A stretch of DNA of 64,000 nucleotides, taken from Myxococcota bacterium (GTDB taxonomy: Bacteria; Myxococcota_A; Polyangia; Polyangiales; Sandaracinaceae). Below are positions 1-64,000 of this stretch, piece after piece. Every line of letters begins with the position of its first letter. Position 1 is the stretch's first letter. The notes below the pieces were generated by a model that worked only from the letters and a program-made list of their open reading frames with translations, did not search any database and was not told the origin of the DNA. The stretch is taken from contig JAYZQJ010000097.1 of NCBI GenBank assembly GCA_036149055.1, forward strand, positions 1 to 64,000, given 5' to 3'. A program made the translations under genes and the position numbers.

Positions 1-141
1 GGCGGCGGCGGGCTGCGGGGGCGGGCGCGGCTGCGGGGGCGGGGGCGGCCCGTCTGGCCTAGCTATTCCTCCTCGCCTCCCACCTCTCCTCTCCCTGCAG
101 TGCGCGAAGCTTCGACAGCGACGCGCCGTCGAGAACGACAG

Positions 142-1797
<1,656 letters not shown>

Positions 1798-1803
1798 TCG
1801 CGG

Positions 1804-2361
1804 TCAGAACGTCGTGGGCGCTTCCGCCGAGGCGGGCCCCGGGTGGCAGCCGTTGCAGGTGAAGGTGGCGCCCATGCCCAGCATCGTCTGCATCGCCGGG
1901 GTCACCCGCTCCTCCATGAACTGCATGTCCTCGGGGTGCGCGTCGCGCATGATCTCGTAGGCCGGGCTCGAGGGCGGCGGCACGGGCGGGAGCGACGGGT
2001 TGGGCATCGCGAACTCTCGATCCCGCATGTCGTCGCCGTGGCAGGTCTCACAACCCACCTCGGGGAACTCGTCCGCGTCGTGCTGGCGGAAGAGCTCGGC
2101 GAAGATGGGCTGGAAGCGGCCGACCATGTCCCACTCCTTCTCCTCGTGGGACATCTCGGACCAGGGCCGCTCGGGCGGGTTGATGCCCAGCATCTCGATC
2201 GCGCTGCCGCGCATCTCGTGGCCCGGCTCCACCTCGTCGCCGCTCGTGTCGAAGGTCAGCTCGTCGTCGCCGAGGTCGTCCTCGCCGCCGCCCGCCGCGC
2301 CGCCTCCGCCGCCGCAGGCCATCAGTCCGAGGGAGAGCCACAGAAAGGCGTGCTTCGTCAT
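1804..2361 (-). CDS. Lipoprotein with two CxxCH haem-binding motifs (dihaem cytochrome c)
   Basis: Lipobox GLMAC; CETCH and CNGCH motifs; several Met residues as possible axial ligands. Confidence 0.75.
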   Translation of the reverse strand: MTKHAFLWLSLGLMACGGGGGAAGGGEDDLGDDELTFDTSGDEVEPGHEMRGSAIEMLGINPPERPWSEMSHEEKEWDMVGRFQPIFAELFRQHDADEFPEVGCETCHGDDMRDREFAMPNPSLPPVPPPSSPAYEIMRDAHPEDMQFMEERVTPAMQTMLGMGATFTCNGCHPGPASAEAPTTF

Positions 2362-2402
2362 GTCGGCCGAACCTTATCCCGGCGCGGCCGAGATCGAAAC
2401 GG

Positions 2403-3872
2403 TCACCGTCCGCCGGGCACCGGCACCGGGAGGGGAGACACGGGCGCGACCGACGGCTGCTCCGCGTCCGGCGTGGTCGGCATCATCGGCGCGCCCGGCG
2501 CGAGCGGCGGCGCCTCCTGGACCGGCTGGACCCTGGCGGGCTCCGGCTCGGCGGCCCGGGTGACGGCGACCACGACGGCCGCGCCGAGGGCGAGCATCAG
2601 CAGCCCCGCGAGGCCGAAGCCGGCGGCGAGCGCGACGAGCTTCGCGCGCCCGCCTTCGCGCGGGCCCGCCGGCGCGGCGCTCGAACGCGGGGGCGCCTCG
2701 CTCGGTCGCACGGACGGGCGCGTCGGCGCGGGCGCGCGGGTCGGCGGCGGCGCGGCGCGCGGCGCGGCGATCGCCTGGGCGGTGAAGGCGCGGGCGTGGC
2801 GCGGCTGGGGCCCAGGAGCGAGAGGCGCAGGTGCAGGGGCCGCAGGTGCGGGCGGCGCAGGTGCGGGCGGCGCGGGTGCGGGCGGCGCAGGTGCGGGCGG
2901 CGCAGGTGCGGGCGGCGCAGGTGCGGGCGGCGCGGGTGCGGGCGGCGCGGGTGCGGGCGGCGCAGGTGCAGGCGGCGCAGCATCGATCCGTGTGGGCGCC
3001 GGCGGAGGCGCCGAGTGGGCGGGCAGCGCGCGCCGGGCCCACCGCTGCAGGGCCCCGCGCATCGCCCCCGCGGTCGCGTGGCGGCGGTCCGGGCGCTTCT
3101 CCATCGCGCAGCCGAGGATCGCGGCGAGCTCGGCGTCCACGTCCGGGCGATGCGTCGCGAGCGGCGTCGGCTCGTGCTCCAGGATCGCGATCATTCGCTC
3201 GGCGGCCGAGGCGCCGTCGAAGGGCAGCCGCCCCGTCAACATCACGTACCCGATCACGCCGACCGCGAAGACGTCGGTCCGCGGGTCGACCCGACCGGCC
3301 TCGATCTGCTCGGGCGCCATGAAGCCGGGCGTGCCGAGCAGCTGCCCGGTCTGGGTGAGCTGCTCGCGGCGGTGCGCGTCGAGGAGGGCCGCCAGCCCGA
3401 AGTCGAGCAGGTGCACGAAGTCCGGGACGGCCGGCGTGGACGAGAGCATCACGTTCTGCGGCTTGAGATCGCGGTGCACCACGCCGCCCGCGTGCGCGGC
3501 GGAGAGGGCGTCGAGGATCTGGGTGAGGATGGCCTGCACCCGCGGCGCCGGCATCGGGGCGGCGGCGCGGATCACGTCGTGGAGGGTCTGGCCGCGGACG
3601 AGCTCCATGACGAGGAACGGCGCCTGGTCGCCGTCGTGGAAGTCGGTCACAGGGGCGATGTTGGGGTGCTGGATGCGCGCCGCCGTGCGGGCCTCGCGGC
3701 GGAACCGAGCGCGCATCGTCGCGTCGGCCGCGTAGCGCTGCTGGAGCGTCTTGACGCACACCCGGCGGCCGAGCCCCACGACCTCCGCCTCGTACACGGC
3801 GCCGATCCCGCCGACGCCGATGGGACGCACGACACGATACTTGCCGTCGAGCAGAACGCCGGGCTCGAGCAC
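2403..3872 (-). CDS. Ser/Thr protein kinase with (PPAPA)n linker and C-terminal TM segment
   Basis: GVGGIGAVY, VCVK, HRDLKPQN, DFG, GTPGFMAPE. Start taken as GTG at 3872 (VLEPGVLLDGKY). The longer ORF to 4775 runs through a terminator and is not credible. Confidence 0.9.
   Translation of the reverse strand: MLEPGVLLDGKYRVVRPIGVGGIGAVYEAEVVGLGRRVCVKTLQQRYAADATMRARFRREARTAARIQHPNIAPVTDFHDGDQAPFLVMELVRGQTLHDVIRAAAPMPAPRVQAILTQILDALSAAHAGGVVHRDLKPQNVMLSSTPAVPDFVHLLDFGLAALLDAHRREQLTQTGQLLGTPGFMAPEQIEAGRVDPRTDVFAVGVIGYVMLTGRLPFDGASAAERMIAILEHEPTPLATHRPDVDAELAAILGCAMEKRPDRRHATAGAMRGALQRWARRALPAHSAPPPAPTRIDAAPPAPAPPAPAPPAPAPPAPAPPAPAPPAPAPPAPAPPAPAPPAPAAPAPAPLAPGPQPRHARAFTAQAIAAPRAAPPPTRAPAPTRPSVRPSEAPPRSSAAPAGPREGGRAKLVALAAGFGLAGLLMLALGAAVVVAVTRAAEPEPARVQPVQEAPPLAPGAPMMPTTPDAEQPSVAPVSPLPVPVPGGR
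2826..2980. repeat. 15-bp coding minisatellite GC(A/G)GGTGCGGGCGGC, about 9 copies (PPAPA repeats)
   Basis: Tandem units visible directly in the sequence and in the protein. Confidence 0.9.
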
Positions 3873-3893
3873 CTCCCAGACGTAACACGACGG

Positions 3894-3933
3894 AAAAGAA
3901 AAGGGGCGATCCTCCGTCGAGGACCGCCCCTTT
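3894..3933 (-). terminator. Rho-independent terminator of the minus-strand non-coding transcript
   Basis: Minus strand: AAAGGGGCGGUCCUC-GACG-GAGGAUCGCCCCUUU followed by UCUUUU. The one non-Watson-Crick pair is G-U on the minus strand and A-C on the plus strand. Confidence 0.85.
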
Positions 3934-4932
3934 GAAGCTCGCTGGCGATCGGGATGATGTCTCACCGCCCCCCGGTCTCCCGGGACGCCCGCTCCGTACG
4001 ACGCGGGGCTCTCACCCGCGCCGCCGATGGCGGCCTCTCGCCGATGGTGCGAGGCCTCGCACCACCGACACGACCATCTCCTCGTGAGTCCCGCTCCGCT
4101 CCGAGCCCGAAGGCCCGTCTCGGCTGGCGGCGCGTCGAGCGATCCGAGGATCGCCCTCCGGCTTCGGCAGACTCCGCGCCAGCCCTCCGCGTCCGGCGCC
4201 GTCGTGGGGACGGCGTCGCGGCGCGACGGGCGGTCTCGACGGTCCCAAGAGACTTGTCTCGACCCGCTCTGCTGGGCGGTCACCCGCTGTCTGACATCTT
4301 CCGTCACGGCTCGGCGAGCGACGCTCGGTTCCCGCCGATGCCCCGCTCTCCCCGCACGACCGGCACGCATGCCGGCTGCCCGAAAGCCCCCGCCCGAAGG
4401 CCAGCGGCCTCCGGCCCACCCCCTCCTCTCGGAGGACGTGGTGGGGGACGGTCGTCTCGCGCGAACGCGAACGACCACCTCGCCGTCGAGGATCGCCGTC
4501 ATCGTCCCCCCGCCGCGCGAGCGGTGTGGAGGGCGAGAGTGGACGACCCCGATGTCTTTCGTCGTTCCGATCTCCGAGCCCGCTTGAAAGGCTCGCAGCG
4601 CGCGCCCCTCCTCTCGAAGGGACCCGCTCGGACCCGCGTTCACTCCCCGAGCGCATCTCTGCGCCCGAGCCGATCGTTCTCTCACGCGCGCGCTCCTGCG
4701 GTTACCCGCGGTGCGCACCCCCTCTCGAGGGCGGTCGCGTGCGATCGTCGCCGAGCTCCCTGCGCCGGCAATCACCCGGCGTCGAGGCTCGATGAGCTAG
4801 GTCGCCTCGCGCAGCGGAGAGCCATGCTCCCCACCCGCGGCCCGAGAGATTCGGGCGATGTCGAGGGCACGTGGGCGTGCCTCGAGGGCGACCGCGGTCC
4901 TATCGACCGACGTCTGCAACTCACGATTCGCT

Positions 4933-4944
4933 GTTTTCAAAGAT
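4933..4944 (-). promoter_or_regulatory. boxA-like Nus antitermination element ATCTTTGAAAAC
   Basis: Matches the TCTTTGAAAAC form of boxA found in many rRNA leaders and spacers; an AT-rich island inside a GC-rich structured region. Confidence 0.6.
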
Positions 4945-5998
4945 GGGCACCCCGTCTCATCCGTCTCGGCGCACGCCACGTCGCGTTCCCACCCGACGTG
5001 AGTCGTTCCGCTTGCACGTCGGAACGACGCTTCGGCGAGGCGGCCAGCTCTCCCGGGGCGTTGTCTTCCCCGGGCGCTCCTTCCGCCGTACCTCTGGCGC
5101 TCCGCTCCGCGCGGGCTTTCCGATGGATCCACCGCCGAAGCGGGGTCCACCGGCTCGGCCCACTGGCCTCCTCTCGGAGGTCACGGGTCGAACCCGTCGG
5201 CCTGGGTCTGCTCGGCCGAGCCTCATGCTCGGTCCCGGCTCCGTAGACCCGAAGCGCCTTTCATGCCTCGTCGCTCTTCGCGCGCGGCCGTTCGTCCCGA
5301 CCGCGCCCTAGCTGGATGGCTCCAGCGGGCGGCGAAGCATGTCTGCCGTGTCAACCGACCCTCGGGGCACTGAAGCGTGCCTTCAGCCTCCTCCCGCACC
5401 CGAACCCGCGTGAAGCGAGCCCGGATCGCGCATCTCGGAGACCGAGCTGCGCGGCCGACCCGCCCTCCGGAGAGGACGACCCGGCTCGGTCGGACGGCGC
5501 GCGCCTCCACCCTCCTCCCGGAGAGCTTCGGTGACGACCCGACCTCGCGATCGGCCCGTCGGCGCCGGCGGAGCGCGCGACCCGAGGTGGCCCGAAGACC
5601 TCCCCCGTCCGCTCTCGCTCCGACACCCTCGTCACCCGGCCGTGAGCACGGAGGGCTGGGCGGCCCTCTGCCTCTGCGGTCGGATCCAGACCTTCAGCAT
5701 CCACGAGAGATGCCTCCAGCCGGGTGCCTTCCACCCCCGACACGCGTTCCGCCGGAGCTTCCCGCGCGCCGCCTCGCGCCCCGCATCCGTCGCCGGATGT
5801 TTCGCGCGATTCGAAACGCCTTCGCCGCGAAATCGCGGCTACGTGACGACTCGAGGACCCGTGATGGGGCTCCCCTCGAGCACCACGCTCGCCCCCGGAC
5901 TCCTGGACCTTCGCAGGCCCCCTCCCCCGGGGCCGCAGCGCCTCGGTGGCTTCTGCGACCTGAAGGCCCGAACTCGTGTTCCGCGACCTTCGACTTGG

Positions 5999-6055
5999 AG
6001 AGTACTCGGCACGACGAGAGACGCAAGAAGAAAACGCGCATCAAACGACATTATT
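5999..6055 (-). promoter_or_regulatory. sigma70-type promoter TTGCGT-N16-TACTCT with AT-rich upstream (UP-like) sequence
   Basis: -35 at 6026-6021, -10 at 6004-5999; upstream AAAATAAT...TTTTCTTC; points into the structured region. Confidence 0.65.
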
Positions 6056-6240
6056 TTGTCCACAAGCCATCCACAGCGACGCGCACCGTCTCTCCACAGG
6101 GCTTTTCAGCCTATTCCCACAAGTTTTCCACAACCCCGAGGGAGACGCCCCGTTCGCGGACAGCGTGCAAACACGATACGATCCGCTTTGAATGACGCAG
6201 AAACAGCGCAACCTACATCGTTTGAAACATACGTTTGAAC
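6041..6240. other. DnaA-box cluster plus AT-rich segment: candidate replication origin (oriC)
   Basis: Co-oriented boxes TTGTCCACA 6056, CCATCCACA 6067, CTCTCCACA 6090, ATTCCCACA 6113, TTTTCCACA 6124; flanks about 40-45% GC; tandem ACAT(A)CGTTTGAA at 6215-6239. Confidence 0.6.
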
Positions 6241-6346
6241 CACCGACACAGCGCGACCGCAGGTGACCGGCATCCCACCGCTTTCGGAGACCCAGGTACC
6301 CCCGAGACCAGGCCGGCGGAGCCCCCGTTCGGGAGTCACCGCGGCG

Positions 6347-7630
6347 TCACTTCTGCGTCACGCGGCGCAGGATCCAGGCGACGAAGATCAGGCCGAGCGG
6401 CCAGCTCGGGGTCTCGCCGGCCCCGACCCCACAAGCGCAGCCTGGCGGGCCCGGAGGGCGGCACTCGGCGGGGATCTCCGCGTCGCGCGGCGCGCCGGTG
6501 CCCCCGTCGCCGAACCCGGGCGGCACGCTCGCGTCCTGACCGAGGTCGTAGGCCACGTCGGGCGCCCAGGCGGGGCACACGACGCCCGCGGTGCTGCATC
6601 GCGGGCAGGCCACGGGGTCGACGATCTCGGAGAGCGCGAGCGCCGGCTCGACCACGCCGTCCACGACGCGCGCCAGCCCGAAGCCCGCGACCGCTCGATC
6701 CGTGCAGGCCCAGAGCTCGCCTCCGAGGGCGGCGAGGCAGGTCACCGGCAGCGCGGGATCCAGCGCCTCGAAGGTGCCTCCGTCCTCGCTCCGGTAGAGC
6801 CCGCCGAGCCGGCTCCCCGCCAGGACCGCGCCTTCGGTGGCGACCACCCCGCCGATCTGCGGGAGCGCGAGCGGGCTGGTCCAGGTCTCGCCGCCGTCCT
6901 CGCTGCGCAGGAGCCGCTCGGGCGCGAGCTCACCCGCGAAGTGCAGCATCACCGCCCAGAGCGCGTCGGGGTCGACGGGATCGACCGCCTCGAGGAGGAG
7001 CAGGCGCTCCTCGGGCTCGAAGGGGACGGGGAAGCGCTCGAACGAGCGGCCGCCGTCGTCGCTGCGGAGCAGGAAGGTCTCCCGCTCGCGCCTGTCCCGC
7101 GCCGGGATGGCGCCGGAGGCGTAGAGCCGATCGGGCCTCGACGGCGCGACCCGCACCCGGTCCACGAGCACCTCGCCGAAGCCGCTCAGCACCTCCCACT
7201 GGCGGCCGCCGTCCCGCGAGCGCCAGAGCCGATCCTCGCGCGCGACGTCGCTGGCGACCGCGTAGTAGAGGTCGCCGGGGCCGCGCTGCACGTCGACCAC
7301 GAAGGCGTCCGCCAGCCTCGCCTCCGGGCGCTCCCAGCTGCAGCCGCCGTCGGGGCTTCGCCAGAGCCCGTCGAAGGTGCCGACGAGGAGGGCGCCGTCG
7401 GGCCCGGCGATCACGGCCGGATCCTCGGAGCGCGCGTCGACGCCGAACGCGGCCGCGCACAGCCAGCGCCAGTCGCCGCCGCCGCGCACCGCCAGGCCCC
7501 AGGTGGCCTGAGCGACCAGCGTCTCCGGCGCGTCGGGGTGCGCGTCGAGGCTCTGGAGCGCGGGCGGGCGACCATGCGCCAGCGCCGAGGCGGGCGCGAG
7601 CAGGGCGAGGACCACGACCGCAGCGCGCAC
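6347..7630 (-). CDS. Secreted BNR/Asp-box repeat (beta-propeller) protein with MYXO-CTERM-like anchor
   Basis: Signal peptide; repeated SxDGGxxW/F Asp-boxes; C-terminal GCACG, TM segment and basic tail. Confidence 0.8.
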   Translation of the reverse strand: MRAAVVVLALLAPASALAHGRPPALQSLDAHPDAPETLVAQATWGLAVRGGGDWRWLCAAAFGVDARSEDPAVIAGPDGALLVGTFDGLWRSPDGGCSWERPEARLADAFVVDVQRGPGDLYYAVASDVAREDRLWRSRDGGRQWEVLSGFGEVLVDRVRVAPSRPDRLYASGAIPARDRRERETFLLRSDDGGRSFERFPVPFEPEERLLLLEAVDPVDPDALWAVMLHFAGELAPERLLRSEDGGETWTSPLALPQIGGVVATEGAVLAGSRLGGLYRSEDGGTFEALDPALPVTCLAALGGELWACTDRAVAGFGLARVVDGVVEPALALSEIVDPVACPRCSTAGVVCPAWAPDVAYDLGQDASVPPGFGDGGTGAPRDAEIPAECRPPGPPGCACGVGAGETPSWPLGLIFVAWILRRVTQK

Positions 7631-7699
7631 CGCGAGGGTTTAGCATTTCTGCTACCGTTCGCGGCAGCGGCGCCCCGCCGCAGGAAGGAACCGAGTCCG

Positions 7700-8089
7700 A
7701 TGCGTCACGCTTCGTTCGCTTTCATCTCGCTCGTCCTCACGTTCGTCGCCCTCCCGGCCTTCGCCCAGGACGACGACGTCGCCTCCCGGGTCGACGCCAT
7801 CTGCTGTGGAGCCAACTGCTGCCTCATCGGCGGCAGCTGCTTCAGCAACGGCGACGTCAACCCCGACAACAGCTGTCAGACCTGCGACGTCAGCGGCTCT
7901 CAGACCGCCTGGACCGACATGGACGGCTGCACGCCGCCCGACTCCGGCGTCGTCACGCCCCCGGCCGACTCCGGCACCGGCGGCGGAGAGGGCGGCGGGG
8001 GCTGCAGCGCGTCCCCGGCCGGATCCGCGGGGCCGCTCGCGTTCCTCGGGCTGCTCGGCGCGCTATTCTTCGTCCGCCGTCGTCGCTGA
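7700..8089 (+). CDS. Small Cys-rich MYXO-CTERM surface protein
   Basis: Signal peptide ending PAFA-Q; Cys-rich core; GGGCSAS...[17 protein letters not shown]. Confidence 0.85.
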   Translation: MRHASFAFISLVLTFVALPAFAQDDDVASRVDAICCGANCCLIGGSCFSNGDVNPDNSCQTCDVSGSQTAWTDMDGCTPPDSGVVTPPADSGTGGGEGGGGCSASPAGSAGPLAFLGLLGALFFVRRRR

Positions 8090-8365
8090 GCGCTCTTCGT
8101 CGAGCTCTCGCTCGAGCTGGGCGAGCAGCGCGCGCAGTCGGCGCCGCTCGCCCTGCCAGCGCTCGAGCAGATCGAGCGCGACCTCGAGCCCGGCGAAGTT
8201 GACCCCGAGCTGGCTGAGCCCGCAGCACACGCGGAGCCGCTCGAGGGCGCGCGCGTCGTAGCCTCCCCGCGCGTCGGGCACGATGATCTCGTGACGCTCG
8301 AGCTCGAGCACCCAGCCCTCCTCGACGTCGAAGAGCTTCGCCAGCTCGACGCGGTCGATCCTCAC
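8063..8365 (-). CDS. cbpM: Chaperone modulator CbpM-like (MerR-like) protein
   Basis: 100 aa; GTGA overlap with the cbpA stop; [17 protein letters not shown] motif typical of CbpM. Confidence 0.75.
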
Positions 8366-9321
8366 GACGCCCTCCGGAGCAGCTCCTCTCGCGGGTCCCC
8401 GTCGTACAGCGCCTCGAGCTCGGCCGCGATCCGCGCCCGGGTGGCCTCGTCGCCGCCGCGCGGCGCCACCAGCTCGAGCTCGACGTAGAGATCGCCGGGC
8501 GCGCCTCGCCGCGGCGCGATGCCCTTGCCGCGGAGCCTCAGCCGCTGCCCGTTCTGGGCGCCCGCCGGCACGCTGAGCTTCACCGTGCCCTCGAGCGTCG
8601 GCACCTCCACCTTCGCGCCCCGCAGGGCCTCGGGCAGGGTGATCGGCAGCGTGAGGCGGAGGTCGTGGCCCTCCCGCTCGAACACCGGGTGGGGCTCCAC
8701 CTCGACGCGCACGTAGAGGTCGCCGGCCGCGCCGCCCTGCCCGCCCGGGTTGCCCTGCCCCGCGAGGCGCAGGCGCTGCCCGCTCTCCACCCCCGGGGGG
8801 ATGGTGACCGCGAGCCGGCTGACGTCCCCGCGCCCCCGCGGGAGCTCGACGTGCGCGGTGGTGCCGCGCGCCGCGTCGAGGAAGCTCACCCGCAGCGACG
8901 CCTCGACGTCGGAGCCGCGTCGGGGCCCGCCGCGCTGGCGCCGGAAGAGGTCCCCGATCAGGTCCTCGAGGTCGACGTCCCCGCCGAAGCCGCCCACGTC
9001 GAAGCCGCCGGGGAAGCCGCCGTATCCGGCCCCCTGCGCGGCGTCCATGCGCCGCTTCCACTGACGGTACTCCTCCGCCTTCTCGGGGTCGTAGCCGATC
9101 TTGGCCGCGTCGGGCCCGAGCTCGTCGTAGAGCTTCCGCTTCTCGGCGTTGCTCAGCACCTCGTAGGCGGCGCTGACCCGCTTGAAGCGCTCCTCGGCCG
9201 CCGGGTCGTCGGGGTTGAGGTCGGGGTGGTGCTTGCGGGCGAGCTTGCGGTACGCCTTGCGGATGTCGTCGTGGCTGGCGCCCCGGGCTACCCCGAGCAC
9301 GTCGTAGAGGTCGTCGGTCAT
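8362..9321 (-). CDS. cbpA: DnaJ-class co-chaperone / curved DNA-binding protein CbpA
   Basis: J-domain with HPD, G/F-rich linker, DnaJ C-terminal domain, no Zn finger; followed by cbpM. Confidence 0.88.
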
Positions 9322-9397
9322 GGCGTTGGCGGGCCGGGGCACCTGGCCCCAGCGGTTCCAACGTAAGCCCGCCCCCTCCCGCGTAAAGGACCCCGCC

Positions 9398-10834
9398 GTG
9401 GCCGTGCCCGCCATTCGAATCCGCGCCCTGAACGACGCCCCGGTGCGCGACGGCGGCGCGATGATCCTCTACTGGATGATCGCCGCCCGCCGCACCGCGC
9501 ACAGCCACGCGATCGACCGCGCGCTCGAGTGGGCGCGAGAGCTCGGGCTGCCGCTCGTGATCTTCGAGCCGCTGCGCGTCGCCTACCCGCACGCGTGCGA
9601 CCGCTTCCATCGGTTCGTGCTCGACGGCATGGCCGATCAGGCCGCGCGCTGCGAGGCGGCCGGCGTGACCTACCTCCCCTACGTCGAGCGAAGCCCCGGC
9701 GAGGGGCGCGGGCTGCTCGAGGCGCTCGCCGCGCACGCCGCGGTGGTGATCACCGACGACTACCCGACCTTCTTCCTGCCGCGCATGGTCGAGGCGGCGG
9801 CCGGCCGGGTCGACGCGCGCGTGGAGGCGGTGGACGGCAACGGGCTGATCCCGCTGCGGCTCCCGGACAAGGAGCACGTCACCGCGCGCGGGTTCCGGCG
9901 CTGGTCGCAGGGCGTGCTGCCGGCGGAGCTCGCGCGGCCGCCGGCCTCGGACCCTCTCGCGGACGCCCCTCCCGGGCGGTGGGATCCGCCGGCGGCGCTC
10001 TCCGCGCGGTGGCCGTTCGGCCGCGAGGTCGACGTCTCGTCGCTGCCGATCGATCACGCGGTGCCGCCGGCCGAGCGAGGAGGCGCCGCGGCGGGGAGCG
10101 CGCGCTGGAAGAGCTTCGTCGAGGGAGGCCTCGCCCGCTACGCGAAGGACGGCAACCACCCCGACGAGGACGCGGTCAGCGGGATCTCGCCGTGGCTGCA
10201 CTGGGGGCAGCTGAGCGCGCACGCGCTCTTCGCCGACGTCGCCGCGCACGAGGGCTGGGCGATCGGCGATCAGGCGGAGAAGCCGAACGGCAAGCGCGAG
10301 GGCTTCTGGCGCATGGGCGAGAGCGCGGAGTCGTTCCTGGAGCAGCTCGCGTGCTGGCGGGAGCTGTCGTACGCCACCGCCGCCCGCCGCCCGGACCACG
10401 CGGCGTACTCCATCCTCCCCGCGTGGGCGCAGAAGACGCTCGCCGAGCACGAGGCCGATCCGCGCCCGCACCTGTACGACCTTGACGCGCTCGAGGCCGC
10501 CCGGACCCACGACGAGGTGTGGAACGCGGCCCAGCGGCAGCTCGTGGCCGAGGGGCGCATCCACAACTACCTGCGCATGCTCTGGGGAAAGAAGATCCTC
10601 GAGTGGAGCCCCACCCCGCGCGAGTCGCTGGCGCGCATGATCCACCTCAACGATCGCTGGGCGCTGGACGGACGCGACCCGAACTCGTACTCCGGCATCA
10701 CGTGGGTGCTGGGACACTTCGATCGCGCGTGGGGCCCCGAGCGCCCCATCTACGGCAAGATCCGCTACATGAGCAGCGACAACACGGTGCGAAAGCTCCG
10801 CATCCGTCGCTACCTGGAGCGATGGTCCGCCTGA
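9398..10834 (+). CDS. phrB: Class II CPD DNA photolyase
   Basis: [54 protein letters not shown]. Confidence 0.92.
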
Positions 10835-11655
10835 TCCTGCCGCTCCTGCTCGCCGGCTGCGGCGCCGCGACGCCGCCCCCGGACCGACCGACGCCGGTCG
10901 CGGGCTCCGTGGTCGTGCGCACCGAGGCCGGCCTCGAGACGCGCGCGGTCGACGACGCCGGGCGGGTCCTCGGGCGCGAGGCGGGCGCGACGCTCGAGGT
11001 GGAGGGCGCGCGCTGGCGCTGGGAGACCGCGGCGGTCGAGATCCCGCTCTGGGACACGCTGCCGGACGAGGAGTCCCCCGACCCGCGCACCGCCGACCGA
11101 CGCGGCACGATGTGGACCGCGGCCTTCGTGTCCAGCGGGCGCCGGATCGCGGTCGCCGCGGTCGACCCCGCGCTGGTGGCGCGCGACGTGTCCCACGAGA
11201 TCTCGCTCGAGGCGGTCGTCGGCCCGCTCGCCTTCGTCCGCGAGACCACGCATCTGGACGTGTTCGGCGCGCACGGCTCGGTCGAGGTGGTGCAGCACGT
11301 GATCGATCTCCGCTCGGGCGAGCGCGTCGCGCTCGAGGTCGCGGAGGAGGCCCGGGTCGAGGCGCGGCGTCGGCTGGAGGAGCGGGAGCCGCTCGAGGAC
11401 GAGGTCGAGCTGGTGGCGGTGCACCCGCGCTGGACCGAGCGCGGGCTGCGCGTCGAGGCGCGGTTCGCCACCTCCACCTGCTACGCGTGCACGGACGGCA
11501 GCTGGAGCGACTACCGGCGCAGCGTGACGGTCGAGACCGAGGTCGAGGCCCTGGCCGCGGTCGCCCTCCCCGCCTGGGTCTCGGCCGGCCCGGGCGAGGA
11601 GATCGTCGCCTTCGGGGCCGCGGTGGGCGAAACCCCGACGCGCGGCGACGACTGA
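10822..11655 (+). CDS. Hypothetical lipoprotein
   Basis: [13 protein letters not shown] lipobox; overlaps the photolyase end; CYAC motif. Confidence 0.7.
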   Translation: MVRLILPLLLAGCGAATPPPDRPTPVAGSVVVRTEAGLETRAVDDAGRVLGREAGATLEVEGARWRWETAAVEIPLWDTLPDEESPDPRTADRRGTMWTAAFVSSGRRIAVAAVDPALVARDVSHEISLEAVVGPLAFVRETTHLDVFGAHGSVEVVQHVIDLRSGERVALEVAEEARVEARRRLEEREPLEDEVELVAVHPRWTERGLRVEARFATSTCYACTDGSWSDYRRSVTVETEVEALAAVALPAWVSAGPGEEIVAFGAAVGETPTRGDD

Positions 11656-11818
11656 TCGGGGAGGCTCCCGGTCGGAGCGCGACGATTCCGGAGTCTTCGA
11701 ATCGCCAACAAGAGGCCCCCCGCGGCGGCCGCTGGTACCCTTCGCCCGTGCCTCGATCGCGACGGCCTCGGAGACACCTCGACCGCGTGGATCGGGGACG
11801 GTCGGGAGGATCCGCGGC

Positions 11819-14575
11819 GTGAACGCGCTCGACCGCCCCACCATCCTCGTCGTCGGCGGCGGGGAGCGGATGAAGACCGCGCTCGAGGAGGCGCTGGAGC
11901 GGCACGATCTGATGGTCGAGTCGGTGCCCACCGAGGCGGTGGTCGAGGCGGCCTTCGCGGCGGCGCCCGACCTGCTCCTGCTGGTGGGCGACGCGGCCGC
12001 CGACGGAGGCGAGGCCGCGCTGAGCCGGCTCTCCGGGCACCCCGCGGCGGCCATGGTGCCGGTGGTCTTGTTGAGCGAGGAGGGCGGGCTCGACCGCCGC
12101 CTCGACGCGTTCAAGCACGGCGTGGTCGCGGTGGTGGAGAAGACCGCGAGCGCCGACGGCATGGCGCGCGAGATCGCCGAGCTTGCCAGCGACCTGCCCG
12201 AGCGCTCCGGCGAGGTCGGCGGCGAGCTCGGCGAGGCGACGGTCGACGAGCTGGTCTCGCTGTTCAGCCAGCGCCTCCGCACCGGGATCCTGAGCGTGAG
12301 CGCCGGCGGCGGCGAGTCGGCTCAGGTCGTGCTGCGCGCCGGCCGCCCGGTCACGGAGGCCATCGAGGAGCTCGTCGAGCGGCTCCGACCGCTCCTCGAG
12401 AAGCAGGCCGGTCCGGTCCGCTACGAGTTCCACGAGAGCCCGACCGCGCGGCTCCAGCTGCTCGAGGACGAGCCCGAGGCCGACGACGGCGAGGTGCTCC
12501 GCCGTCGCCGCGTGCTGCTGATCGAGCAGAACCCGGCGCGGGCCGACGTGCTGGTGCAGGAGCTGCGCGCGCGCGGCGCCCTGGTGGCGGTCGCCGACGG
12601 AGACGGCAACGGCCTCGAGCGGGCGCGCGCCCACGACCCCGACGTGGTGGTGATCGACGGCTCGGGCGTCGACGGCTGGGCCATGCCGGCCCTGCGCAAG
12701 CTGCGCCGGGATCCGCGGCTCCGCTGGGCCTCGCTCCTGGTGGTGGACGCCGAGCAGCTCTGGCCGCGCGAGGACACCCGCCCCGACGTGGCCCGCCTCG
12801 GCGCGGCGCTCCGCTCGCTCATCCGCCCGGACCAGCAGCTCGCCGAGCGGGCCGAGCGCGAGGAGACCTTCGACACCCGGCTCGAGATGATCGGGCCGAG
12901 CCGGCTGCTCCGCGCGCTGACCGAGACCGGGCGCGGCCTGAAGCTCTCGGTCACCCACCCGCGGGCCCGGGTCGAGGTGGATCTCGCCGAGGGCCTGCTG
13001 GTCGGCGCCCGCGCCTTCGAGGCGAAGGGAGACGCCGAGCTCGCCGAGGGGCCGGGCGCCCTCGCCGCCCTGCTCGGGCTCGGCTCGGGTCGCGTGCGGG
13101 TCGAGCGCAAGGACGCGCCGAGCGCGGCTAACGTGATGGCGCCGGTCGACGACGCCATCGCGCAGGCCGACACCGAGCCGGCGCCGATCCGCCCGTCGCT
13201 GCCGCCGCCGTCCGGGATCCACGAGCCGGTGTCGCTCGCCGCGCAGACCGAGCGGGCGGCGGCGCGCGATCCGTCGGAGCTGATCGGCAAGCTCGAGGCC
13301 CTGCTCGAGCGCCTGCAGGACGTGCTGCCCGCCGCGGAGCGGGCCGCCGGGCCAGGGCCGGGCTTCCCGCCGCGCGCGAAGCTCCCGCCGAAGGGCGCCC
13401 TGCCGCCGCGCGCCGCCCTGCCCCCGAAGCCCGGGCGGCCGAAGTCACCGCCGCTGAAGTCGCCGCCGCCGAAGCCGCGTCCCCACGCCGGCGCGCTCCC
13501 GCCGGCGCCTCCGAAGAAGACGCCCAAGGCCAAGCCCGCCGCGCCGGCCGCCCCCGCGCCGACCGAACCGGCCGAGCCGCTCGATCCCGGGCCGGCGACC
13601 CTGGGCGAGAGCCCCAAGCCGCCGAAGAAGCGCAAGCCGATGAAGACGCTGCTCGGCGCGGCCGCGGCCCCGGTGGTCACCCCGCCCTGGGAGGCGTCGC
13701 CGCCCCCGCCCCCCGAGGAGGAAGAGGACGACGACGACGACATCCCGGTGATCGAGGCGACGGCGGAGCCGGGCGCGCTCGAGGAGTCGAAGCCGGAGAT
13801 GCCGATCGTTCACGCCGCGCCGATCCCCTCGGTCGAGCCGGCGCCGATCCCGTCCGAGCCGCCTCCGTCTCGGGGCCGAGGCCTGTGGCTCGCGGTCGCG
13901 GCCATCGCGATCCTGCTGCTCGCGAGCGCCGGGGGCGCGGCCGCCTGGTACCTCTGGCTCCGGCCGCCGCCCGCGGTCGTCCAGCTGCCGGACGGCCCCC
14001 CGGAGACGCCCGCGCTCGTGACCACCGCGACCGTCGACGCCGGCGCCCTCGCCGCGCCGTTCGACGCCGGGCTGGACGCCGGACCCGAAGACGCCGGGAT
14101 CGACGCCGGACCCGAAGACGCCGGGATCGACGCGGGGCCGGTGGACTCCGGTCTGCCCGACGCGGGCCTCCCCGACTCCGGCGCGCCCGCGGAAGAAGAC
14201 GAGGCGGACGACGACGATCCGCCGCGCGGCCGGGACGTGGCGCGCCTGATCCGGAGCGCGAACTACGACCGGAACCGCGGCAACCTCCGCGAGGCGGAGC
14301 GCACGTACCTGCAGGTGCTGCGGGTCGAGGGGCGCAACCCGCGCGCGCTGGCCGGGCTGACCCGGGTGGCGATGTCGCGCCGCGACGGCACCCAGGCGGT
14401 GCGATGGGCGCGGCGGCTCGTCCAGGCCGCGTCGCGCAACGCGAACAACCACGTGCTCCTCGGCGACGCGCTGCGGGTGGCCGGAAACCAGGCCGGCGCG
14501 CGCGACGCCTACCGGGCCGCGCTCGAGATCTCGCCCTCGCATCGCCGGGCCCGGGCACGTTTGGCGGGTCACTGA
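11819..14575 (+). CDS. Multidomain signalling protein: two (pseudo)receiver domains, DUF4388-like regions, Pro-rich linker, TM, C-terminal TPR
   Basis: TILVVGG..APDLLLL and RVLLIEQ..DPDVVVID receiver-like segments; RTGILSV; TM LWLAVAAIAILLL; TPR-like C-terminus. Confidence 0.75.
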   Translation: MNALDRPTILVVGGGERMKTALEEALERHDLMVESVPTEAVVEAAFAAAPDLLLLVGDAAADGGEAALSRLSGHPAAAMVPVVLLSEEGGLDRRLDAFKHGVVAVVEKTASADGMAREIAELASDLPERSGEVGGELGEATVDELVSLFSQRLRTGILSVSAGGGESAQVVLRAGRPVTEAIEELVERLRPLLEKQAGPVRYEFHESPTARLQLLEDEPEADDGEVLRRRRVLLIEQNPARADVLVQELRARGALVAVADGDGNGLERARAHDPDVVVIDGSGVDGWAMPALRKLRRDPRLRWASLLVVDAEQLWPREDTRPDVARLGAALRSLIRPDQQLAERAEREETFDTRLEMIGPSRLLRALTETGRGLKLSVTHPRARVEVDLAEGLLVGARAFEAKGDAELAEGPGALAALLGLGSGRVRVERKDAPSAANVMAPVDDAIAQADTEPAPIRPSLPPPSGIHEPVSLAAQTERAAARDPSELIGKLEALLERLQDVLPAAERAAGPGPGFPPRAKLPPKGALPPRAALPPKPGRPKSPPLKSPPPKPRPHAGALPPAPPKKTPKAKPAAPAAPAPTEPAEPLDPGPATLGESPKPPKKRKPMKTLLGAAAAPVVTPPWEASPPPPPEEEEDDDDDIPVIEATAEPGALEESKPEMPIVHAAPIPSVEPAPIPSEPPPSRGRGLWLAVAAIAILLLASAGGAAAWYLWLRPPPAVVQLPDGPPETPALVTTATVDAGALAAPFDAGLDAGPEDAGIDAGPEDAGIDAGPVDSGLPDAGLPDSGAPAEEDEADDDDPPRGRDVARLIRSANYDRNRGNLREAERTYLQVLRVEGRNPRALAGLTRVAMSRRDGTQAVRWARRLVQAASRNANNHVLLGDALRVAGNQAGARDAYRAALEISPSHRRARARLAGH

Positions 14576-14602
14576 CCCCCTCGGGGTGGTAGCTTCTGGG
14601 GC

Positions 14603-15709
14603 GTGCAGGAGCGCTTCGGACGCTACGAGCTCCAAGAGCGCATCGGCGTCGGCGGGATGGCCGAGGTCTTTCGCGCCGTGCAGCGCGGCGCCGCCGGCTT
14701 CGCGCGGCCGGTCGCGATCAAGCGCATCCTCCCGCACATCGCGAGCGACCCCGAGACGGTGCAGATGTTCGTCGAGGAGGCGAAGCTCGCCGTCCAGCTC
14801 CACCACCCGAACATCGCGCAGATCTTCGACCTCGGGCAGGCGGAGGGGCAGTACTTCATCGCGATGGAGTACGTGGACGGCCAGAGCCTGGAGGCCGTCT
14901 GGGACCGGTGGGCCGAGCGAGGCCGCCGCCTCCCGCCCGAGGCCGTCGCGCACCTCCTCGTGCACGTCTGCGACGCGCTGCACCACGCGCACTTCGCGGA
15001 GGACGCCGAGGGACGCCCGCTCGGCATCATTCACCGCGACGTCTCCCCCTCGAACGTGCTCCTCTCGTTCGGCGGCGAGGTGAAGGTGATCGACTTCGGG
15101 CTCGCCAAGGCCGAGAACCGCGTGAGCCGAACGCGCGACGGCATCGTGAAAGGCAAGCTCGCCTACCTCTCGCCGGAGCAGGCGCACGGGCGCACCTTCG
15201 ACCGCCGGAGCGACCTCTTCTCGCTCGGCGTGTGCGCCTGGGAGCTGCTCACCGGCAAGCGCGCGTTCCGGCGGGACGACGATCGCAAGACCGTGCTGGC
15301 GATTCGCGCCGGCAAGATCGACCCGCCGTCGCGGCACGCGGTGCTCCCCGAGCCGCTCGAGCGCATCGTGACGCGGCTGCTCGCCATCGACCCGGACCTC
15401 CGCTACCGGACCGCGCTCGAGGCGCGCGAAGACGTGGAGGCGTGGCAGCGGCGCGCGGGCGTGGAGTTCGCGCGGCGGAACCTCACCGCGCTCATGCGGA
15501 GCACCTTCCCCGAGCGGTTCGCGGAGGAGCCGGGGGCGCGCGGCGCGATCGAGCTGGTGCGCGCCAAGGCGAAGGACGCGAGACCCGCGCCTCCGCCCGC
15601 GCCGCACGACACCGTCGACGACGAGTGGGGCGACGTCCCGACCGACGTGCGCGGGGACGCGGCCGACACCGTCCCGGGCATCGAGCTGCCCGACGGGCGC
15701 GAGGGATGA
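14603..15709 (+). CDS. Ser/Thr protein kinase
   Basis: GVGGMAEVF, VAIK, HRDVSPSN, DFG, GKLAYLSPE. Confidence 0.92.
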   Translation: MQERFGRYELQERIGVGGMAEVFRAVQRGAAGFARPVAIKRILPHIASDPETVQMFVEEAKLAVQLHHPNIAQIFDLGQAEGQYFIAMEYVDGQSLEAVWDRWAERGRRLPPEAVAHLLVHVCDALHHAHFAEDAEGRPLGIIHRDVSPSNVLLSFGGEVKVIDFGLAKAENRVSRTRDGIVKGKLAYLSPEQAHGRTFDRRSDLFSLGVCAWELLTGKRAFRRDDDRKTVLAIRAGKIDPPSRHAVLPEPLERIVTRLLAIDPDLRYRTALEAREDVEAWQRRAGVEFARRNLTALMRSTFPERFAEEPGARGAIELVRAKAKDARPAPPPAPHDTVDDEWGDVPTDVRGDAADTVPGIELPDGREG

Positions 15710-15729
15710 CGCCGCGCTAACGAAGGGCG

Positions 15730-17043
15730 GTGCCGGCCCTCCGCTCGTTGTCACCGTCGCGCGCGGTCTGGACGGTGGCCTGGCCGATGGCCGCGCTCGG
15801 CCTGCTGCGCTCGTTCTACTACCTCACCGACAGCTTCTGGGTGGGCAAGCTCGGGCCCGAGCCGCTGGCCGCGCTCGGCGGCAGCGCCTTCGCCTGGTGG
15901 ATGATCAACCTCTCGTGCGAGCTGGCCGCGACCGGCGCCCACGCCCGGGTCGCGCGGCACGAAGGCGCCGGCGCGCTGGACCGCATCCCGATCACCCTCG
16001 CCAACGCCATCTCGCTCGGGCTGCTGGTGTCGGTCGGGCTCGCCTGCGTCTTCCCGCTGCGCGGGCTCTACTTCGAGCTGCTCGGCTTCGCGGCGGGGAG
16101 CGCCGAGCGCGGCCACGGCCAGGCCTACGTCGGGGCCTCGCTGCTCGGCGCCTCCACGCTCGCGGTGCACGCGGTGGTCGGCGCGGCCTTCCGAGGGCTC
16201 GGCGAGACGCGGGTCGCGCTGGTCCTGACCGCGGCGACGCTCGTGGCCAACGCCGCGCTGGACCCGCTCTTCATCTGGGGTCTCGGTCCCATCCCCGCGC
16301 TCGGCGTGGCCGGCGCCGCCTGGGCCACCGCGCTCGCCAACGCGATCGGCGCCGCGCTCGGCCTCTGGCTCCTCGCCGGCAAGCGCTTCCGCGTGCGGGC
16401 GACGCGGCCCCGCCTCGCGGCGCTCTGGGAGATCGCGCGGGTCGGCGCGCCGGTCAGCCTCTCCGGCTTCGGCTTCGCGCTCGTCTACGTGCTGCTCGGC
16501 CGGGTGATCACCAGCTTCGGCAGCGAGCAGATGGCGGCGCTCGGGGTGGGGCACCGGCTCGAGAGCCTCGCCTACTTCTGCTGCGTCGCGTTCGGCGTCG
16601 GCGCGGCCACCATGGTCGGCCAGCACCTCGGCGCCGGCGACCGCGAGCGCGCGCACCAGAGCGCCCGCGCCGCCGCCCGCCTCGCCCTGATCGCGATGGT
16701 CCCGTTCACCGTCGCGCTCTTCGTGCTGGCTCGCCCGCTCTTCGGCGTCTTCACCGACGACCCGGCCACCCTCGAGGCGGGCGTGCTCTACCTGCGCATC
16801 CAGACCACCGTGCTCGCGCTGATGGCCCTCGAGGAGGCCTACAAGGGCGCGTTCACCGGCAGCGGCGAGACCCTGATGGCGAGCCTCGTCGGCTTCGGCT
16901 TCACCGCCGCCCGCATCCCCGCCGCCTGGGTGCTCGCCCACCCGCTCGGCCTCGGCATCGCCGGCGTCTGGACGGCCATCGCCGGCAGCACCGCGCTCAA
17001 GGGCGTGCTGCTCTGGCTGCTCTGGCGACGCCGTCAGCGGTGA
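15730..17043 (+). CDS. MATE family efflux transporter
   Basis: Many TM helices; TDSFWVGKLG, FRGLGETR, NAALDPLFI, GVAGAAWAT. Confidence 0.9.
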   Translation: MPALRSLSPSRAVWTVAWPMAALGLLRSFYYLTDSFWVGKLGPEPLAALGGSAFAWWMINLSCELAATGAHARVARHEGAGALDRIPITLANAISLGLLVSVGLACVFPLRGLYFELLGFAAGSAERGHGQAYVGASLLGASTLAVHAVVGAAFRGLGETRVALVLTAATLVANAALDPLFIWGLGPIPALGVAGAAWATALANAIGAALGLWLLAGKRFRVRATRPRLAALWEIARVGAPVSLSGFGFALVYVLLGRVITSFGSEQMAALGVGHRLESLAYFCCVAFGVGAATMVGQHLGAGDRERAHQSARAAARLALIAMVPFTVALFVLARPLFGVFTDDPATLEAGVLYLRIQTTVLALMALEEAYKGAFTGSGETLMASLVGFGFTAARIPAAWVLAHPLGLGIAGVWTAIAGSTALKGVLLWLLWRRRQR

Positions 17044-17082
17044 GTGAGAACGGGAGGGGCCGAGCGCCCCTCCCGTCGCGCG

Positions 17083-17445
17083 TCAGTTGTCGGGGACGCA
17101 GATGAAGTCGACCACTCCGCCGCCGAGCGAGACCTCGATGCAGACGCTGCTGAATTCGCAGTCGCTGTTGAAGTCGCACTGCTGGAAGCAGATCGGGGTC
17201 GGGTCACTGCCCAGCGAGTAGCAGACGCCGCCCCAACCGCGGTTGCCGTCGCAGTCGAAGTCGCTGCTGCAGACGCGCGAGCAGAAGTCCCCGCTCGTGG
17301 CCTCGGCCGGGATCGACACGCTGAAGCACTGGTCGACCGCGCGGTCGCAGGTGTTGTCGGAGTAGCACTCCTCGTAGGTCCCGCCGATGTTGCCGCAGCC
17401 GACCGCGAGCGCCGCGAAGGCCAAGATGATCGAAAGCTTCTTCAT
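17083..17445 (-). CDS. Small Cys-rich lipoprotein
   Basis: MKKLSIILAFAALAVGC lipobox with GGAGG RBS; repeated C-x3-C-x4/5-C units. Confidence 0.8.
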   Translation of the reverse strand: MKKLSIILAFAALAVGCGNIGGTYEECYSDNTCDRAVDQCFSVSIPAEATSGDFCSRVCSSDFDCDGNRGWGGVCYSLGSDPTPICFQQCDFNSDCEFSSVCIEVSLGGGVVDFICVPDN

Positions 17446-17671
17446 TCCCCCTCCTAGGGTGTGTGCCAAGCCGATGATGCTCGAAAACGATCCGGATGTC
17501 CTGATGAACCCGCGCCCGGTGGGGTGCCCGGACGCGACGCAGCCTCGGGGGATGGTCCGTCGACGTGGACCGTGCGGGAGGTATTCACCGGGGGCGCGGC
17601 GAAAAGCGCCCGACGCGCGGGGTTCACGAAATCGCGACGGAACGCGCCGCGCCTGATACGATCGGCCCTCG

Positions 17672-18763
17672 ATGACCGAGACGCCCTCAGACGTGGCGGG
17701 GCGGTGCGGGCCCTACACGCTCGTGCGGCGCATCGGCGCGGGCGGCATGGGGGAGATCTTCCTCGCCCGGGGGCCGGACGGCGCCGAGGTCGCGATCAAG
17801 CGCCTGCTCGCGGAGTGCGCCAAGGATCCGGTCTTCATCGGCATGTTCCTCGACGAGGCGCGGCTGGTGAAGCGGATCCACCACCCGAACGTCTGCGAGG
17901 TCTTCGAGCACGGTCAGGAGGGGCCGCACTACTACCTCGTGATGGAGCACATCGACGGGGTGAGCCTGCGCGACCTGCTCGAGCAGCGCGCCTTCCGTGG
18001 CCTCCCCTTCCCGCTCGCCGCGCGCATCATGGCCGAGGTGGCGGCGGGCCTCGACCACGCGCACCGCCTCGAGGACGAGCTCGGCGTGCCGCTCGGCATC
18101 GTGCATCGCGACGTCAGCCCGGCGAACATCATGATCCGCAAGGACGGCCAGGTGAAGCTGGTCGACTTCGGGCTCGCCAAGGCGCGCACCCAGCTGATGA
18201 AGACTCAGCCCGGGCTGGTGAAGGGCAAGTTCGGCTACCTCGCGCCGGAGCAGCTCGGCGGCCGGGTGGACTGGCGCACCGATCTGTTCGCGCTCGGGCT
18301 CTGCTTCTACGAGGCGATGACCGGGCAGCAGCTCTTCGGCCAGCGCACCGCGGCGGAGACGGTGCAGGCCATCCAGCGCTTCTCCGGCCCGCCGCCGATG
18401 GCCGAGAGCGTCGGCGCGCCCCCGGCCCTCGACGAGGTGCTGCGGCGCGCGCTCGCGCCGAGCGTGAACGAGCGCTTCCAGTCGGCGGCGGAGCTCCGCG
18501 GCGCGCTCGGCAAGCTGGTCCGGCAGGTCCCGGCCGAGAAGATCAGCGCTGCCGCGCTCGCCGCCGAGCTGAAGAAGGGCGTTCCTGGGGGACGCTCCCC
18601 TTCGGCGCCGCCCCCCGCGCTCGGCCGCGACAAGCTCGACAGCGTCCCGGTGGCCGACCAGGGGAGCCGCGGCAGCCAGGGGGTCTCCCCGCTGCTCCTC
18701 GCCGGCGTGGCCCTCGTCGTTCTGGTCCTCGCCGTCGCCGTGGGCGCTGCCCTGCTGATGTGA
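17672..18763 (+). CDS. Ser/Thr protein kinase with C-terminal membrane anchor
   Basis: GAGGMGEIF, VAIK, HRDVSPAN, DFG, GYLAPE; hydrophobic C-terminus. Confidence 0.92.
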   Translation: MTETPSDVAGRCGPYTLVRRIGAGGMGEIFLARGPDGAEVAIKRLLAECAKDPVFIGMFLDEARLVKRIHHPNVCEVFEHGQEGPHYYLVMEHIDGVSLRDLLEQRAFRGLPFPLAARIMAEVAAGLDHAHRLEDELGVPLGIVHRDVSPANIMIRKDGQVKLVDFGLAKARTQLMKTQPGLVKGKFGYLAPEQLGGRVDWRTDLFALGLCFYEAMTGQQLFGQRTAAETVQAIQRFSGPPPMAESVGAPPALDEVLRRALAPSVNERFQSAAELRGALGKLVRQVPAEKISAAALAAELKKGVPGGRSPSAPPPALGRDKLDSVPVADQGSRGSQGVSPLLLAGVALVVLVLAVAVGAALLM

Positions 18764-18834
18764 GCCGCTCCGTCGTCGAAGCCTCCTGGCTGCGGACGCG
18801 GACTCGTGGCTGAATCGTCCCGCATCGGAGTCCC

Positions 18835-19650
18835 GCGACCCGACTCCGGGTCCGACGCCGAGTCCGAGTTCGACGCCGAGTCCGAGTCCGAGTCCGAGTC
18901 CGACACCGAGTCCGACACCGAGTCCGACACCGAGTCCGACACCGAGTCCGACGCCGAGTCCGAGTCCGCACCGGGTCCGATCGTGGCGGCAAACCGAGAC
19001 CCGCCTCTTCGGGGACGATCCTATTCGTTCATCGAGCTCGGCCGAGACCGTGCCGAGGCCGGCGCTTCGGGAAGCCGATGCTTCGGGGACGATCCTATTC
19101 GTTCATCGAGCTCGGCAGCGGCAGCGAGACCGGCAGCGGCAGCGAGACGGGCAGCGGCAGCGAGACCGGCAGCGGGGCCGGCAGCGAGACCGGCAGCGAG
19201 ACCGGCAGCGAGACCGGCAGCGAGACCGGCAGCGGGGTCGGTGGCGAGACCCGGCGCGGGCCGGTGGCGAGACCGGCGGCGGGCCGGTGGCGAGACCGGC
19301 AGCGGGCCGGAAGTGTGAGCGGCGCCAGGCTCACTCGCCTGAGCGCCAGCGATTCTTCCTCGCCTCCCGCCTCCCTTCTCCCCTCAGATGCGTCGCCAAC
19401 GAGACTTTCGTATGCGGACTCGGCTGCGGACTCGGCTGCGGACTCGGCTGCGGACTCGCCTGCGGACTCGGCTGCGGACTCGGCTGCGGACTTGGCTGCG
19501 GACTCGGCTGCGGGCTCGGCTGCGGGCTCGGCAGCGGTCTCGGGCTCGGCACCGGTCTCGGGCTCGGCACCGGTCTCGGTCTCGGGCTCGGGCTCGGAGT
19601 CGGCGGCGGACTCGGACGGAGTTCGATGAACGAATGGGATCGTCCCCGGT
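18835..19650. repeat. Composite intergenic repeat element: three minisatellites, two 36-bp direct repeats and one inverted copy
   Basis: (GAGTCCGACACC)n, (GGCAGCGAGACC)n, (GCGGACTCGGCT)n. CTTCGGGGACGATCCTATTCGTTCATCGAGCTCGGC at 19007-19042 and 19081-19116; inverted 28/30 copy at 19619-19648. Confidence 0.85.
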
Positions 19651-19984
19651 TCCGGCAGAGGCTCGGGGCGGGTGGCGAGCTCCTCGGCTGGTCCGCGGTA
19701 GCTGTTCCTCCTCGCCTCCCTTCTCCCTCCTCCCCGATGTGCGTCGACAACGAGCGCCCCGGATATCGAAGGTGCCGGCGTCCTCGGGCGGAGTCCGATG
19801 TTGGGAGGCCCCCTTCCGTGGTCACTCCTCCATGGACTTGTCGCCCCCCTCCGCGCTCCTCATGCTGCTCGTCTTCTCGTGAGCGTCCGGGGGGGCGCAA
19901 GGGGGCAGCGAATGGGATGGGCGTTCCGTCTTTGGGGACTGGCGAGGGCCGTGTGGACGACCGCGGATGATGTGCGGTGGTCCG

Positions 19985-22249
19985 TCAGGGGGTGGGAGGA
20001 GCCGTAGCGACGTCGATCCGCACGCGCGCGGGCGCGCTGCGTCGGTCGCCGAGGATGGCCACCAGCTCGTGATCACCGGGGGCGGGGGACCAGTGGGGCG
20101 ATGCGTGGGGCGCGCCGTCGATCTCCCAGACCACCTCGGTGGTCGCGCCGCGCACGGTGGCGCGGAGGGGGATGGCCCCGGCGCGAACGAGCAGGCGCGC
20201 GCCGTCTTCGGGGTGCGCGACCCGCGGTGTGCCCGCCGCGTGCGGATCTTCGCGTAGCGAGAAGCCAGCCGGATGCGCGTCCTCCAGCCAGCGGGCGTAG
20301 CGTGAGGAGAGCGCGACCGTGCCGTCCTCCCGGTGCGCCTCGCAGCGCTCCAGCGGGAGCTGGCCGGGCGCGAAGCGCTCCTCGAGGGTGTGCGTGCAGC
20401 CCGGGCCCGCCAGCCGGCCGGTGACGGCGCAGACCCGCGCGTGGGCGAGCGACGGTCGCTCGAGCTCATCCCCCACCAGGTCGAGCGCCTCGAGGCGCGC
20501 GTGGGCCGCGGCGAGGAGCCGCACCGCCGAGGGCGCCGCGCCGCGGAAGCCGCTGAGCCCGCCGAGCGGACGGCCCGACGGGTCGCCCACCCAGACGACG
20601 ACCGTGACCTCGTCGGTGAACGCGGCCGTCCACGCGTCGCGCCAGCCGCTCGACGTGCCGGTCTTGAGCCCGAAGCGCGCGAGGGGGAAGAGCCTCGCCA
20701 GGTCGTCGCCGAACGCCTCGCGCCGCGCGCGCGCGTCCATGAGGATGTCTCGGGTGAGCGCCGCCGCCGCGGGGTCGATCACCGGCTGGGCCACCGGCGC
20801 CGCGCGGACCGGGCCGAGCGAGAGCGGGACGTGGGTGCCGCCGCGGGCGAGCGCCACGTAGGCCTCGGCGAGCTCGAAGCCGGTCACGTCGGCGCCGCCG
20901 AGCACGATGGCCGCGCCGTACCGGGGGGCCTCGTCGAGCTCCCGCATCCCGAGCGCGCGCAGCCGGTCCACGATGCGGTCGGCCCCGACCCGGCGCGCCG
21001 CGTCGAGGGCGGCGAGGTTCAACGACGCGCTCAGCGCCTCGCGCGCCCGCACCGGCCCTCGCTCCCGGCCGTCGTAGTCGCGCGCGGTGAAGAGCGCGCC
21101 GCCGGCCCCGACCATCGGCCGCGAGAGGTCGTCGAGCAGGCTGGCCGGCGTGCCGCCGCGCTCGAAGAAGAGCGCGTAGACGAACGGCTTGAGCGTCGAT
21201 CCCGGCTGCCGCCGCGCCCGCGCCAGGTCCAGCCAGCCGCCCGGCGCGTCGCCCTGGCGCGCGGCCCCCACGTGCGCGAGCACCTCGCCGGTGGCGTTCG
21301 AGACCACCACCGCCGCCGCGTTCGTGACCCCGCGGTCTCCGTGCGCCTGCACCGCCCGCTCCAGGACGCGCTCGGCCTCTCGCTGGAGCGGCAGATCGAG
21401 GCTGGTCTCCAGGGCCCGGCCGCGCCGGCTCAGCCTCCCCTCGCGCCACGCGTCCAGCGCCGCGTCGGCGAAGCGGGGCGCGCGCCAGGGTCGGACGGGG
21501 ACCGGTCGGATCGAGACCGCCTCCCGCGTCGCCGCGTCGTGGGTCTCGGCGTCGATCCGACCGCTGTCCCGCATGCGCCGGAGCACGATGGCCCGGCGCC
21601 GGAGCGCGCGCGGCAGGTGACGCCGTGGATCGAGCGCGGTGGGCGCCTGCGGGATGCCGGCGAGCAGCGCGGCCTCGCCGACCGTCAGCGCCGAGACCGG
21701 CTTGCCGAAGTAGAGCTCGCTGGCCCGCGCGACGCCGACCACCCGGTCGCCGAACGGGAGCCGGTTGAGGTACTGCTCGAGGATCCAGTCCTTGTCGCGC
21801 TCGCGCTCGAGCTGGATCGCCCGCGCGATCTCGCGCGGCTTGTCCCAGAGCCCGTCCGGGCGCCCGTGGGTCAGCTTGATCAGCTGCTGCGTGATCGTCG
21901 ACGCGCCGCTCGTCCGCTGCCCCGGGAGCGCCGCGCTCAGGGCCGCCCGCGCCGTCGCCCGCACGTCGACGCCCGCGTGCTCGCGGAAGCGCTGGTCCTC
22001 CACCGCGAGGACCGCGTCCACGAGGTGCGGCGACACCTCCGAGAGCGCGACCCAGCGCCGGTCCCGCCCGTCCGAGCGCGCGTGACGCAGCGGGGTCCCG
22101 TGCCGGTCGGTGACCGTGACCGCGTCGGGCGGCCGCTCGAAGCGCGCCCGGTCGACCTCGGTCGTCAGCAGCAGCCAGGCGACGCCCGCCGCGCCCAGCC
22201 CCGTGAGCGCGAGCGTCGCCTTCACCGCCCGTCGGAGCGTGCGCCTCAT
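19985..22249 (-). CDS. pbpC: Penicillin-binding protein 1C (transglycosylase/transpeptidase)
   Basis: EDQRFREHAGVD, GASTITQQLIK, SxxK (GSTLKPF), SLN, KTG; ATGA overlap with the A2M gene. Confidence 0.9.
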   Translation of the reverse strand: MRRTLRRAVKATLALTGLGAAGVAWLLLTTEVDRARFERPPDAVTVTDRHGTPLRHARSDGRDRRWVALSEVSPHLVDAVLAVEDQRFREHAGVDVRATARAALSAALPGQRTSGASTITQQLIKLTHGRPDGLWDKPREIARAIQLERERDKDWILEQYLNRLPFGDRVVGVARASELYFGKPVSALTVGEAALLAGIPQAPTALDPRRHLPRALRRRAIVLRRMRDSGRIDAETHDAATREAVSIRPVPVRPWRAPRFADAALDAWREGRLSRRGRALETSLDLPLQREAERVLERAVQAHGDRGVTNAAAVVVSNATGEVLAHVGAARQGDAPGGWLDLARARRQPGSTLKPFVYALFFERGGTPASLLDDLSRPMVGAGGALFTARDYDGRERGPVRAREALSASLNLAALDAARRVGADRIVDRLRALGMRELDEAPRYGAAIVLGGADVTGFELAEAYVALARGGTHVPLSLGPVRAAPVAQPVIDPAAAALTRDILMDARARREAFGDDLARLFPLARFGLKTGTSSGWRDAWTAAFTDEVTVVVWVGDPSGRPLGGLSGFRGAAPSAVRLLAAAHARLEALDLVGDELERPSLAHARVCAVTGRLAGPGCTHTLEERFAPGQLPLERCEAHREDGTVALSSRYARWLEDAHPAGFSLREDPHAAGTPRVAHPEDGARLLVRAGAIPLRATVRGATTEVVWEIDGAPHASPHWSPAPGDHELVAILGDRRSAPARVRIDVATAPPTP

Positions 22250-25200
22250 TCGCCCTCGTCCACCACCCGGAGCACGTTCACGCGCGACCGCGCCACGAAG
22301 CCGTGGTCGTAGAGCGCCTCGATCTGCGCCGGCGGGACGGTGAAGATGCCCACGCTGGTGGCCCGGATCGCGTAGGTGTACTCCTGCAAACCACCCGGCA
22401 TGCGATCGAAGTAGAAGCTCGCCCCGTGGCTCGGGAATGCGCGGTGGGCGATGTGCCCGAGCGAGCGCATCGCGTGGTGGGCGCGCGCGTCGACCACGTC
22501 GTCGTCCGGCCCCATGCCGAGCAGCGCGGCCAGCGACGCGCGAGGCGTCGTCTCGAGGCCCGCGTCGACCGCCTCGAAGCCGGCCGCGACCGGGTCGAAG
22601 ACGCCGACGATCTCCGGGCCGCCGCCCTCGGTGTAGACGAAGAGCCGGACGCGGATCATCTCGCCGAGCGGCACCGTCGCGCCGTCCTCGAGGGGCCGTC
22701 CGTCCTGGGTCTCGAAGACGCGATGCAGCGCGGTGCGTCGGCCGCGCGGGGTCTCGTCGGCCTCGGTCAACGGGACCGCCCAGCGGCCGTCGAGGCTGAA
22801 GAACACCGCGCCGTCGTCCGCGCCGCGCACGTGGAGGGTGTGGGCCCCGCGCAGCGCCGGCACCTCGATCCGGTAGGTCGCCGCGCTGTCCGAGCGGGTG
22901 ATCGCGGGGAGCGCCTGTCCGTCCAGCAGGACCTGCGCCGCTCCGCCCTCGCCCCACGCCCAGAGCGACGCGTAGGCCGAGAGCCCGAGGAGCGCGCGCG
23001 CCGTCTCGAGCGAGCTCGACCAGGGGTGACCGGGCCGGCCTCCCCGCACCACGAGCAGCTGTCCGGCCAGCTCGCCCGCGCGCGGGTGGCCGACCTCGTA
23101 GCGGCTCGCGGCCTCGAGCACCGCGCCGAAGGTCCGCGCGCTCCGCTCCACCCAGCGCAGGCGCGACGGGTCGCGGGCCTCGTCGTCCCGGTCGGCGAGC
23201 ACCTGGCGGCTCGCGGAGAGCACCAGCGTGTCGGTGCGCGGGTCGTCCGGCCCGAAGGCCAGCGCGAGCTGCGCGAGGCCGAAGGGCGACAGGCGCTCCC
23301 GCTGCTCGTAGATCGCGGTGGCCCGTGCGCCCTGCGGCTGCCCCGCCTCCGCGAGGACCCGGAGCGCGTAGGCGATCCGGTCGAGCCCGCTCTCGCCGTA
23401 CTGGTCCTGGAACGACGCCCCGTTCACCAGCGGCGCGAGCACCTCCGCCGCGCGTCGGGTCACGTCGGGGTCCACCCAGCCGTGTCGCTGCGCCGCCGCG
23501 AGCGCGTGGGTCGCCACCGCGGTCTCGTGGAGCAAGGTCCAGCCGGCGCTCGTCCAGCGAGAGAAGCCGCCCTCCCCGTTCTGCAGCGCGGTGAGCCGGC
23601 GGACGAGGCGCTCGGCCCGGGCCCGGAGCTCCGCCGGCGAGAGCCCACCCGACGGCGCGGCGACGCCGAGGTCGGCCCACGCGGCGAGCGCGAGCAGGGT
23701 CGCGGCGACCGACTCGGTGTCGCCCCACGGCGAGGCCTCGAGGCTCTCGACCGCGCCCTCGAAGCCGATGAAGGGGTGAGAGGCGACGGTGACCCGGAGC
23801 CCGCCGCCGGTGCGCGGCGTCGCCTCGGGCAAGCCGACCTGCACGTCGCGCGATCCCTCGGCGGCGCCGAAGACCTGGCTGCGCACGTAGCGTCCGCGCG
23901 GGGCGACCGCGATCTCGTCTCGCACCGCGACCGCCTCGTCCCCCGCGCGGGCGTCGAAGCGGAGCGCGAGGGGCCCCTCGGCCGGCGCGGTGACGGGCTC
24001 GGAGATCCGGAGCTCGCCGCCCGCCGGCAGGGTGACGGTGTGGCCCGGGCGCCGCGCGTCGCCGACCGTCAGCGACCAGGTCACCTCGAGGGGCGCCTCG
24101 GTCGCGTTGTGGAGGAACGCCGCCGCCTCCACCGCGTCGCCGGCGGTGAGGAAGCGCGGGAACGCGGGGCGCAGCACGAGCGGCTGCTCGGCCACCAGCT
24201 GGGTCGACGCGCGACCGGCCCGCGCGCCCTCGTCGACCGCCACCGCCATCACGCGGTACTCGGTCGCGCGCTCCGGGAGCGTGAGCGTGGCGGTCGCCCG
24301 GCCGCGCGCGTCGGTCTCGAGCGCGGGCGCCCAGAGCGGGGTCGGCTCGAAGCGCTCGCGGTCGTCCATCATGCGGCGGGTCGCCTCGCCGTCGCCCCCG
24401 TCCCCGCTGGCCTCCGGCATCGGCGGGGGCTGGATGCGAGAGACGAGGTCGCGGCGGGTGTCTTCCCAGGCGAAGGCCGGCGGCCGCGGCCGGAACAGGT
24501 TGCCGATCGGGTTGGGCGTCGCGTAGCCGGTCAGCCGCAGCGTGCCCTCGTCGACGGCCCAGAGCGTCACCTCGCCCCGCACCGGCCGGCCCGCGTCGTC
24601 GCGCACCTGCACCGCGACCGGGACGGTGGCGCCGGGGCGCGCGTCCTCGGGCGCCTCGAGCGTGACGTGCAGGCGCGAGGACTCGGGCGCGACCCGCAGC
24701 TCGGCCACGCCGAAGCGGAGATCCGGCGCGTGCAGATCGATGGCCTCGCCGGGGGGGCCGGTGCGCGGGCGCACCAGGGTCACCGAGACGAAGACGTTCG
24801 GCACCATGCCCGCGTCGAGCCGCACCCGGACGACGTTGCCGCCGGGCTGCACCGGGCGCCGCTCGAGGGCGCGGGCGCCGTCCTCCGACTCGAGCGTGAT
24901 CAGCGCGGTGGCCACGTCGAACGGGGACTCGAAGGCGAGCTCGGCCGTCTCGCCGACCGTCCAGCGCTGCCGGGTCGGGGTCACCGCGATCGGCGCGCCG
25001 GGCGGATCCCGGTCGGGCTGCTCGTCCGGGCCGGCGACGTAAACGCGGCGGCTGGCGACCGAGCGGCGCCCCGCGTCGTCGGTGGTCTCGACCTCGACGA
25101 GGTAGGTCCCGGAGCGCGTCGGCGCGTAGGCGCACGCGGTGGGCTCGGCCGCGCTCTCCAGCCGGCAGCGGTGCACGGGCGCGCGCCGCTGGTCGCGCCG

Positions 25201-27987
25201 GAGCTGGTAGCCGCCGCGCGCGTGGCTCCGCTCGGACCACTCCCACCAGGAGTGCCAGCCCTCGCGGAAGAAGCGGGCCTCGATCGCGCGCCCCTCCGCC
25301 GGCTCGCCCTCGTGGTCGACGACGATCGCGCGGGCCTCGAGCGGCTCCCCGAGCGCGACCCAGTCGTCGCCGCGGGCGAGGCCGACCTCGAGCGCGGCCG
25401 GGTAGCCGACGAAGCTGCGCCGGGCGGCGTGGGTGTGGCCGGCGGCGTCGGTGATCTCCGCCTCGAGCTCGAAGCGGGTCCGCGCGCTCGCGGCGAGCTG
25501 CACGCTCATGGCCAGCGCCGCCCGGCCGGCGGCCCCGAGCTCCTCCTCGCCTCCGGCCACCGTCCCGCTGCCCGCGCTCGCGCCCGCCGGCGTGAAGCGG
25601 AAGCGCGACCAGCGTTCGGGGTAGGAGGCGGCGCCGGCGCGCACGAGCGACCAGCGCAGCCGCCCGTTCGTGACCGGCGCGCCGAAGAGGTAGGTGCCCG
25701 CCGCGTCGACGGTCAGCGCGTCGCCCGCGTGCACCGGCCCCTCGACCGGCGAGAGATCCACCCGGAAGGTGGGCTGCCTGAACTCGGCCACGCGGAACGT
25801 CGTGCTCCCGAGGAGGCGCTCCTCGTCGAGCACCTCGACCCGCCAGGTCCCGAGCGGCGCCCCGGCCGGCAGATCGAGCGCGACCGCCGCGGTGCCGAAG
25901 CGCGAGGGCGTCACGACCAGCTCGCGGAGCGGGGCGTCTCGCTCGGGCGCGAGCACCCGCACCCGGTGCGTCCCGCCGGAGACCGCGCGGACCCGCGTCC
26001 CGTCGACCTCCCGGATCACGAGCTTGGCGCGCAGCGACTCGCCCGGTCGGTAGGCGCCGCGATCGGTGAAGACGGTGGCGATCGGCCCGGGCGACGGAGC
26101 GGCGCCCGGCGAGAGCCCCATCTGCGCCGGGCCGACCGCGGTGCGCGGGTCGAGGAGCAGGGCCGCGCGGTCCTCGCCGTGGGTGACCAGCACCGCGTGG
26201 CTCACCACGAGCGGGCTCGCCTCCATGCGCACGTGAGCGACGCCCTGCGCGTCGGTGCTCGCCCGCGCGCGCTCGCGCCCCTCGGCGTCGGCGACCACGA
26301 TGGTGGCGCCCTCCACCGGCTCGGCGGTGGCGATCGAGGTGACCCAGAGGAGCAGCTCGCGAGGATGCGCGCGCACGGTCACGCCGAGGTCGGTGGCCTG
26401 CACGAAGGCGGTGTGGGCCGCGTTCGGGCGCCGGGAGGGATCGGGCCGGAACGACACCACGCTCATCGCGCTCTCGTCGTCGCGCCAGGCGTAGTCGCCC
26501 GGGCCCCAGCGGTTGGGGCGCGCGCGGGGCGCGAGGGGCGCGAGCGGTGACGAGGCGCCGCCGTTCTGGACGAAGCGGGTCGGGGAGACCAGCGCGGCGA
26601 GCTCCTGCCCGGGCGCGACCGGCCGCCGCAGCACGTCGGCGGGCGCCGGGTTCACGATGGCGAAGGGGATCGTGCCCGCGGCGTCCCGCTCGTAGGTCAG
26701 CTCACCCTCCGCGACGCGGATGGACGGCGCGTGGCCCGCGCTCCGGATCGCGAGCGGCGGCAGCGGTCGCAGCGGCTCGCCGGTCTCGGTGCGCAGCCCG
26801 CTGACCCGCACCTCGTAGACCTGGTCCGCCTCCCACTCCCCGCTCAGCTCGATCAGCCGGCTCTGCGGCGGCCCGTGAGGCGCGAGGCGCACGCGCAGAT
26901 CGGCGACCGCGGGGCGCACCCGGAAGTTGGCGACGCTCGCGCCGTCGAGCCGCGCGCTCGAGAGCAGGCGGAGGCTCGGTCCGATGCCGATGATCTCCCC
27001 GGGCGAGCCGCGGTGATCGCACTGCCCCGGGTAGGCCGCGCCCTCCTGACAGCCGACGCCCTCGAGGTGCGGCCGCGGGGCCAGCTCGTAGGTCATCACC
27101 GCCGGGCTGCTGCCGCCCCAGGGCAGATATCGCGGGGCGAGCGCGAGCGCGATCCGCGCGCCCGGCTCGAGCGCCCGGCGGAGGCGCACGTCCACCCGGT
27201 AGCCGCTCTCGGGCTGGGTGCGCGAGGCGGTGAGCGCGACCGGGACCGAGCGGTGGCCTCCGCCGATCTCGTAGGCGAGCAGCTCCTGGCGCAGGCTCGA
27301 GGGGCGCACCGGGGCGTCGAAGATCAGCGGCAGCGCCGCGCCCGCCTCCACCCTCCCCTGCGAGCGGTACGGATTCACGCGGGGCGCGCCGTCCAGCACC
27401 AGCACCCGCTCGAGGTCGTCGACGAGCGCCTCCCCCGACAGCGACGCGAGCCCCTCGGCGAACCCGATGCGCACCTCGCGCACGCCTGGCGTCCACGCGG
27501 TCGGCGCGGGCGCGAACACCACCGTCGAGCGCGAGACCCAGCGCGCCTCTCCCGAGAGCGACGGTCGGAAGCGCAGCGGCGAGCGCTCCGCCGGGCGGCC
27601 CACGCGCCAGCCCTCCACCATCGGCCGGTTGAAGCGGACGGTCAGCGACGCCCCGCGCCGCAGGCTCGTCGCGCCCTCCCGCGGCGCGATCACCGCCAGC
27701 GCCTCCGGCTGATCGGCCACCAGGAGCGGCGCGAGGGGCGCGCTCGGCGGCAGCGTCTCCTCCGCCGGCGGCCACGCCCGGACGTCCTCGAAGAGCCCGG
27801 GCGGCACGGTCCCGATCGCCGGTCGATCCGCCTCCTCCTCACCCTGGAACAGGAGCCCCGCCACCAGCGCGACCAGCGCCGTCGCGCCGCCCACCGCCCA
27901 GGGGATCCATCGTCGCCGCGGGCGCCGCCCCCGCGCCGAGGTTCGATAGGGTCCGTCGCCGGGCGTGGAGGGATCGCGGGTGGTCAT
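22246..27987 (-). CDS. Bacterial alpha-2-macroglobulin family protein
   Basis: N-terminal TM; FTDRGAYRPGE (MG2), FRVAEFRQPTF, AVDEGTLRLTGY, PRFLTAGD, YAIRATSVGIFTVPPAQIEALY; adjacent to pbpC. Confidence 0.9.
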   Translation of the reverse strand: MTTRDPSTPGDGPYRTSARGRRPRRRWIPWAVGGATALVALVAGLLFQGEEEADRPAIGTVPPGLFEDVRAWPPAEETLPPSAPLAPLLVADQPEALAVIAPREGATSLRRGASLTVRFNRPMVEGWRVGRPAERSPLRFRPSLSGEARWVSRSTVVFAPAPTAWTPGVREVRIGFAEGLASLSGEALVDDLERVLVLDGAPRVNPYRSQGRVEAGAALPLIFDAPVRPSSLRQELLAYEIGGGHRSVPVALTASRTQPESGYRVDVRLRRALEPGARIALALAPRYLPWGGSSPAVMTYELAPRPHLEGVGCQEGAAYPGQCDHRGSPGEIIGIGPSLRLLSSARLDGASVANFRVRPAVADLRVRLAPHGPPQSRLIELSGEWEADQVYEVRVSGLRTETGEPLRPLPPLAIRSAGHAPSIRVAEGELTYERDAAGTIPFAIVNPAPADVLRRPVAPGQELAALVSPTRFVQNGGASSPLAPLAPRARPNRWGPGDYAWRDDESAMSVVSFRPDPSRRPNAAHTAFVQATDLGVTVRAHPRELLLWVTSIATAEPVEGATIVVADAEGRERARASTDAQGVAHVRMEASPLVVSHAVLVTHGEDRAALLLDPRTAVGPAQMGLSPGAAPSPGPIATVFTDRGAYRPGESLRAKLVIREVDGTRVRAVSGGTHRVRVLAPERDAPLRELVVTPSRFGTAAVALDLPAGAPLGTWRVEVLDEERLLGSTTFRVAEFRQPTFRVDLSPVEGPVHAGDALTVDAAGTYLFGAPVTNGRLRWSLVRAGAASYPERWSRFRFTPAGASAGSGTVAGGEEELGAAGRAALAMSVQLAASARTRFELEAEITDAAGHTHAARRSFVGYPAALEVGLARGDDWVALGEPLEARAIVVDHEGEPAEGRAIEARFFREGWHSWWEWSERSHARGGYQLRRDQRRAPVHRCRLESAAEPTACAYAPTRSGTYLVEVETTDDAGRRSVASRRVYVAGPDEQPDRDPPGAPIAVTPTRQRWTVGETAELAFESPFDVATALITLESEDGARALERRPVQPGGNVVRVRLDAGMVPNVFVSVTLVRPRTGPPGEAIDLHAPDLRFGVAELRVAPESSRLHVTLEAPEDARPGATVPVAVQVRDDAGRPVRGEVTLWAVDEGTLRLTGYATPNPIGNLFRPRPPAFAWEDTRRDLVSRIQPPPMPEASGDGGDGEATRRMMDDRERFEPTPLWAPALETDARGRATATLTLPERATEYRVMAVAVDEGARAGRASTQLVAEQPLVLRPAFPRFLTAGDAVEAAAFLHNATEAPLEVTWSLTVGDARRPGHTVTLPAGGELRISEPVTAPAEGPLALRFDARAGDEAVAVRDEIAVAPRGRYVRSQVFGAAEGSRDVQVGLPEATPRTGGGLRVTVASHPFIGFEGAVESLEASPWGDTESVAATLLALAAWADLGVAAPSGGLSPAELRARAERLVRRLTALQNGEGGFSRWTSAGWTLLHETAVATHALAAAQRHGWVDPDVTRRAAEVLAPLVNGASFQDQYGESGLDRIAYALRVLAEAGQPQGARATAIYEQRERLSPFGLAQLALAFGPDDPRTDTLVLSASRQVLADRDDEARDPSRLRWVERSARTFGAVLEAASRYEVGHPRAGELAGQLLVVRGGRPGHPWSSSLETARALLGLSAYASLWAWGEGGAAQVLLDGQALPAITRSDSAATYRIEVPALRGAHTLHVRGADDGAVFFSLDGRWAVPLTEADETPRGRRTALHRVFETQDGRPLEDGATVPLGEMIRVRLFVYTEGGGPEIVGVFDPVAAGFEAVDAGLETTPRASLAALLGMGPDDDVVDARAHHAMRSLGHIAHRAFPSHGASFYFDRMPGGLQEYTYAIRATSVGIFTVPPAQIEALYDHGFVARSRVNVLRVVDEGE

Positions 27988-28100
27988 GCCGCATGCGCGC
28001 AGCAAACCTCGCGCCGCCGCGTCTCACCCCGCGCTCTGCGGCTCCGGCTCGCCTCCGCGTGTCCGCACGCCCACGCCGTGTCGGCGCGACGACACGATCT

Positions 28101-28724
28101 TCAACTGACGAGGAGCGCGACGGCGAGGCTCGGGCGGAGGGCCCAGCCGCGCGGCGGGAAGGGGCCGTCCGCGAGCGGGTTCATCGGCGGGCCGGTGAGG
28201 CCGTCGGCGGACCAGGCGCCGAGCCCGAAGCGCCCCTGCACGCGCAGCCCGGGGAGCGCTTCCACCTCGAACCCGGCGAACCCGCCGAGCGCCATGCCGG
28301 CCACGAAGTAGTCCTCGAGCCCGTAGAGCAGCCGGGTGATGCCCACGCCGACGGAAGCGCCGAGCGAGACCGCGAGCCCTCCCTCGAGGCGCAGCACGAG
28401 CGACGGCTCGACGCTCGGCAGGAAGTAGGGCTGCGTGTGGCCCAGCGGCTCGAAGAGCGCGCCCGCCTCGAGCCGGCCCTCGAGCCGGAACCAGCGCACA
28501 TCGAAGCCGGCCCCGGCGGAGGCGCCGAGACCGAGCACCAGGCGCTGACCGTGCCCCGGGATCTCGCTCTCGTCCGTGCCCGAGATCCGGCTGCCCGCCA
28601 TGACCGGCGCGTCGACCGAGAAGCGGCCGAACCCCCGGACGTCGTCGACCTGCGCGCGGGCCACGCCCACGCTGGAGAGCACGAGCGCGACCACCCCCAC
28701 ACCGGCGACCCTCATGCCCCCCAT
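28101..28724 (-). CDS. Hypothetical exported protein, possibly a small outer-membrane beta-barrel
   Basis: Signal peptide ending VARA-Q; alternating Gly/aromatic beta-strand pattern. Confidence 0.6.
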   Translation of the reverse strand: MGGMRVAGVGVVALVLSSVGVARAQVDDVRGFGRFSVDAPVMAGSRISGTDESEIPGHGQRLVLGLGASAGAGFDVRWFRLEGRLEAGALFEPLGHTQPYFLPSVEPSLVLRLEGGLAVSLGASVGVGITRLLYGLEDYFVAGMALGGFAGFEVEALPGLRVQGRFGLGAWSADGLTGPPMNPLADGPFPPRGWALRPSLAVALLVS

Positions 28725-28754
28725 GGTGCGCGCCCCGCCCCCCGACGTTGCAGG

Positions 28755-29519
28755 TCAGTCCTCGACGATGGACGCCGAGCGGATGTAGTCCATCTCGGGG
28801 AAGTCGGCGCGGAGGTAGGTGTTGCCCTCGTTCTGGATGCGGCCCTGGATGGGTCCGCGGCCGCGCGGGGCACCCTCGCCGTAGCCGGCGTAGAGACGGT
28901 CGACGACGCTCATGTCGCGGACCCGGCCGAAGGGCGCGAAGCCCATCGAGTCGAGGCGCGAGTTGTCGACGAGGTTGATGAAGAACTGGGTGGTCCGGGT
29001 GCCCGGGCCCGCCATCGCGTAGCTCACCATGCCGCGCGTGTTCGACTGCTCGACCGGGTCGTCGGGGATGTTCCGGTCGCGCCACTGGCGGCTCACCGCC
29101 GGGTCACCGTGAATGCCGGCCTGGGCCATGAAGCCCTCGATCACGCGGAAGAACGCGATGTCCTGGAAGTAGCCCTCGCGCACGAGCGTGTAGAAGCGGT
29201 CCGCGCCGTGCGGGGCCCAGGCGCGCGTCACGTCGATGAGCACCGCCCCCTTGGTGGTCTCGAGGCGCACGGTGAAGGTGTCCGGCGCGCGCTGGTCCCC
29301 CTCGGCGACCTCCTGGGCCGGCGGCTGCGGGCGCGGCGGCTCGACGCGCACCGGCTCGGTGCGCTCGCGCGGGGTCGCCTCGGCGGGCGCGCCCCCGGCG
29401 CCTTCGTCCGCCGCGGTCCTCAGGCGGGGCAGGTCCTCGGGATCGGTCGCGGGCTCGGCCGAGCGCGAGCAGCCGACGGCGGTGCAGGAGAGCGCGAGAA
29501 GCAAGGCGAGACGACGCAA
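28755..29519 (-). CDS. Cyclophilin-type peptidyl-prolyl isomerase lipoprotein
   Basis: Lipobox AVGC; FFRVIEGFMAQAG, SNTRGMVSYAM, TTQFFINL, FAPFGRV. Confidence 0.92.
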   Translation of the reverse strand: MRRLALLLALSCTAVGCSRSAEPATDPEDLPRLRTAADEGAGGAPAEATPRERTEPVRVEPPRPQPPAQEVAEGDQRAPDTFTVRLETTKGAVLIDVTRAWAPHGADRFYTLVREGYFQDIAFFRVIEGFMAQAGIHGDPAVSRQWRDRNIPDDPVEQSNTRGMVSYAMAGPGTRTTQFFINLVDNSRLDSMGFAPFGRVRDMSVVDRLYAGYGEGAPRGRGPIQGRIQNEGNTYLRADFPEMDYIRSASIVED

Positions 29520-29589
29520 GGGGTTCCTCCGTTCCAGGGTCCGTTCGTGCGGCGGTATAGCGTCTCTCCCTGGTACTGTCTCGCCGTCG

Positions 29590-30378
29590 ATGAAGACCTG
29601 GATCGTGCGCGCGCTCGTGGTGATCGGCCTGCTGTTCTTCGGCTGGGTCGCTCACTTCTTCCTCGCGCCGCGCGGGCTGGCCTGGATCGTCTGGACGCTC
29701 GCCGGGATCGTGGTCGCGTTCGTGGCCCTCGAGCTCGTGCTCCGCACCCGCAAGCGTCGGGGCGAGCGCTCGGACTGGGCGCGCTGGCAGGCCGCGGTGA
29801 CCGAGCCGGCGCGCCGCCGGGACGCCATCCGGGAGCTGAAGCGGGAGATCGATCGGGCGCGGCGCTTCGGCCCGCGCGGCCGGGTGAAGCACGCGCGCCT
29901 CGCCACCCGCCTCGCGGAGCTGCAGCTCGCGCTCGGGGACGCGGAGGCGGCCATCGCGACGCTCGCCAAGGCCCCGGTCCAGGACCTCGAGCCGCTCCCC
30001 GCCGCCGTGATCCGGTGCGCCCGCGCGCAGGCCTACCTTCACGCCGGGGACGCCGACGGAGCGCACGCCACGCTGTCGCCGGTGGACGCCGAGACCGGCG
30101 ACGCCGTCGTCGACGCGAGCCTGCGCCTCGCCCGGGGCGGCATCGCGCTCGAGCGGGGCGACGCGGACGCGGCGCTCGAGGCGGCCCGGGCCATCGCCGC
30201 CATCGCCGAGCCCTACGACGAGCTCTGGGACGAGGCCCGCGCGCTCGAGGCGGCGGCGCTCGACGCCCTGGGCGCGAGCGAGGCGGCGGCGGAGGCGTTA
30301 GGGTCGATCGAGGCGCCCGGGCGCGCCCGGCTCGAGGCGGTCGGCAGCGCGCGCGTACGGCGCCTGCTCGAACGATGA
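29590..30378 (+). CDS. Membrane protein with two N-terminal TMs and a TPR-like helical region
   Basis: Two hydrophobic segments, then Ala-rich TPR-like repeats; ATGA overlap with the next gene. Confidence 0.7.
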   Translation: MKTWIVRALVVIGLLFFGWVAHFFLAPRGLAWIVWTLAGIVVAFVALELVLRTRKRRGERSDWARWQAAVTEPARRRDAIRELKREIDRARRFGPRGRVKHARLATRLAELQLALGDAEAAIATLAKAPVQDLEPLPAAVIRCARAQAYLHAGDADGAHATLSPVDAETGDAVVDASLRLARGGIALERGDADAALEAARAIAAIAEPYDELWDEARALEAAALDALGASEAAAEALGSIEAPGRARLEAVGSARVRRLLER

Positions 30379-31166
30379 TGGACGCAGGCTGGCTCGAGAT
30401 CGACGAGGACCGCTTCGAGGCGGAGGCGGCGCGCATCGGCGGCTGGCTGGTGCGCGACGCGGTGCTGATCGCCGGCGAGACCCGGCTCCGGCCGGTCGAG
30501 ATCGAGCTCTACTACTTCGGGGCGCGGCACCGCGATCCCTTCGCCCACCGCGATCCCGAGCAGCTCGAGCCCGGCCGCTGGTACTTCCACAAGACCGGCG
30601 GGACCTACCGGGGCGGCAGCTTCAAGGGCCTGGACCTGAGCCTCGGGCGGAGCGGGACCTGGGGCGGCGCGCTGATCCGGAGCGTGCGCGGCCCCGAGGG
30701 CGACCTGGTGAGCGGCCCGTCGCTGGTGGTCGATCTCCTGCTCCGGCTGACGCACGAGGCCGACGTCTCCGCGCTCGCGCCGAAGGCGGGCGAGCTGCTG
30801 CGCCTCGAGCGGAGCGCGCCCGACCCGGCCACCGTGCTCCGGACCGCGCGCGTGGGGCTGACCCTCAAGCGCTTCGAGGCGGACAAGCCCGCGTTCCTGA
30901 TGCGCCCCTACCGCTTCCTCAACGCGCCGGCCGAGGTGAAGAAGGGGCGCGTGCACACGGTGATCGCGCTGCACCAGGGCGGCCTCGACGCGCGCGAGAT
31001 CAAGCGGCGCACCGGCAGCCCGGCGCACGCCATCGAGCGCTACCTGGACCGCTACGCGCTCGGCCTCGACCGGGGCGCGTTCGAGCCCTTCGTCGACAAG
31101 GCGCTCTCGCCGCTCGACCTCGCGGAGCTGCACGGGGTCTGGGAGGCGCGCTTCGGCGGTTCGTGA
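30375..31166 (+). CDS. Hypothetical protein, divergent 3-methyladenine DNA glycosylase (MPG/AAG)-like fold
   Basis: RPVEIELYY, GGALIRSV, SGP, TARVGL, PYRF parallel the MPG motifs. Confidence 0.55.
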   Translation: MMDAGWLEIDEDRFEAEAARIGGWLVRDAVLIAGETRLRPVEIELYYFGARHRDPFAHRDPEQLEPGRWYFHKTGGTYRGGSFKGLDLSLGRSGTWGGALIRSVRGPEGDLVSGPSLVVDLLLRLTHEADVSALAPKAGELLRLERSAPDPATVLRTARVGLTLKRFEADKPAFLMRPYRFLNAPAEVKKGRVHTVIALHQGGLDAREIKRRTGSPAHAIERYLDRYALGLDRGAFEPFVDKALSPLDLAELHGVWEARFGGS

Positions 31167-31178
31167 GAAGATCGGGCC

Positions 31179-31934
31179 GTGACCTACCGCTCGCCGCTCG
31201 AAGCCGCCCGGGCGCGCATCGCCGCCCTCGAGGAGCTCCTCGACGCGCAGGACCGGGTGGTCACCGGCGAAGGGGACGCCGGCAAGGACGCCCTGCGCGA
31301 GGTGCGGGCCCTGCTCGCGGAGGAGCGGGCCGAGCACGAGGGCCAGCTCTCGAGCCTGCGCCAGGAGCGCGCGTCGCTCGAGACCCGGCTCGCCGAGCAG
31401 GAGACGGAGCTGGTGGCCGAGCGCGCGCGGCGGCAGGCGGAGGTCTCGCTCCTGCGGAGCAAGCTCGAGGAGGCGGAGCGGGCGATCGCGCACAACACCT
31501 CGCTGTTCGAGGCGGAGCAGACGATGCAGCGCGCGGCGGCGGAGGCGGAGCGGGCGCGGCTCGAGCAGCGGCTGGTGCAGCGCGACACCCAGCTCCGCGA
31601 GCTGCGCGAGGAGATCCGCGTGCACCTCGGCGGCGGCGCCCGCGAGATCCGCGCGTTCTACGAGGCCCGGGTGCGCACCGTCGGCACCGAGCTCGCCGAG
31701 CAGGGCTCGCTGGCACGGCGCCTCGAGCAGAGCCTCCGCGACGCGAAGGAGGCGGTCGAGAAGCTGCCGCCGGCGGACGAGCGAGACCGCGAGGGCATGG
31801 TCGAGCGCGAGATGGCCCGCCGGAAGCTCGCGGTCGGGGAGGCGGAGCTGAGCCGCGCCCGCGCCCGCATCGAGCGCCTCGAGGCCGAGCTCGAGCGGAT
31901 CACCGCGGCCGAAGCGCAGCTCGCCTCTCGCTGA
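31179..31934 (+). CDS. Coiled-coil hypothetical protein
   Basis: E/R/A/L-rich heptads throughout. Confidence 0.7.
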   Translation: MTYRSPLEAARARIAALEELLDAQDRVVTGEGDAGKDALREVRALLAEERAEHEGQLSSLRQERASLETRLAEQETELVAERARRQAEVSLLRSKLEEAERAIAHNTSLFEAEQTMQRAAAEAERARLEQRLVQRDTQLRELREEIRVHLGGGAREIRAFYEARVRTVGTELAEQGSLARRLEQSLRDAKEAVEKLPPADERDREGMVEREMARRKLAVGEAELSRARARIERLEAELERITAAEAQLASR

Positions 31935-31937
31935 CGA

Positions 31938-32618
31938 TCACAGGCCGGCGGTGAAGCGGCGGATCTCGCGGGCCGCCTCCGGGGCGGCGCGCTGGAGCAC
32001 GAGGTGGGGCGCGTCGAGGCGAGCGAGCGGCAGATCGGGGCGCGCCCAGCCGACCGAGCGGCGGCGAGACACGAGCCGATCGCCGGTGCCCTCGAGGACG
32101 AGGACCGGCACCCGCGCCCGCCGCAGCTCCGCGCGCACGTCGACCTCGAGCACCTGCTGCACGCGGTGGGCGAGCACCTCGGGGGGCAGCGCCCGCACGG
32201 CGTCGCGCACCGCGTCCACCAGCGCGTCGCTCGCGTCCTCGCCGGTCAGGTAGCGCCGGATCGCGAACGCGGGCAGCGCCCTCGGCAGCCAGCTCGGCCG
32301 GGCGAAGAGGAGGCGCAGGGAGCGGGGCGCCGGCGCCTCGGCGAAGGTGGCCGCGAGCACGACCGCGCGCAGCCGAGGCGGCGGATCGGCCGCGAGGCGG
32401 ATGGCGACCGGGCCCGAGAACGACTGCGCGACGACGACGAAGCCGCCCCCGTCGCCCGACAGCGCCGCCCGGACCCGGGCCTCCAGGCGCCCGTAGTCGA
32501 GGGGCTCGTCGGACGGGAAGTCGAGCGCCTCCACGTCGAGGTCTCCGTCCAGGTGCGCGCAGAGCTCGCTCGAGAGGGACGAGCTGCCGTCCAACCCCGG
32601 AAGGACGATTGCGCGCAT
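31938..32618 (-). CDS. Alpha/beta hydrolase
   Basis: LPGLDG oxyanion region, AQSFSG nucleophile elbow, GDRLV, APH. Confidence 0.8.
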   Translation of the reverse strand: MRAIVLPGLDGSSSLSSELCAHLDGDLDVEALDFPSDEPLDYGRLEARVRAALSGDGGGFVVVAQSFSGPVAIRLAADPPPRLRAVVLAATFAEAPAPRSLRLLFARPSWLPRALPAFAIRRYLTGEDASDALVDAVRDAVRALPPEVLAHRVQQVLEVDVRAELRRARVPVLVLEGTGDRLVSRRRSVGWARPDLPLARLDAPHLVLQRAAPEAAREIRRFTAGL

Positions 32619-32684
32619 GCGTCCGATGTAGCACCCCGCGCGCGGGGGGCCACGTCAACCCGACCTGTTCTCGCCCTGCGGCGG

Positions 32685-33992
32685 TCAGACCTCTTCGTGG
32701 AAAGGCCCGGTGACTTCGTAGGTGAGGCCGCCGCTGCCGCCGCGCTGCGAGCTGAAGTAGAGGCGGGTGCCGCTCGGGTCGAACGCGGGCCCCGTGATCT
32801 CGGAGTCGTCCTGGCCGACGATCTGGAGCAGCGGCTTGGGCTCGCCGCTGGGGAGGATGGCGACGATCTGCATCGCGCCGCCGTCCTCGGCGACGAGCAC
32901 GTCGCCGCAACACGAGACGGTCAGGTTGTCGACGCCGCTGAGCGGCACCGGGGTGTAGTCGTCGTCGTCGTAGAGCACGGTCATCGTCGACGACGCCACG
33001 TCGTAGGCCCAGATCCGGTCGTCCCCCTTGGTGCTCAGGTAGACGGTGCCGGCGTGGTACCAGATGCCCTCGCCGCCATCGAAGGCGGTGCTCTCGGGCA
33101 CCTGGTTGCGGGTGCTGGTGGGCCCGGTGCGGAGCGGGTCCGGGACCTCGTGCCAGGTGACCTCGCCGCCCGGCGCCAGCTCGGCGATCTCGAGCAGGCC
33201 GTCGTCGAGATCGGGGAAGCCGTACTCGGTCATGCCGGCGGGCGTGTAGCGGTAGAAGCCGCCCCCGGACGCGTCCTCGGAGAGGTAGAGCTTCCACTCG
33301 GTGGGGTCGACGGTGACCGCCTCGTGCTTGAAGGTGCCGAGCGCGGCGCGGAGCTGCGGGTCGTGCTCGCCCCACGGATCGGTCTCGTAGACCTGCCCCG
33401 CCTCGAGCTCCTCGCAGGACAGCCAGCTGCCCCACGGGGTGGGCCCGCCCGCGCAGTTGATCTGGGTGCGGGTGAGCGTGGAGTAGGCGTCGACGATGGC
33501 CCCGGACGCGTCGAAGCGCAGGGCGCCGACCCCGCCCACCACCGGCAGCTCGCTGTTCGACACGTAGATCCAGCCGCCGTCCATCGTGGCGAAGGTGGCG
33601 CCGCCGTCGGGCGCCCGGTGCCACTCGTGCTCGGTCCCCTCCACGTTCTCGCCCGAGCGCGCGACGATCCGCGAGGTGAAGCCCTCCGGGAGCCGCACCC
33701 CGTTCTCGTCCGGGTCGCCGAGCGGCCCGATGTCGGCGATGAGCGAGCGCAGCGTCGGCGCCGCCGGCATCTCGCGGGGCGGGAACGCGGTCGAGCCCAC
33801 GCCCGAGTCCGGCGGGGTCACCCCGGAGTCCGCGGCCGCGTCGCTCGGCGCGCCCGCGTCCCCCTCGCCCGGGCCGTCGTCGCAGCCCTTCAGGGCGGGC
33901 GACATCAGGGCGGCGGCGAGCCCGGCGAGGCCTCCGTGGAGGACGCGGCGGCGCGGGATCTCGAGGTCGGTGGCGCGGGTCTTCTTCTTCAT
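32685..33992 (-). CDS. phoX: PhoX-family (DUF839) alkaline phosphatase, Tat-exported
   Basis: RRRVL Tat motif; PDGGATF, YVSNSE, NCAGGPTPWGSWLSCEE, FKHEA, VDNL, SEITGPAF. Confidence 0.88.
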   Translation of the reverse strand: MKKKTRATDLEIPRRRVLHGGLAGLAAALMSPALKGCDDGPGEGDAGAPSDAAADSGVTPPDSGVGSTAFPPREMPAAPTLRSLIADIGPLGDPDENGVRLPEGFTSRIVARSGENVEGTEHEWHRAPDGGATFATMDGGWIYVSNSELPVVGGVGALRFDASGAIVDAYSTLTRTQINCAGGPTPWGSWLSCEELEAGQVYETDPWGEHDPQLRAALGTFKHEAVTVDPTEWKLYLSEDASGGGFYRYTPAGMTEYGFPDLDDGLLEIAELAPGGEVTWHEVPDPLRTGPTSTRNQVPESTAFDGGEGIWYHAGTVYLSTKGDDRIWAYDVASSTMTVLYDDDDYTPVPLSGVDNLTVSCCGDVLVAEDGGAMQIVAILPSGEPKPLLQIVGQDDSEITGPAFDPSGTRLYFSSQRGGSGGLTYEVTGPFHEEV

Positions 33993-34031
33993 CGCGCAGA
34001 AGGATAAGAGAGGGTCCCCGGATGGCAAAGG

Positions 34032-34694
34032 TCAGCGCGTGATCTCGAGATCGTGGGCGCGAGATTCGAGCCAGGCGCGGGTGTCTTCCGTGAGCGCGTC
34101 GAAGGCCGCGGCGTCGAGGCCGTGGGTGGTCAGCGTGAGCGCGACGCGGGCGTCGCCCGAGCCGCCGAACGGCCGCCGCGCGACCAGGTTCGTCAGCCCT
34201 CCCCCGAGCGCCTCGATCGCGCGGCTCTCCTGGAAGGCCGACGCGTGGAAGAGCTCACCGCCGAAGCGCTCGCGGGTGGCCGCGAGGAGGGCGTCCGGGT
34301 CTCCATCGGCCGCGACGCGGAGCGTGCGCCGGGCGTCGCCGTCCTTGCGCTCCAGCCAGTGCTTGAGCTGCACGAAGAACTGCCTCCAGCCCTCGCGCTC
34401 GTCGTCGTAGATCTCGTCCCACTCGGCCTCGGTGAGCGAGCCGGGCGAGACCGCGCGCACGATCGTGCCCGCGCCCGAGGCGTGCAGCGAGAGGCCGGAG
34501 CCGCCCTCGGCGGTCAGGGTCATCGCCTCGGCGTCCGGCTTGGCGTGCTCGACGAAGATGAAGCGCACCTCGGCGTCCAGCCCCTCGTAGTCCCAGCCGA
34601 ACCAGCGCTTCAGCTCCTCGACCTCGCGCAGCGCCTGCCACACCCGCTCCGGCGGCGCCGCGATCTCGACCTCGACCCTGTATCCCTTGCTCAT
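34032..34694 (-). CDS. SRPBCC/AHSA1 (START-like) domain protein
   Basis: IAAPPERVWQAL..LKRWFG, EGWRQFFVQLKHWLE; coupled to the HTH regulator gene. Confidence 0.8.
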   Translation of the reverse strand: MSKGYRVEVEIAAPPERVWQALREVEELKRWFGWDYEGLDAEVRFIFVEHAKPDAEAMTLTAEGGSGLSLHASGAGTIVRAVSPGSLTEAEWDEIYDDEREGWRQFFVQLKHWLERKDGDARRTLRVAADGDPDALLAATRERFGGELFHASAFQESRAIEALGGGLTNLVARRPFGGSGDARVALTLTTHGLDAAAFDALTEDTRAWLESRAHDLEITR

Positions 34695-35272
34695 CGCTTC
34701 TCCTTCGGCTTGGGGTGGCACCCGAGCACCACGCGGTAGCTCCGCTCGCGCCGCGGGTAGCGGGCGGCGACGGCGGCGACGGCCTCGGCGAGCTCCTCGG
34801 CGAAGCGCTCGATCTCCGCCGGCCGCGCGAAGCCGACCTCGGCCTCGATGGCGAAGGTCACCAGCCGCTTGCCCTGGGCGTCCGCCTCCTCGCGCATGCG
34901 CGCCACCTCGGAGGCGGTGCGCGCGCTCATCGCGACCAGGGTGTCGGCCGCGAAGGCGTCCTGCGCCCGGGTGGGCAGCTCGCCGATCACCTCGGGGTCG
35001 ACCACCACCGCCTTGGCGGTCGCGCGCATGACCCGCTCGACGCACCCTCGCCGCGGCCGCTCCTCGACGAGCTCGACGAGCCCGCCCTTCTCCAGCTCGC
35101 GCACGTGGTAGTTCACGCGCTGCCGGCTCTCGCCCAGCTTCGCCGCCAGGCCCGCCGCCGAGCACGGCTCCTGGAGCGCGCGCAGCAGGCGGCGCCGGAG
35201 CGGGCTCATCCCGCCCCGCAGCCGCTCGGCCCGCACGACGTCGATCGCCCTGGTGTCCACCGCCTCGGTCAC
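34691..35272 (-). CDS. ArsR-like winged HTH transcriptional regulator
   Basis: SPLRRRLLRALQEPCSAAGLAAKLGESRQRVNYHVRELEKGGLV. Confidence 0.85.
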   Translation of the reverse strand: MTEAVDTRAIDVVRAERLRGGMSPLRRRLLRALQEPCSAAGLAAKLGESRQRVNYHVRELEKGGLVELVEERPRRGCVERVMRATAKAVVVDPEVIGELPTRAQDAFAADTLVAMSARTASEVARMREEADAQGKRLVTFAIEAEVGFARPAEIERFAEELAEAVAAVAARYPRRERSYRVVLGCHPKPKEKR

Positions 35273-35358
35273 CGGGCCATCATGATTGGAAAAACGAATC
35301 TGTCAAATGAGCCACGACGCTCGCGAGGGCGCGGCCGGCCCTCCGATCGACGCTCCGG

Positions 35359-36234
35359 CTACGCCGCGTTCGAGAGGCTGTCGAAGCAGGCGTCGAGGGC
35401 CTGCGCGAAGGCGTCCGGCGCCTCGAACTGCAGCAGGTGTCCGGCGTCGGGCGCGAAGAAGAGGCGCGCGTCGCGGATGCGCCGGGCCCCGCTCTCGGCG
35501 AGCTTCCGCGGCGAGAGGTGCGGGTGCAGCAGCGGGTTGGGGATCAGCCGATCCCGCAGCCCGAAGACGATCGACGTCGGCACCTCGAGCCGCTCGAGCT
35601 CCACCGGCTCCGACAGCATGCCGCGCACCCCGTTGACGACGGCGGCGGCGTAGCCCTCGAGCTCCTCGCCCTCGAACGCGAGCCGCGCCCGCACGAGCAG
35701 CTCCGCCTCGGGCGGCATGTCGTGGAACGCCATCGCCAGGTTGCGCCGCACCGCCGGCTCGGAGTGCGTGTTGAGCACCCAGTCCCGGGTCACCGCGTTC
35801 TGCAGCATGCTGCGCGCGTAGACGCTGAAGCGCTCGAACCCCGCGGGGGCGACGAGCGTCAGGGCGGCGACCTCGCGTGGCGCCTCGATGGCGCGGTGGA
35901 GCGCGATCTGGCCGCCCATCGAGTGGCCCACCCAGACCGCGCGGCGGATACCGAGGTGGCGCAGCAGCGCCCCGACGATGGCGCCCTTCTCCCGCAGCGA
36001 GAGCGGCTCGTGCGCCTTGTCGCTCGCGCCGTAGCCCGGCAGATCGACCACCACCGCGCGCCCGCGCCGGGCGAGGGCCTCGGCGTTTCGCGCCCAGCAG
36101 AGGCTCGAGCTCCCCAGGCCGTGGACGGCGACCACCGGCAGCACGCCCGGCCGCGCCTCGCCGAGATCACGGTACGCGATCCGTCGTCCCCGGACCTCGG
36201 CGAACGACGGCGCCGGCCACTGCTCCAGCACCAT
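35359..36234 (-). CDS. Alpha/beta fold hydrolase
   Basis: VHGLGSS, DLPGYGAS, GHSMGG, RDRLIP, AGHLLQFEAP. Confidence 0.9.
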   Translation of the reverse strand: MVLEQWPAPSFAEVRGRRIAYRDLGEARPGVLPVVAVHGLGSSSLCWARNAEALARRGRAVVVDLPGYGASDKAHEPLSLREKGAIVGALLRHLGIRRAVWVGHSMGGQIALHRAIEAPREVAALTLVAPAGFERFSVYARSMLQNAVTRDWVLNTHSEPAVRRNLAMAFHDMPPEAELLVRARLAFEGEELEGYAAAVVNGVRGMLSEPVELERLEVPTSIVFGLRDRLIPNPLLHPHLSPRKLAESGARRIRDARLFFAPDAGHLLQFEAPDAFAQALDACFDSLSNAA

Positions 36235-36404
36235 GCCGGGATGCTAGTGCAGAGATCCGACCGGTAGAAGGGGAGATGGCGCCGGACCGGCGTTTCAGGG
36301 CAAGGCGCGACGACGAGTCGATGCCCCGCATCGGCGAGGAGGAGCAACGCCGCCCTGGAGCGTCGGGACAAGCCAGGTCCCCTTCTACCGGGATGGATCT
36401 CGCA

Positions 36405-37763
36405 CTAGGTCCAGGCGGTCGGGAACTCGCTCTCGAGGTGGTCGCCGCGGTCGAGGGCCATGCCGAGGGCGTGGGGGCCGTGGCGCACGATGACGTAGCC
36501 GCCGCCGGCGAGGTGCTCTCGGTCGGAGGGACGCAGGGGGATCGGCTCGCGGGCCTGGTAGGCGCGCACGCGCTCGAGGTCGAGGTCGACGATCTGCTTC
36601 GTGGCGAGGCGGCCGTAGCGCAGGGCGGCGCCGGTCGCGATCTTGCCCCGCTCGCGGCGACGGCAGAAGACGAGGCCGGTGGCGACGTGGGCGTCCCAGC
36701 CGGGCATGCGGTGCTCGTCGGGGACGACCCGAGCGTAGCGGCCGCGCTCGAAGAGGCGGTGTCCCTCGAACGCCTCCTCGGGCACGCCGTAGCGCTCGGC
36801 GAAGGCGCGCAGGCGCGGGGAGGCGAGCGCGGGCTCCGCGACCTCCCGCATCGGCTCGCCGCCCTCGGCGCGTCCGTCGCCCGCCTTGCGGAGGAGCGCG
36901 GCGAAGAAGCCGCCGGTGCCGCTGAGGTGAGGCCAGAGGCGCATCGCGCGCGTGACCCTCGGGTCGTAGACGGCGCCCTCGAACCGATCGACGCCCGGCG
37001 ACGTGCGCAGGCCCTCGATCGTCACCGCCTCGACGTCGACGTCCTCGCGCTCGCGCAGCGCGGCGTCGATCACCGCCTCGTTCTCCTCGGGCGCGAGCGT
37101 GCACGTCGAGTAGACCACGCGCCCGCCCGGGCGGCAGAGCTCGAGCCCGCGACGCAAGAGCGCCCGCTGCACGCCGGCGATGAAGCCGCGGTAGCGCCCC
37201 GTCTCGCGTCGGCCGCGGCCGACGTTGCCCTCGGCAGTGCAGGGCGCGTCCACCAGCACCGCGTCCCACCGACCGGCCGCGTCGGGCAGGGCCGCGCCGT
37301 CGGCGGCGGTGAGGGTGACGTTGGTGAGCCCGAGCCGCACGACCGCGGCGGTGGTCGCGGTGTGGCGCTCGGTCTTGCGGTCGTTGGCCACCACCGTGCC
37401 CCGGTTGCCGAGCGCGAACGCGATGCGCGCGGTCTTGCCGCCGGGCGCGGCGCAGAGATCGAGGACCCGCTCGCCGGGGCGGGGATCGAGCATGCGCACC
37501 GGCAGGAGCGAGGCCTCCTCCTGCACGTGGTACAGGCCGGCCCGATACGCCCAGTGCTTGCCCGGCCGCTCGACGCCCGGGAGGCGCAGCGCGTCGGCAC
37601 TCCAGCCGACCGGCAACGGCGCCGTCTCGAAGAGCGCGCGCAGCCCGTCCCGGTCGATGCGCTCGGGCTGGGGCCAGATCACCGGCGGCAGCGGGGCGCG
37701 CAGACTCTCGGCCAGCGCGTCGCCATCGGAGACGAGCGCGCGGTAGCGTTCGGCGAGGCTCAT
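36405..37763 (-). CDS. RsmB/RsmF (NOL1/NOP2/Sun) RNA m5C methyltransferase
   Basis: QEEASLLP, VLDLCAAPGGKT, LVDAPCTAEG, YSTCTLAPEENE, GFFAALL. Confidence 0.9.
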   Translation of the reverse strand: MSLAERYRALVSDGDALAESLRAPLPPVIWPQPERIDRDGLRALFETAPLPVGWSADALRLPGVERPGKHWAYRAGLYHVQEEASLLPVRMLDPRPGERVLDLCAAPGGKTARIAFALGNRGTVVANDRKTERHTATTAAVVRLGLTNVTLTAADGAALPDAAGRWDAVLVDAPCTAEGNVGRGRRETGRYRGFIAGVQRALLRRGLELCRPGGRVVYSTCTLAPEENEAVIDAALREREDVDVEAVTIEGLRTSPGVDRFEGAVYDPRVTRAMRLWPHLSGTGGFFAALLRKAGDGRAEGGEPMREVAEPALASPRLRAFAERYGVPEEAFEGHRLFERGRYARVVPDEHRMPGWDAHVATGLVFCRRRERGKIATGAALRYGRLATKQIVDLDLERVRAYQAREPIPLRPSDREHLAGGGYVIVRHGPHALGMALDRGDHLESEFPTAWT

Positions 37764-37785
37764 GCCCCGCCGATATAGCGTGACC

Positions 37786-38109
37786 TCAGCGCTTCTTCTC
37801 GCCGCGCTGCTCGCGCAACAGCTCCACGTGGAGCGGGCCCTCGTCCCAGCGCTCCACCGCGTCGAAGTGATCGCCGTCCTGCGTCATCTGCGCGAGTGAC
37901 TGGCGATACATCTCCGCGAGGGAGTCGCTGGCCGAGGGACCGTCCTCCTCGTCCCTGACGTAGCGGCGTAGCTGCGGCGCGTGGAGCGGCTGGAGCCCGC
38001 CACCGGTAGCGCTGTATTCGCTCATCCCGGCCAGCCAGCTCGCGTCGAGGCCATCGTCCTCCAGAGCCAGATCCACCGACTCCGGAACCTCGTCCGTCTC
38101 GTGTGCCAT
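37786..38109 (-). CDS. Acidic hypothetical protein
   Basis: ATG preceded by a GAGGAGG RBS; 107 aa. Confidence 0.65.
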   Translation of the reverse strand: MAHETDEVPESVDLALEDDGLDASWLAGMSEYSATGGGLQPLHAPQLRRYVRDEEDGPSASDSLAEMYRQSLAQMTQDGDHFDAVERWDEGPLHVELLREQRGEKKR

Positions 38110-38171
38110 GACTACCTCCTCACACCCATCAGGGTAGGCCCATCCGGGCCGGGTGCGAAGGGTTTCGCCTC

Positions 38172-38741
38172 TCACGCCTTCGCGGCAGGCTGCTCCTTCG
38201 CGCCGCCGGACTTGGCGTTCCAGCCGTATCCGATCTGCGCGTTGATGAGCTTGTGGGTGCCGGGCCCGACGATGCCGTCGATCGTGTAGCCGAACGCGCT
38301 CTGGAGCTTCTTGACCGCCTGGTCGGTGGCCTCGCCGAACTTGCCGTCCACGCCCACGTCGAAGCCGAGCGCCTGGAGCCGGCGCTGCAGGTACTTCACG
38401 TCGGCTCCGTCGGCGCCCTGCTTCAGGTTGCGCTTCAGCTCGGCGCCCGCGAGCGAGCCCTTGTCGGTCTGCTTGCCCTGCGCCTCGAGCGCGGACTTGA
38501 TCGCGCCGGCGCTCTTCACGTTCCAGCCGTAGCCGACCTGCGCGTCGATGAGCCCGTGCGTGCCCTTGCCGACGATCCCGTCGACGTCGTAGCCGAACGC
38601 GCTCTGCAGCTCCTCGACCGCCTCGGCCGTGTTCGGCCCGAAGATGCCGTCCGTCTTCACGTCGAAGCCCAGCTGCTGCAGCTTGCCCTGCAGCGCCTCG
38701 ACCGCGTCCCCCTTCGAACCCTTCTTCAGCGTGTCGCTCAT
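38172..38741 (-). CDS. Tandem peptidoglycan-binding domain (PG_binding_1) protein
   Basis: Two LKxGxxGxxVxxLQxxLxxLGF..DGxFG..T..AV..LQ..DGIVG..T repeats; highly biased codons. Confidence 0.88.
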   Translation of the reverse strand: MSDTLKKGSKGDAVEALQGKLQQLGFDVKTDGIFGPNTAEAVEELQSAFGYDVDGIVGKGTHGLIDAQVGYGWNVKSAGAIKSALEAQGKQTDKGSLAGAELKRNLKQGADGADVKYLQRRLQALGFDVGVDGKFGEATDQAVKKLQSAFGYTIDGIVGPGTHKLINAQIGYGWNAKSGGAKEQPAAKA

Positions 38742-38924
38742 GATCTGATGTCTCCCTGGTCGGTGCGGCGTGTGTTCGCGGGAGAGCCATCGCAACCGTC
38801 GTGCCGACGCGCCCCTCCCCGCTGGCGCGCCAGGTAGTCCCCCGGGGCGTGGGTTCCACCCCACGGACTGTCGCCGAAACCCACGATCGCGAGCGCGACC
38901 CATCCGGGCTACTGTATCCACGGC

Positions 38925-40887
<1,963 letters not shown>

Positions 40888-40910
<23 letters not shown>

Positions 40911-42261
40911 GCAGCCCCCCCAGGGCCTCGAGGAAGGGGTCGTGCGCTTCGAGGAAGTGGGCGCGCTCGTAGCGGACCTCGACGTCGGGGACGACGCCGC
41001 GGCCGGGCTCACAGCCGGAGAAGGGCACGAGGGTGATCTCGAAGAGCGAGGCGAGGACGCTCACGCCCGCGCCGACGTCGTAGAGCACGGGGAGCTGCCC
41101 GGTGTGACGGCCGCACTCGCCCTGGGTCTCCGTGCCCACCACGAGGACGCCCTCTCGATGAGCGAGCAGGCCGGCCACCAGCTCGACCGCGGCCGAGCTC
41201 GTCGCGTCGTCGACCAGCACGGCGACGGCGCCCTCGTGCGGCGCGCCGGTGGGGATCATGCGGTCCGCCATGGGGTCGCCCTCGAAGACCCAGCGATCGC
41301 CCACCCGCGCGCCCGGGAAGCCGGTCAGCGCCTCTCGCGGAGCGATGGGGAACCCCACCCGGGCGGCGTGCGCGCCCGGGATCGCCCGCACTCTCGTCTC
41401 GACCCGCGTCCATTGCGTGAAGGGCTCGGCCAACAGGTGTCGGAGCACCGCGACTCCGTGGGCGCGGATCCCCCCTTCGTTCCCGCGGAGGTCGAGCGCC
41501 AGCGGCGCGTCGGGCGCCAGCTCGGCGAAGATCGCGTCGACGCGCGCGGCGTACCCCTCCTCGTCGAGCACGCCGAAGCCGGGCAGCCGGAGGATCGTCC
41601 AGGCGTCGTGCGCGTGGACGCTGGGCCAAGGGGCCGCGTCGGAACGCCCCCAGCGAGGCGCCGACGCGCGCCGAGCGTCGAGGTCGACGCTCGAGGCAAT
41701 CAGGGTCAGCGCGGTGACGCCTTCGCCGGGCCGCCGCACCTCGACGGCGTAGCGCTCTCGACGGCCGAGCTCGAGAGTGGCGAAGCCGGCGAAGCGCCGC
41801 TCGGCCTCGGCCAGGCGCACCGCGGGCCGGTCGCCGTCGATCGACGCGTAGCGGGACAGATCGCGCAAGAAGGCGTCCGCCGGGCGCCCCTCGACCGAGA
41901 CGAGCTCGGTGCCCAGCGGGAGCGCCGGCTCGGAGGCGTCGACGAAGATCGTGTCTCCCGCGCGCACCGCCTGGAGCGGGAATCCCTCTCGCCGGGAGCC
42001 GTCCGCCGCGAGGCCGGCGACCAGGTGCGCATCTCCGAGCGCGGCCACGACTCGCTGGGTGGCGGCGGCGAGGGCGAGCGCGTCGGGCGCGTCCCCGAGC
42101 CCGCTCTGCTCGCCGGCCACCAGGGCGTCCAGCTCGGCCGCGGCGACATGACGGTGCGGCTCGGGGTGCACGTCACGGAGGAACGCGACCAGCGAGTCGA
42201 GCTGACCCACCGGCGCCTGGCCGCAGCCGACGAGGAGCAGCGCCGCGAGGACCACGCGCAT
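40888..42261 (-). CDS. S41-family peptidase lipoprotein
   Basis: Lipobox LVGC; LGDAH, LDLRGNEGG, TSSAAVE, VGTETQG, GRGVVPDVEV. Confidence 0.82.
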
Positions 42262-42266
42262 GGAGG

Positions 42267-42449
42267 TCAACGGTCGGACAGGGTGCGGCGGAGCTGGAGG
42301 TACTCCTCGCGGAGCGCCTCGGCGCGCTCGAGGTCGCCGGCCTCCTGCGCGGCGCGGTGCGCGTCGGCCAGCGCGTGCAGTCGGCCCCACGGCCCGACGT
42401 CGTCCTCGGCCGTGTGGGTCACCTCAGGCTGCCGTCGTCGCTCGCCCAT
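42267..42449 (-). CDS. Small hypothetical protein (UVR-like helix hairpin)
   Basis: 60 aa; AAQEAGDLERAEALREE; fills the gap between co-oriented genes. Confidence 0.45.
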   Translation of the reverse strand: MGERRRQPEVTHTAEDDVGPWGRLHALADAHRAAQEAGDLERAEALREEYLQLRRTLSDR

Positions 42450-42505
42450 GGGCGCAGCATGGACGAAGTCTCACGGGTGATCAACGTTCGTTGGCAGGGG
42501 CGTCG

Positions 42506-43162
42506 TCAACGTGGCGCGACCTCGATGGAGGCGCTCGCCTCCGCGCTGCGGACGGTGACGGTGCGCGCACCGGCGGTCACATCCGCCTCGCCCTCGTAGC
42601 GCCCGACGTCGACCTGCCGGACTCGCTCGAGCCCCTCGACCCGCGAGAGATCGAGCGCGATCGGCTGCCCGCGCCAGGTGGGCTCGACCGCGATCCGGGC
42701 CCACCGCTCGCCCGAGGTCGAGTCGCGCACGTCGCACTCGCCGTCGACGTCGGTCACGCACGAGAGCGCCAGCGCGTCCGCGTAGGCGGCGTCGAAGGCG
42801 AGCGCCTCGGTGTGGACCTCGCCGGTGTCGAGCCGGGTCACGCGCGCCTCGATCCCGACCGCGCCGACGTCCCGGACCGCCACCGAGAGCACCTCGAAGG
42901 GCGGCGCGCTCGGTCGGATCACGTCGCAGCCGGCGTCACAGAGGAGCTCGCGGTCCACGTCGATCGGGGTGCAGTAGCGGACGAGCGGGCCGGCGACGCG
43001 GCTCTCCACGTCGCAGGGCTCGTCGAACCACTCCATGCGCACCTCGAGCGCCGCGCCGGGCTCGATCGCCGCCGGGCAATCGACGCACTCCACCCGTGGG
43101 CCCACCTCGTTCACCTGGCAGCCGGTCGCCACCAGCAGCGCCAGCGCGGTCATCACTCGCAT
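42506..43162 (-). CDS. Hypothetical Cys-containing lipoprotein
   Basis: MRVMTALALLVATGC lipobox. Confidence 0.65.
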   Translation of the reverse strand: MRVMTALALLVATGCQVNEVGPRVECVDCPAAIEPGAALEVRMEWFDEPCDVESRVAGPLVRYCTPIDVDRELLCDAGCDVIRPSAPPFEVLSVAVRDVGAVGIEARVTRLDTGEVHTEALAFDAAYADALALSCVTDVDGECDVRDSTSGERWARIAVEPTWRGQPIALDLSRVEGLERVRQVDVGRYEGEADVTAGARTVTVRSAEASASIEVAPR

Positions 43163-43327
43163 CGCGTCTCCGTCACCTCCGCACCGACCGAGGTGGGTAG
43201 CACACCACGCGCCAGCTCCGTCAGCGGAGCGCGGGCGCGCCTCCGTCACCACGGGTTCACGGTCCGCGGCTTTGGACGTGTCCGAGATTCACATGGATCC
43301 GTCGGAGGCGATCTCGTATCGCCCCGC

Positions 43328-45013
43328 ATGTCTACCTCGCGGCGCGCCGCCCTGGCGCTCTCCTGTCTCGCTGCGCTGCACGCCTCGATCGCGAGCGCGC
43401 AATTCGACCCGGCGGTACACGGGTTCTCGTTCCAGAACTACACGAACGCCGGCGACCCGGTGAACCTCACCGGCGCGGAGCTGCACCGCATGTTCGGAGA
43501 CGCGGTCTGCGCGGGCGGCTCGGGGCCGAGCTGCCGGCTCACCCCGCAGGCGGCGCAGTGGGCCGAGCAGATCAGCAACGCGATGGGCGGCGGTCACTGC
43601 GAGGGCATGGCGGTGCTCAGCCTCCGCTTCTTCCTCGGCGCGCAGCAGGCCAGCGACTTCGGCGCCGACACGCCCTACGGGCTGAGCCTCGAGGGCAACA
43701 CCGACCTCCAGCGCGAGATCGGCTACTGGTGGGCGCTCCAGGCGGTGCCGCCGGTCAGCACGACCCGGGTGGCCGGCGACGGCTTCGACATCCTCGACCA
43801 GCTCGAGCCCTCGCTCTGGGGCGAGGTCGAGGAGTCCTACACCGTGGCGTTCTTCAAGCGGAACATGAGCGGCGGCCACGCGGTGACGCCCTACGACGTG
43901 GTCGAGTACGACGACGGCACGCTCGCGATCCTCGTCTACGACAACAACTTCCCGGGCGAGGAGCGCGAGATCCTGATCGACCCGATGACCGGCGCGTGGA
44001 CCTACGTGGCCGCCGCCAACCCCGACGACGTCGCGTCGCGTTACGAGGGCGACGCGAGCTCGAACACCCTGATGCTCATCCCGATGTCGGTGCGCGAGGG
44101 CGCGCTGCAGTGCCCCTTCTGCGGCAGCTACCGCGCGGGCGCGAGCGGGCGGCGCACGGTCTCGGTGACCGGCGACGCGACCCTGCTGCTCATGGACGAG
44201 ACCGGCGCGCGCCTCGGGCATCTGCCCGACGGATCGTTCGTGGACGAGATCGAGGGCGCCGACTTCGTGGCCCCGACCTCGGATGATCTCTGGCGCGATC
44301 AGAGCGAGCCGCAGTACCTCGTGTCGAGCAGCGCGCCGATCGAGATCGCCATCGGCGACGCGGGCTACGGCGGCGGCGACAGCGACCTCGGCGTGCTCGG
44401 GCCGGGCTACTACCTCGGCGTCGAGAACCTGCTGCTCGACCCGGGCCAGCTCGACGTCGCGACGCTCCTGCCCGATCGCGCCGGCCTCGTCTACGAGACC
44501 GAGGGGATGGAGACGCCCGACATCGTGCTCGCCGCCGAGACCGACGCCGCGGACTGGCTGGCCATCGTGCGCTCGCGCGGCGACTCGGGCGGGCAGGTCA
44601 TCGCGGCCGAGATCGACTTCGCCGACGGCGGCTCGCTCACCCTCGCCTTCGACGGCGCCGACGCGGAGAGCGAGATGGATCTCTACCTCACGCGGATCGA
44701 CGGAGACTCCGTCCTGGAGTTCGGCCACGAGAACATCGTCGTGCCGAACGGCGCCGAGCTGACCGTCCTCTTCGCCGACTTCGACGAGGACGGCGAGGGG
44801 CTCTCGATCGACGTCGACATGGACCGCGACGGAAGCGCGGACATGTCGATCCCGATCAGCGACGAGGGCGGCGCGGGCCCCGGCCCCGGGCCCGGCGGGA
44901 GCGACGACGGCGGCGGCTGCGCCGTCCGCTCCGGATCGAGCGGGAGCGCCCCCGCGCTGCTCGGCTTCGCGCTCGTCGCCCTCGCCCTGTCGAGGCGGCG
45001 CCGAGCCCGATAG
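43328..45013 (+). CDS. MYXO-CTERM surface protein with putative papain-like Cys-His-Asp domain
   Basis: Signal peptide; GGHCEGMA, GGHAVTPY, VYDNNFP; C-terminal GGGCAV, TM and RRRR. Confidence 0.78.
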   Translation: MSTSRRAALALSCLAALHASIASAQFDPAVHGFSFQNYTNAGDPVNLTGAELHRMFGDAVCAGGSGPSCRLTPQAAQWAEQISNAMGGGHCEGMAVLSLRFFLGAQQASDFGADTPYGLSLEGNTDLQREIGYWWALQAVPPVSTTRVAGDGFDILDQLEPSLWGEVEESYTVAFFKRNMSGGHAVTPYDVVEYDDGTLAILVYDNNFPGEEREILIDPMTGAWTYVAAANPDDVASRYEGDASSNTLMLIPMSVREGALQCPFCGSYRAGASGRRTVSVTGDATLLLMDETGARLGHLPDGSFVDEIEGADFVAPTSDDLWRDQSEPQYLVSSSAPIEIAIGDAGYGGGDSDLGVLGPGYYLGVENLLLDPGQLDVATLLPDRAGLVYETEGMETPDIVLAAETDAADWLAIVRSRGDSGGQVIAAEIDFADGGSLTLAFDGADAESEMDLYLTRIDGDSVLEFGHENIVVPNGAELTVLFADFDEDGEGLSIDVDMDRDGSADMSIPISDEGGAGPGPGPGGSDDGGGCAVRSGSSGSAPALLGFALVALALSRRRRAR

Positions 45014-45023
45014 TCCCCCGAGC

Positions 45024-46910
45024 TCAGCGGCGGCGACGGAGCCCGAGGAGCGCGAGGGCCGCGAGCGCGAGCCAGGGCGGCGCCCCGGACCCGGCGGCGC
45101 GGCAGCCGCAGCCGCCCTCGAGCTCTTCTCCGTCCGGGGGCGAGCCGCCGTCGGGCGTGGGGGACGCGGCGTCGACCCCGGGGGCGGCGGCGTCGGAGCC
45201 CACGGGGGGCGCGCCCGCGTCCGGGTCGGTGGTCACCGGCGGGTCGCAGAGCCCCTCCATGCCCGCGCACGAGCAGTCGGACGCGCAGGCGCGGAAGCGG
45301 GACCAGACCTCGGTGGTGAACGCGGTCTTGTAGGCGCTGCCCCCGTCGGCGTTGGTGCAGTGACGGTCGGCGTAGCGCCCGCTGCCCGGCCGACACACGC
45401 AGGTGCCGGGCGGCCCCGAGGTGCAGTCGTCGGGGCTCGACGGATCGAGCGGATCGGCGGCGTCGCAGGGATCGGGCGCCGTCCACGCGCCGCACTCGAC
45501 CCAGCGATCGGTGTACTCGATCATCAGCGGGTGGCCGTCGTCGCGGGGCCAGGCGGCGAGCAGATCCGGCACGAGGTGCGCGGTGAGCACGAAGGCGCGC
45601 GCGGCCGGGGAGAAGATCTCCTGGTAGCTGCCGCCGGGGCTTCCGCCGTCGATGAAGCCGAAGGGGTCGCCGCACACCCGGTTGCAGCTGCCCGGCCAGT
45701 CCGGGTAGCAGCGGCCGAGGTACTCGCCGACCGTGCACATCGAGATCCCGCCGGCGCCGGGGTAGGCGCCGTAGAGCACCTCGCCGACGCCGCCGCGCGC
45801 GCCGTCGGGATCGGCCACCGGGCTCCAGTAGACCTGCGAGCGCTCCGCGAAGCGCCCAGGGGACATCGCGTCCATCGCCGCGCGCCAGTCGTCGCGGCCG
45901 AGGAGCGCCGCCGCGAGGTACGGCCAGGTGGTCCGGCCCTGCCCGTGGCCGCCGTTCGCGCCCCAGGAGGTCGCCACCGGCTCGAGCAGCATGTGGTGCA
46001 GGTCGATGCCGCGCTGCACGAGGCAAGCCGCCATGCGGTCGGTGCGGTCCTCGAAGAGCGCCCGCAGCAGCCAGTCGCCCAGCTCGCGCGAGACGTAGCC
46101 GTGGTAGCCGCGCGCCTCGCCGACGTTGAGGTAGCCCTTGAAGTACTGCTGCCGATAGGTGCCCATGTGCTCCACCGGGAGCTGGCAGAGCGCCTGCTCG
46201 GCCACGTCGCGATCGGGCAGCCCGGTGACGCCCTCGAGCGGCAGGCGCGGGAGCCGATCGAGGCGCGCGTCGGACACCGGGATGAGCGGCCGCTCGGTGC
46301 CCACGTACGGCGGGCGGAAGTAGCCGGCGCCGGTGCCGTCGGGCGGCGGATCGCGGAGCACGGTGAGCGCGCCCACGAAGTAGAGGCAGTGCCGCGGCTC
46401 GGAGCCGAGCACGTCGCGCGCGCTGCAGTTGGCGCCGACCACCTCGTCCTGGAACGAGACCGCCTTCACCACCGCGTTGCCCGGCGCGAGCGCGAACGGC
46501 TCGGCGTCGCTCGGGTTGCGGATCGCGGGCGCCTCTCCGGCGGCGAAGCTGCTCCGCGCGTCGAACGCCTGGTTGCGCGAGGCGATGTCCACCATCCACC
46601 CGTTGCAGGTCCCGGCGCCGCAGTCGTCGGTCACCTGCGGCGTGAGCCCGACCAGGTTCGCCCCGTCGCCCACCGCGACCCACGGCGAGCCGTCGACGAA
46701 CCGGCCACAGGGCACCTCGCGGTCGAGCCGGTAGGTGATGGTGGCCCGCCCCTCGTCGTCGCAGCCGGTGCAGGATCGCGCCGCGCGCGCCGCCTCCCGT
46801 CGTGGGGTGGGCGAGACGATCGAGATCTCGGTGCAGCGCTCTTGCGCGGCCGCGAGCGCCGGGATGGAGGGGCTCGACGCGAGGACCAGGAGGAGGGCGA
46901 GAGCGCGCAT
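45024..46910 (-). CDS. Large MYXO-CTERM surface protein of unknown function
   Basis: Signal peptide; Cys-rich ends; GGCGCRAAG..WLALAALALLGLRRRR. Confidence 0.8.
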   Translation of the reverse strand: MRALALLLVLASSPSIPALAAAQERCTEISIVSPTPRREAARAARSCTGCDDEGRATITYRLDREVPCGRFVDGSPWVAVGDGANLVGLTPQVTDDCGAGTCNGWMVDIASRNQAFDARSSFAAGEAPAIRNPSDAEPFALAPGNAVVKAVSFQDEVVGANCSARDVLGSEPRHCLYFVGALTVLRDPPPDGTGAGYFRPPYVGTERPLIPVSDARLDRLPRLPLEGVTGLPDRDVAEQALCQLPVEHMGTYRQQYFKGYLNVGEARGYHGYVSRELGDWLLRALFEDRTDRMAACLVQRGIDLHHMLLEPVATSWGANGGHGQGRTTWPYLAAALLGRDDWRAAMDAMSPGRFAERSQVYWSPVADPDGARGGVGEVLYGAYPGAGGISMCTVGEYLGRCYPDWPGSCNRVCGDPFGFIDGGSPGGSYQEIFSPAARAFVLTAHLVPDLLAAWPRDDGHPLMIEYTDRWVECGAWTAPDPCDAADPLDPSSPDDCTSGPPGTCVCRPGSGRYADRHCTNADGGSAYKTAFTTEVWSRFRACASDCSCAGMEGLCDPPVTTDPDAGAPPVGSDAAAPGVDAASPTPDGGSPPDGEELEGGCGCRAAGSGAPPWLALAALALLGLRRRR

Positions 46911-46980
46911 GTCGTCATCCTACACCTGGACGGCCGCACGCGAACACGACTCGAGAGCGCGAAGCGCCCCGCCCGACGGG

Positions 46981-47898
46981 TCAGGGCAGCGCCGACAGGA
47001 AGCCCCAGAACGCGGGGGCCGTGAAGCCGTCCTGGCGCGCGTGGCCCATGCCCGACGTCTCGCACCAGACGACCGGGTCGCCGCAACCCTCGTAGGCGAC
47101 GCAGGGCGCGGGCTCGGTCGGGGTCGTCCCGTCGCCGCAGCCGTTGCGGGCGAGGTGCGCGTCGCGGGCGCCCTCGCTGGCGGCGATGCCGACCGTGCCG
47201 TCGTCCCGGTCGTGCACGAGCATCGCGCCGACGGTGCCCGCGCAGTCCCGGCCGCCCTGCGCGCCGCCGATGGTGGCCACGCCGCGGAGCACGTCGCCTC
47301 GCGTGCAGGCGAGGCGGTGCGACATGAAGCCGCCGCTCGAGTAGCCGGTGGCGAAGCGGCGCTCGGGGTCGGCGCAGAAGCGCGCCTCGACCTCGGCCAC
47401 CATCGCGTCGAAGAACGCGACGTCCGGCCCATCGGCGCTCGTGTCCCAGCAGCGGTTCACCGCGCGGCCGCGGACGTGGATGGCGTCGCCGCCGCTCTCT
47501 CGCTCGACCGGGACGTTGTTGCGCTCCCGCTCGGCGCGGTCGGAGCAGCCGTGGAACTGGTAGACGACCGGGTAGGCGCGCGCCGGGTCGTAGCCCTCCG
47601 GGAGCCAGATGAACCAGTCCCGGGTCGCGCCGCCCACGTCGAGGGTCTGCGCGGCCCACTCTCCCGCGGCGAGCTCCGGCGCGCGCCCGCAGCCCCCGCT
47701 CGGCGGCCCGGCGTCCGGCAACACGCCCCCGTCCTCCGGCGGGGCAGCGTCGGGCGCGCCTCCGTCCTCGGGCGGCGCGGCGTCGGGACGGAAGCCACCG
47801 TCATCGACCACCGCGGCGTCGTCGCTCGGCGCGTCGGCGTCGCAGCCGACGACCAGCCAGAGGGCGAAGAGCAGTGACGTCGGTCGAAGCGCGCGCAC
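46981..47898 (-). CDS. PHB-depolymerase/feruloyl-esterase (LpqC-like) alpha/beta hydrolase lipoprotein
   Basis: Lipobox VVGC; YPVVYQFHG, DVAFFDAM, TGYSSGGFM, HDRDD, MGH. Confidence 0.82.
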   Translation of the reverse strand: MRALRPTSLLFALWLVVGCDADAPSDDAAVVDDGGFRPDAAPPEDGGAPDAAPPEDGGVLPDAGPPSGGCGRAPELAAGEWAAQTLDVGGATRDWFIWLPEGYDPARAYPVVYQFHGCSDRAERERNNVPVERESGGDAIHVRGRAVNRCWDTSADGPDVAFFDAMVAEVEARFCADPERRFATGYSSGGFMSHRLACTRGDVLRGVATIGGAQGGRDCAGTVGAMLVHDRDDGTVGIAASEGARDAHLARNGCGDGTTPTEPAPCVAYEGCGDPVVWCETSGMGHARQDGFTAPAFWGFLSALP

Positions 47899-47986
47899 GA
47901 CCTACTCTCTCACGGATCGGCGGGGCCGGTCGATCGAACGCGAGGGCTCGACAGGCGGGGGGCTCGGGGCCTAGGTCCGAGCGGAG

Positions 47987-48958
47987 ATGGATTGGGTCTT
48001 CGTCGTGTTCGGGCTCGGGCTGCTCGCGCTGGGAGGCGAGGGGCTCGTCCGCGGAGCCTCGGGCATCGCGCTCGCCGCCCGGGTGACGCCCGCGGTGGTC
48101 GGGCTGACCATCGTGGCCGGCGGCACGTCGATGCCCGAGCTGGTCGTCTCGGTGCAGTCGGCGCTCGGCGGCAACAGCGGCCTGGCGGTCGGGAACGTGG
48201 TTGGCTCCAACCTCTTCAACGTCGGCGCGATCCTCGGGATCGCGGCGCTGGTGCGCCCGCTGGGCGTGACCGGGAGCACGGTGCGGATGGAGTGGCCGGT
48301 GATGTTCCTGGCCACCCTGCAGCTCTATCTGCTCGCCCGGGACGGCACGGTGGACCGGGTCGAGGGGGCGTTCCTCCTGGCGGCGCTGGTCACCTTCACC
48401 GCCTACGCCATCTGGCTGGGACGCGCGACCAGCGCGACCGAGGAGGGAGAGGGCTTCGCCGAGACCGTCACCGCCTCCTTCGGCACGACCGGCGCGCGCG
48501 CGCTCGCGCTCAACCTGCTGGCGGTCGCCGTCGGGGTTGGGCTGCTCGCGGGAGGCTCGACGCTCCTGGTGAGCGGGGCGGTGGGCATCGCCTCCTCCCT
48601 GGGCGTGTCCGACACGGTGATCGGCCTGACGGTGGTGGCCGCGGGGACGAGCACGCCGGAGCTCGTGACCTCGCTGGTCGCGGCCCGGCGCGGCCAGGAC
48701 GACATCGCGGTCGCCAACGTCATCGGCTCGTGCATCTTCAATATCCTCGGCATCGCGAGCCTCACCGCGCTCGCGCAGCCGCTCACCGTCGCCGCCGAGA
48801 TCCTGTCGAGGGACATCTGGTGGATGATCGGCGGAGCGGCGGTGCTCTTCCCCATGATCTTCACCGACCGACGGGTCACCCGGCTGGAGGGCGCCGTGCT
48901 CCTGGCGGGGTTCGCGGTCTACCTGGCGCTGGTCGTGCTCGACGCAGTCAGACCTTGA
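47987..48958 (+). CDS. Calcium/sodium antiporter (YrbG/CaCA family)
   Basis: Two alpha repeats: GTSMPEL..GNVVGSNLFN and GTSTPEL..NVIGSCIFN. Confidence 0.92.
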   Translation: MDWVFVVFGLGLLALGGEGLVRGASGIALAARVTPAVVGLTIVAGGTSMPELVVSVQSALGGNSGLAVGNVVGSNLFNVGAILGIAALVRPLGVTGSTVRMEWPVMFLATLQLYLLARDGTVDRVEGAFLLAALVTFTAYAIWLGRATSATEEGEGFAETVTASFGTTGARALALNLLAVAVGVGLLAGGSTLLVSGAVGIASSLGVSDTVIGLTVVAAGTSTPELVTSLVAARRGQDDIAVANVIGSCIFNILGIASLTALAQPLTVAAEILSRDIWWMIGGAAVLFPMIFTDRRVTRLEGAVLLAGFAVYLALVVLDAVRP

Positions 48959-49394
48959 GCAGGCCCGCGCCGTCGAGCGCGGCCAGCACGTCGGCCTTGG
49001 CGTGGGCGGGGTCCGACTCGAGGTCGAGGACCTCCTCCACCGAGGTCCACACCTTGATCCGGTCGGTGTGGTCGACGCGCAGCGTGCGCCCGAGGGTGAC
49101 GATCGAGCGGAGCGCGGTGCGCTGCAGGCTCGTGGTGACGCCATCTCCGAGCACCACCACATGCACGTTCGTCGCGAGCTCGGTCACCGCGAGGAACGTC
49201 TCCCGCAGCGACCGCAGCGTCCCGGCGCTCGGCTCCCGATAGTCCGGCCCCTGGAGCGCCACGTAGACCACCGGGCGCCCGACCTCGTCACGCAGCTTGC
49301 GGACCTCTTTCACCACGCGCGGACCGTCCTCCACCTCCATCCGGGTCCAGCGGATGAAGTAGTACGGCCCGACGGTCAGCGTTCGTCCCGGCAT
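48948..49394 (-). CDS. Hypothetical protein (possible STAS/SEC14-like alpha/beta domain)
   Basis: 148 aa, GGAGGG RBS, normal composition. Confidence 0.6.
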   Translation of the reverse strand: MPGRTLTVGPYYFIRWTRMEVEDGPRVVKEVRKLRDEVGRPVVYVALQGPDYREPSAGTLRSLRETFLAVTELATNVHVVVLGDGVTTSLQRTALRSIVTLGRTLRVDHTDRIKVWTSVEEVLDLESDPAHAKADVLAALDGAGLLKV

Positions 49395-49574
49395 GCCCCT
49401 CCGCGCGGAGGGTACTACGCGGCGCCGTGACGCGTCGGGCGCTGGTGAAGATTGTCGCGAAACCCTGCATCGGGGCGAGACGGATCGCCTCGGCCGTGAC
49501 GTTCGCCCTCGCGTGGATCACCCCCGAGACGGGCCGCCGGCCGCGGCACGTCCGTTGCTGTCCTCACGTCCTCG

Positions 49575-50758
49575 ATGCTGAGATGTCTGCCGAACGGAAC
49601 GAGGTTGGCGCAGTACGAGGTGAACGAGATGCTCGGTCAGGGGGGGATGGGTCACGTGTACGCGGCGACCGACACGCTCCTCGACCGACCGGTGGCGCTG
49701 AAGGTCCTCCGAGGCGGTGACCGGCAGACGCTGCTGGACGAGGGGCGCGCCCTGGCCGCGATCGAGCACGCCGGGGTCGTGCGGGTCTACGGCATCGACG
49801 TGTCCGGCGACCAGCCCTTCGTGGTCATGGAGCGCATCCGCGGCGAGTCGCTCGCCGACCGGCTCGAGCGCGAGGGCGCCCTGCCGCACGACGAGACGCT
49901 CCGGATCCTCGAGGGCGTCGCCGCGGGGCTCGACGCGATCCACCGCGCGGGGCGGATTCACGGGGACGTGAAGCCGGCCAACATCCTGCTCGAGGAGGGC
50001 ACCGGCCGCGTCGTGCTCACCGACCTCGGGCTCTCGCGGGTCATCGCCCACACCGAGCGCCTGCGCGGCGGCACGCCGGAGTACCTGGCCCCCGAGCGCG
50101 CGCGCCGCGCCCCGATGCGGCCCGCGCTCCTGCCGCGCGAGGACGTCTACTCGCTGGCGGTGGTCGCCTACGAGATGCTCACCGGCGACGTGCCCTTCGA
50201 CGCGCAGGACAGCCAGGAGGTGCTGCGGCTCCAGGCGGTCGCGCGCCCTCCCCGGCCGAGCCGGGCCCGCCCGAGCCTCACCTGGCGCATCGACCGCGCG
50301 GTGCTGCACGGGCTCGAGAAGTCGCCCGTCGATCGTCCGGCCACCGCGCCCGGCTTCGTCGACGCGCTGCGGCGCGCGGTGCGCGACGCCGACCAGCCGG
50401 CCGATCTGCTCGTGGCCGACGACGACCGCGGCCTGCTCGAGCTGATGGCGAGGCAGCTCGCCCGGCGCCTCCGGTGCACCGTGCGCACCGCGGCGTGCGG
50501 GGAGACCGCCTTCGAGTCCGCCGCCCGCCGGACGCCGTGGTCGTGGACCTCGAGATGCCCGGCATGAACGGCGTCGAGGTGGTGGCGGCGCTCCGGGAGC
50601 GTCCGGGCCTCGAGGGCGTGCCGTTCGTGGTCGTCAGCGGGCGGGCGACGGCCGCGGACTGGAAGCTCCTCCGCCGCCTCGGCGCGGTGCGCTTCTTCCA
50701 GAAGCCGCTCGACGTCGAGGGCCTCTCCGCGTTCCTCCGCGGCGCGCTCTACTTGTGA
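49575..50758 (+). pseudogene. Ser/Thr kinase-receiver domain fusion interrupted by a frameshift near 50523-50531
   Basis: Kinase (GQGGMG, VALK, HGDVKPAN, DLG, APE), then LLVADDD in the first frame. The receiver continues in another frame as PDAVVVDLEMPGMNG..VVSG..FFQKPLD. Confidence 0.8.
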
Positions 50759-50762
50759 GGCG

Positions 50763-52496
50763 TCAGGCGCGGGCGAGCGCGCGCCTCAGGTCGCGGGGGC
50801 TCACCGGCTTCACGAGGTGACCGTCGAAGCCGGCCTCCAGGGCGCGGCGTCGGTCGCTCTCCTGCCCCCAGCCGGTCACCGCGATGAGGGTCGGGCAGCG
50901 TGGGCCCAGCGCGGCGCGCACGCGGCGGGCGAGCTCGTAGCCCTCCATGTCGGGGAGGCCGATGTCGACCAGCGCGACGTCGCAGCGCCAGTCGGTGAGC
51001 AGCGCCACGCCGCCCGCCCCGTCCTCGGCGTCCTCGACCTCGTGACCCCAGCGCGCGAGCAGGAGCGCCACCATCTCGCGGAGGTCCTCCTGGTCTTCGA
51101 CCACCGCGACCCGCAGCGGACCCGACGAGGGCTCGGCGGCCTCGGGGACGGGCTCCGGTGACGCCGCCGCGGAGGCTTCGATCGGCAGCTCGAGCCGGAA
51201 GGTCGAGCCCCGCCCCGCGCCCTCGCTGTGCGCGGCGACCCGGCCTCCGTGCAGCTCGATCAGCTGCCGAGCGAGGTGCAGCCCGAGGCCGAGGCCGCCC
51301 TGGCCGACGCGCTCCTGCACGAACGCGTCGAAGATCGTGCCCAGCATCTTCGGCTCGATGCCGCGCCCGTCGTCCTCGACGACGACCTCGGCGGTCTCGC
51401 CGTCGGCCTTCACCGTCAGCGTCACGTGGCCGCCCGGCGCGGTGTAGCGGGCCGCGTTGTTGAGCAGGTTCGAGATCACCTGCGCGAGCCGCACCGCGTC
51501 GCCGCGGAGGGGGACCGGCGCCTCGGGCAGGTCCACCTTCAGGGTGTGCTCGCGCTCGTCGATCCGGGCGCGGCTGAGCTCGATGGCCCGCGCCACCGCC
51601 TCGCGCAGGTCGAAGTCGGCGCGCCGGAGCTCGATCTTGCCGGACGTGACCCGCGAGACGTCGAGCAGGTCGTCGACCAGCCGCTGCACGTGCGCGAGCT
51701 GCCGCTCGATGCGCTGCCAGATCTCGGTCAGCTCCGGATCGTCGCGGTCCTGCAGCAGCCCGACCGCGTAGGACAGCGGGGCCAGCGGGTTGCGGAGCTC
51801 GTGGGCGAGCGTGGCCAGGAACTGGTCCTTGCGCCGGTCCGACTCGGCGAGCCGGGCGTGGGTCCGCTTGAGCTCGCGCTGGGCGGCCGAGCGCTCGGCG
51901 ATGGTGCAGGCGAGCTCGGTGGCGCGCGCGGCCATCGCCCGGGCGAGCTCGCGCTGCTCGGCCATCTGCCCCTCGAGCCGCTCGCGCTCCCACCGCGCGC
52001 GCTCCTCGGCCAGGTGGCGCTCGGCGGCGGCGCGCTCGTGCGCCTGGATGGCGGCCGCCTGCCGCTTCATGGCCTCGGTCCGCTCGAAGAGCTCGACGAA
52101 GACCCGCACCTTCGACCGCAGCACCGACGGCTGCAGCGGCTTGAACAGGAAGTCGACCGCGCCGAGCGCGTAGCCCCGCAGCACCCGCTCGTCGCTCTGG
52201 TCGTAGGCGGTGGCGAAGATGATCGGCAGGTGCGCGGTGCGCGGGCGCTGCCGGATCAGCCGCGCCGTCTCGAAGCCGTCGAGCCCCGGCATCTGCACGT
52301 CGAGGATCACGACCGCGAACTGCCCGCTCAGCAGCTGCTTCAGCGCCTCCTCCCCCGAGCCCACCTTCAGGAGCCGGTGACCGAGGTCGCCGAGGGCCGC
52401 CTCGATGGCGAGGAGGTTCGCCGGCTCGTCGTCCACCACGAGGATGGACGACGCCGGAGCACCGTCGCCGGGCGCTTCGTGGGTGGGGGAGATCAC
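50763..52496 (-). CDS. Hybrid sensor histidine kinase (REC-coiled coil-HisKA-HATPase-REC)
   Basis: ILVVDDEPAN, LDVQMPGLDG, LAHELRNPLAP, NLLNNAARY, DDGRGI, GLGLGL, VDIGLPDMEG. Start uncertain (ORF open to 52586). Confidence 0.9.
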   Translation of the reverse strand: MISPTHEAPGDGAPASSILVVDDEPANLLAIEAALGDLGHRLLKVGSGEEALKQLLSGQFAVVILDVQMPGLDGFETARLIRQRPRTAHLPIIFATAYDQSDERVLRGYALGAVDFLFKPLQPSVLRSKVRVFVELFERTEAMKRQAAAIQAHERAAAERHLAEERARWERERLEGQMAEQRELARAMAARATELACTIAERSAAQRELKRTHARLAESDRRKDQFLATLAHELRNPLAPLSYAVGLLQDRDDPELTEIWQRIERQLAHVQRLVDDLLDVSRVTSGKIELRRADFDLREAVARAIELSRARIDEREHTLKVDLPEAPVPLRGDAVRLAQVISNLLNNAARYTAPGGHVTLTVKADGETAEVVVEDDGRGIEPKMLGTIFDAFVQERVGQGGLGLGLHLARQLIELHGGRVAAHSEGAGRGSTFRLELPIEASAAASPEPVPEAAEPSSGPLRVAVVEDQEDLREMVALLLARWGHEVEDAEDGAGGVALLTDWRCDVALVDIGLPDMEGYELARRVRAALGPRCPTLIAVTGWGQESDRRRALEAGFDGHLVKPVSPRDLRRALARA

Positions 52497-52624
52497 GCGG
52501 GGGCAGAGGGGTTCGATAGGCGCCCACGGCGGCCACCACAAGACCGTCGAGTGGCGCGGGAGGCCTCCACCGAGTAAGGAGCCCACCTCACTCCGGACAC
52601 GAAACGGCCGCGCCTGGACCCTCG

Positions 52625-53698
52625 ATGAAGTCGTCGGACGAGCCTCTGGAGCTGACGCCCGGAGCGACCCTCGAAGGTCGCTACCGGGTCCACGGGCTGC
52701 TCGGGCAAGGCGGCATGGGCCGGGTCTGGGACGCGACCCACCTGAGCCTCGATCGGCCGGTCGTCGTCAAGACGCTGCGCGGCCAGGCGGCCCGGAGCGA
52801 GGTCGCGGTGAAGCGGTTCCTGCGCGAGGCGCGGTCGGCGGCGGAGCTCGACCACGAGGGCGTCGTGCGCGTCCTCGACGTCGGCCGACTGCCGGACGCG
52901 TCGCCCTACTTCGTGATGGAGAAGCTCGAGGGGCAGACGCTCGCCGAGGCGCTCGCGCGGCGCGGCCCGTTCTCGCTGGAGGAGGCGTGCGAGTGGCTCA
53001 CCCCGGTGGCCAGCGCGCTCGACGTGGCCCACGCGGCGGGCGTCATCCATCGCGACGTGAAGCCGGCCAACGTGTTCCGGGCGCAGACCGCCGGGGGCGC
53101 GACCTCCAAGCTCCTCGACTTCGGCGTCGCCGCGCTCCGGGACGACGCCGGGGGCGACCGTGCCACTCGCCTCACCGCGCTCGGCGCGCTGGTGGGCACG
53201 CCGCACTACATGGCGCCGGAGTGCGCGGAGGGCGACCGAGGCGGCCCGGGCAGCGACGTCTACGGGCTGGCCTGCGTGGCGTTCAAGATGCTCACCGGCC
53301 GCGTCCCCCACCAGGCGGACACGACGATGGGCGTGCTCATGGCGAAGATCTACGAGTCCGCGCCGAGCCTCTCCGAGCGCGGCCGCGACCAGGCGTTCCC
53401 GGCCTCGGTGGAGGCGCTCTTCGCCGACGCGCTCGCCCGCGACCCGGCGCGCCGCCCGCGGACCGCGACCGAATTCGTCGAGCGCCTCCGCGAGGCGTCG
53501 AAGGATCCGAAGGCGGGCACCGTCACCGTGCCCCCCGCGCGCCGCGTCCCGAGCACCGACGAGCTCCCCTCGGTGCGCCCGCCGCCCCTCGCCCCCGCTC
53601 CGTCCGCGCCCTCCCCGCGCCGCGGCGACCTCCTCTGGTTCGCCCTCGCCAGCCTCGCCCTCACCGCCCTCCTCGCGGCCGGCTGCCTCTGGCTCTAG
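52625..53698 (+). CDS. Ser/Thr protein kinase with C-terminal membrane anchor
   Basis: GQGGMGRVW, VVVK, HRDVKPAN, DFG, GTPHYMAPE. Confidence 0.92.
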   Translation: MKSSDEPLELTPGATLEGRYRVHGLLGQGGMGRVWDATHLSLDRPVVVKTLRGQAARSEVAVKRFLREARSAAELDHEGVVRVLDVGRLPDASPYFVMEKLEGQTLAEALARRGPFSLEEACEWLTPVASALDVAHAAGVIHRDVKPANVFRAQTAGGATSKLLDFGVAALRDDAGGDRATRLTALGALVGTPHYMAPECAEGDRGGPGSDVYGLACVAFKMLTGRVPHQADTTMGVLMAKIYESAPSLSERGRDQAFPASVEALFADALARDPARRPRTATEFVERLREASKDPKAGTVTVPPARRVPSTDELPSVRPPPLAPAPSAPSPRRGDLLWFALASLALTALLAAGCLWL

Positions 53699-53759
53699 AG
53701 GTCTCGAATGAGCAGGAGTGCTCATGGTCCAGCCCGGCGCGCTCTCCTAGGGTCGACGC

Positions 53760-54737
53760 ATGGGGACGAATCGACGAGCTGGGGGGCTGGCGCTGGCGGC
53801 GGCGCTCCTCGTGGGCTGCGACGGCGGGGTCGTCGTGAGCGAGGGGGAGCGGCAGGCGCTCGCCGACTACGAGGAGGCCGCCGCCGACGGCGCGCGCGCG
53901 TTCGAGAGCCTGGGCGCGGCCACGGACGCGCTCGACGCGCAGCTCGAGGCCGACGCCGACGACGCGGCGATCGACGCGGCGATCGACGCGCTGGCGACCG
54001 AGGTGGCGGCCCTCGAGCGCGCGGTGCAGGACCTCGAAGAGGCGGAGCTGGAGCTGCGGCGGGCGAGCTACGGCGACGCGCCCGGGGTGCGGCGAGACGC
54101 GCTCGCGGGGGCGGTGCTCTACGTGGTCGGCGTCGCCGCGTTCGCGGTGACGATGCGCGCGCTCAGCGACCGAATGAGTCAGGCGCGGACGCGGCGGGAT
54201 CAGGCGCTCGCGCGCGAGGACTTCACCGCCTACGAGCGCGAGCGCGCCGAGATGCGATCGCTCGGCGCGCAGGCGACCCAGCAGCTGGTGACCAAGGTCC
54301 TGCCCAACCCGGTCCGGCGCGCGGCGAGCCTGGTGCCCGGCGCCGAGCTGGTGATCACCGCCCAGAGCGCGATCAGCGACGTGACGACCCTCGCCGCGAC
54401 CGACGCGTGCCGCGTGGCCCCCGACGCGGACGAGTGTCGCTTCGGGGCGTCGACCGCCGACTCGGGCGCGGTGGTGGTGATCCCCGCCGGTGAGCTCCAG
54501 ATCACGGTGACCGCCCCCGGCCTCGCCCGCACCGTGGTCGACGGAGTCGTGGTCGCGGAGGGGGAGCGCGTGACCCTCGAGGTCGACCTCCCGGCCCACG
54601 CCGATCTCCCCGGAGAGAACGACGGCGACATCCAGCACTGCTACGGCCACTTCGGCTGCTTCGACGGCACCTCCGACTGGCTGCCCACCGAGTGCGCGAG
54701 CGAGGGCGGCACCCCGATGCCAGGCCCCTGCCCTTAG
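53760..54737 (+). CDS. Hypothetical lipoprotein (coiled coil, internal hydrophobic helix, beta-sandwich, Cys-rich tail)
   Basis: Lipobox LVGC; composition and segment pattern. Confidence 0.7.
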   Translation: MGTNRRAGGLALAAALLVGCDGGVVVSEGERQALADYEEAAADGARAFESLGAATDALDAQLEADADDAAIDAAIDALATEVAALERAVQDLEEAELELRRASYGDAPGVRRDALAGAVLYVVGVAAFAVTMRALSDRMSQARTRRDQALAREDFTAYERERAEMRSLGAQATQQLVTKVLPNPVRRAASLVPGAELVITAQSAISDVTTLAATDACRVAPDADECRFGASTADSGAVVVIPAGELQITVTAPGLARTVVDGVVVAEGERVTLEVDLPAHADLPGENDGDIQHCYGHFGCFDGTSDWLPTECASEGGTPMPGPCP

Positions 54738-54740
54738 CGG

Positions 54741-55352
54741 CTAGAGCGGATCGAGGGCGCTTCGGTGGGCGAGCGCGAAGGCGAGCAGCGCTTGGGAGCC
54801 GCGCAGCCCGAGCTTGCGACACATGTTCGCGCGGTGGTTCTGGACGGTGCGAGTGCTGACGTGGAGCAGCTCGGCGATCTCCCGGCTGGTCCTGTGCTGC
54901 GAGACGAGCCGCAGCACCCGGCGCTCCGCGGGGGAGAGCGTCTCGACGGTCGGCGACGCGCCGGCGTCCCCGAGCCCTGGGCTCGCGAAGGGGCGCCCGC
55001 TCGCGACCCGCTCCACGCACGCGACGATCTGCGTCGCCGCGTCCTCCTTGAGCACGTAGCCGAGCGCGCCCAGCTCCCGCGCCCGGGCGGCGTACGCGTC
55101 GTGCATCGTCAGCACCACGAACGCGGGCGCCGACGGCCAGGTCCGAGCCTGCGCCAGCACCTCCAGCCCGTCGATCCCCGGCATCGACAGATCGATCACC
55201 GCCACGTCCGGCGCCCGCGCCTGGATCACCGCGATGGCCTCGTGGCCGTCGGTCGCCTCGCCGATCACCGCGAGGCCGCGGCCCTCGAGCGCGGCGCGCA
55301 GCCCCTGCCGAAACAGCGGGTGATCGTCGGCGATGACCACGCGCAGCGTCAT
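54741..55352 (-). CDS. NarL/FixJ-family response regulator
   Basis: VIADDHPLFRQG, IDLSMPGIDG, LTMH, GYVLK; LuxR HTH SREIAELLHVSTRTVQNHRANMCRKL. Confidence 0.92.
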   Translation of the reverse strand: MTLRVVIADDHPLFRQGLRAALEGRGLAVIGEATDGHEAIAVIQARAPDVAVIDLSMPGIDGLEVLAQARTWPSAPAFVVLTMHDAYAARARELGALGYVLKEDAATQIVACVERVASGRPFASPGLGDAGASPTVETLSPAERRVLRLVSQHRTSREIAELLHVSTRTVQNHRANMCRKLGLRGSQALLAFALAHRSALDPL

Positions 55353-57124
55353 CCTGCTTCCGAGTCTACTCGATCGGTTGGGCTGCTCGCGTGGAGCGCG
55401 AGCCGCACCCGCGTCCCGCCGCCTACGGACGCCTCGATTGTCAGCGTCGCGTCGATGAGCCGCGCGCGCTCCCGCATGCTCACCCAGCCCAGGCCCTCCT
55501 CGACCTCCGCGGGATCGAAGCCACCTCCGTCGTCCTCGACACGCAGGACCACGCGCTCCTCCTCGCGCCTGAGCACGACCGTGATCCCGCTCGCCTCGGC
55601 GTGCCGCAGCGCGTTGCTGAGGGCCTCCTGCAGCACGCGGAAGATCGGCAGCCAGCCCTCCCGTGGCACCTGCGCGTCGACGTCCTGCACGACGACTTCC
55701 GGCTCGAGGCCCGCCGCCTCGATCGCGCGCTGCGCCGCGTTCCGGACCGCCTCGGCGAGCCCGAGGCGCTCGAGCTCGTGGGGGTGAAGGGCGTGGGACA
55801 CGCGCCGCAGCTCGGCCACGCTGTCCCGGGCGAGGGCGCCGAGCGCCGGCTGCTCCCGGAGTCGACCGACCAGCACCTGAAGCACCTGACCGACCCCGTC
55901 GTGCAGATCGGCTGCGATGCGACGCCGCTCCTCCTCCTGGGCGCGCGCAGCCCGACGCCGCTCGGCGAGCGCCGCTCGCTCGGCCCGCTCCTTGGCCGCG
56001 CGCAGCACCCGGATCCGCTCCGCGAGCGCGAACGAGAGGAACAACGCGTCGAGCGCGACGCCGACCTCGACCCCGTGCTCCGTCCACCAGCTCCGCCCGA
56101 CCACGTCGTTGGCGCGGAGCGCGAGCGCCACGGTGCCCGGCCCCATCGACAGCATGCCGAGCAGCAGATAGCGCGACGGCGTCCAGCCGCGGAGCGCGGT
56201 GAGGATCACCGGGACGGGCGCGAAGAGGATGACCGGGGGAGCGGCGACCGCGAGGACGGTGACCACCGGCTCGTAGGCGAGCCAGCTGAGCGGCGCCATC
56301 GCGAGGTAGGCGAAGCCGATCGCGGCCACGACCCGGGCGAGGCGGGGAGCGGCCGTCCGCACCTCGGTCATCTCGTGCAGGAAGAGATAGGAGAAGCCGT
56401 AGGAGAGGGAGAGGAACGTCGGTCCGGCCACGTGCGCCCAGCCGGGGCCGTCCGGCCAGAGATACATCGGCCCGTGCCCCTCGAACGCGACGAAGAACCC
56501 CACGATCGACAGCTGGAAGGCGACGTAGAGCAGGTAGGCGCGCGACCGGACGAGGAAGAAGAGGAAGAGGTTGTAGAGCGCGAGCGCTAGCAGGACGCCG
56601 TAGAACAGCCCGAGCCAGAGCTGGCTGTCCGCGCGGTGGCGCTCGAACGCCGCCGCGCTCCACCAACGCAACGAGACCTGCACGCCTCCGGTGGAGCGCA
56701 GCCGCACGAAGACCGTGCGCTCGGCGTCGCTCGGGATGGGAAACGCGAACGTCGGGTGCCGGATCGGACGGGACGCGAAGGGCGCGCGGTCCCCGGTGCG
56801 GTGCGTGATCCATCGCCCGGCCCGGCGAACGTGAACGGACACCTCGTCGGTCTCGGGGAACGCGTGCTCGAGCACCAGCGCGCCCTCGGGCGACGGCTCG
56901 AGAGACGCCCTCAACCAGAACGCCGAGTCCGTCCGCCCCAGCGACCGGTGCCCCGCGGGCAGCGGCGCGAGCTGCGCCTCCGCCACCTCCTCGACCGTGA
57001 GCGCGCCCGACGGATCCTCGAGCACCCAGAGCCGCCCATCGAGGTCCCGCGGCCACCCCTGCGCCTCCGCGCTCGCCGGCGCGACGACGAGCAAGAGCAG
57101 CCAAACGCCCCCTCGCACCCCCAT
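55349..57124 (-). CDS. 7TM-DISM sensor histidine kinase (HisKA_3)
   Basis: Extracellular DISMED2-like region (LGRTDSAFWLR), 7TM block starting GLFYGVLLALALYNLFLF, ERRRIAADLHDGVGQ, QEALSNALRHA, DDGGGFD. Confidence 0.9.
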   Translation of the reverse strand: MGVRGGVWLLLLVVAPASAEAQGWPRDLDGRLWVLEDPSGALTVEEVAEAQLAPLPAGHRSLGRTDSAFWLRASLEPSPEGALVLEHAFPETDEVSVHVRRAGRWITHRTGDRAPFASRPIRHPTFAFPIPSDAERTVFVRLRSTGGVQVSLRWWSAAAFERHRADSQLWLGLFYGVLLALALYNLFLFFLVRSRAYLLYVAFQLSIVGFFVAFEGHGPMYLWPDGPGWAHVAGPTFLSLSYGFSYLFLHEMTEVRTAAPRLARVVAAIGFAYLAMAPLSWLAYEPVVTVLAVAAPPVILFAPVPVILTALRGWTPSRYLLLGMLSMGPGTVALALRANDVVGRSWWTEHGVEVGVALDALFLSFALAERIRVLRAAKERAERAALAERRRAARAQEEERRRIAADLHDGVGQVLQVLVGRLREQPALGALARDSVAELRRVSHALHPHELERLGLAEAVRNAAQRAIEAAGLEPEVVVQDVDAQVPREGWLPIFRVLQEALSNALRHAEASGITVVLRREEERVVLRVEDDGGGFDPAEVEEGLGWVSMRERARLIDATLTIEASVGGGTRVRLALHASSPTDRVDSEAG

Positions 57125-57308
57125 GCGCCAGCTCTACCACGGCAGCCGCCGCGCCACGCGCGAGTGTCCTGAACGCGCCCTCCAGGCGAGCCGCTAGCAC
57201 CTGGCAATCACACGAGAAAAGCACGGCTGCGGTCGCGAGTGACGCGGACCGCCGCGAGCGCCCAAGCTGAGCGCGTCTCCGTGACGGAGAGGGAAGCGAG
57301 GCTGGACG

Positions 57309-57854
57309 ATGACGATTCGATACCAGGTGGGGTTGGACGCCGCCTTGGACGCCCCAGCGGACGAGAGGCCCGGGGGCTTCTGTCGAGACGAGGTGCTCGC
57401 ACACATCGCGGACGCGCTCTCGTCCTTCGACGACCTGGAGGTGCGCGAGCTCCTCTCGGCGGAGCTGCCGATGGCGTGCGGTCGCGAGGAGCACGAGGGA
57501 GAGCTGCTGGTGATGGGGGCGCCCGGAGTGGGGGGCGCGCTCCCGACCCCGCAGGCGGCTCGGGTCATCGACGGGCTGGCGACCCTCGGCCGGTCGGGCG
57601 AGATCTCCGATTCGCTTTTCCCGGACACCGGGGAGCGCGGCGTGCTGGTGCCGCCCTGGGTCCCTCCGGCGGGGCGCTTCGGCTTCCCGCACCCGCACCC
57701 GCTCGCGGGCGTCGCCTGGTCGAACATGGTCTCCGTCGCCAAACACGTGCGCTCCGTCGCCGAAGGCGACCCGGAGGCGTCGAAGCTCGTGAGCCTGCTC
57801 GACTTCTGCGTTCGCGAGAAGCTCGTGGTCAGCTGGTCCCGGAGCAACCGATGA
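57309..57854 (+). CDS. Hypothetical protein
   Basis: 181 aa ORF with ordinary composition; first gene of a coupled + strand run. Confidence 0.55.
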   Translation: MTIRYQVGLDAALDAPADERPGGFCRDEVLAHIADALSSFDDLEVRELLSAELPMACGREEHEGELLVMGAPGVGGALPTPQAARVIDGLATLGRSGEISDSLFPDTGERGVLVPPWVPPAGRFGFPHPHPLAGVAWSNMVSVAKHVRSVAEGDPEASKLVSLLDFCVREKLVVSWSRSNR

Positions 57855-57972
57855 CGCGGAGCGAGGCGAAACGACGTCAGGACGTCGTCGACGACATCGG
57901 TGCGGCGGTGCGGGGCTCGAACGAAGCGCAGCGGGTCGAGGAGCGCGTGGACGGCGAGCCACGGGGCCAGTC

Positions 57973-59180
57973 GTGAACGGCCCCGAGCTGACACGAGAGG
58001 GGGTGTTGGCCCGGCTGATCGCCACTGGCGAGGTCTCGGTTCCGGGCTTCGGTCGCTTCGTCATCCGCGACCGTGGTGACGATCGGCAGCTGCCCTCGTT
58101 CCAGGCGGAGCCGGCGCTGATGGACGCGCGCGAAGGCGCGCCCCACAGGCTGCCCGCGCCCTGGTCTGAGGTGGTGAGCGCCCTTCGTGATGGACAGCAG
58201 CGTGAGGTTCCGGCCTCGGCACCTTCGCGGTCCGCGAGCAGAGGGGCTATCGAACGCGAGATCCGCGGACGGGCGAGCCAGTCCAGGTCGCGCCGACCAA
58301 GACCGTGAGGATGACGCTCTCCCGGGCGTGGCGGGATGGGGCGCGTCGACGGATCCCCCCGTGTGAGCACTGGCTAGGCCCGGCCGCGGCCGCCCCGCCC
58401 CCGCCAAGCGCCTCCGCCCAGGAGCGGACGCCCGCCGACGTCGTGGGCGAGATCGCCGCCGGCCTCTCGTACCTCGTGCCGGAGGGCCCGCGCCGCGCCT
58501 CCGTGGTGGCCGAGCTGCAGATGCTCGAGCCCGACCTGGACGTCGCCAGCCTCGAGGCGCAGCTCGACGGAATCCTGGCGCGCACCGGCTCGGACCGGCG
58601 GACGCGCCCGCTCGCAGGAGCGATCGAGGCTCGGCCCGAGGAGCTCGCCTCGATGCGGGCTCAGCTGGATCACCTGAGGCGGGCCGCCGTACGTCACTAC
58701 GGCCACCCTAGGGAGCATCATCGCGTCGTCGCGGCGACCCTCGAGGTTCACCGGCAGACCACCGGAGTGCTGGGGGTGACGGATCCGCTGGCCTACACAC
58801 ACATCGCGCTGCAGGACACCCTCGGCTCGTCGCCCGAGGTGGCCGCCGCGCTTCCGAGGATCGGCGACTTTCACAACGCTCGGATCCTCACGCTGTTCGG
58901 CAACGACCTCGTGGGGCTCCCCATCCCGACGGCGCGGCTGAGCGAGCTGCGCGCGCTGCATCTCGCTCAGAACCAGCTGGTCACCCTCCCCGAGGCGCTC
59001 TACGCCTGCGAGGCGCTCGAGTGGCTCGACCTCTCCGACAACCCCCTGAGGAGCGTCCCCGACGGGATCGAGCGCTGGAGGTCACTCCGCTATCTGGGCC
59101 TGCGACGGACCGAGCTCTCCGCCCCGGTCGTGAACGAGCTCCGCGCGCGCCTGCCCGACCGATGCATGGTCGAGAGCTGA
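57973..59180 (+). pseudogene. Tandem HU/IHF-like domains fused to a leucine-rich-repeat domain, split by a 1-nt frameshift near 58211
   Basis: Frame A: GEVSVPGFGRFVIRDR..PSFQAEPALMDA and ..ALRDGQQREVP. Frame B from 58212: GLGTFAVREQRGYRTRDPRTGEPVQVAPTKTVRM, continuing into LRRs (LHLAQNQLVTLP, LDLSDNPLRSVP). Confidence 0.72.
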
Positions 59181-59299
59181 ACACCCCGTCTCTCGAACGG
59201 CACGACGACAGCAATCTCGATGACTTGCGTGCAGTCATCCCGCGAGCTGAAGCGGCCGAGATCGGCCCTCACCCTCTCACCCACGGGAAGGAGATCGCG

Positions 59300-60808
59300 A
59301 TGCGGTGGATGATGTGCGTGGCAATGGCCGTAGGCCTCGGTGGGTGTGCCCTCGGCGGCGGTCGGGCCGGGCATCCCGACGGCGGCCGGGGACCACGACC
59401 AGACGCGGGACGTGAAGGGCCCATCGACGCCGGGGCTGGCGCCGACCGGGACGCGAGCGCCCCGGCGGACGCGGCCGACGCGAGCGCCCCGGTCGACGCG
59501 ACCGCGGGCAGCGCGACGTGCGACCATCACGATTGCGGCGGAGACTGCGCCGACCTCCGTCGCGATCCCAGGCACTGCGGAGCCTGCGACGTGGCCTGTG
59601 GCGTCGACGAGGTCTGCGACGAGGGGGCCTGTCAGGCGACGCCGGTGGAGGCGTGGCGGGTGGACTATGGCCTCGGGCGCCCCGCCACGCCTGGCGCCGA
59701 CCGCCTGCAGGATCTCGCGATCGACCCGAGCGGCCGCCCGTACGTGGTCGGCTGGGGTCGTGCCGCGCGCTACCTGGCGCACGACGCGGTGGCCGGCGGA
59801 TTCGTGGAGGGCCTCGACCTCGCGGGACGCTCGCGCTTCTTGCACGTCACCCCGATCTTCGAGCACACCGGCGCGCTGCCGCTCGGGGTCGCGGTCGCGG
59901 CCGACGGCCGCTACTACGTCGTGGGCTCGGTCACGGGGCCCTACGCGTTCGACGCCACGCACCACGCGCCCTCGGAGGCCCACTCGTTCGTCGCGGGGTA
60001 CGACCCCGACGGGTCGATGGGGTGGCTGCTGGCGTCGAGCATGACCGCCGCGCCGCAGATCGACCTCCGCGACGGCGAGCTGTACGCGGCTCTGCGTCAT
60101 CAAGACCGGCCCTATGTGCTCGGCGGGGTCACGCTGATCAGCGATGACCACTCGGGTTACGACATCTACACCGTCTCGATGACGACCGACGGCGCGGTTC
60201 GCTGGGGTCGCGGGGCGCTCGGCGGTCGCGCGAACGGGCTCGCCGCCGCGCCAGGCCACGTGGTGCGAGCGGGCTCCGAGTCGATCGCGACCGGCGGGGG
60301 GTTCTCCACCCAGCGCCACGCGCTCGAGGTCTTCGACACCGACGGAGAACCGCTCCCCGGCTATCGCGCGCTGAACGACCACGGCGGCGTCCTCGGCACG
60401 GCCGTGGCCGAGGGTGGAGGCGTCGTCTACGTGGCCGCGCTGGGCACCGACGACGCCGGCTGGGTGATCCAGCGCTACGTCGACCGCAACTTCGAGTGGG
60501 AGCGACAACTCGGCGCCGCCATCACGCTCGGCGACCTCGCGGTGGACGAGGCGGGTCGCGTCTACGCGTCGGGCGTGGTCAGGGACGGGGTGAGCTTCGA
60601 CGGGGTGACGCGCGGCGCCGCCGACGAGGGCTTCGTCGTCGCCCTCGACGAGATGGGCGACACCCGCTGGTCGTGGTTCCACGCGGCCCCCGCCGACGCG
60701 TTCAACACGCGGGTCCGGGAGATCGAGGTCTCCGGCGAGCGGGTCTACGTCCGGCTCGAGTATGCGGGGTACGGAGGCGCGAGGGTGCTGGCGTTGCGAC
60801 AGCGCTGA
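59300..60808 (+). CDS. Lipoprotein with Cys-rich repeat and beta-propeller domain
   Basis: Lipobox LGGC, AGGAG RBS; CADLRRDPRHCGACDVAC; repeated LAIDPSGRPYVVG / LAVDEAGRVYASG blades. Confidence 0.8.
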   Translation: MRWMMCVAMAVGLGGCALGGGRAGHPDGGRGPRPDAGREGPIDAGAGADRDASAPADAADASAPVDATAGSATCDHHDCGGDCADLRRDPRHCGACDVACGVDEVCDEGACQATPVEAWRVDYGLGRPATPGADRLQDLAIDPSGRPYVVGWGRAARYLAHDAVAGGFVEGLDLAGRSRFLHVTPIFEHTGALPLGVAVAADGRYYVVGSVTGPYAFDATHHAPSEAHSFVAGYDPDGSMGWLLASSMTAAPQIDLRDGELYAALRHQDRPYVLGGVTLISDDHSGYDIYTVSMTTDGAVRWGRGALGGRANGLAAAPGHVVRAGSESIATGGGFSTQRHALEVFDTDGEPLPGYRALNDHGGVLGTAVAEGGGVVYVAALGTDDAGWVIQRYVDRNFEWERQLGAAITLGDLAVDEAGRVYASGVVRDGVSFDGVTRGAADEGFVVALDEMGDTRWSWFHAAPADAFNTRVREIEVSGERVYVRLEYAGYGGARVLALRQR

Positions 60809-60822
60809 CCCGCGCGCGAGGC

Positions 60823-62148
60823 TCACCAGGCGGCGCGGCGGAGCAGGTAGCGCGCGCCCAGCGACACGAGCTCCTCGATGAAGCGCGGGTCGTCGAGGAG
60901 CTCGGGGCGCAGCACCACCGCCGACTCCAGGCAGTGCCGGAGCGCGGCGCCGAACACCGCCGCGAGCCGCGCGGGGTCGCCGCCTCGCACCTCTCCTCGC
61001 GCCTCGAGCTGCCGCCGACCGATGGACTCGATCGCGCTCGAGACCTCGCCACGGACCTCGTGGACCCAGGCCTGCGGCACCTCGGCCAGCAGCGCGCGCC
61101 GCGCCCGACGGTCCGGCCGCGCCCGCTCGACGAGGGGCTCGATCAGGCCCCGGAGGAGCGCGGCGAGGCTCCCTTCGCCCGGGGCGCCGAGCGGCGCGGA
61201 GAGCAGCTGCAGGGTGGCCGCCTCGCGCCGGCGCGCCAGCTCCGCGACCATCGCGCGCAGATCGGGGAAGTAGCGATACAGCGTCGCGGGGCTGACCCCC
61301 GCCCGGCGCGCGACCGCTCGCGCGGAGGTGGCCGCCCAGCCTCCTTCGGTGAGCAGCTCCAGCATGGCGCCGAGGATGGCCTCCACCGAGGCGCGCCCCC
61401 GCGCCGTGCTCGGGGTCTCGCGGACGGCGACCTCCGCCCCGCGCTCGGGCGACTCCTCTCGCAGCCGGGCGGCCACGTCGGCGAGCGGCTCGGGCCAGGG
61501 CGCCGGGGGCGGCGACTCGGGGGCCTCGAGCGTGGCGCCGTCGGGCGCCGCGTATCGCCACGCGAGCGCGAACAGCTCCGCCCGGAGCGCGGGGTCGCCC
61601 AGGGTCTCGGGGCGCCGGAGGATCGCGTCCTCGACCGCGCCCTCCACGGCGTGGAAGACCACGAACGACATGACGTCGCGGGGGCCGTCGCGCAGCGCGA
61701 GCTGATCCATCACCTGCGCGAGCAGGCGCTCCGTGCTCGAGTCGGTGGGTCCGGAGGCGGGGAGCACCCAGGCGGCCGGGACCTGCAGGAGGAGCGCGCG
61801 CCGGGTGGCGAGGTTCGCGAGCCGAGGGTCGAGCAGCACGTCGACCAGGCTCGACGTGACCGCGCGCGGATCCCCGACGTCGATCGCCGCCGCCCGCTCC
61901 ATGGCGGACTCGAGCGCGTTCTGCTCCAGTCGCCGCGCGAGCTCGACGACGATGGCGTGCTTGTCGGGGAAGTACTGGTAGAGCGAGCCGATGCTCACCC
62001 CCGCCACTCGCGCGATCGCGTTCGTGTTCAGCGCCTCGTAGCCGTCCCGGTCGAGGAGCAGGGCGGTGGCGTCCCGGACGGCGGCCACGATGGCCCGCCC
62101 CTCCGACGTGGTGGGGTCGCGTCGTCGCTCGGGGACCTCGGCGCTCAC
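60823..62148 (-). CDS. TetR-family regulator with two tandem TetR modules
   Basis: IARVAGVSIGSLYQYFPDK and VARRAGVSPATLYRYFPDL HTH motifs. Confidence 0.88.
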   Translation of the reverse strand: MSAEVPERRRDPTTSEGRAIVAAVRDATALLLDRDGYEALNTNAIARVAGVSIGSLYQYFPDKHAIVVELARRLEQNALESAMERAAAIDVGDPRAVTSSLVDVLLDPRLANLATRRALLLQVPAAWVLPASGPTDSSTERLLAQVMDQLALRDGPRDVMSFVVFHAVEGAVEDAILRRPETLGDPALRAELFALAWRYAAPDGATLEAPESPPPAPWPEPLADVAARLREESPERGAEVAVRETPSTARGRASVEAILGAMLELLTEGGWAATSARAVARRAGVSPATLYRYFPDLRAMVAELARRREAATLQLLSAPLGAPGEGSLAALLRGLIEPLVERARPDRRARRALLAEVPQAWVHEVRGEVSSAIESIGRRQLEARGEVRGGDPARLAAVFGAALRHCLESAVVLRPELLDDPRFIEELVSLGARYLLRRAAW

Positions 62149-62289
62149 GCCCCGGTTCTAACACGCCCCCGCACCTCGACGGAGCTGAACGCGCCCGGGT
62201 GTCTCGGTCGATCGTGAACGATCCCCAGGAGTTGCGGTCGCTGGTCTCGCGAGCTGCGGCGCCCCGCGCGGCCCCTCACCTTGAACGCC

Positions 62290-63432
62290 ATGAACCGACC
62301 CGAGCACTGGTGGCGCGATCGACCGAGCTGGCTGGACGCGCTGTACGATACCGAGAGCGAGCTGCGCTGGCTGTCCGAGGCGGAGTCGCGCGGGAGGCTG
62401 CACGATCTGGCGAGCGCGTCGACCGATCCGCGCTCCGGTGGCTGGGCCATGCTCCTCCGCGAGGGCGCCGCCGCCCCGACGACCGCGGTGGCGGTGGCGG
62501 AGCTCCCAGCGCGCTCCGATCGGACGGGACAGACGCCGTACCACCCCACGCTCTGGGTGGACACGAGGCAGCCCGACCGGTGGTGGCTCGCGCTCGACGC
62601 GATGGCGCCTCCTCCGGCCTGGATCGACGCCGGCGCGAGCGAGGGCGCGCTGCGCGAGGCCTACGCGCCTTACCGCCCCGAGGGCCTGCTCCCCGAGCCC
62701 AGCCTCTACCGTGAGCACTCGTTCTTCGTGTGCTTCGCCGACGAGGCCCCGCTCGACCGGCTCGCGCAGATGGTCGCGTCCTGCCCCCTGATGGACGGGG
62801 CGCTCGTCTGGGGCAGCGCGTGCGCCCACGACCCCTGGAAGGCGTCGGTTCGGATGCCCGCGATCGAGCTGCAGCGGGCCGTCGCCGAGGATCTCCGGCA
62901 GCACGGCGGCAAGCAAGCGAGCTTCACGTGGCGCAGCGCCTTCAGCCAGAGCGTGATCCGGCTGCGAGAGCACCGCCTGCGGGTGACCGTGTGTGACGTC
63001 CGCTACCGGCCTGCGAGCTCCGGCTCCACCGTCGCCGCGCTCGCGGCCCTGCGCGGGGTCGACTACCCGGCCGATCTGCCCGTCGACGTGGCGGCGGGGC
63101 TGCTCGCGCTCCCGCAGGAGACGTCGGCCGCCCTCGAGGCGCGCCTCCGCGACGCGGCGCCACCGGACCTCGAGGCCGAGGAGGCCGGCATGCCGTCGCC
63201 GGTGGTCGTCGACGCGCTCGCCTACGCGGTGCTCCACGCGCACGACCTGCCGCGGGCCCAGTGGGTGGTGAAGGAAGCGCTCGGCCGCTCGCCCTACGAG
63301 CGGCAGGCAGGCCGGCTCATCGCCAAGCACCTCGGCCTCTACGCCGACCTCGCCGAGCTCGTCGCGCGTGAGCCCGACCCGTCGCGGCTCGGGCGCGAGA
63401 GCTGGCTCCTCGACCTCGGAGATCCGTCATGA
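62290..63432 (+). CDS. Hypothetical protein
   Basis: About 380 aa ORF with typical GC3 bias; ATGA overlap with the next gene. Confidence 0.65.
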   Translation: MNRPEHWWRDRPSWLDALYDTESELRWLSEAESRGRLHDLASASTDPRSGGWAMLLREGAAAPTTAVAVAELPARSDRTGQTPYHPTLWVDTRQPDRWWLALDAMAPPPAWIDAGASEGALREAYAPYRPEGLLPEPSLYREHSFFVCFADEAPLDRLAQMVASCPLMDGALVWGSACAHDPWKASVRMPAIELQRAVAEDLRQHGGKQASFTWRSAFSQSVIRLREHRLRVTVCDVRYRPASSGSTVAALAALRGVDYPADLPVDVAAGLLALPQETSAALEARLRDAAPPDLEAEEAGMPSPVVVDALAYAVLHAHDLPRAQWVVKEALGRSPYERQAGRLIAKHLGLYADLAELVAREPDPSRLGRESWLLDLGDPS

Positions 63433-64000
63433 AGATGTTCCTGATCACCCGCCGCGACGCCGACCGCGTCGCCCTGCACGAGCGGCTCGAGGGCGCCGGA
63501 TGGCGCGCCTTCGAGGCCGAGGAGTACCCGGTGTTCCGCGAGTGGCGCGACCCCGAGGGCGCGCCCCTCACCTACGAGGAGGTGGGGCCGCTCGGGGTGC
63601 GGGTGCTCGGTTGTCGCGGCGCGCTCCCCGACTGTCTCTCGGACTGGGGCGGGCTCGTCGCGCTCGATTCGGTAGGGCCCGACGGCGGGCCGCTCGGCGC
63701 CGGCTGGAAGCTCGAGGCGCTGCGCGCGAGGATGGACCTCGGGTTCGACGAGGCGCGCCTCGCGCCGCTGATCGAGGTGGCGTGCGGGGACGATCCGCGC
63801 GCCGCGGGGGTGGTGCTGCGGACCGTCTCGACGGTGGCGTACATGGAGCCGCTCCTCCGCGCCGTCGCCGCCCGCTTCGACGCGGAGACCGAGCGCGGCC
63901 GCTACGCGCGGGCGATGCTCGACCACGTCGCGCCGGACGATCCGGTCGTGATCGCGCGGCGCCGCGCCGCGGCCGTGCCGGGCCTCGAGCGCCTGCGCGC
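63429..64000 (+). CDS. Hypothetical protein, partial (runs off the window)
   Basis: MKMFLITRRDADRVALHERL...; open to the window end; GGAG RBS. Confidence 0.6.
   Translation, partial: MKMFLITRRDADRVALHERLEGAGWRAFEAEEYPVFREWRDPEGAPLTYEEVGPLGVRVLGCRGALPDCLSDWGGLVALDSVGPDGGPLGAGWKLEALRARMDLGFDEARLAPLIEVACGDDPRAAGVVLRTVSTVAYMEPLLRAVAARFDAETERGRYARAMLDHVAPDDPVVIARRRAAAVPGLERLR

Follow-up and report, generated by a model that had tools for sequence, protein, structure and literature searches.

What is encoded by the stretch of about 2.1 kb that lies between a Ser/Thr-kinase-like gene and a BNR/sortilin-repeat protein gene in the 64 kb of DNA analysed here (the window), and what might its product do? 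A preliminary description had proposed that the minus strand of this stretch encodes an undescribed, large structured non-coding RNA (ncRNA) with its own promoter and terminator. Tests of coding signal, folding, transcripts, covariation and Rfam similarity support this proposal: positions 5991-3894 (minus strand) are an independent gene for a structured ncRNA of approximately 2.1 kb, present as a single copy in its own genome. Our best guess for its role is a DnaA-controlled architectural or ribonucleoprotein RNA. We consider it likely that this undescribed giant ncRNA, with an array of DnaA boxes upstream, acts in trans, probably as a ribonucleoprotein scaffold, and is coupled to replication or growth status.

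Boundaries, expression and strand of the ncRNA gene

Homologs of the ncRNA gene were found at 83 loci, and a full-length set of 47 members with a terminator and 8 divergent members was reduced to 46 non-redundant members of 1.66-2.5 kb. Codon periodicity vanishes across the locus: the GC3 amplitude is 0.01-0.19 over 3840-6240, compared with 0.25-0.57 in both flanking genes, and in 12 of 12 homologous loci checked there is no periodicity from promoter to terminator. No open frame is conserved among the 46 homologs, and a conserved small ORF was rejected in the same set. The longest run in which at least 70% of members keep one phase covers 127 columns, where the best frames differ by member and indel lengths fall 22/12/12 over the residues modulo 3. 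The initial observation of 2.1 kb with no credible coding sequence is thus borne out. Both neighbouring genes lie outside the element on the minus strand. The downstream gene (2403-3872) occupies the frame of an ORF at 2403-4775, with a likely GTG start at 3872 and codon periodicity setting in at approximately 3840; its kinase label is a reading of motifs and not a Pfam assignment. The upstream BNR/sortilin-repeat protein gene (6350-7639) matches Pfam PF15902.

The primary transcript is placed at 3894-5991 of the minus strand (approximately 2098 nt), based on the loss of codon periodicity, conservation from 5991 and RNA contigs at 3937-5983. Its 5' end is predicted, rather than mapped, to be G 5991 (+/- 3), where similarity among distant homologs starts in the alignment, 8 nt past the -10 hexamer. 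The putative promoter (5999-6026, minus strand) consists of a -35 TTGCGT (6026-6021), a 16-nt spacer and a -10 TACTCT (6004-5999). These hexamers are present as first described, all 13 homologs aligned share the TTGC of the -35 and the -10 is kept among them in the form TAnTAT or CATAAA, but a consensus promoter scan gave no site at this promoter and the hexamers match the sigma-70 consensus poorly. Homolog alignment and upstream listings place an A/T-rich UP-like tract with a conserved GTTTGA(G/T) motif (6027-6055, minus strand) between the -35 and the DnaA-like boxes discussed below. This tract and the spacer of 16-17 nt recall rRNA promoters, but "rRNA-like" stays an analogy. The intrinsic terminator that had been proposed at 3933-3894 (minus strand) was confirmed, with a 15-bp stem (3933-3900), a GACG loop and a T-run at which the primary transcript ends; a terminator was also detected at the 3' end of 47 of the 83 true loci, and contig ends truncate the majority of the remainder. 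Judged by these elements, the ncRNA gene has a conserved promoter of its own, from which it is predicted to be transcribed, and its transcription ends at this terminator.

Six RNA runs from four studies contain at least 90% of the sampled words, and one run per study was compared with positions 1500-8500 of the window. Each study gave one contig that is wholly ncRNA: 3941-5967 (2027 nt, depth 25.7), 3940-5983 (2046 nt, depth 197.2), 3937-5983 (2047 nt, depth 18.7) and 3941-5944 (2004 nt, depth 83). The depth over the flanking genes was 0, or 2.5-3.9 in one run, and in one run the ncRNA depth was 50-80 times that of the adjoining genes; uncovered parts of the window count as a contrast with this depth and not as silence. 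The predicted transcript therefore exists, with contigs from four studies covering just 3937-5983. Assembled contigs do not show ends, strand or level, and their coincident ends are graded as a weak hint of the transcript ends. All four end at 3937-3941, by the 3' strand of a helix that apparently pairs the two ends of the RNA (see below), and the terminator hairpin may be trimmed back to this helix. Alternatively, assembly may have broken off at the near-palindromic hairpin, leaving the contigs short of the terminator. The ncRNA is abundant in marine metatranscriptomes.

When 3894-4893 was folded, the minus strand reached -597.8 kcal/mol (z -6.55, equalled by none of 20 shuffles) and beat its shuffles, as had been predicted, compared with -513.8 kcal/mol for the plus strand (z -2.36, 1 of 20 shuffles as good). 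Shuffle controls were limited to 1000 nt or less, and the 5' half was compared between strands only (-633.6 kcal/mol for minus and -548.7 kcal/mol for plus). All ten tetraloop hairpins listed earlier were found, none displaced by more than 2 nt. Among stems of at least 4 bp in the 46 members, the RNA strand carries 457 GNRA and 176 UNCG tetraloops (approximately 10 and 4 per molecule), compared with 80 and 60 on the opposite strand. The initial argument that an excess of G-U over A-C pairs points to selection on RNA also holds in the family, with 1959 G-U and 523 A-C cells at consensus pairs. From these pair counts, the tetraloop asymmetry and the terminator, we infer that the minus strand is the transcript strand.

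A covariation-supported fold and its relation to known RNAs

Compensatory changes among homologs, which the preliminary description had named as a check, are extensive. An RNAalifold consensus of the 46 members has an energy of -418 kcal/mol and 337 pairs (84.2% canonical), 236 of which covary, compared with 27-40 covarying pairs at -60 to -73 kcal/mol in five column shuffles. Sliding the partners reduced these values to 40-42% canonical and 115-146 covarying, and the reverse complement gave -302 kcal/mol with 154 covarying. For the central block of 544 columns, a counting tool gave 85.8% paired against 68.8%, with 0 of 500 shuffles as high; the cells changed on both sides number 447, compared with 88-135 when slid, and the covariation score is 0.516 against 0.10-0.16. 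The multiple alignment is sequence-based, and the row of the ncRNA's own genome pairs poorly in several variable helices.

The resulting consensus comprises a 5' hairpin and four domains, each with a long-range closing helix (all positions on the minus strand). In the P1 hairpin at the 5' end (5964-5989), 90% of cells are canonical and 8 of 9 pairs form in the window sequence. It is followed by the most conserved motif, GGUCGCAGAAGCC (5948-5960), in which GUCG.AGAAGCC is invariant across 38 aligned members. GGUCGC (5960-5955) pairs with GCGAGC (3937-3942), the 3' strand of the 5'-3' closing helix, which appears, with less support than the domains, to join the two ends of the ncRNA (93% canonical, 5 of 5 pairs formed in the window, only 1 pair covarying). 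Domain 1 (5733-5950) is closed by 5950-5944/5739-5733 (7 bp, 5 pairs covarying) and contains inner helices, while domain 2 (5622-5728) is closed by 5728-5722/5628-5622 (97% canonical, 6 of 7 pairs covarying). Domain 3 (4947-5369) is closed by 5369-5356/4959-4947, and its inner helix 5258-5251/5103-5096 is 98.1% paired with 6 of 8 pairs covarying according to the counting tool. Domain 4 (4083-4925) is closed by 4925-4916/4092-4083, a helix whose strands are approximately 830 nt apart, with 8 of 9 pairs covarying and all 9 forming in the window; its sub-helices 4912-4904/4568-4560 and 4556-4548/4301-4293 have 6 of 9 and 9 of 9 pairs covarying. Differences in member length (1658-2499 nt) stem from variable hairpin expansions. 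Being longer than 500 nt, non-coding and endowed with a complex fold backed by covariation, the family belongs with the large ornate bacterial ncRNAs.

The expectation that an Rfam scan would give no full-length match was correct for both the window and its homologs. At gathering thresholds, the 64 kb gave no match to the 4227 models of Rfam 15, which include OLE, GOLLD, ROOL, HEARO, raiA, 6S, tmRNA, RNase P, group I and II introns and SSU and LSU rRNA. At lax E-values, 3700-6400 gave only three matches, all with E-values of at least 6.5, and 12 diverse homologs (69,077 bases) gave none at E-values up to 1. A literature search, in which subscription journals were thinly covered, found no paper describing such an RNA. 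The ncRNA is the founding member of an RNA family not described before. The idea of an enlarged RNase P RNA or tmRNA was rejected, as both are present elsewhere in the same genome (284.6 and 162 bits, respectively). The 6S match elsewhere in this genome is weak and below threshold (34.9 bits, cut-off 46.4); it is the Rfam scans, rather than a second copy, that exclude a 6S relationship.

The ncRNA had been described as longer than OLE, GOLLD, ROOL and HEARO. OLE, ROOL and HEARO are not known to reach approximately 2.1 kb. OLE RNA genes adjoin partner protein genes (oapA and others), and no conserved partner gene lies alongside the ncRNA. For GOLLD, the claim is supported by PMC12286853, where GOLLD is the largest of GOLLD, ROOL and OLE and many of its members exceed 800 nucleotides. 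The same source gives GOLLD and ROOL no known function, suggests that OLE may sequester RpsU, and places the GOLLD and ROOL genes in phages or prophages, commonly close to tRNA islands (PMC12286853). All three RNAs form RNA-only multimeric complexes there, which for GOLLD and ROOL are nanocages, and carry a homo-oligomer signature of loops that covary and stay palindromic (PMC12286853). Like them, the ncRNA is a stand-alone, abundant bacterial RNA with a complex, covariation-supported fold. Unlike them, it is 2-3 times longer (1.66-2.5 kb), matches none of their covariance models and is restricted to high-GC Polyangiales. Its tetraloops are palindromic at approximately the chance rate (174 of 2933, with the best column cluster in 10 of 46 members) and no covarying palindromic loops were seen; this test of the tetraloops gave no palindromic kissing-loop homodimer signature above chance. 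In contrast to GOLLD and ROOL, it is chromosomal, with clade-stable synteny, no match to its 5' pattern among viral contigs and no tRNA island nearby.

With rRNA and RNase P RNA, the ncRNA shares domains closed by long-range helices, ends that are apparently paired, a conserved core with variable expansion hairpins, many GNRA and UNCG caps, an A/T-rich tract before the promoter and abundance, but it matches no SSU, LSU or RNase P model and is not universal (19 of 101 genomes). Two to three times larger than GOLLD, the family approaches 16S rRNA in size and domain organisation. HEARO/omega RNA and group II introns are likewise large structured bacterial RNAs. The ncRNA differs from these in having no Rfam match, its own promoter and terminator, no gene for IscB, TnpB or a reverse transcriptase in the neighbour scans, and a single copy in 18 of 19 positive genomes.

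The multi-domain fold, long-range closing helices and many GNRA loops are also features of large ribozymes, and the junctions hold short, invariant single-stranded motifs (AGAAGCC, GUCAGA and GAAGC) whose unpaired nucleotides could form an active site, with catalysis as in RNase P or group II introns. The absence of a conserved partner protein gene alongside would agree with this. We regard a large ribozyme as unlikely, although it is the strongest of the alternatives: neither the window (E-values up to 10) nor the 12 members (up to 1) resemble any ribozyme in Rfam 15, the RNA contigs contain no joints and thus no trace of self-cleavage or splicing, and the ncRNA is dispensable in most relatives.

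A sponge that sequesters a protein or RNA and titrates a regulator by means of short repeats, as CsrB or 6S RNA do, would suit the abundance of the ncRNA and the motif GAAGGC, which occurs approximately four times per molecule (194 observed, 61 in shuffles). These repeats, however, lie at the 5' edges of domain-closing helices and not in exposed hairpin loops. Known sponge RNAs are far smaller and simpler than this unique, non-repetitive, four-domain fold, and the rest of the genome contains just the weak 6S match given above. A sponge is therefore considerably less probable than a ribozyme.

The DnaA-box array and a proposed scaffold role

Upstream of the -35, the preliminary description overlooked an array of five direct DnaA-box-like repeats (6056-6132, minus strand), each the reverse complement of the TTATCCACA type. 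These predicted boxes are TGTGGAAAA (6132-6124), TGTGGGAAT (6121-6113), TGTGGAGAG (6098-6090), TGTGGATGG (6075-6067) and TGTGGACAA (6064-6056). At least two boxes near TTATCCACA lie by the promoter and are kept among homologs: every clade has 2-5 direct repeats (TGTGGAnAA) 60-150 bp 5' of the ncRNA start. At least two sense-strand TGTGGA boxes occur in 56 of 62 unique upstream regions, with 54 of 79 gaps between boxes being 10-13 bp, and 58 of the 62 regions lack an oppositely oriented TGTGGA box. A box with at most one mismatch is found at -73 to -77 in 48 of 65 unique upstream sequences, and is exact in 34.

Only three such box clusters were found in the 9.9 Mb genome that carries the ncRNA: at the ncRNA gene, where the array is the largest of the three, at the dnaA promoter (C248:79247-79294, 40-90 bp before the ATG) and at one other site. 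Among 20 relatives, 13 have a tandem box pair marking the dnaA promoter, located on the same strand as the match to DnaA domain III (PF00308) and 375-622 bp before it. All relatives' genomes contain between 1 and 11 tandem-box sites, and six of the eight RNA-positive genomes in this sample of 20 have tandem boxes at the ncRNA promoter, the strict tandem pattern being degenerate in the other two. The complete genome G003 has DnaA-box arrays only before protein genes, with no ncRNA at these sites; its best score against the family model was 9.6 bits, with filters off and over three 4 kb loci rather than the whole genome. A replication origin at the ncRNA locus was rejected, given the lack of a GC-skew switch and the location of dnaA on a different contig.

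DnaA acts as a transcription factor (PMC13438810). As at DnaA-regulated promoters such as that of the autoregulated dnaA gene, tandem direct TTATCCACA-type boxes 10-13 bp apart stand beside the promoter of the ncRNA gene; here, in contrast, the product under predicted DnaA control is a 2 kb structured RNA, and our literature search gave no publication that connects DnaA boxes with a non-coding RNA. The predicted array is the best functional lead for the ncRNA. We propose that DnaA binds the 6132-6056 array, with regulation of either sign, and so would couple ncRNA transcription to replication initiation or growth status. For the RNA itself, we propose an architectural role in trans, most likely that of a ribonucleoprotein scaffold, in a mode closer to OLE or rRNA than to a sponge or cis regulator.

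The E. coli datA and DARS loci and the DnaA-box clusters of B. subtilis titrate or modulate DnaA. By analogy, the functional element here could be the DNA itself, with the RNA mattering through its transcription, and the array is both the largest DnaA-box cluster in the genome and kept in all clades. A by-product transcript, however, would not retain 236 covarying pairs, invariant motifs and a terminator over 2 kb. The ncRNA depth of 50-80 times that of adjoining genes in one run and the lack of a GC-skew switch or origin-like feature also argue against this explanation, which we consider very improbable.

Distribution, neighbouring genes and significance

A full-length copy with 79% identity to the ncRNA is present in genome G001, colinear conserved islands occur in six other genomes of the same taxonomic family, and 5' matches occur in five further families. 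Pattern searches gave true members in 30 of 40 matches in a genome collection and 51 of 74 in metagenomes; the remaining 10 and 23 came from other phyla and were rejected as chance matches within genes. All members carry taxon labels that are Polyangia/Polyangiales-type or older myxobacterial/delta-proteobacterial ones. The family model was positive in 19 of 101 genomes sampled from the order, 18 with a single copy and one with two, and gave nothing genuine outside the order, where two matches of 28-30 bits (G203 and G220) were dismissed as coding DNA. The ncRNA has thus been found so far only in Polyangiales-type myxobacteria. It is absent from 82 of the 101 genomes, among them a complete genome of 10.3 Mb from the same family. 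Given this absence from most of the sampled order, its role must be dispensable, and the patchy distribution suggests that this role is accessory and not essential.

The neighbours of the ncRNA vary by clade. The BNR/sortilin-repeat neighbour is kept in only 4 of 13 loci examined, and a Pfam scan of 27 + 53 neighbour proteins found no family that recurs beside the ncRNA across clades; a conserved neighbour or partner gene was accordingly rejected for the proteins scanned. Because the neighbours differ in this way and many downstream genes are convergent, the ncRNA is considered an independent gene. Inside clades, synteny is stable and housekeeping genes adjoin the ncRNA. AbiEii and NB-ARC genes adjoin it in some clades. 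Together with the large, ornate RNA, the patchy distribution and the one genome with two copies, these last neighbours would suit an RNA of the GOLLD or ROOL kind borne by a mobile element or phage. This is nonetheless extremely unlikely: the conserved 5' pattern has no match in 2.9 million viral contigs or in 72,556 plasmids, there are no tRNA genes or tRNA-like structures within 3500-6500, the neighbours are housekeeping genes in clade-stable synteny, and there is no Rfam match. Least credible of all, and already contradicted, is a cis-acting leader, riboswitch or long UTR of a neighbour or a decayed or unrecognised coding region: the ncRNA lies only 6 nt upstream of the longest ORF of the kinase-like gene and is in part open in one frame for 790 codons, but a strong terminator intervenes before the downstream gene, downstream genes differ by clade and frequently lie on the other strand, the RNA contigs break off at either end of the element, and neither codon periodicity nor a conserved frame is seen.

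To our knowledge, very few large structured RNAs without a known function have been found in bacteria, and each has opened new RNA biology. In a bolder version, about which we are doubtful, the family would be the largest non-ribosomal structured RNA class yet in bacteria, a four-domain RNA machine of up to 2.5 kb that works as a DnaA-controlled ribonucleoprotein or ribozyme and links the status of replication initiation to a cellular process or feeds back on initiation. If so, it would represent a replication-coupled RNA system without known precedent, and its gene would be, with dnaA, the chief DnaA-box-bearing locus of these genomes. The array suggests that the DnaA regulon of these organisms would include a giant RNA, and provides a concrete regulatory hypothesis of a kind that other large RNAs did not have when first described. 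In high-GC myxobacteria, the usual screen for GC-rich intergenic regions lacks the contrast on which it depends, which may explain why the ncRNA was overlooked. The 46 aligned members and the covariance model offer a route to the structure and to a cultivable host. The copy in Labilithrix luteola DSM 27648 is truncated.

Locus and absence of coding signal

Our analysis shows the giant ncRNA to be independent, abundant and strand-specific, with a four-domain fold that is conserved. In the window, which has a G+C content of 74%, about 2.4 kb without coding signal separates a BNR/sortilin-repeat gene (7639-6350, minus strand; Pfam PF15902) from a kinase-like gene (about 3872-2403, minus strand). 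The preliminary description, made from the sequence alone, had seen no credible CDS here, and codon periodicity is indeed absent: the spread of G+C among codon positions is 0.01-0.19 over 3840-6240 versus 0.25-0.57 in both neighbouring genes. No conserved open frame was found among the homologs compared; in the best candidate coding stretch, the preferred frame varies between members and indel lengths are not multiples of three. Long stop-free frames at this locus are the usual high-G+C artefact. For example, minus-strand frame 2403-4775 is stop-free for 790 codons and fuses the kinase-like gene with 900 nt of the giant ncRNA. Gene callers may over-extend the kinase-like gene or place a false ORF over the giant ncRNA. 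The strongest plus-strand GC skew of the window (-0.093) is found at 4001-8000; the giant ncRNA strand is G-rich, which fits an RNA with many G-U pairs.

The giant ncRNA is single copy in its own genome. Its neighbours change by clade (BNR/sortilin, LVIVD/Big_5, LigB, PGA_cap, acyl-CoA thioesterase, SRAP, AbiEii, NB-ARC and others) and its downstream genes are often convergent. For these two reasons it was rejected as the leader of a neighbouring gene and is regarded as a gene of its own; no partner gene was found beside it in the clades whose neighbours were examined. As predicted from the sequence, there is no full-length Rfam match: using Rfam 15, the whole window gave zero matches at gathering thresholds, the giant ncRNA region gave only noise (E ≥ 6.5) and 12 diverse members gave nothing at E up to 1. 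The RNase P RNA and tmRNA of the same genome are located elsewhere, and its only 6S candidate (G000:C139:8236-8315) scores 34.9 bits, under the 46.4 cut-off. We found no tRNA-like element at the giant ncRNA, no copies in viral contigs or plasmids and, in full-text literature searches, no description of such an RNA.

A conserved four-domain fold

All ten minus-strand hairpins of the preliminary description are present, and its intrinsic terminator is confirmed, with a 15-bp stem formed by 3933-3900 and a T-run behind it. Its promoter, TTGCGT-N16-TACTCT, is present at 6026-5999, but a consensus promoter scan does not call these hexamers. For 3894-4893, the minus-strand folding energy is -597.8 kcal/mol (z -6.55; 0/20 dinucleotide shuffles do as well), as against a z of only -2.36 (1/20) for the plus strand. 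In raw folding energy, the 5' half has the same asymmetry (-633.6 versus -548.7 kcal/mol).

A sequence-based alignment of 46 non-redundant members, restricted to its 2177 columns in which gaps make up no more than 50%, was folded with RNAalifold and gave -418 kcal/mol, 337 pairs and 84.2% canonical cells. The proposed compensatory changes are borne out: 236 of the 337 consensus pairs are changed on both sides, compared with 27-40 covarying pairs in five column shuffles (-60 to -73 kcal/mol, 106-144 pairs). When the 3' partner was slid 1-3 columns, 40-42% of cells were canonical and 115-146 pairs covaried, while the reverse-complement alignment gave -302 kcal/mol and 154 covarying pairs. The argument that G-U rather than A-C mismatches mark the RNA strand also holds, with 1959 G-U versus 523 A-C cells on that strand and 736 to 846 on the opposite one. 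For the central region, an independent count on a separately made alignment with 46 sequences and 52 pairs found 85.8% paired versus 68.8% in shuffles (0/500 as high) and 38-46% with partners slid; cells changed on both sides numbered 447 versus 88-135 with partners slid. One central-region helix, with strands approximately 350 columns apart, is 98.1% paired, and 6/8 of its pairs covary.

On the minus strand, the consensus begins with a P1 hairpin (5989-5964) and a helix joining the 5' and 3' ends (5960-5955 with 3942-3937; 93% canonical, with only one covarying pair). These are followed by domain 1 (5950-5733), domain 2 (5728-5622), a variable region, domain 3 (5369-4947), domain 4 (4925-4083), whose closing helix forms 9/9 pairs in the window across approximately 830 nt, and the terminator. 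Hairpin expansions account for the size differences among members. Each molecule has approximately 10 GNRA and 4 UNCG tetraloops, with family totals on the RNA versus opposite strand of 457 versus 80 and 176 versus 60, respectively. The motif GAAGGC marks the 5' edge of domain-closing helices, with some four copies in each RNA (194 observed versus 61 shuffled), while GUCAGAGG at the 3' edge is common to two sub-domains. Sub-domains 5262-5096 and 4560-4290 have equal flanks: GAAAG, a helix strand and GGGUC lie 5', and the complementary strand and CAGA lie 3'. These common flanks and the three-fold, family-wide GAAGGC enrichment suggest that the giant ncRNA may have grown by internal duplication of a module.

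Transcription and distribution

Twenty public runs contain 90% or more of the words sampled from the giant ncRNA; six of them are RNA libraries from four studies, all marine. One RNA run per study was compared with window 1500-8500, flanks included, and each of the four yielded one long contig consisting entirely of giant ncRNA: 3941-5967 (2027 nt, depth 25.7), 3940-5983 (2046 nt, depth 197.2), 3937-5983 (2047 nt, depth 18.7) and 3941-5944 (2004 nt, depth 83). Over the flanking genes, three runs had a depth of 0 and the remaining one 2.5-3.9. Because DNA contamination would cover the flanks equally, this signal is RNA. A discrete RNA had been anticipated, and the contigs cover just that, although strand cannot be read from them. 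The contigs all end between 3937 and 3941, immediately 5' of the terminator hairpin and precisely where the predicted 5'-3' closing helix has its 3' edge; assembled contigs show neither ends, strand nor level, and coincident ends are a weak hint. In a metagenome collection, seven contigs of 1.8-2.9 kb start 2-16 nt ahead of the conserved 5' GAAG and four of these end at the same spot before the terminator hairpin, a pattern that assembled transcripts would give. At position 5708, the window has A and the contigs of all four RNA runs have G; other single differences are each confined to one run. Strain variation is the simplest account of the 5708 change, with RNA editing a possibility.

In four metagenome contigs (L103, L076, L096 and L112), an internal or 3' part of the giant ncRNA is fused directly to the 5' GAAG. 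The order in L103 (RNA positions 1024-1874, then 1-1134) resembles a circular permutation. Since the junction partner is variable and the 5' end constant, these joints fit reverse-transcriptase template switching at a true 5' end, though they may also represent circular or tandem RNA forms.

A same-genus genome carries the full-length giant ncRNA at 79% identity, six other Sandaracinaceae genomes have colinear conserved islands (5' end, middle and 3' end) over 1.8-2.2 kb, and the 5' end is matched in five genomes from other families of the order Polyangiales. None of the conclusions depends on the unpublished genome G023. The 12 loci tested have a common layout of conserved promoter, 1.77-2.25 kb without codon periodicity and intrinsic terminator (undetected in one). 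An exact-pattern scan of 185,579 species genomes with the conserved 5' motif gave 40 loci. Ten, from other phyla, arose by chance within genes; the 30 true members are labelled Labilithrix (7), Sandaracinaceae (5), Polyangiaceae (5), Polyangiales (2), Polyangia (1), "Myxococcales" (4), "delta proteobacterium" (5) and "Proteobacteria" (1). The metagenome scan gave 74 loci, of which 51 are true. The 83 true loci include 47 that reach a terminator; 38, of 1658-2499 nt, are non-redundant at 96% identity.

R1, a covariance model of the 5' domain, matches 19/101 sampled genomes of the order, once per genome with one exception. Ten newly found divergent matches are all full elements, one being cut by a contig end. 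Two marginal matches outside the order, in a 121-genome phylum sample, lie in coding DNA and are false; the family was not found outside the order in the genomes searched. Within it, distribution is patchy, and the giant ncRNA was undetected in a complete Sandaracinaceae genome of 10.3 Mb. The two-copy genome, G044, has 5'-model matches at C23:13648-13802 (115.7 bits) and C8:321893-322044 (77.6 bits); its second copy spans the entire element (1854 nt), promoter boxes and terminator included. The only named cultured strain with a match is Labilithrix luteola DSM 27648 (G221:C1:8026500-8033000; 5' end at approximately 8031544, minus strand), in which the copy is truncated: similarity covers the promoter, the boxes and roughly the first 540 nt, whereas approximately 800 nt downstream codon periodicity sets in, with no terminator behind it. 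The analysis turned up no cultured host carrying an intact copy.

A probable DnaA-box array upstream, and the proposed role of the RNA

In every clade, 2-5 direct repeats of TGTGGA(N)AA, the reverse complement of the DnaA box TTATCCACA, precede the conserved -35. The window has five (6132-6124, 6121-6113, 6098-6090, 6075-6067 and 6064-6056, minus strand). Two or more sense-strand boxes occur in 56 of 62 unique upstream regions, and 58 of the 62 have none in the opposite orientation; spacing is 10-13 bp in 54/79 gaps. Only three clusters of at least three boxes occur in the 9.9 Mb genome: the giant ncRNA promoter (the largest), the dnaA upstream region and one other. The dnaA promoter boxes (G000:C248:79247-79294) lie approximately 40-90 bp ahead of the dnaA start codon, on a contig that ends approximately 1.5 kb further, and have the same tandem TGTGGA-N5-TGTGGA in this genome and 13 relatives across the order. 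The strict tandem pattern has 1-11 sites per genome in 21 relatives. Twenty of these genomes have a dnaA match; 13 of the 20 carry a same-strand site 375-622 bp upstream of the match to DnaA domain III, and 6/8 RNA-positive genomes of the sample have another at the giant ncRNA promoter. On this evidence, the repeats are very likely DnaA boxes, and the giant ncRNA gene is very likely a leading member of the DnaA regulon. A replication origin at this locus was rejected, as there is no skew switch and dnaA is on another contig.

We propose that DnaA would control transcription of the giant ncRNA, that its 3' end would be trimmed back to the 5'-3' closing helix and that it may serve in trans as an architectural RNA or as the scaffold of a ribonucleoprotein. 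Nothing speaks for catalysis, so a scaffold is weakly preferred to a ribozyme; it is preferred to a sponge because of the unique non-repetitive fold and invariant junction nucleotides. An accessory role is suggested by how patchily the giant ncRNA is distributed.

A cluster of three boxes beside a gene start (G000:C248:19514-19557) and a DnaA-box-like tandem pair (G000:C138:3800-3817) may point to further genes of the DnaA regulon. Genome G003, which is complete and RNA-negative, has a similar array of TTATCCAC, TGTGGATAAC, TTGTGGA and TGTGGAT ahead of a membrane-protein gene (C1:7145500-7149500), indicating that DnaA-box arrays in the family are not tied to the giant ncRNA alone.
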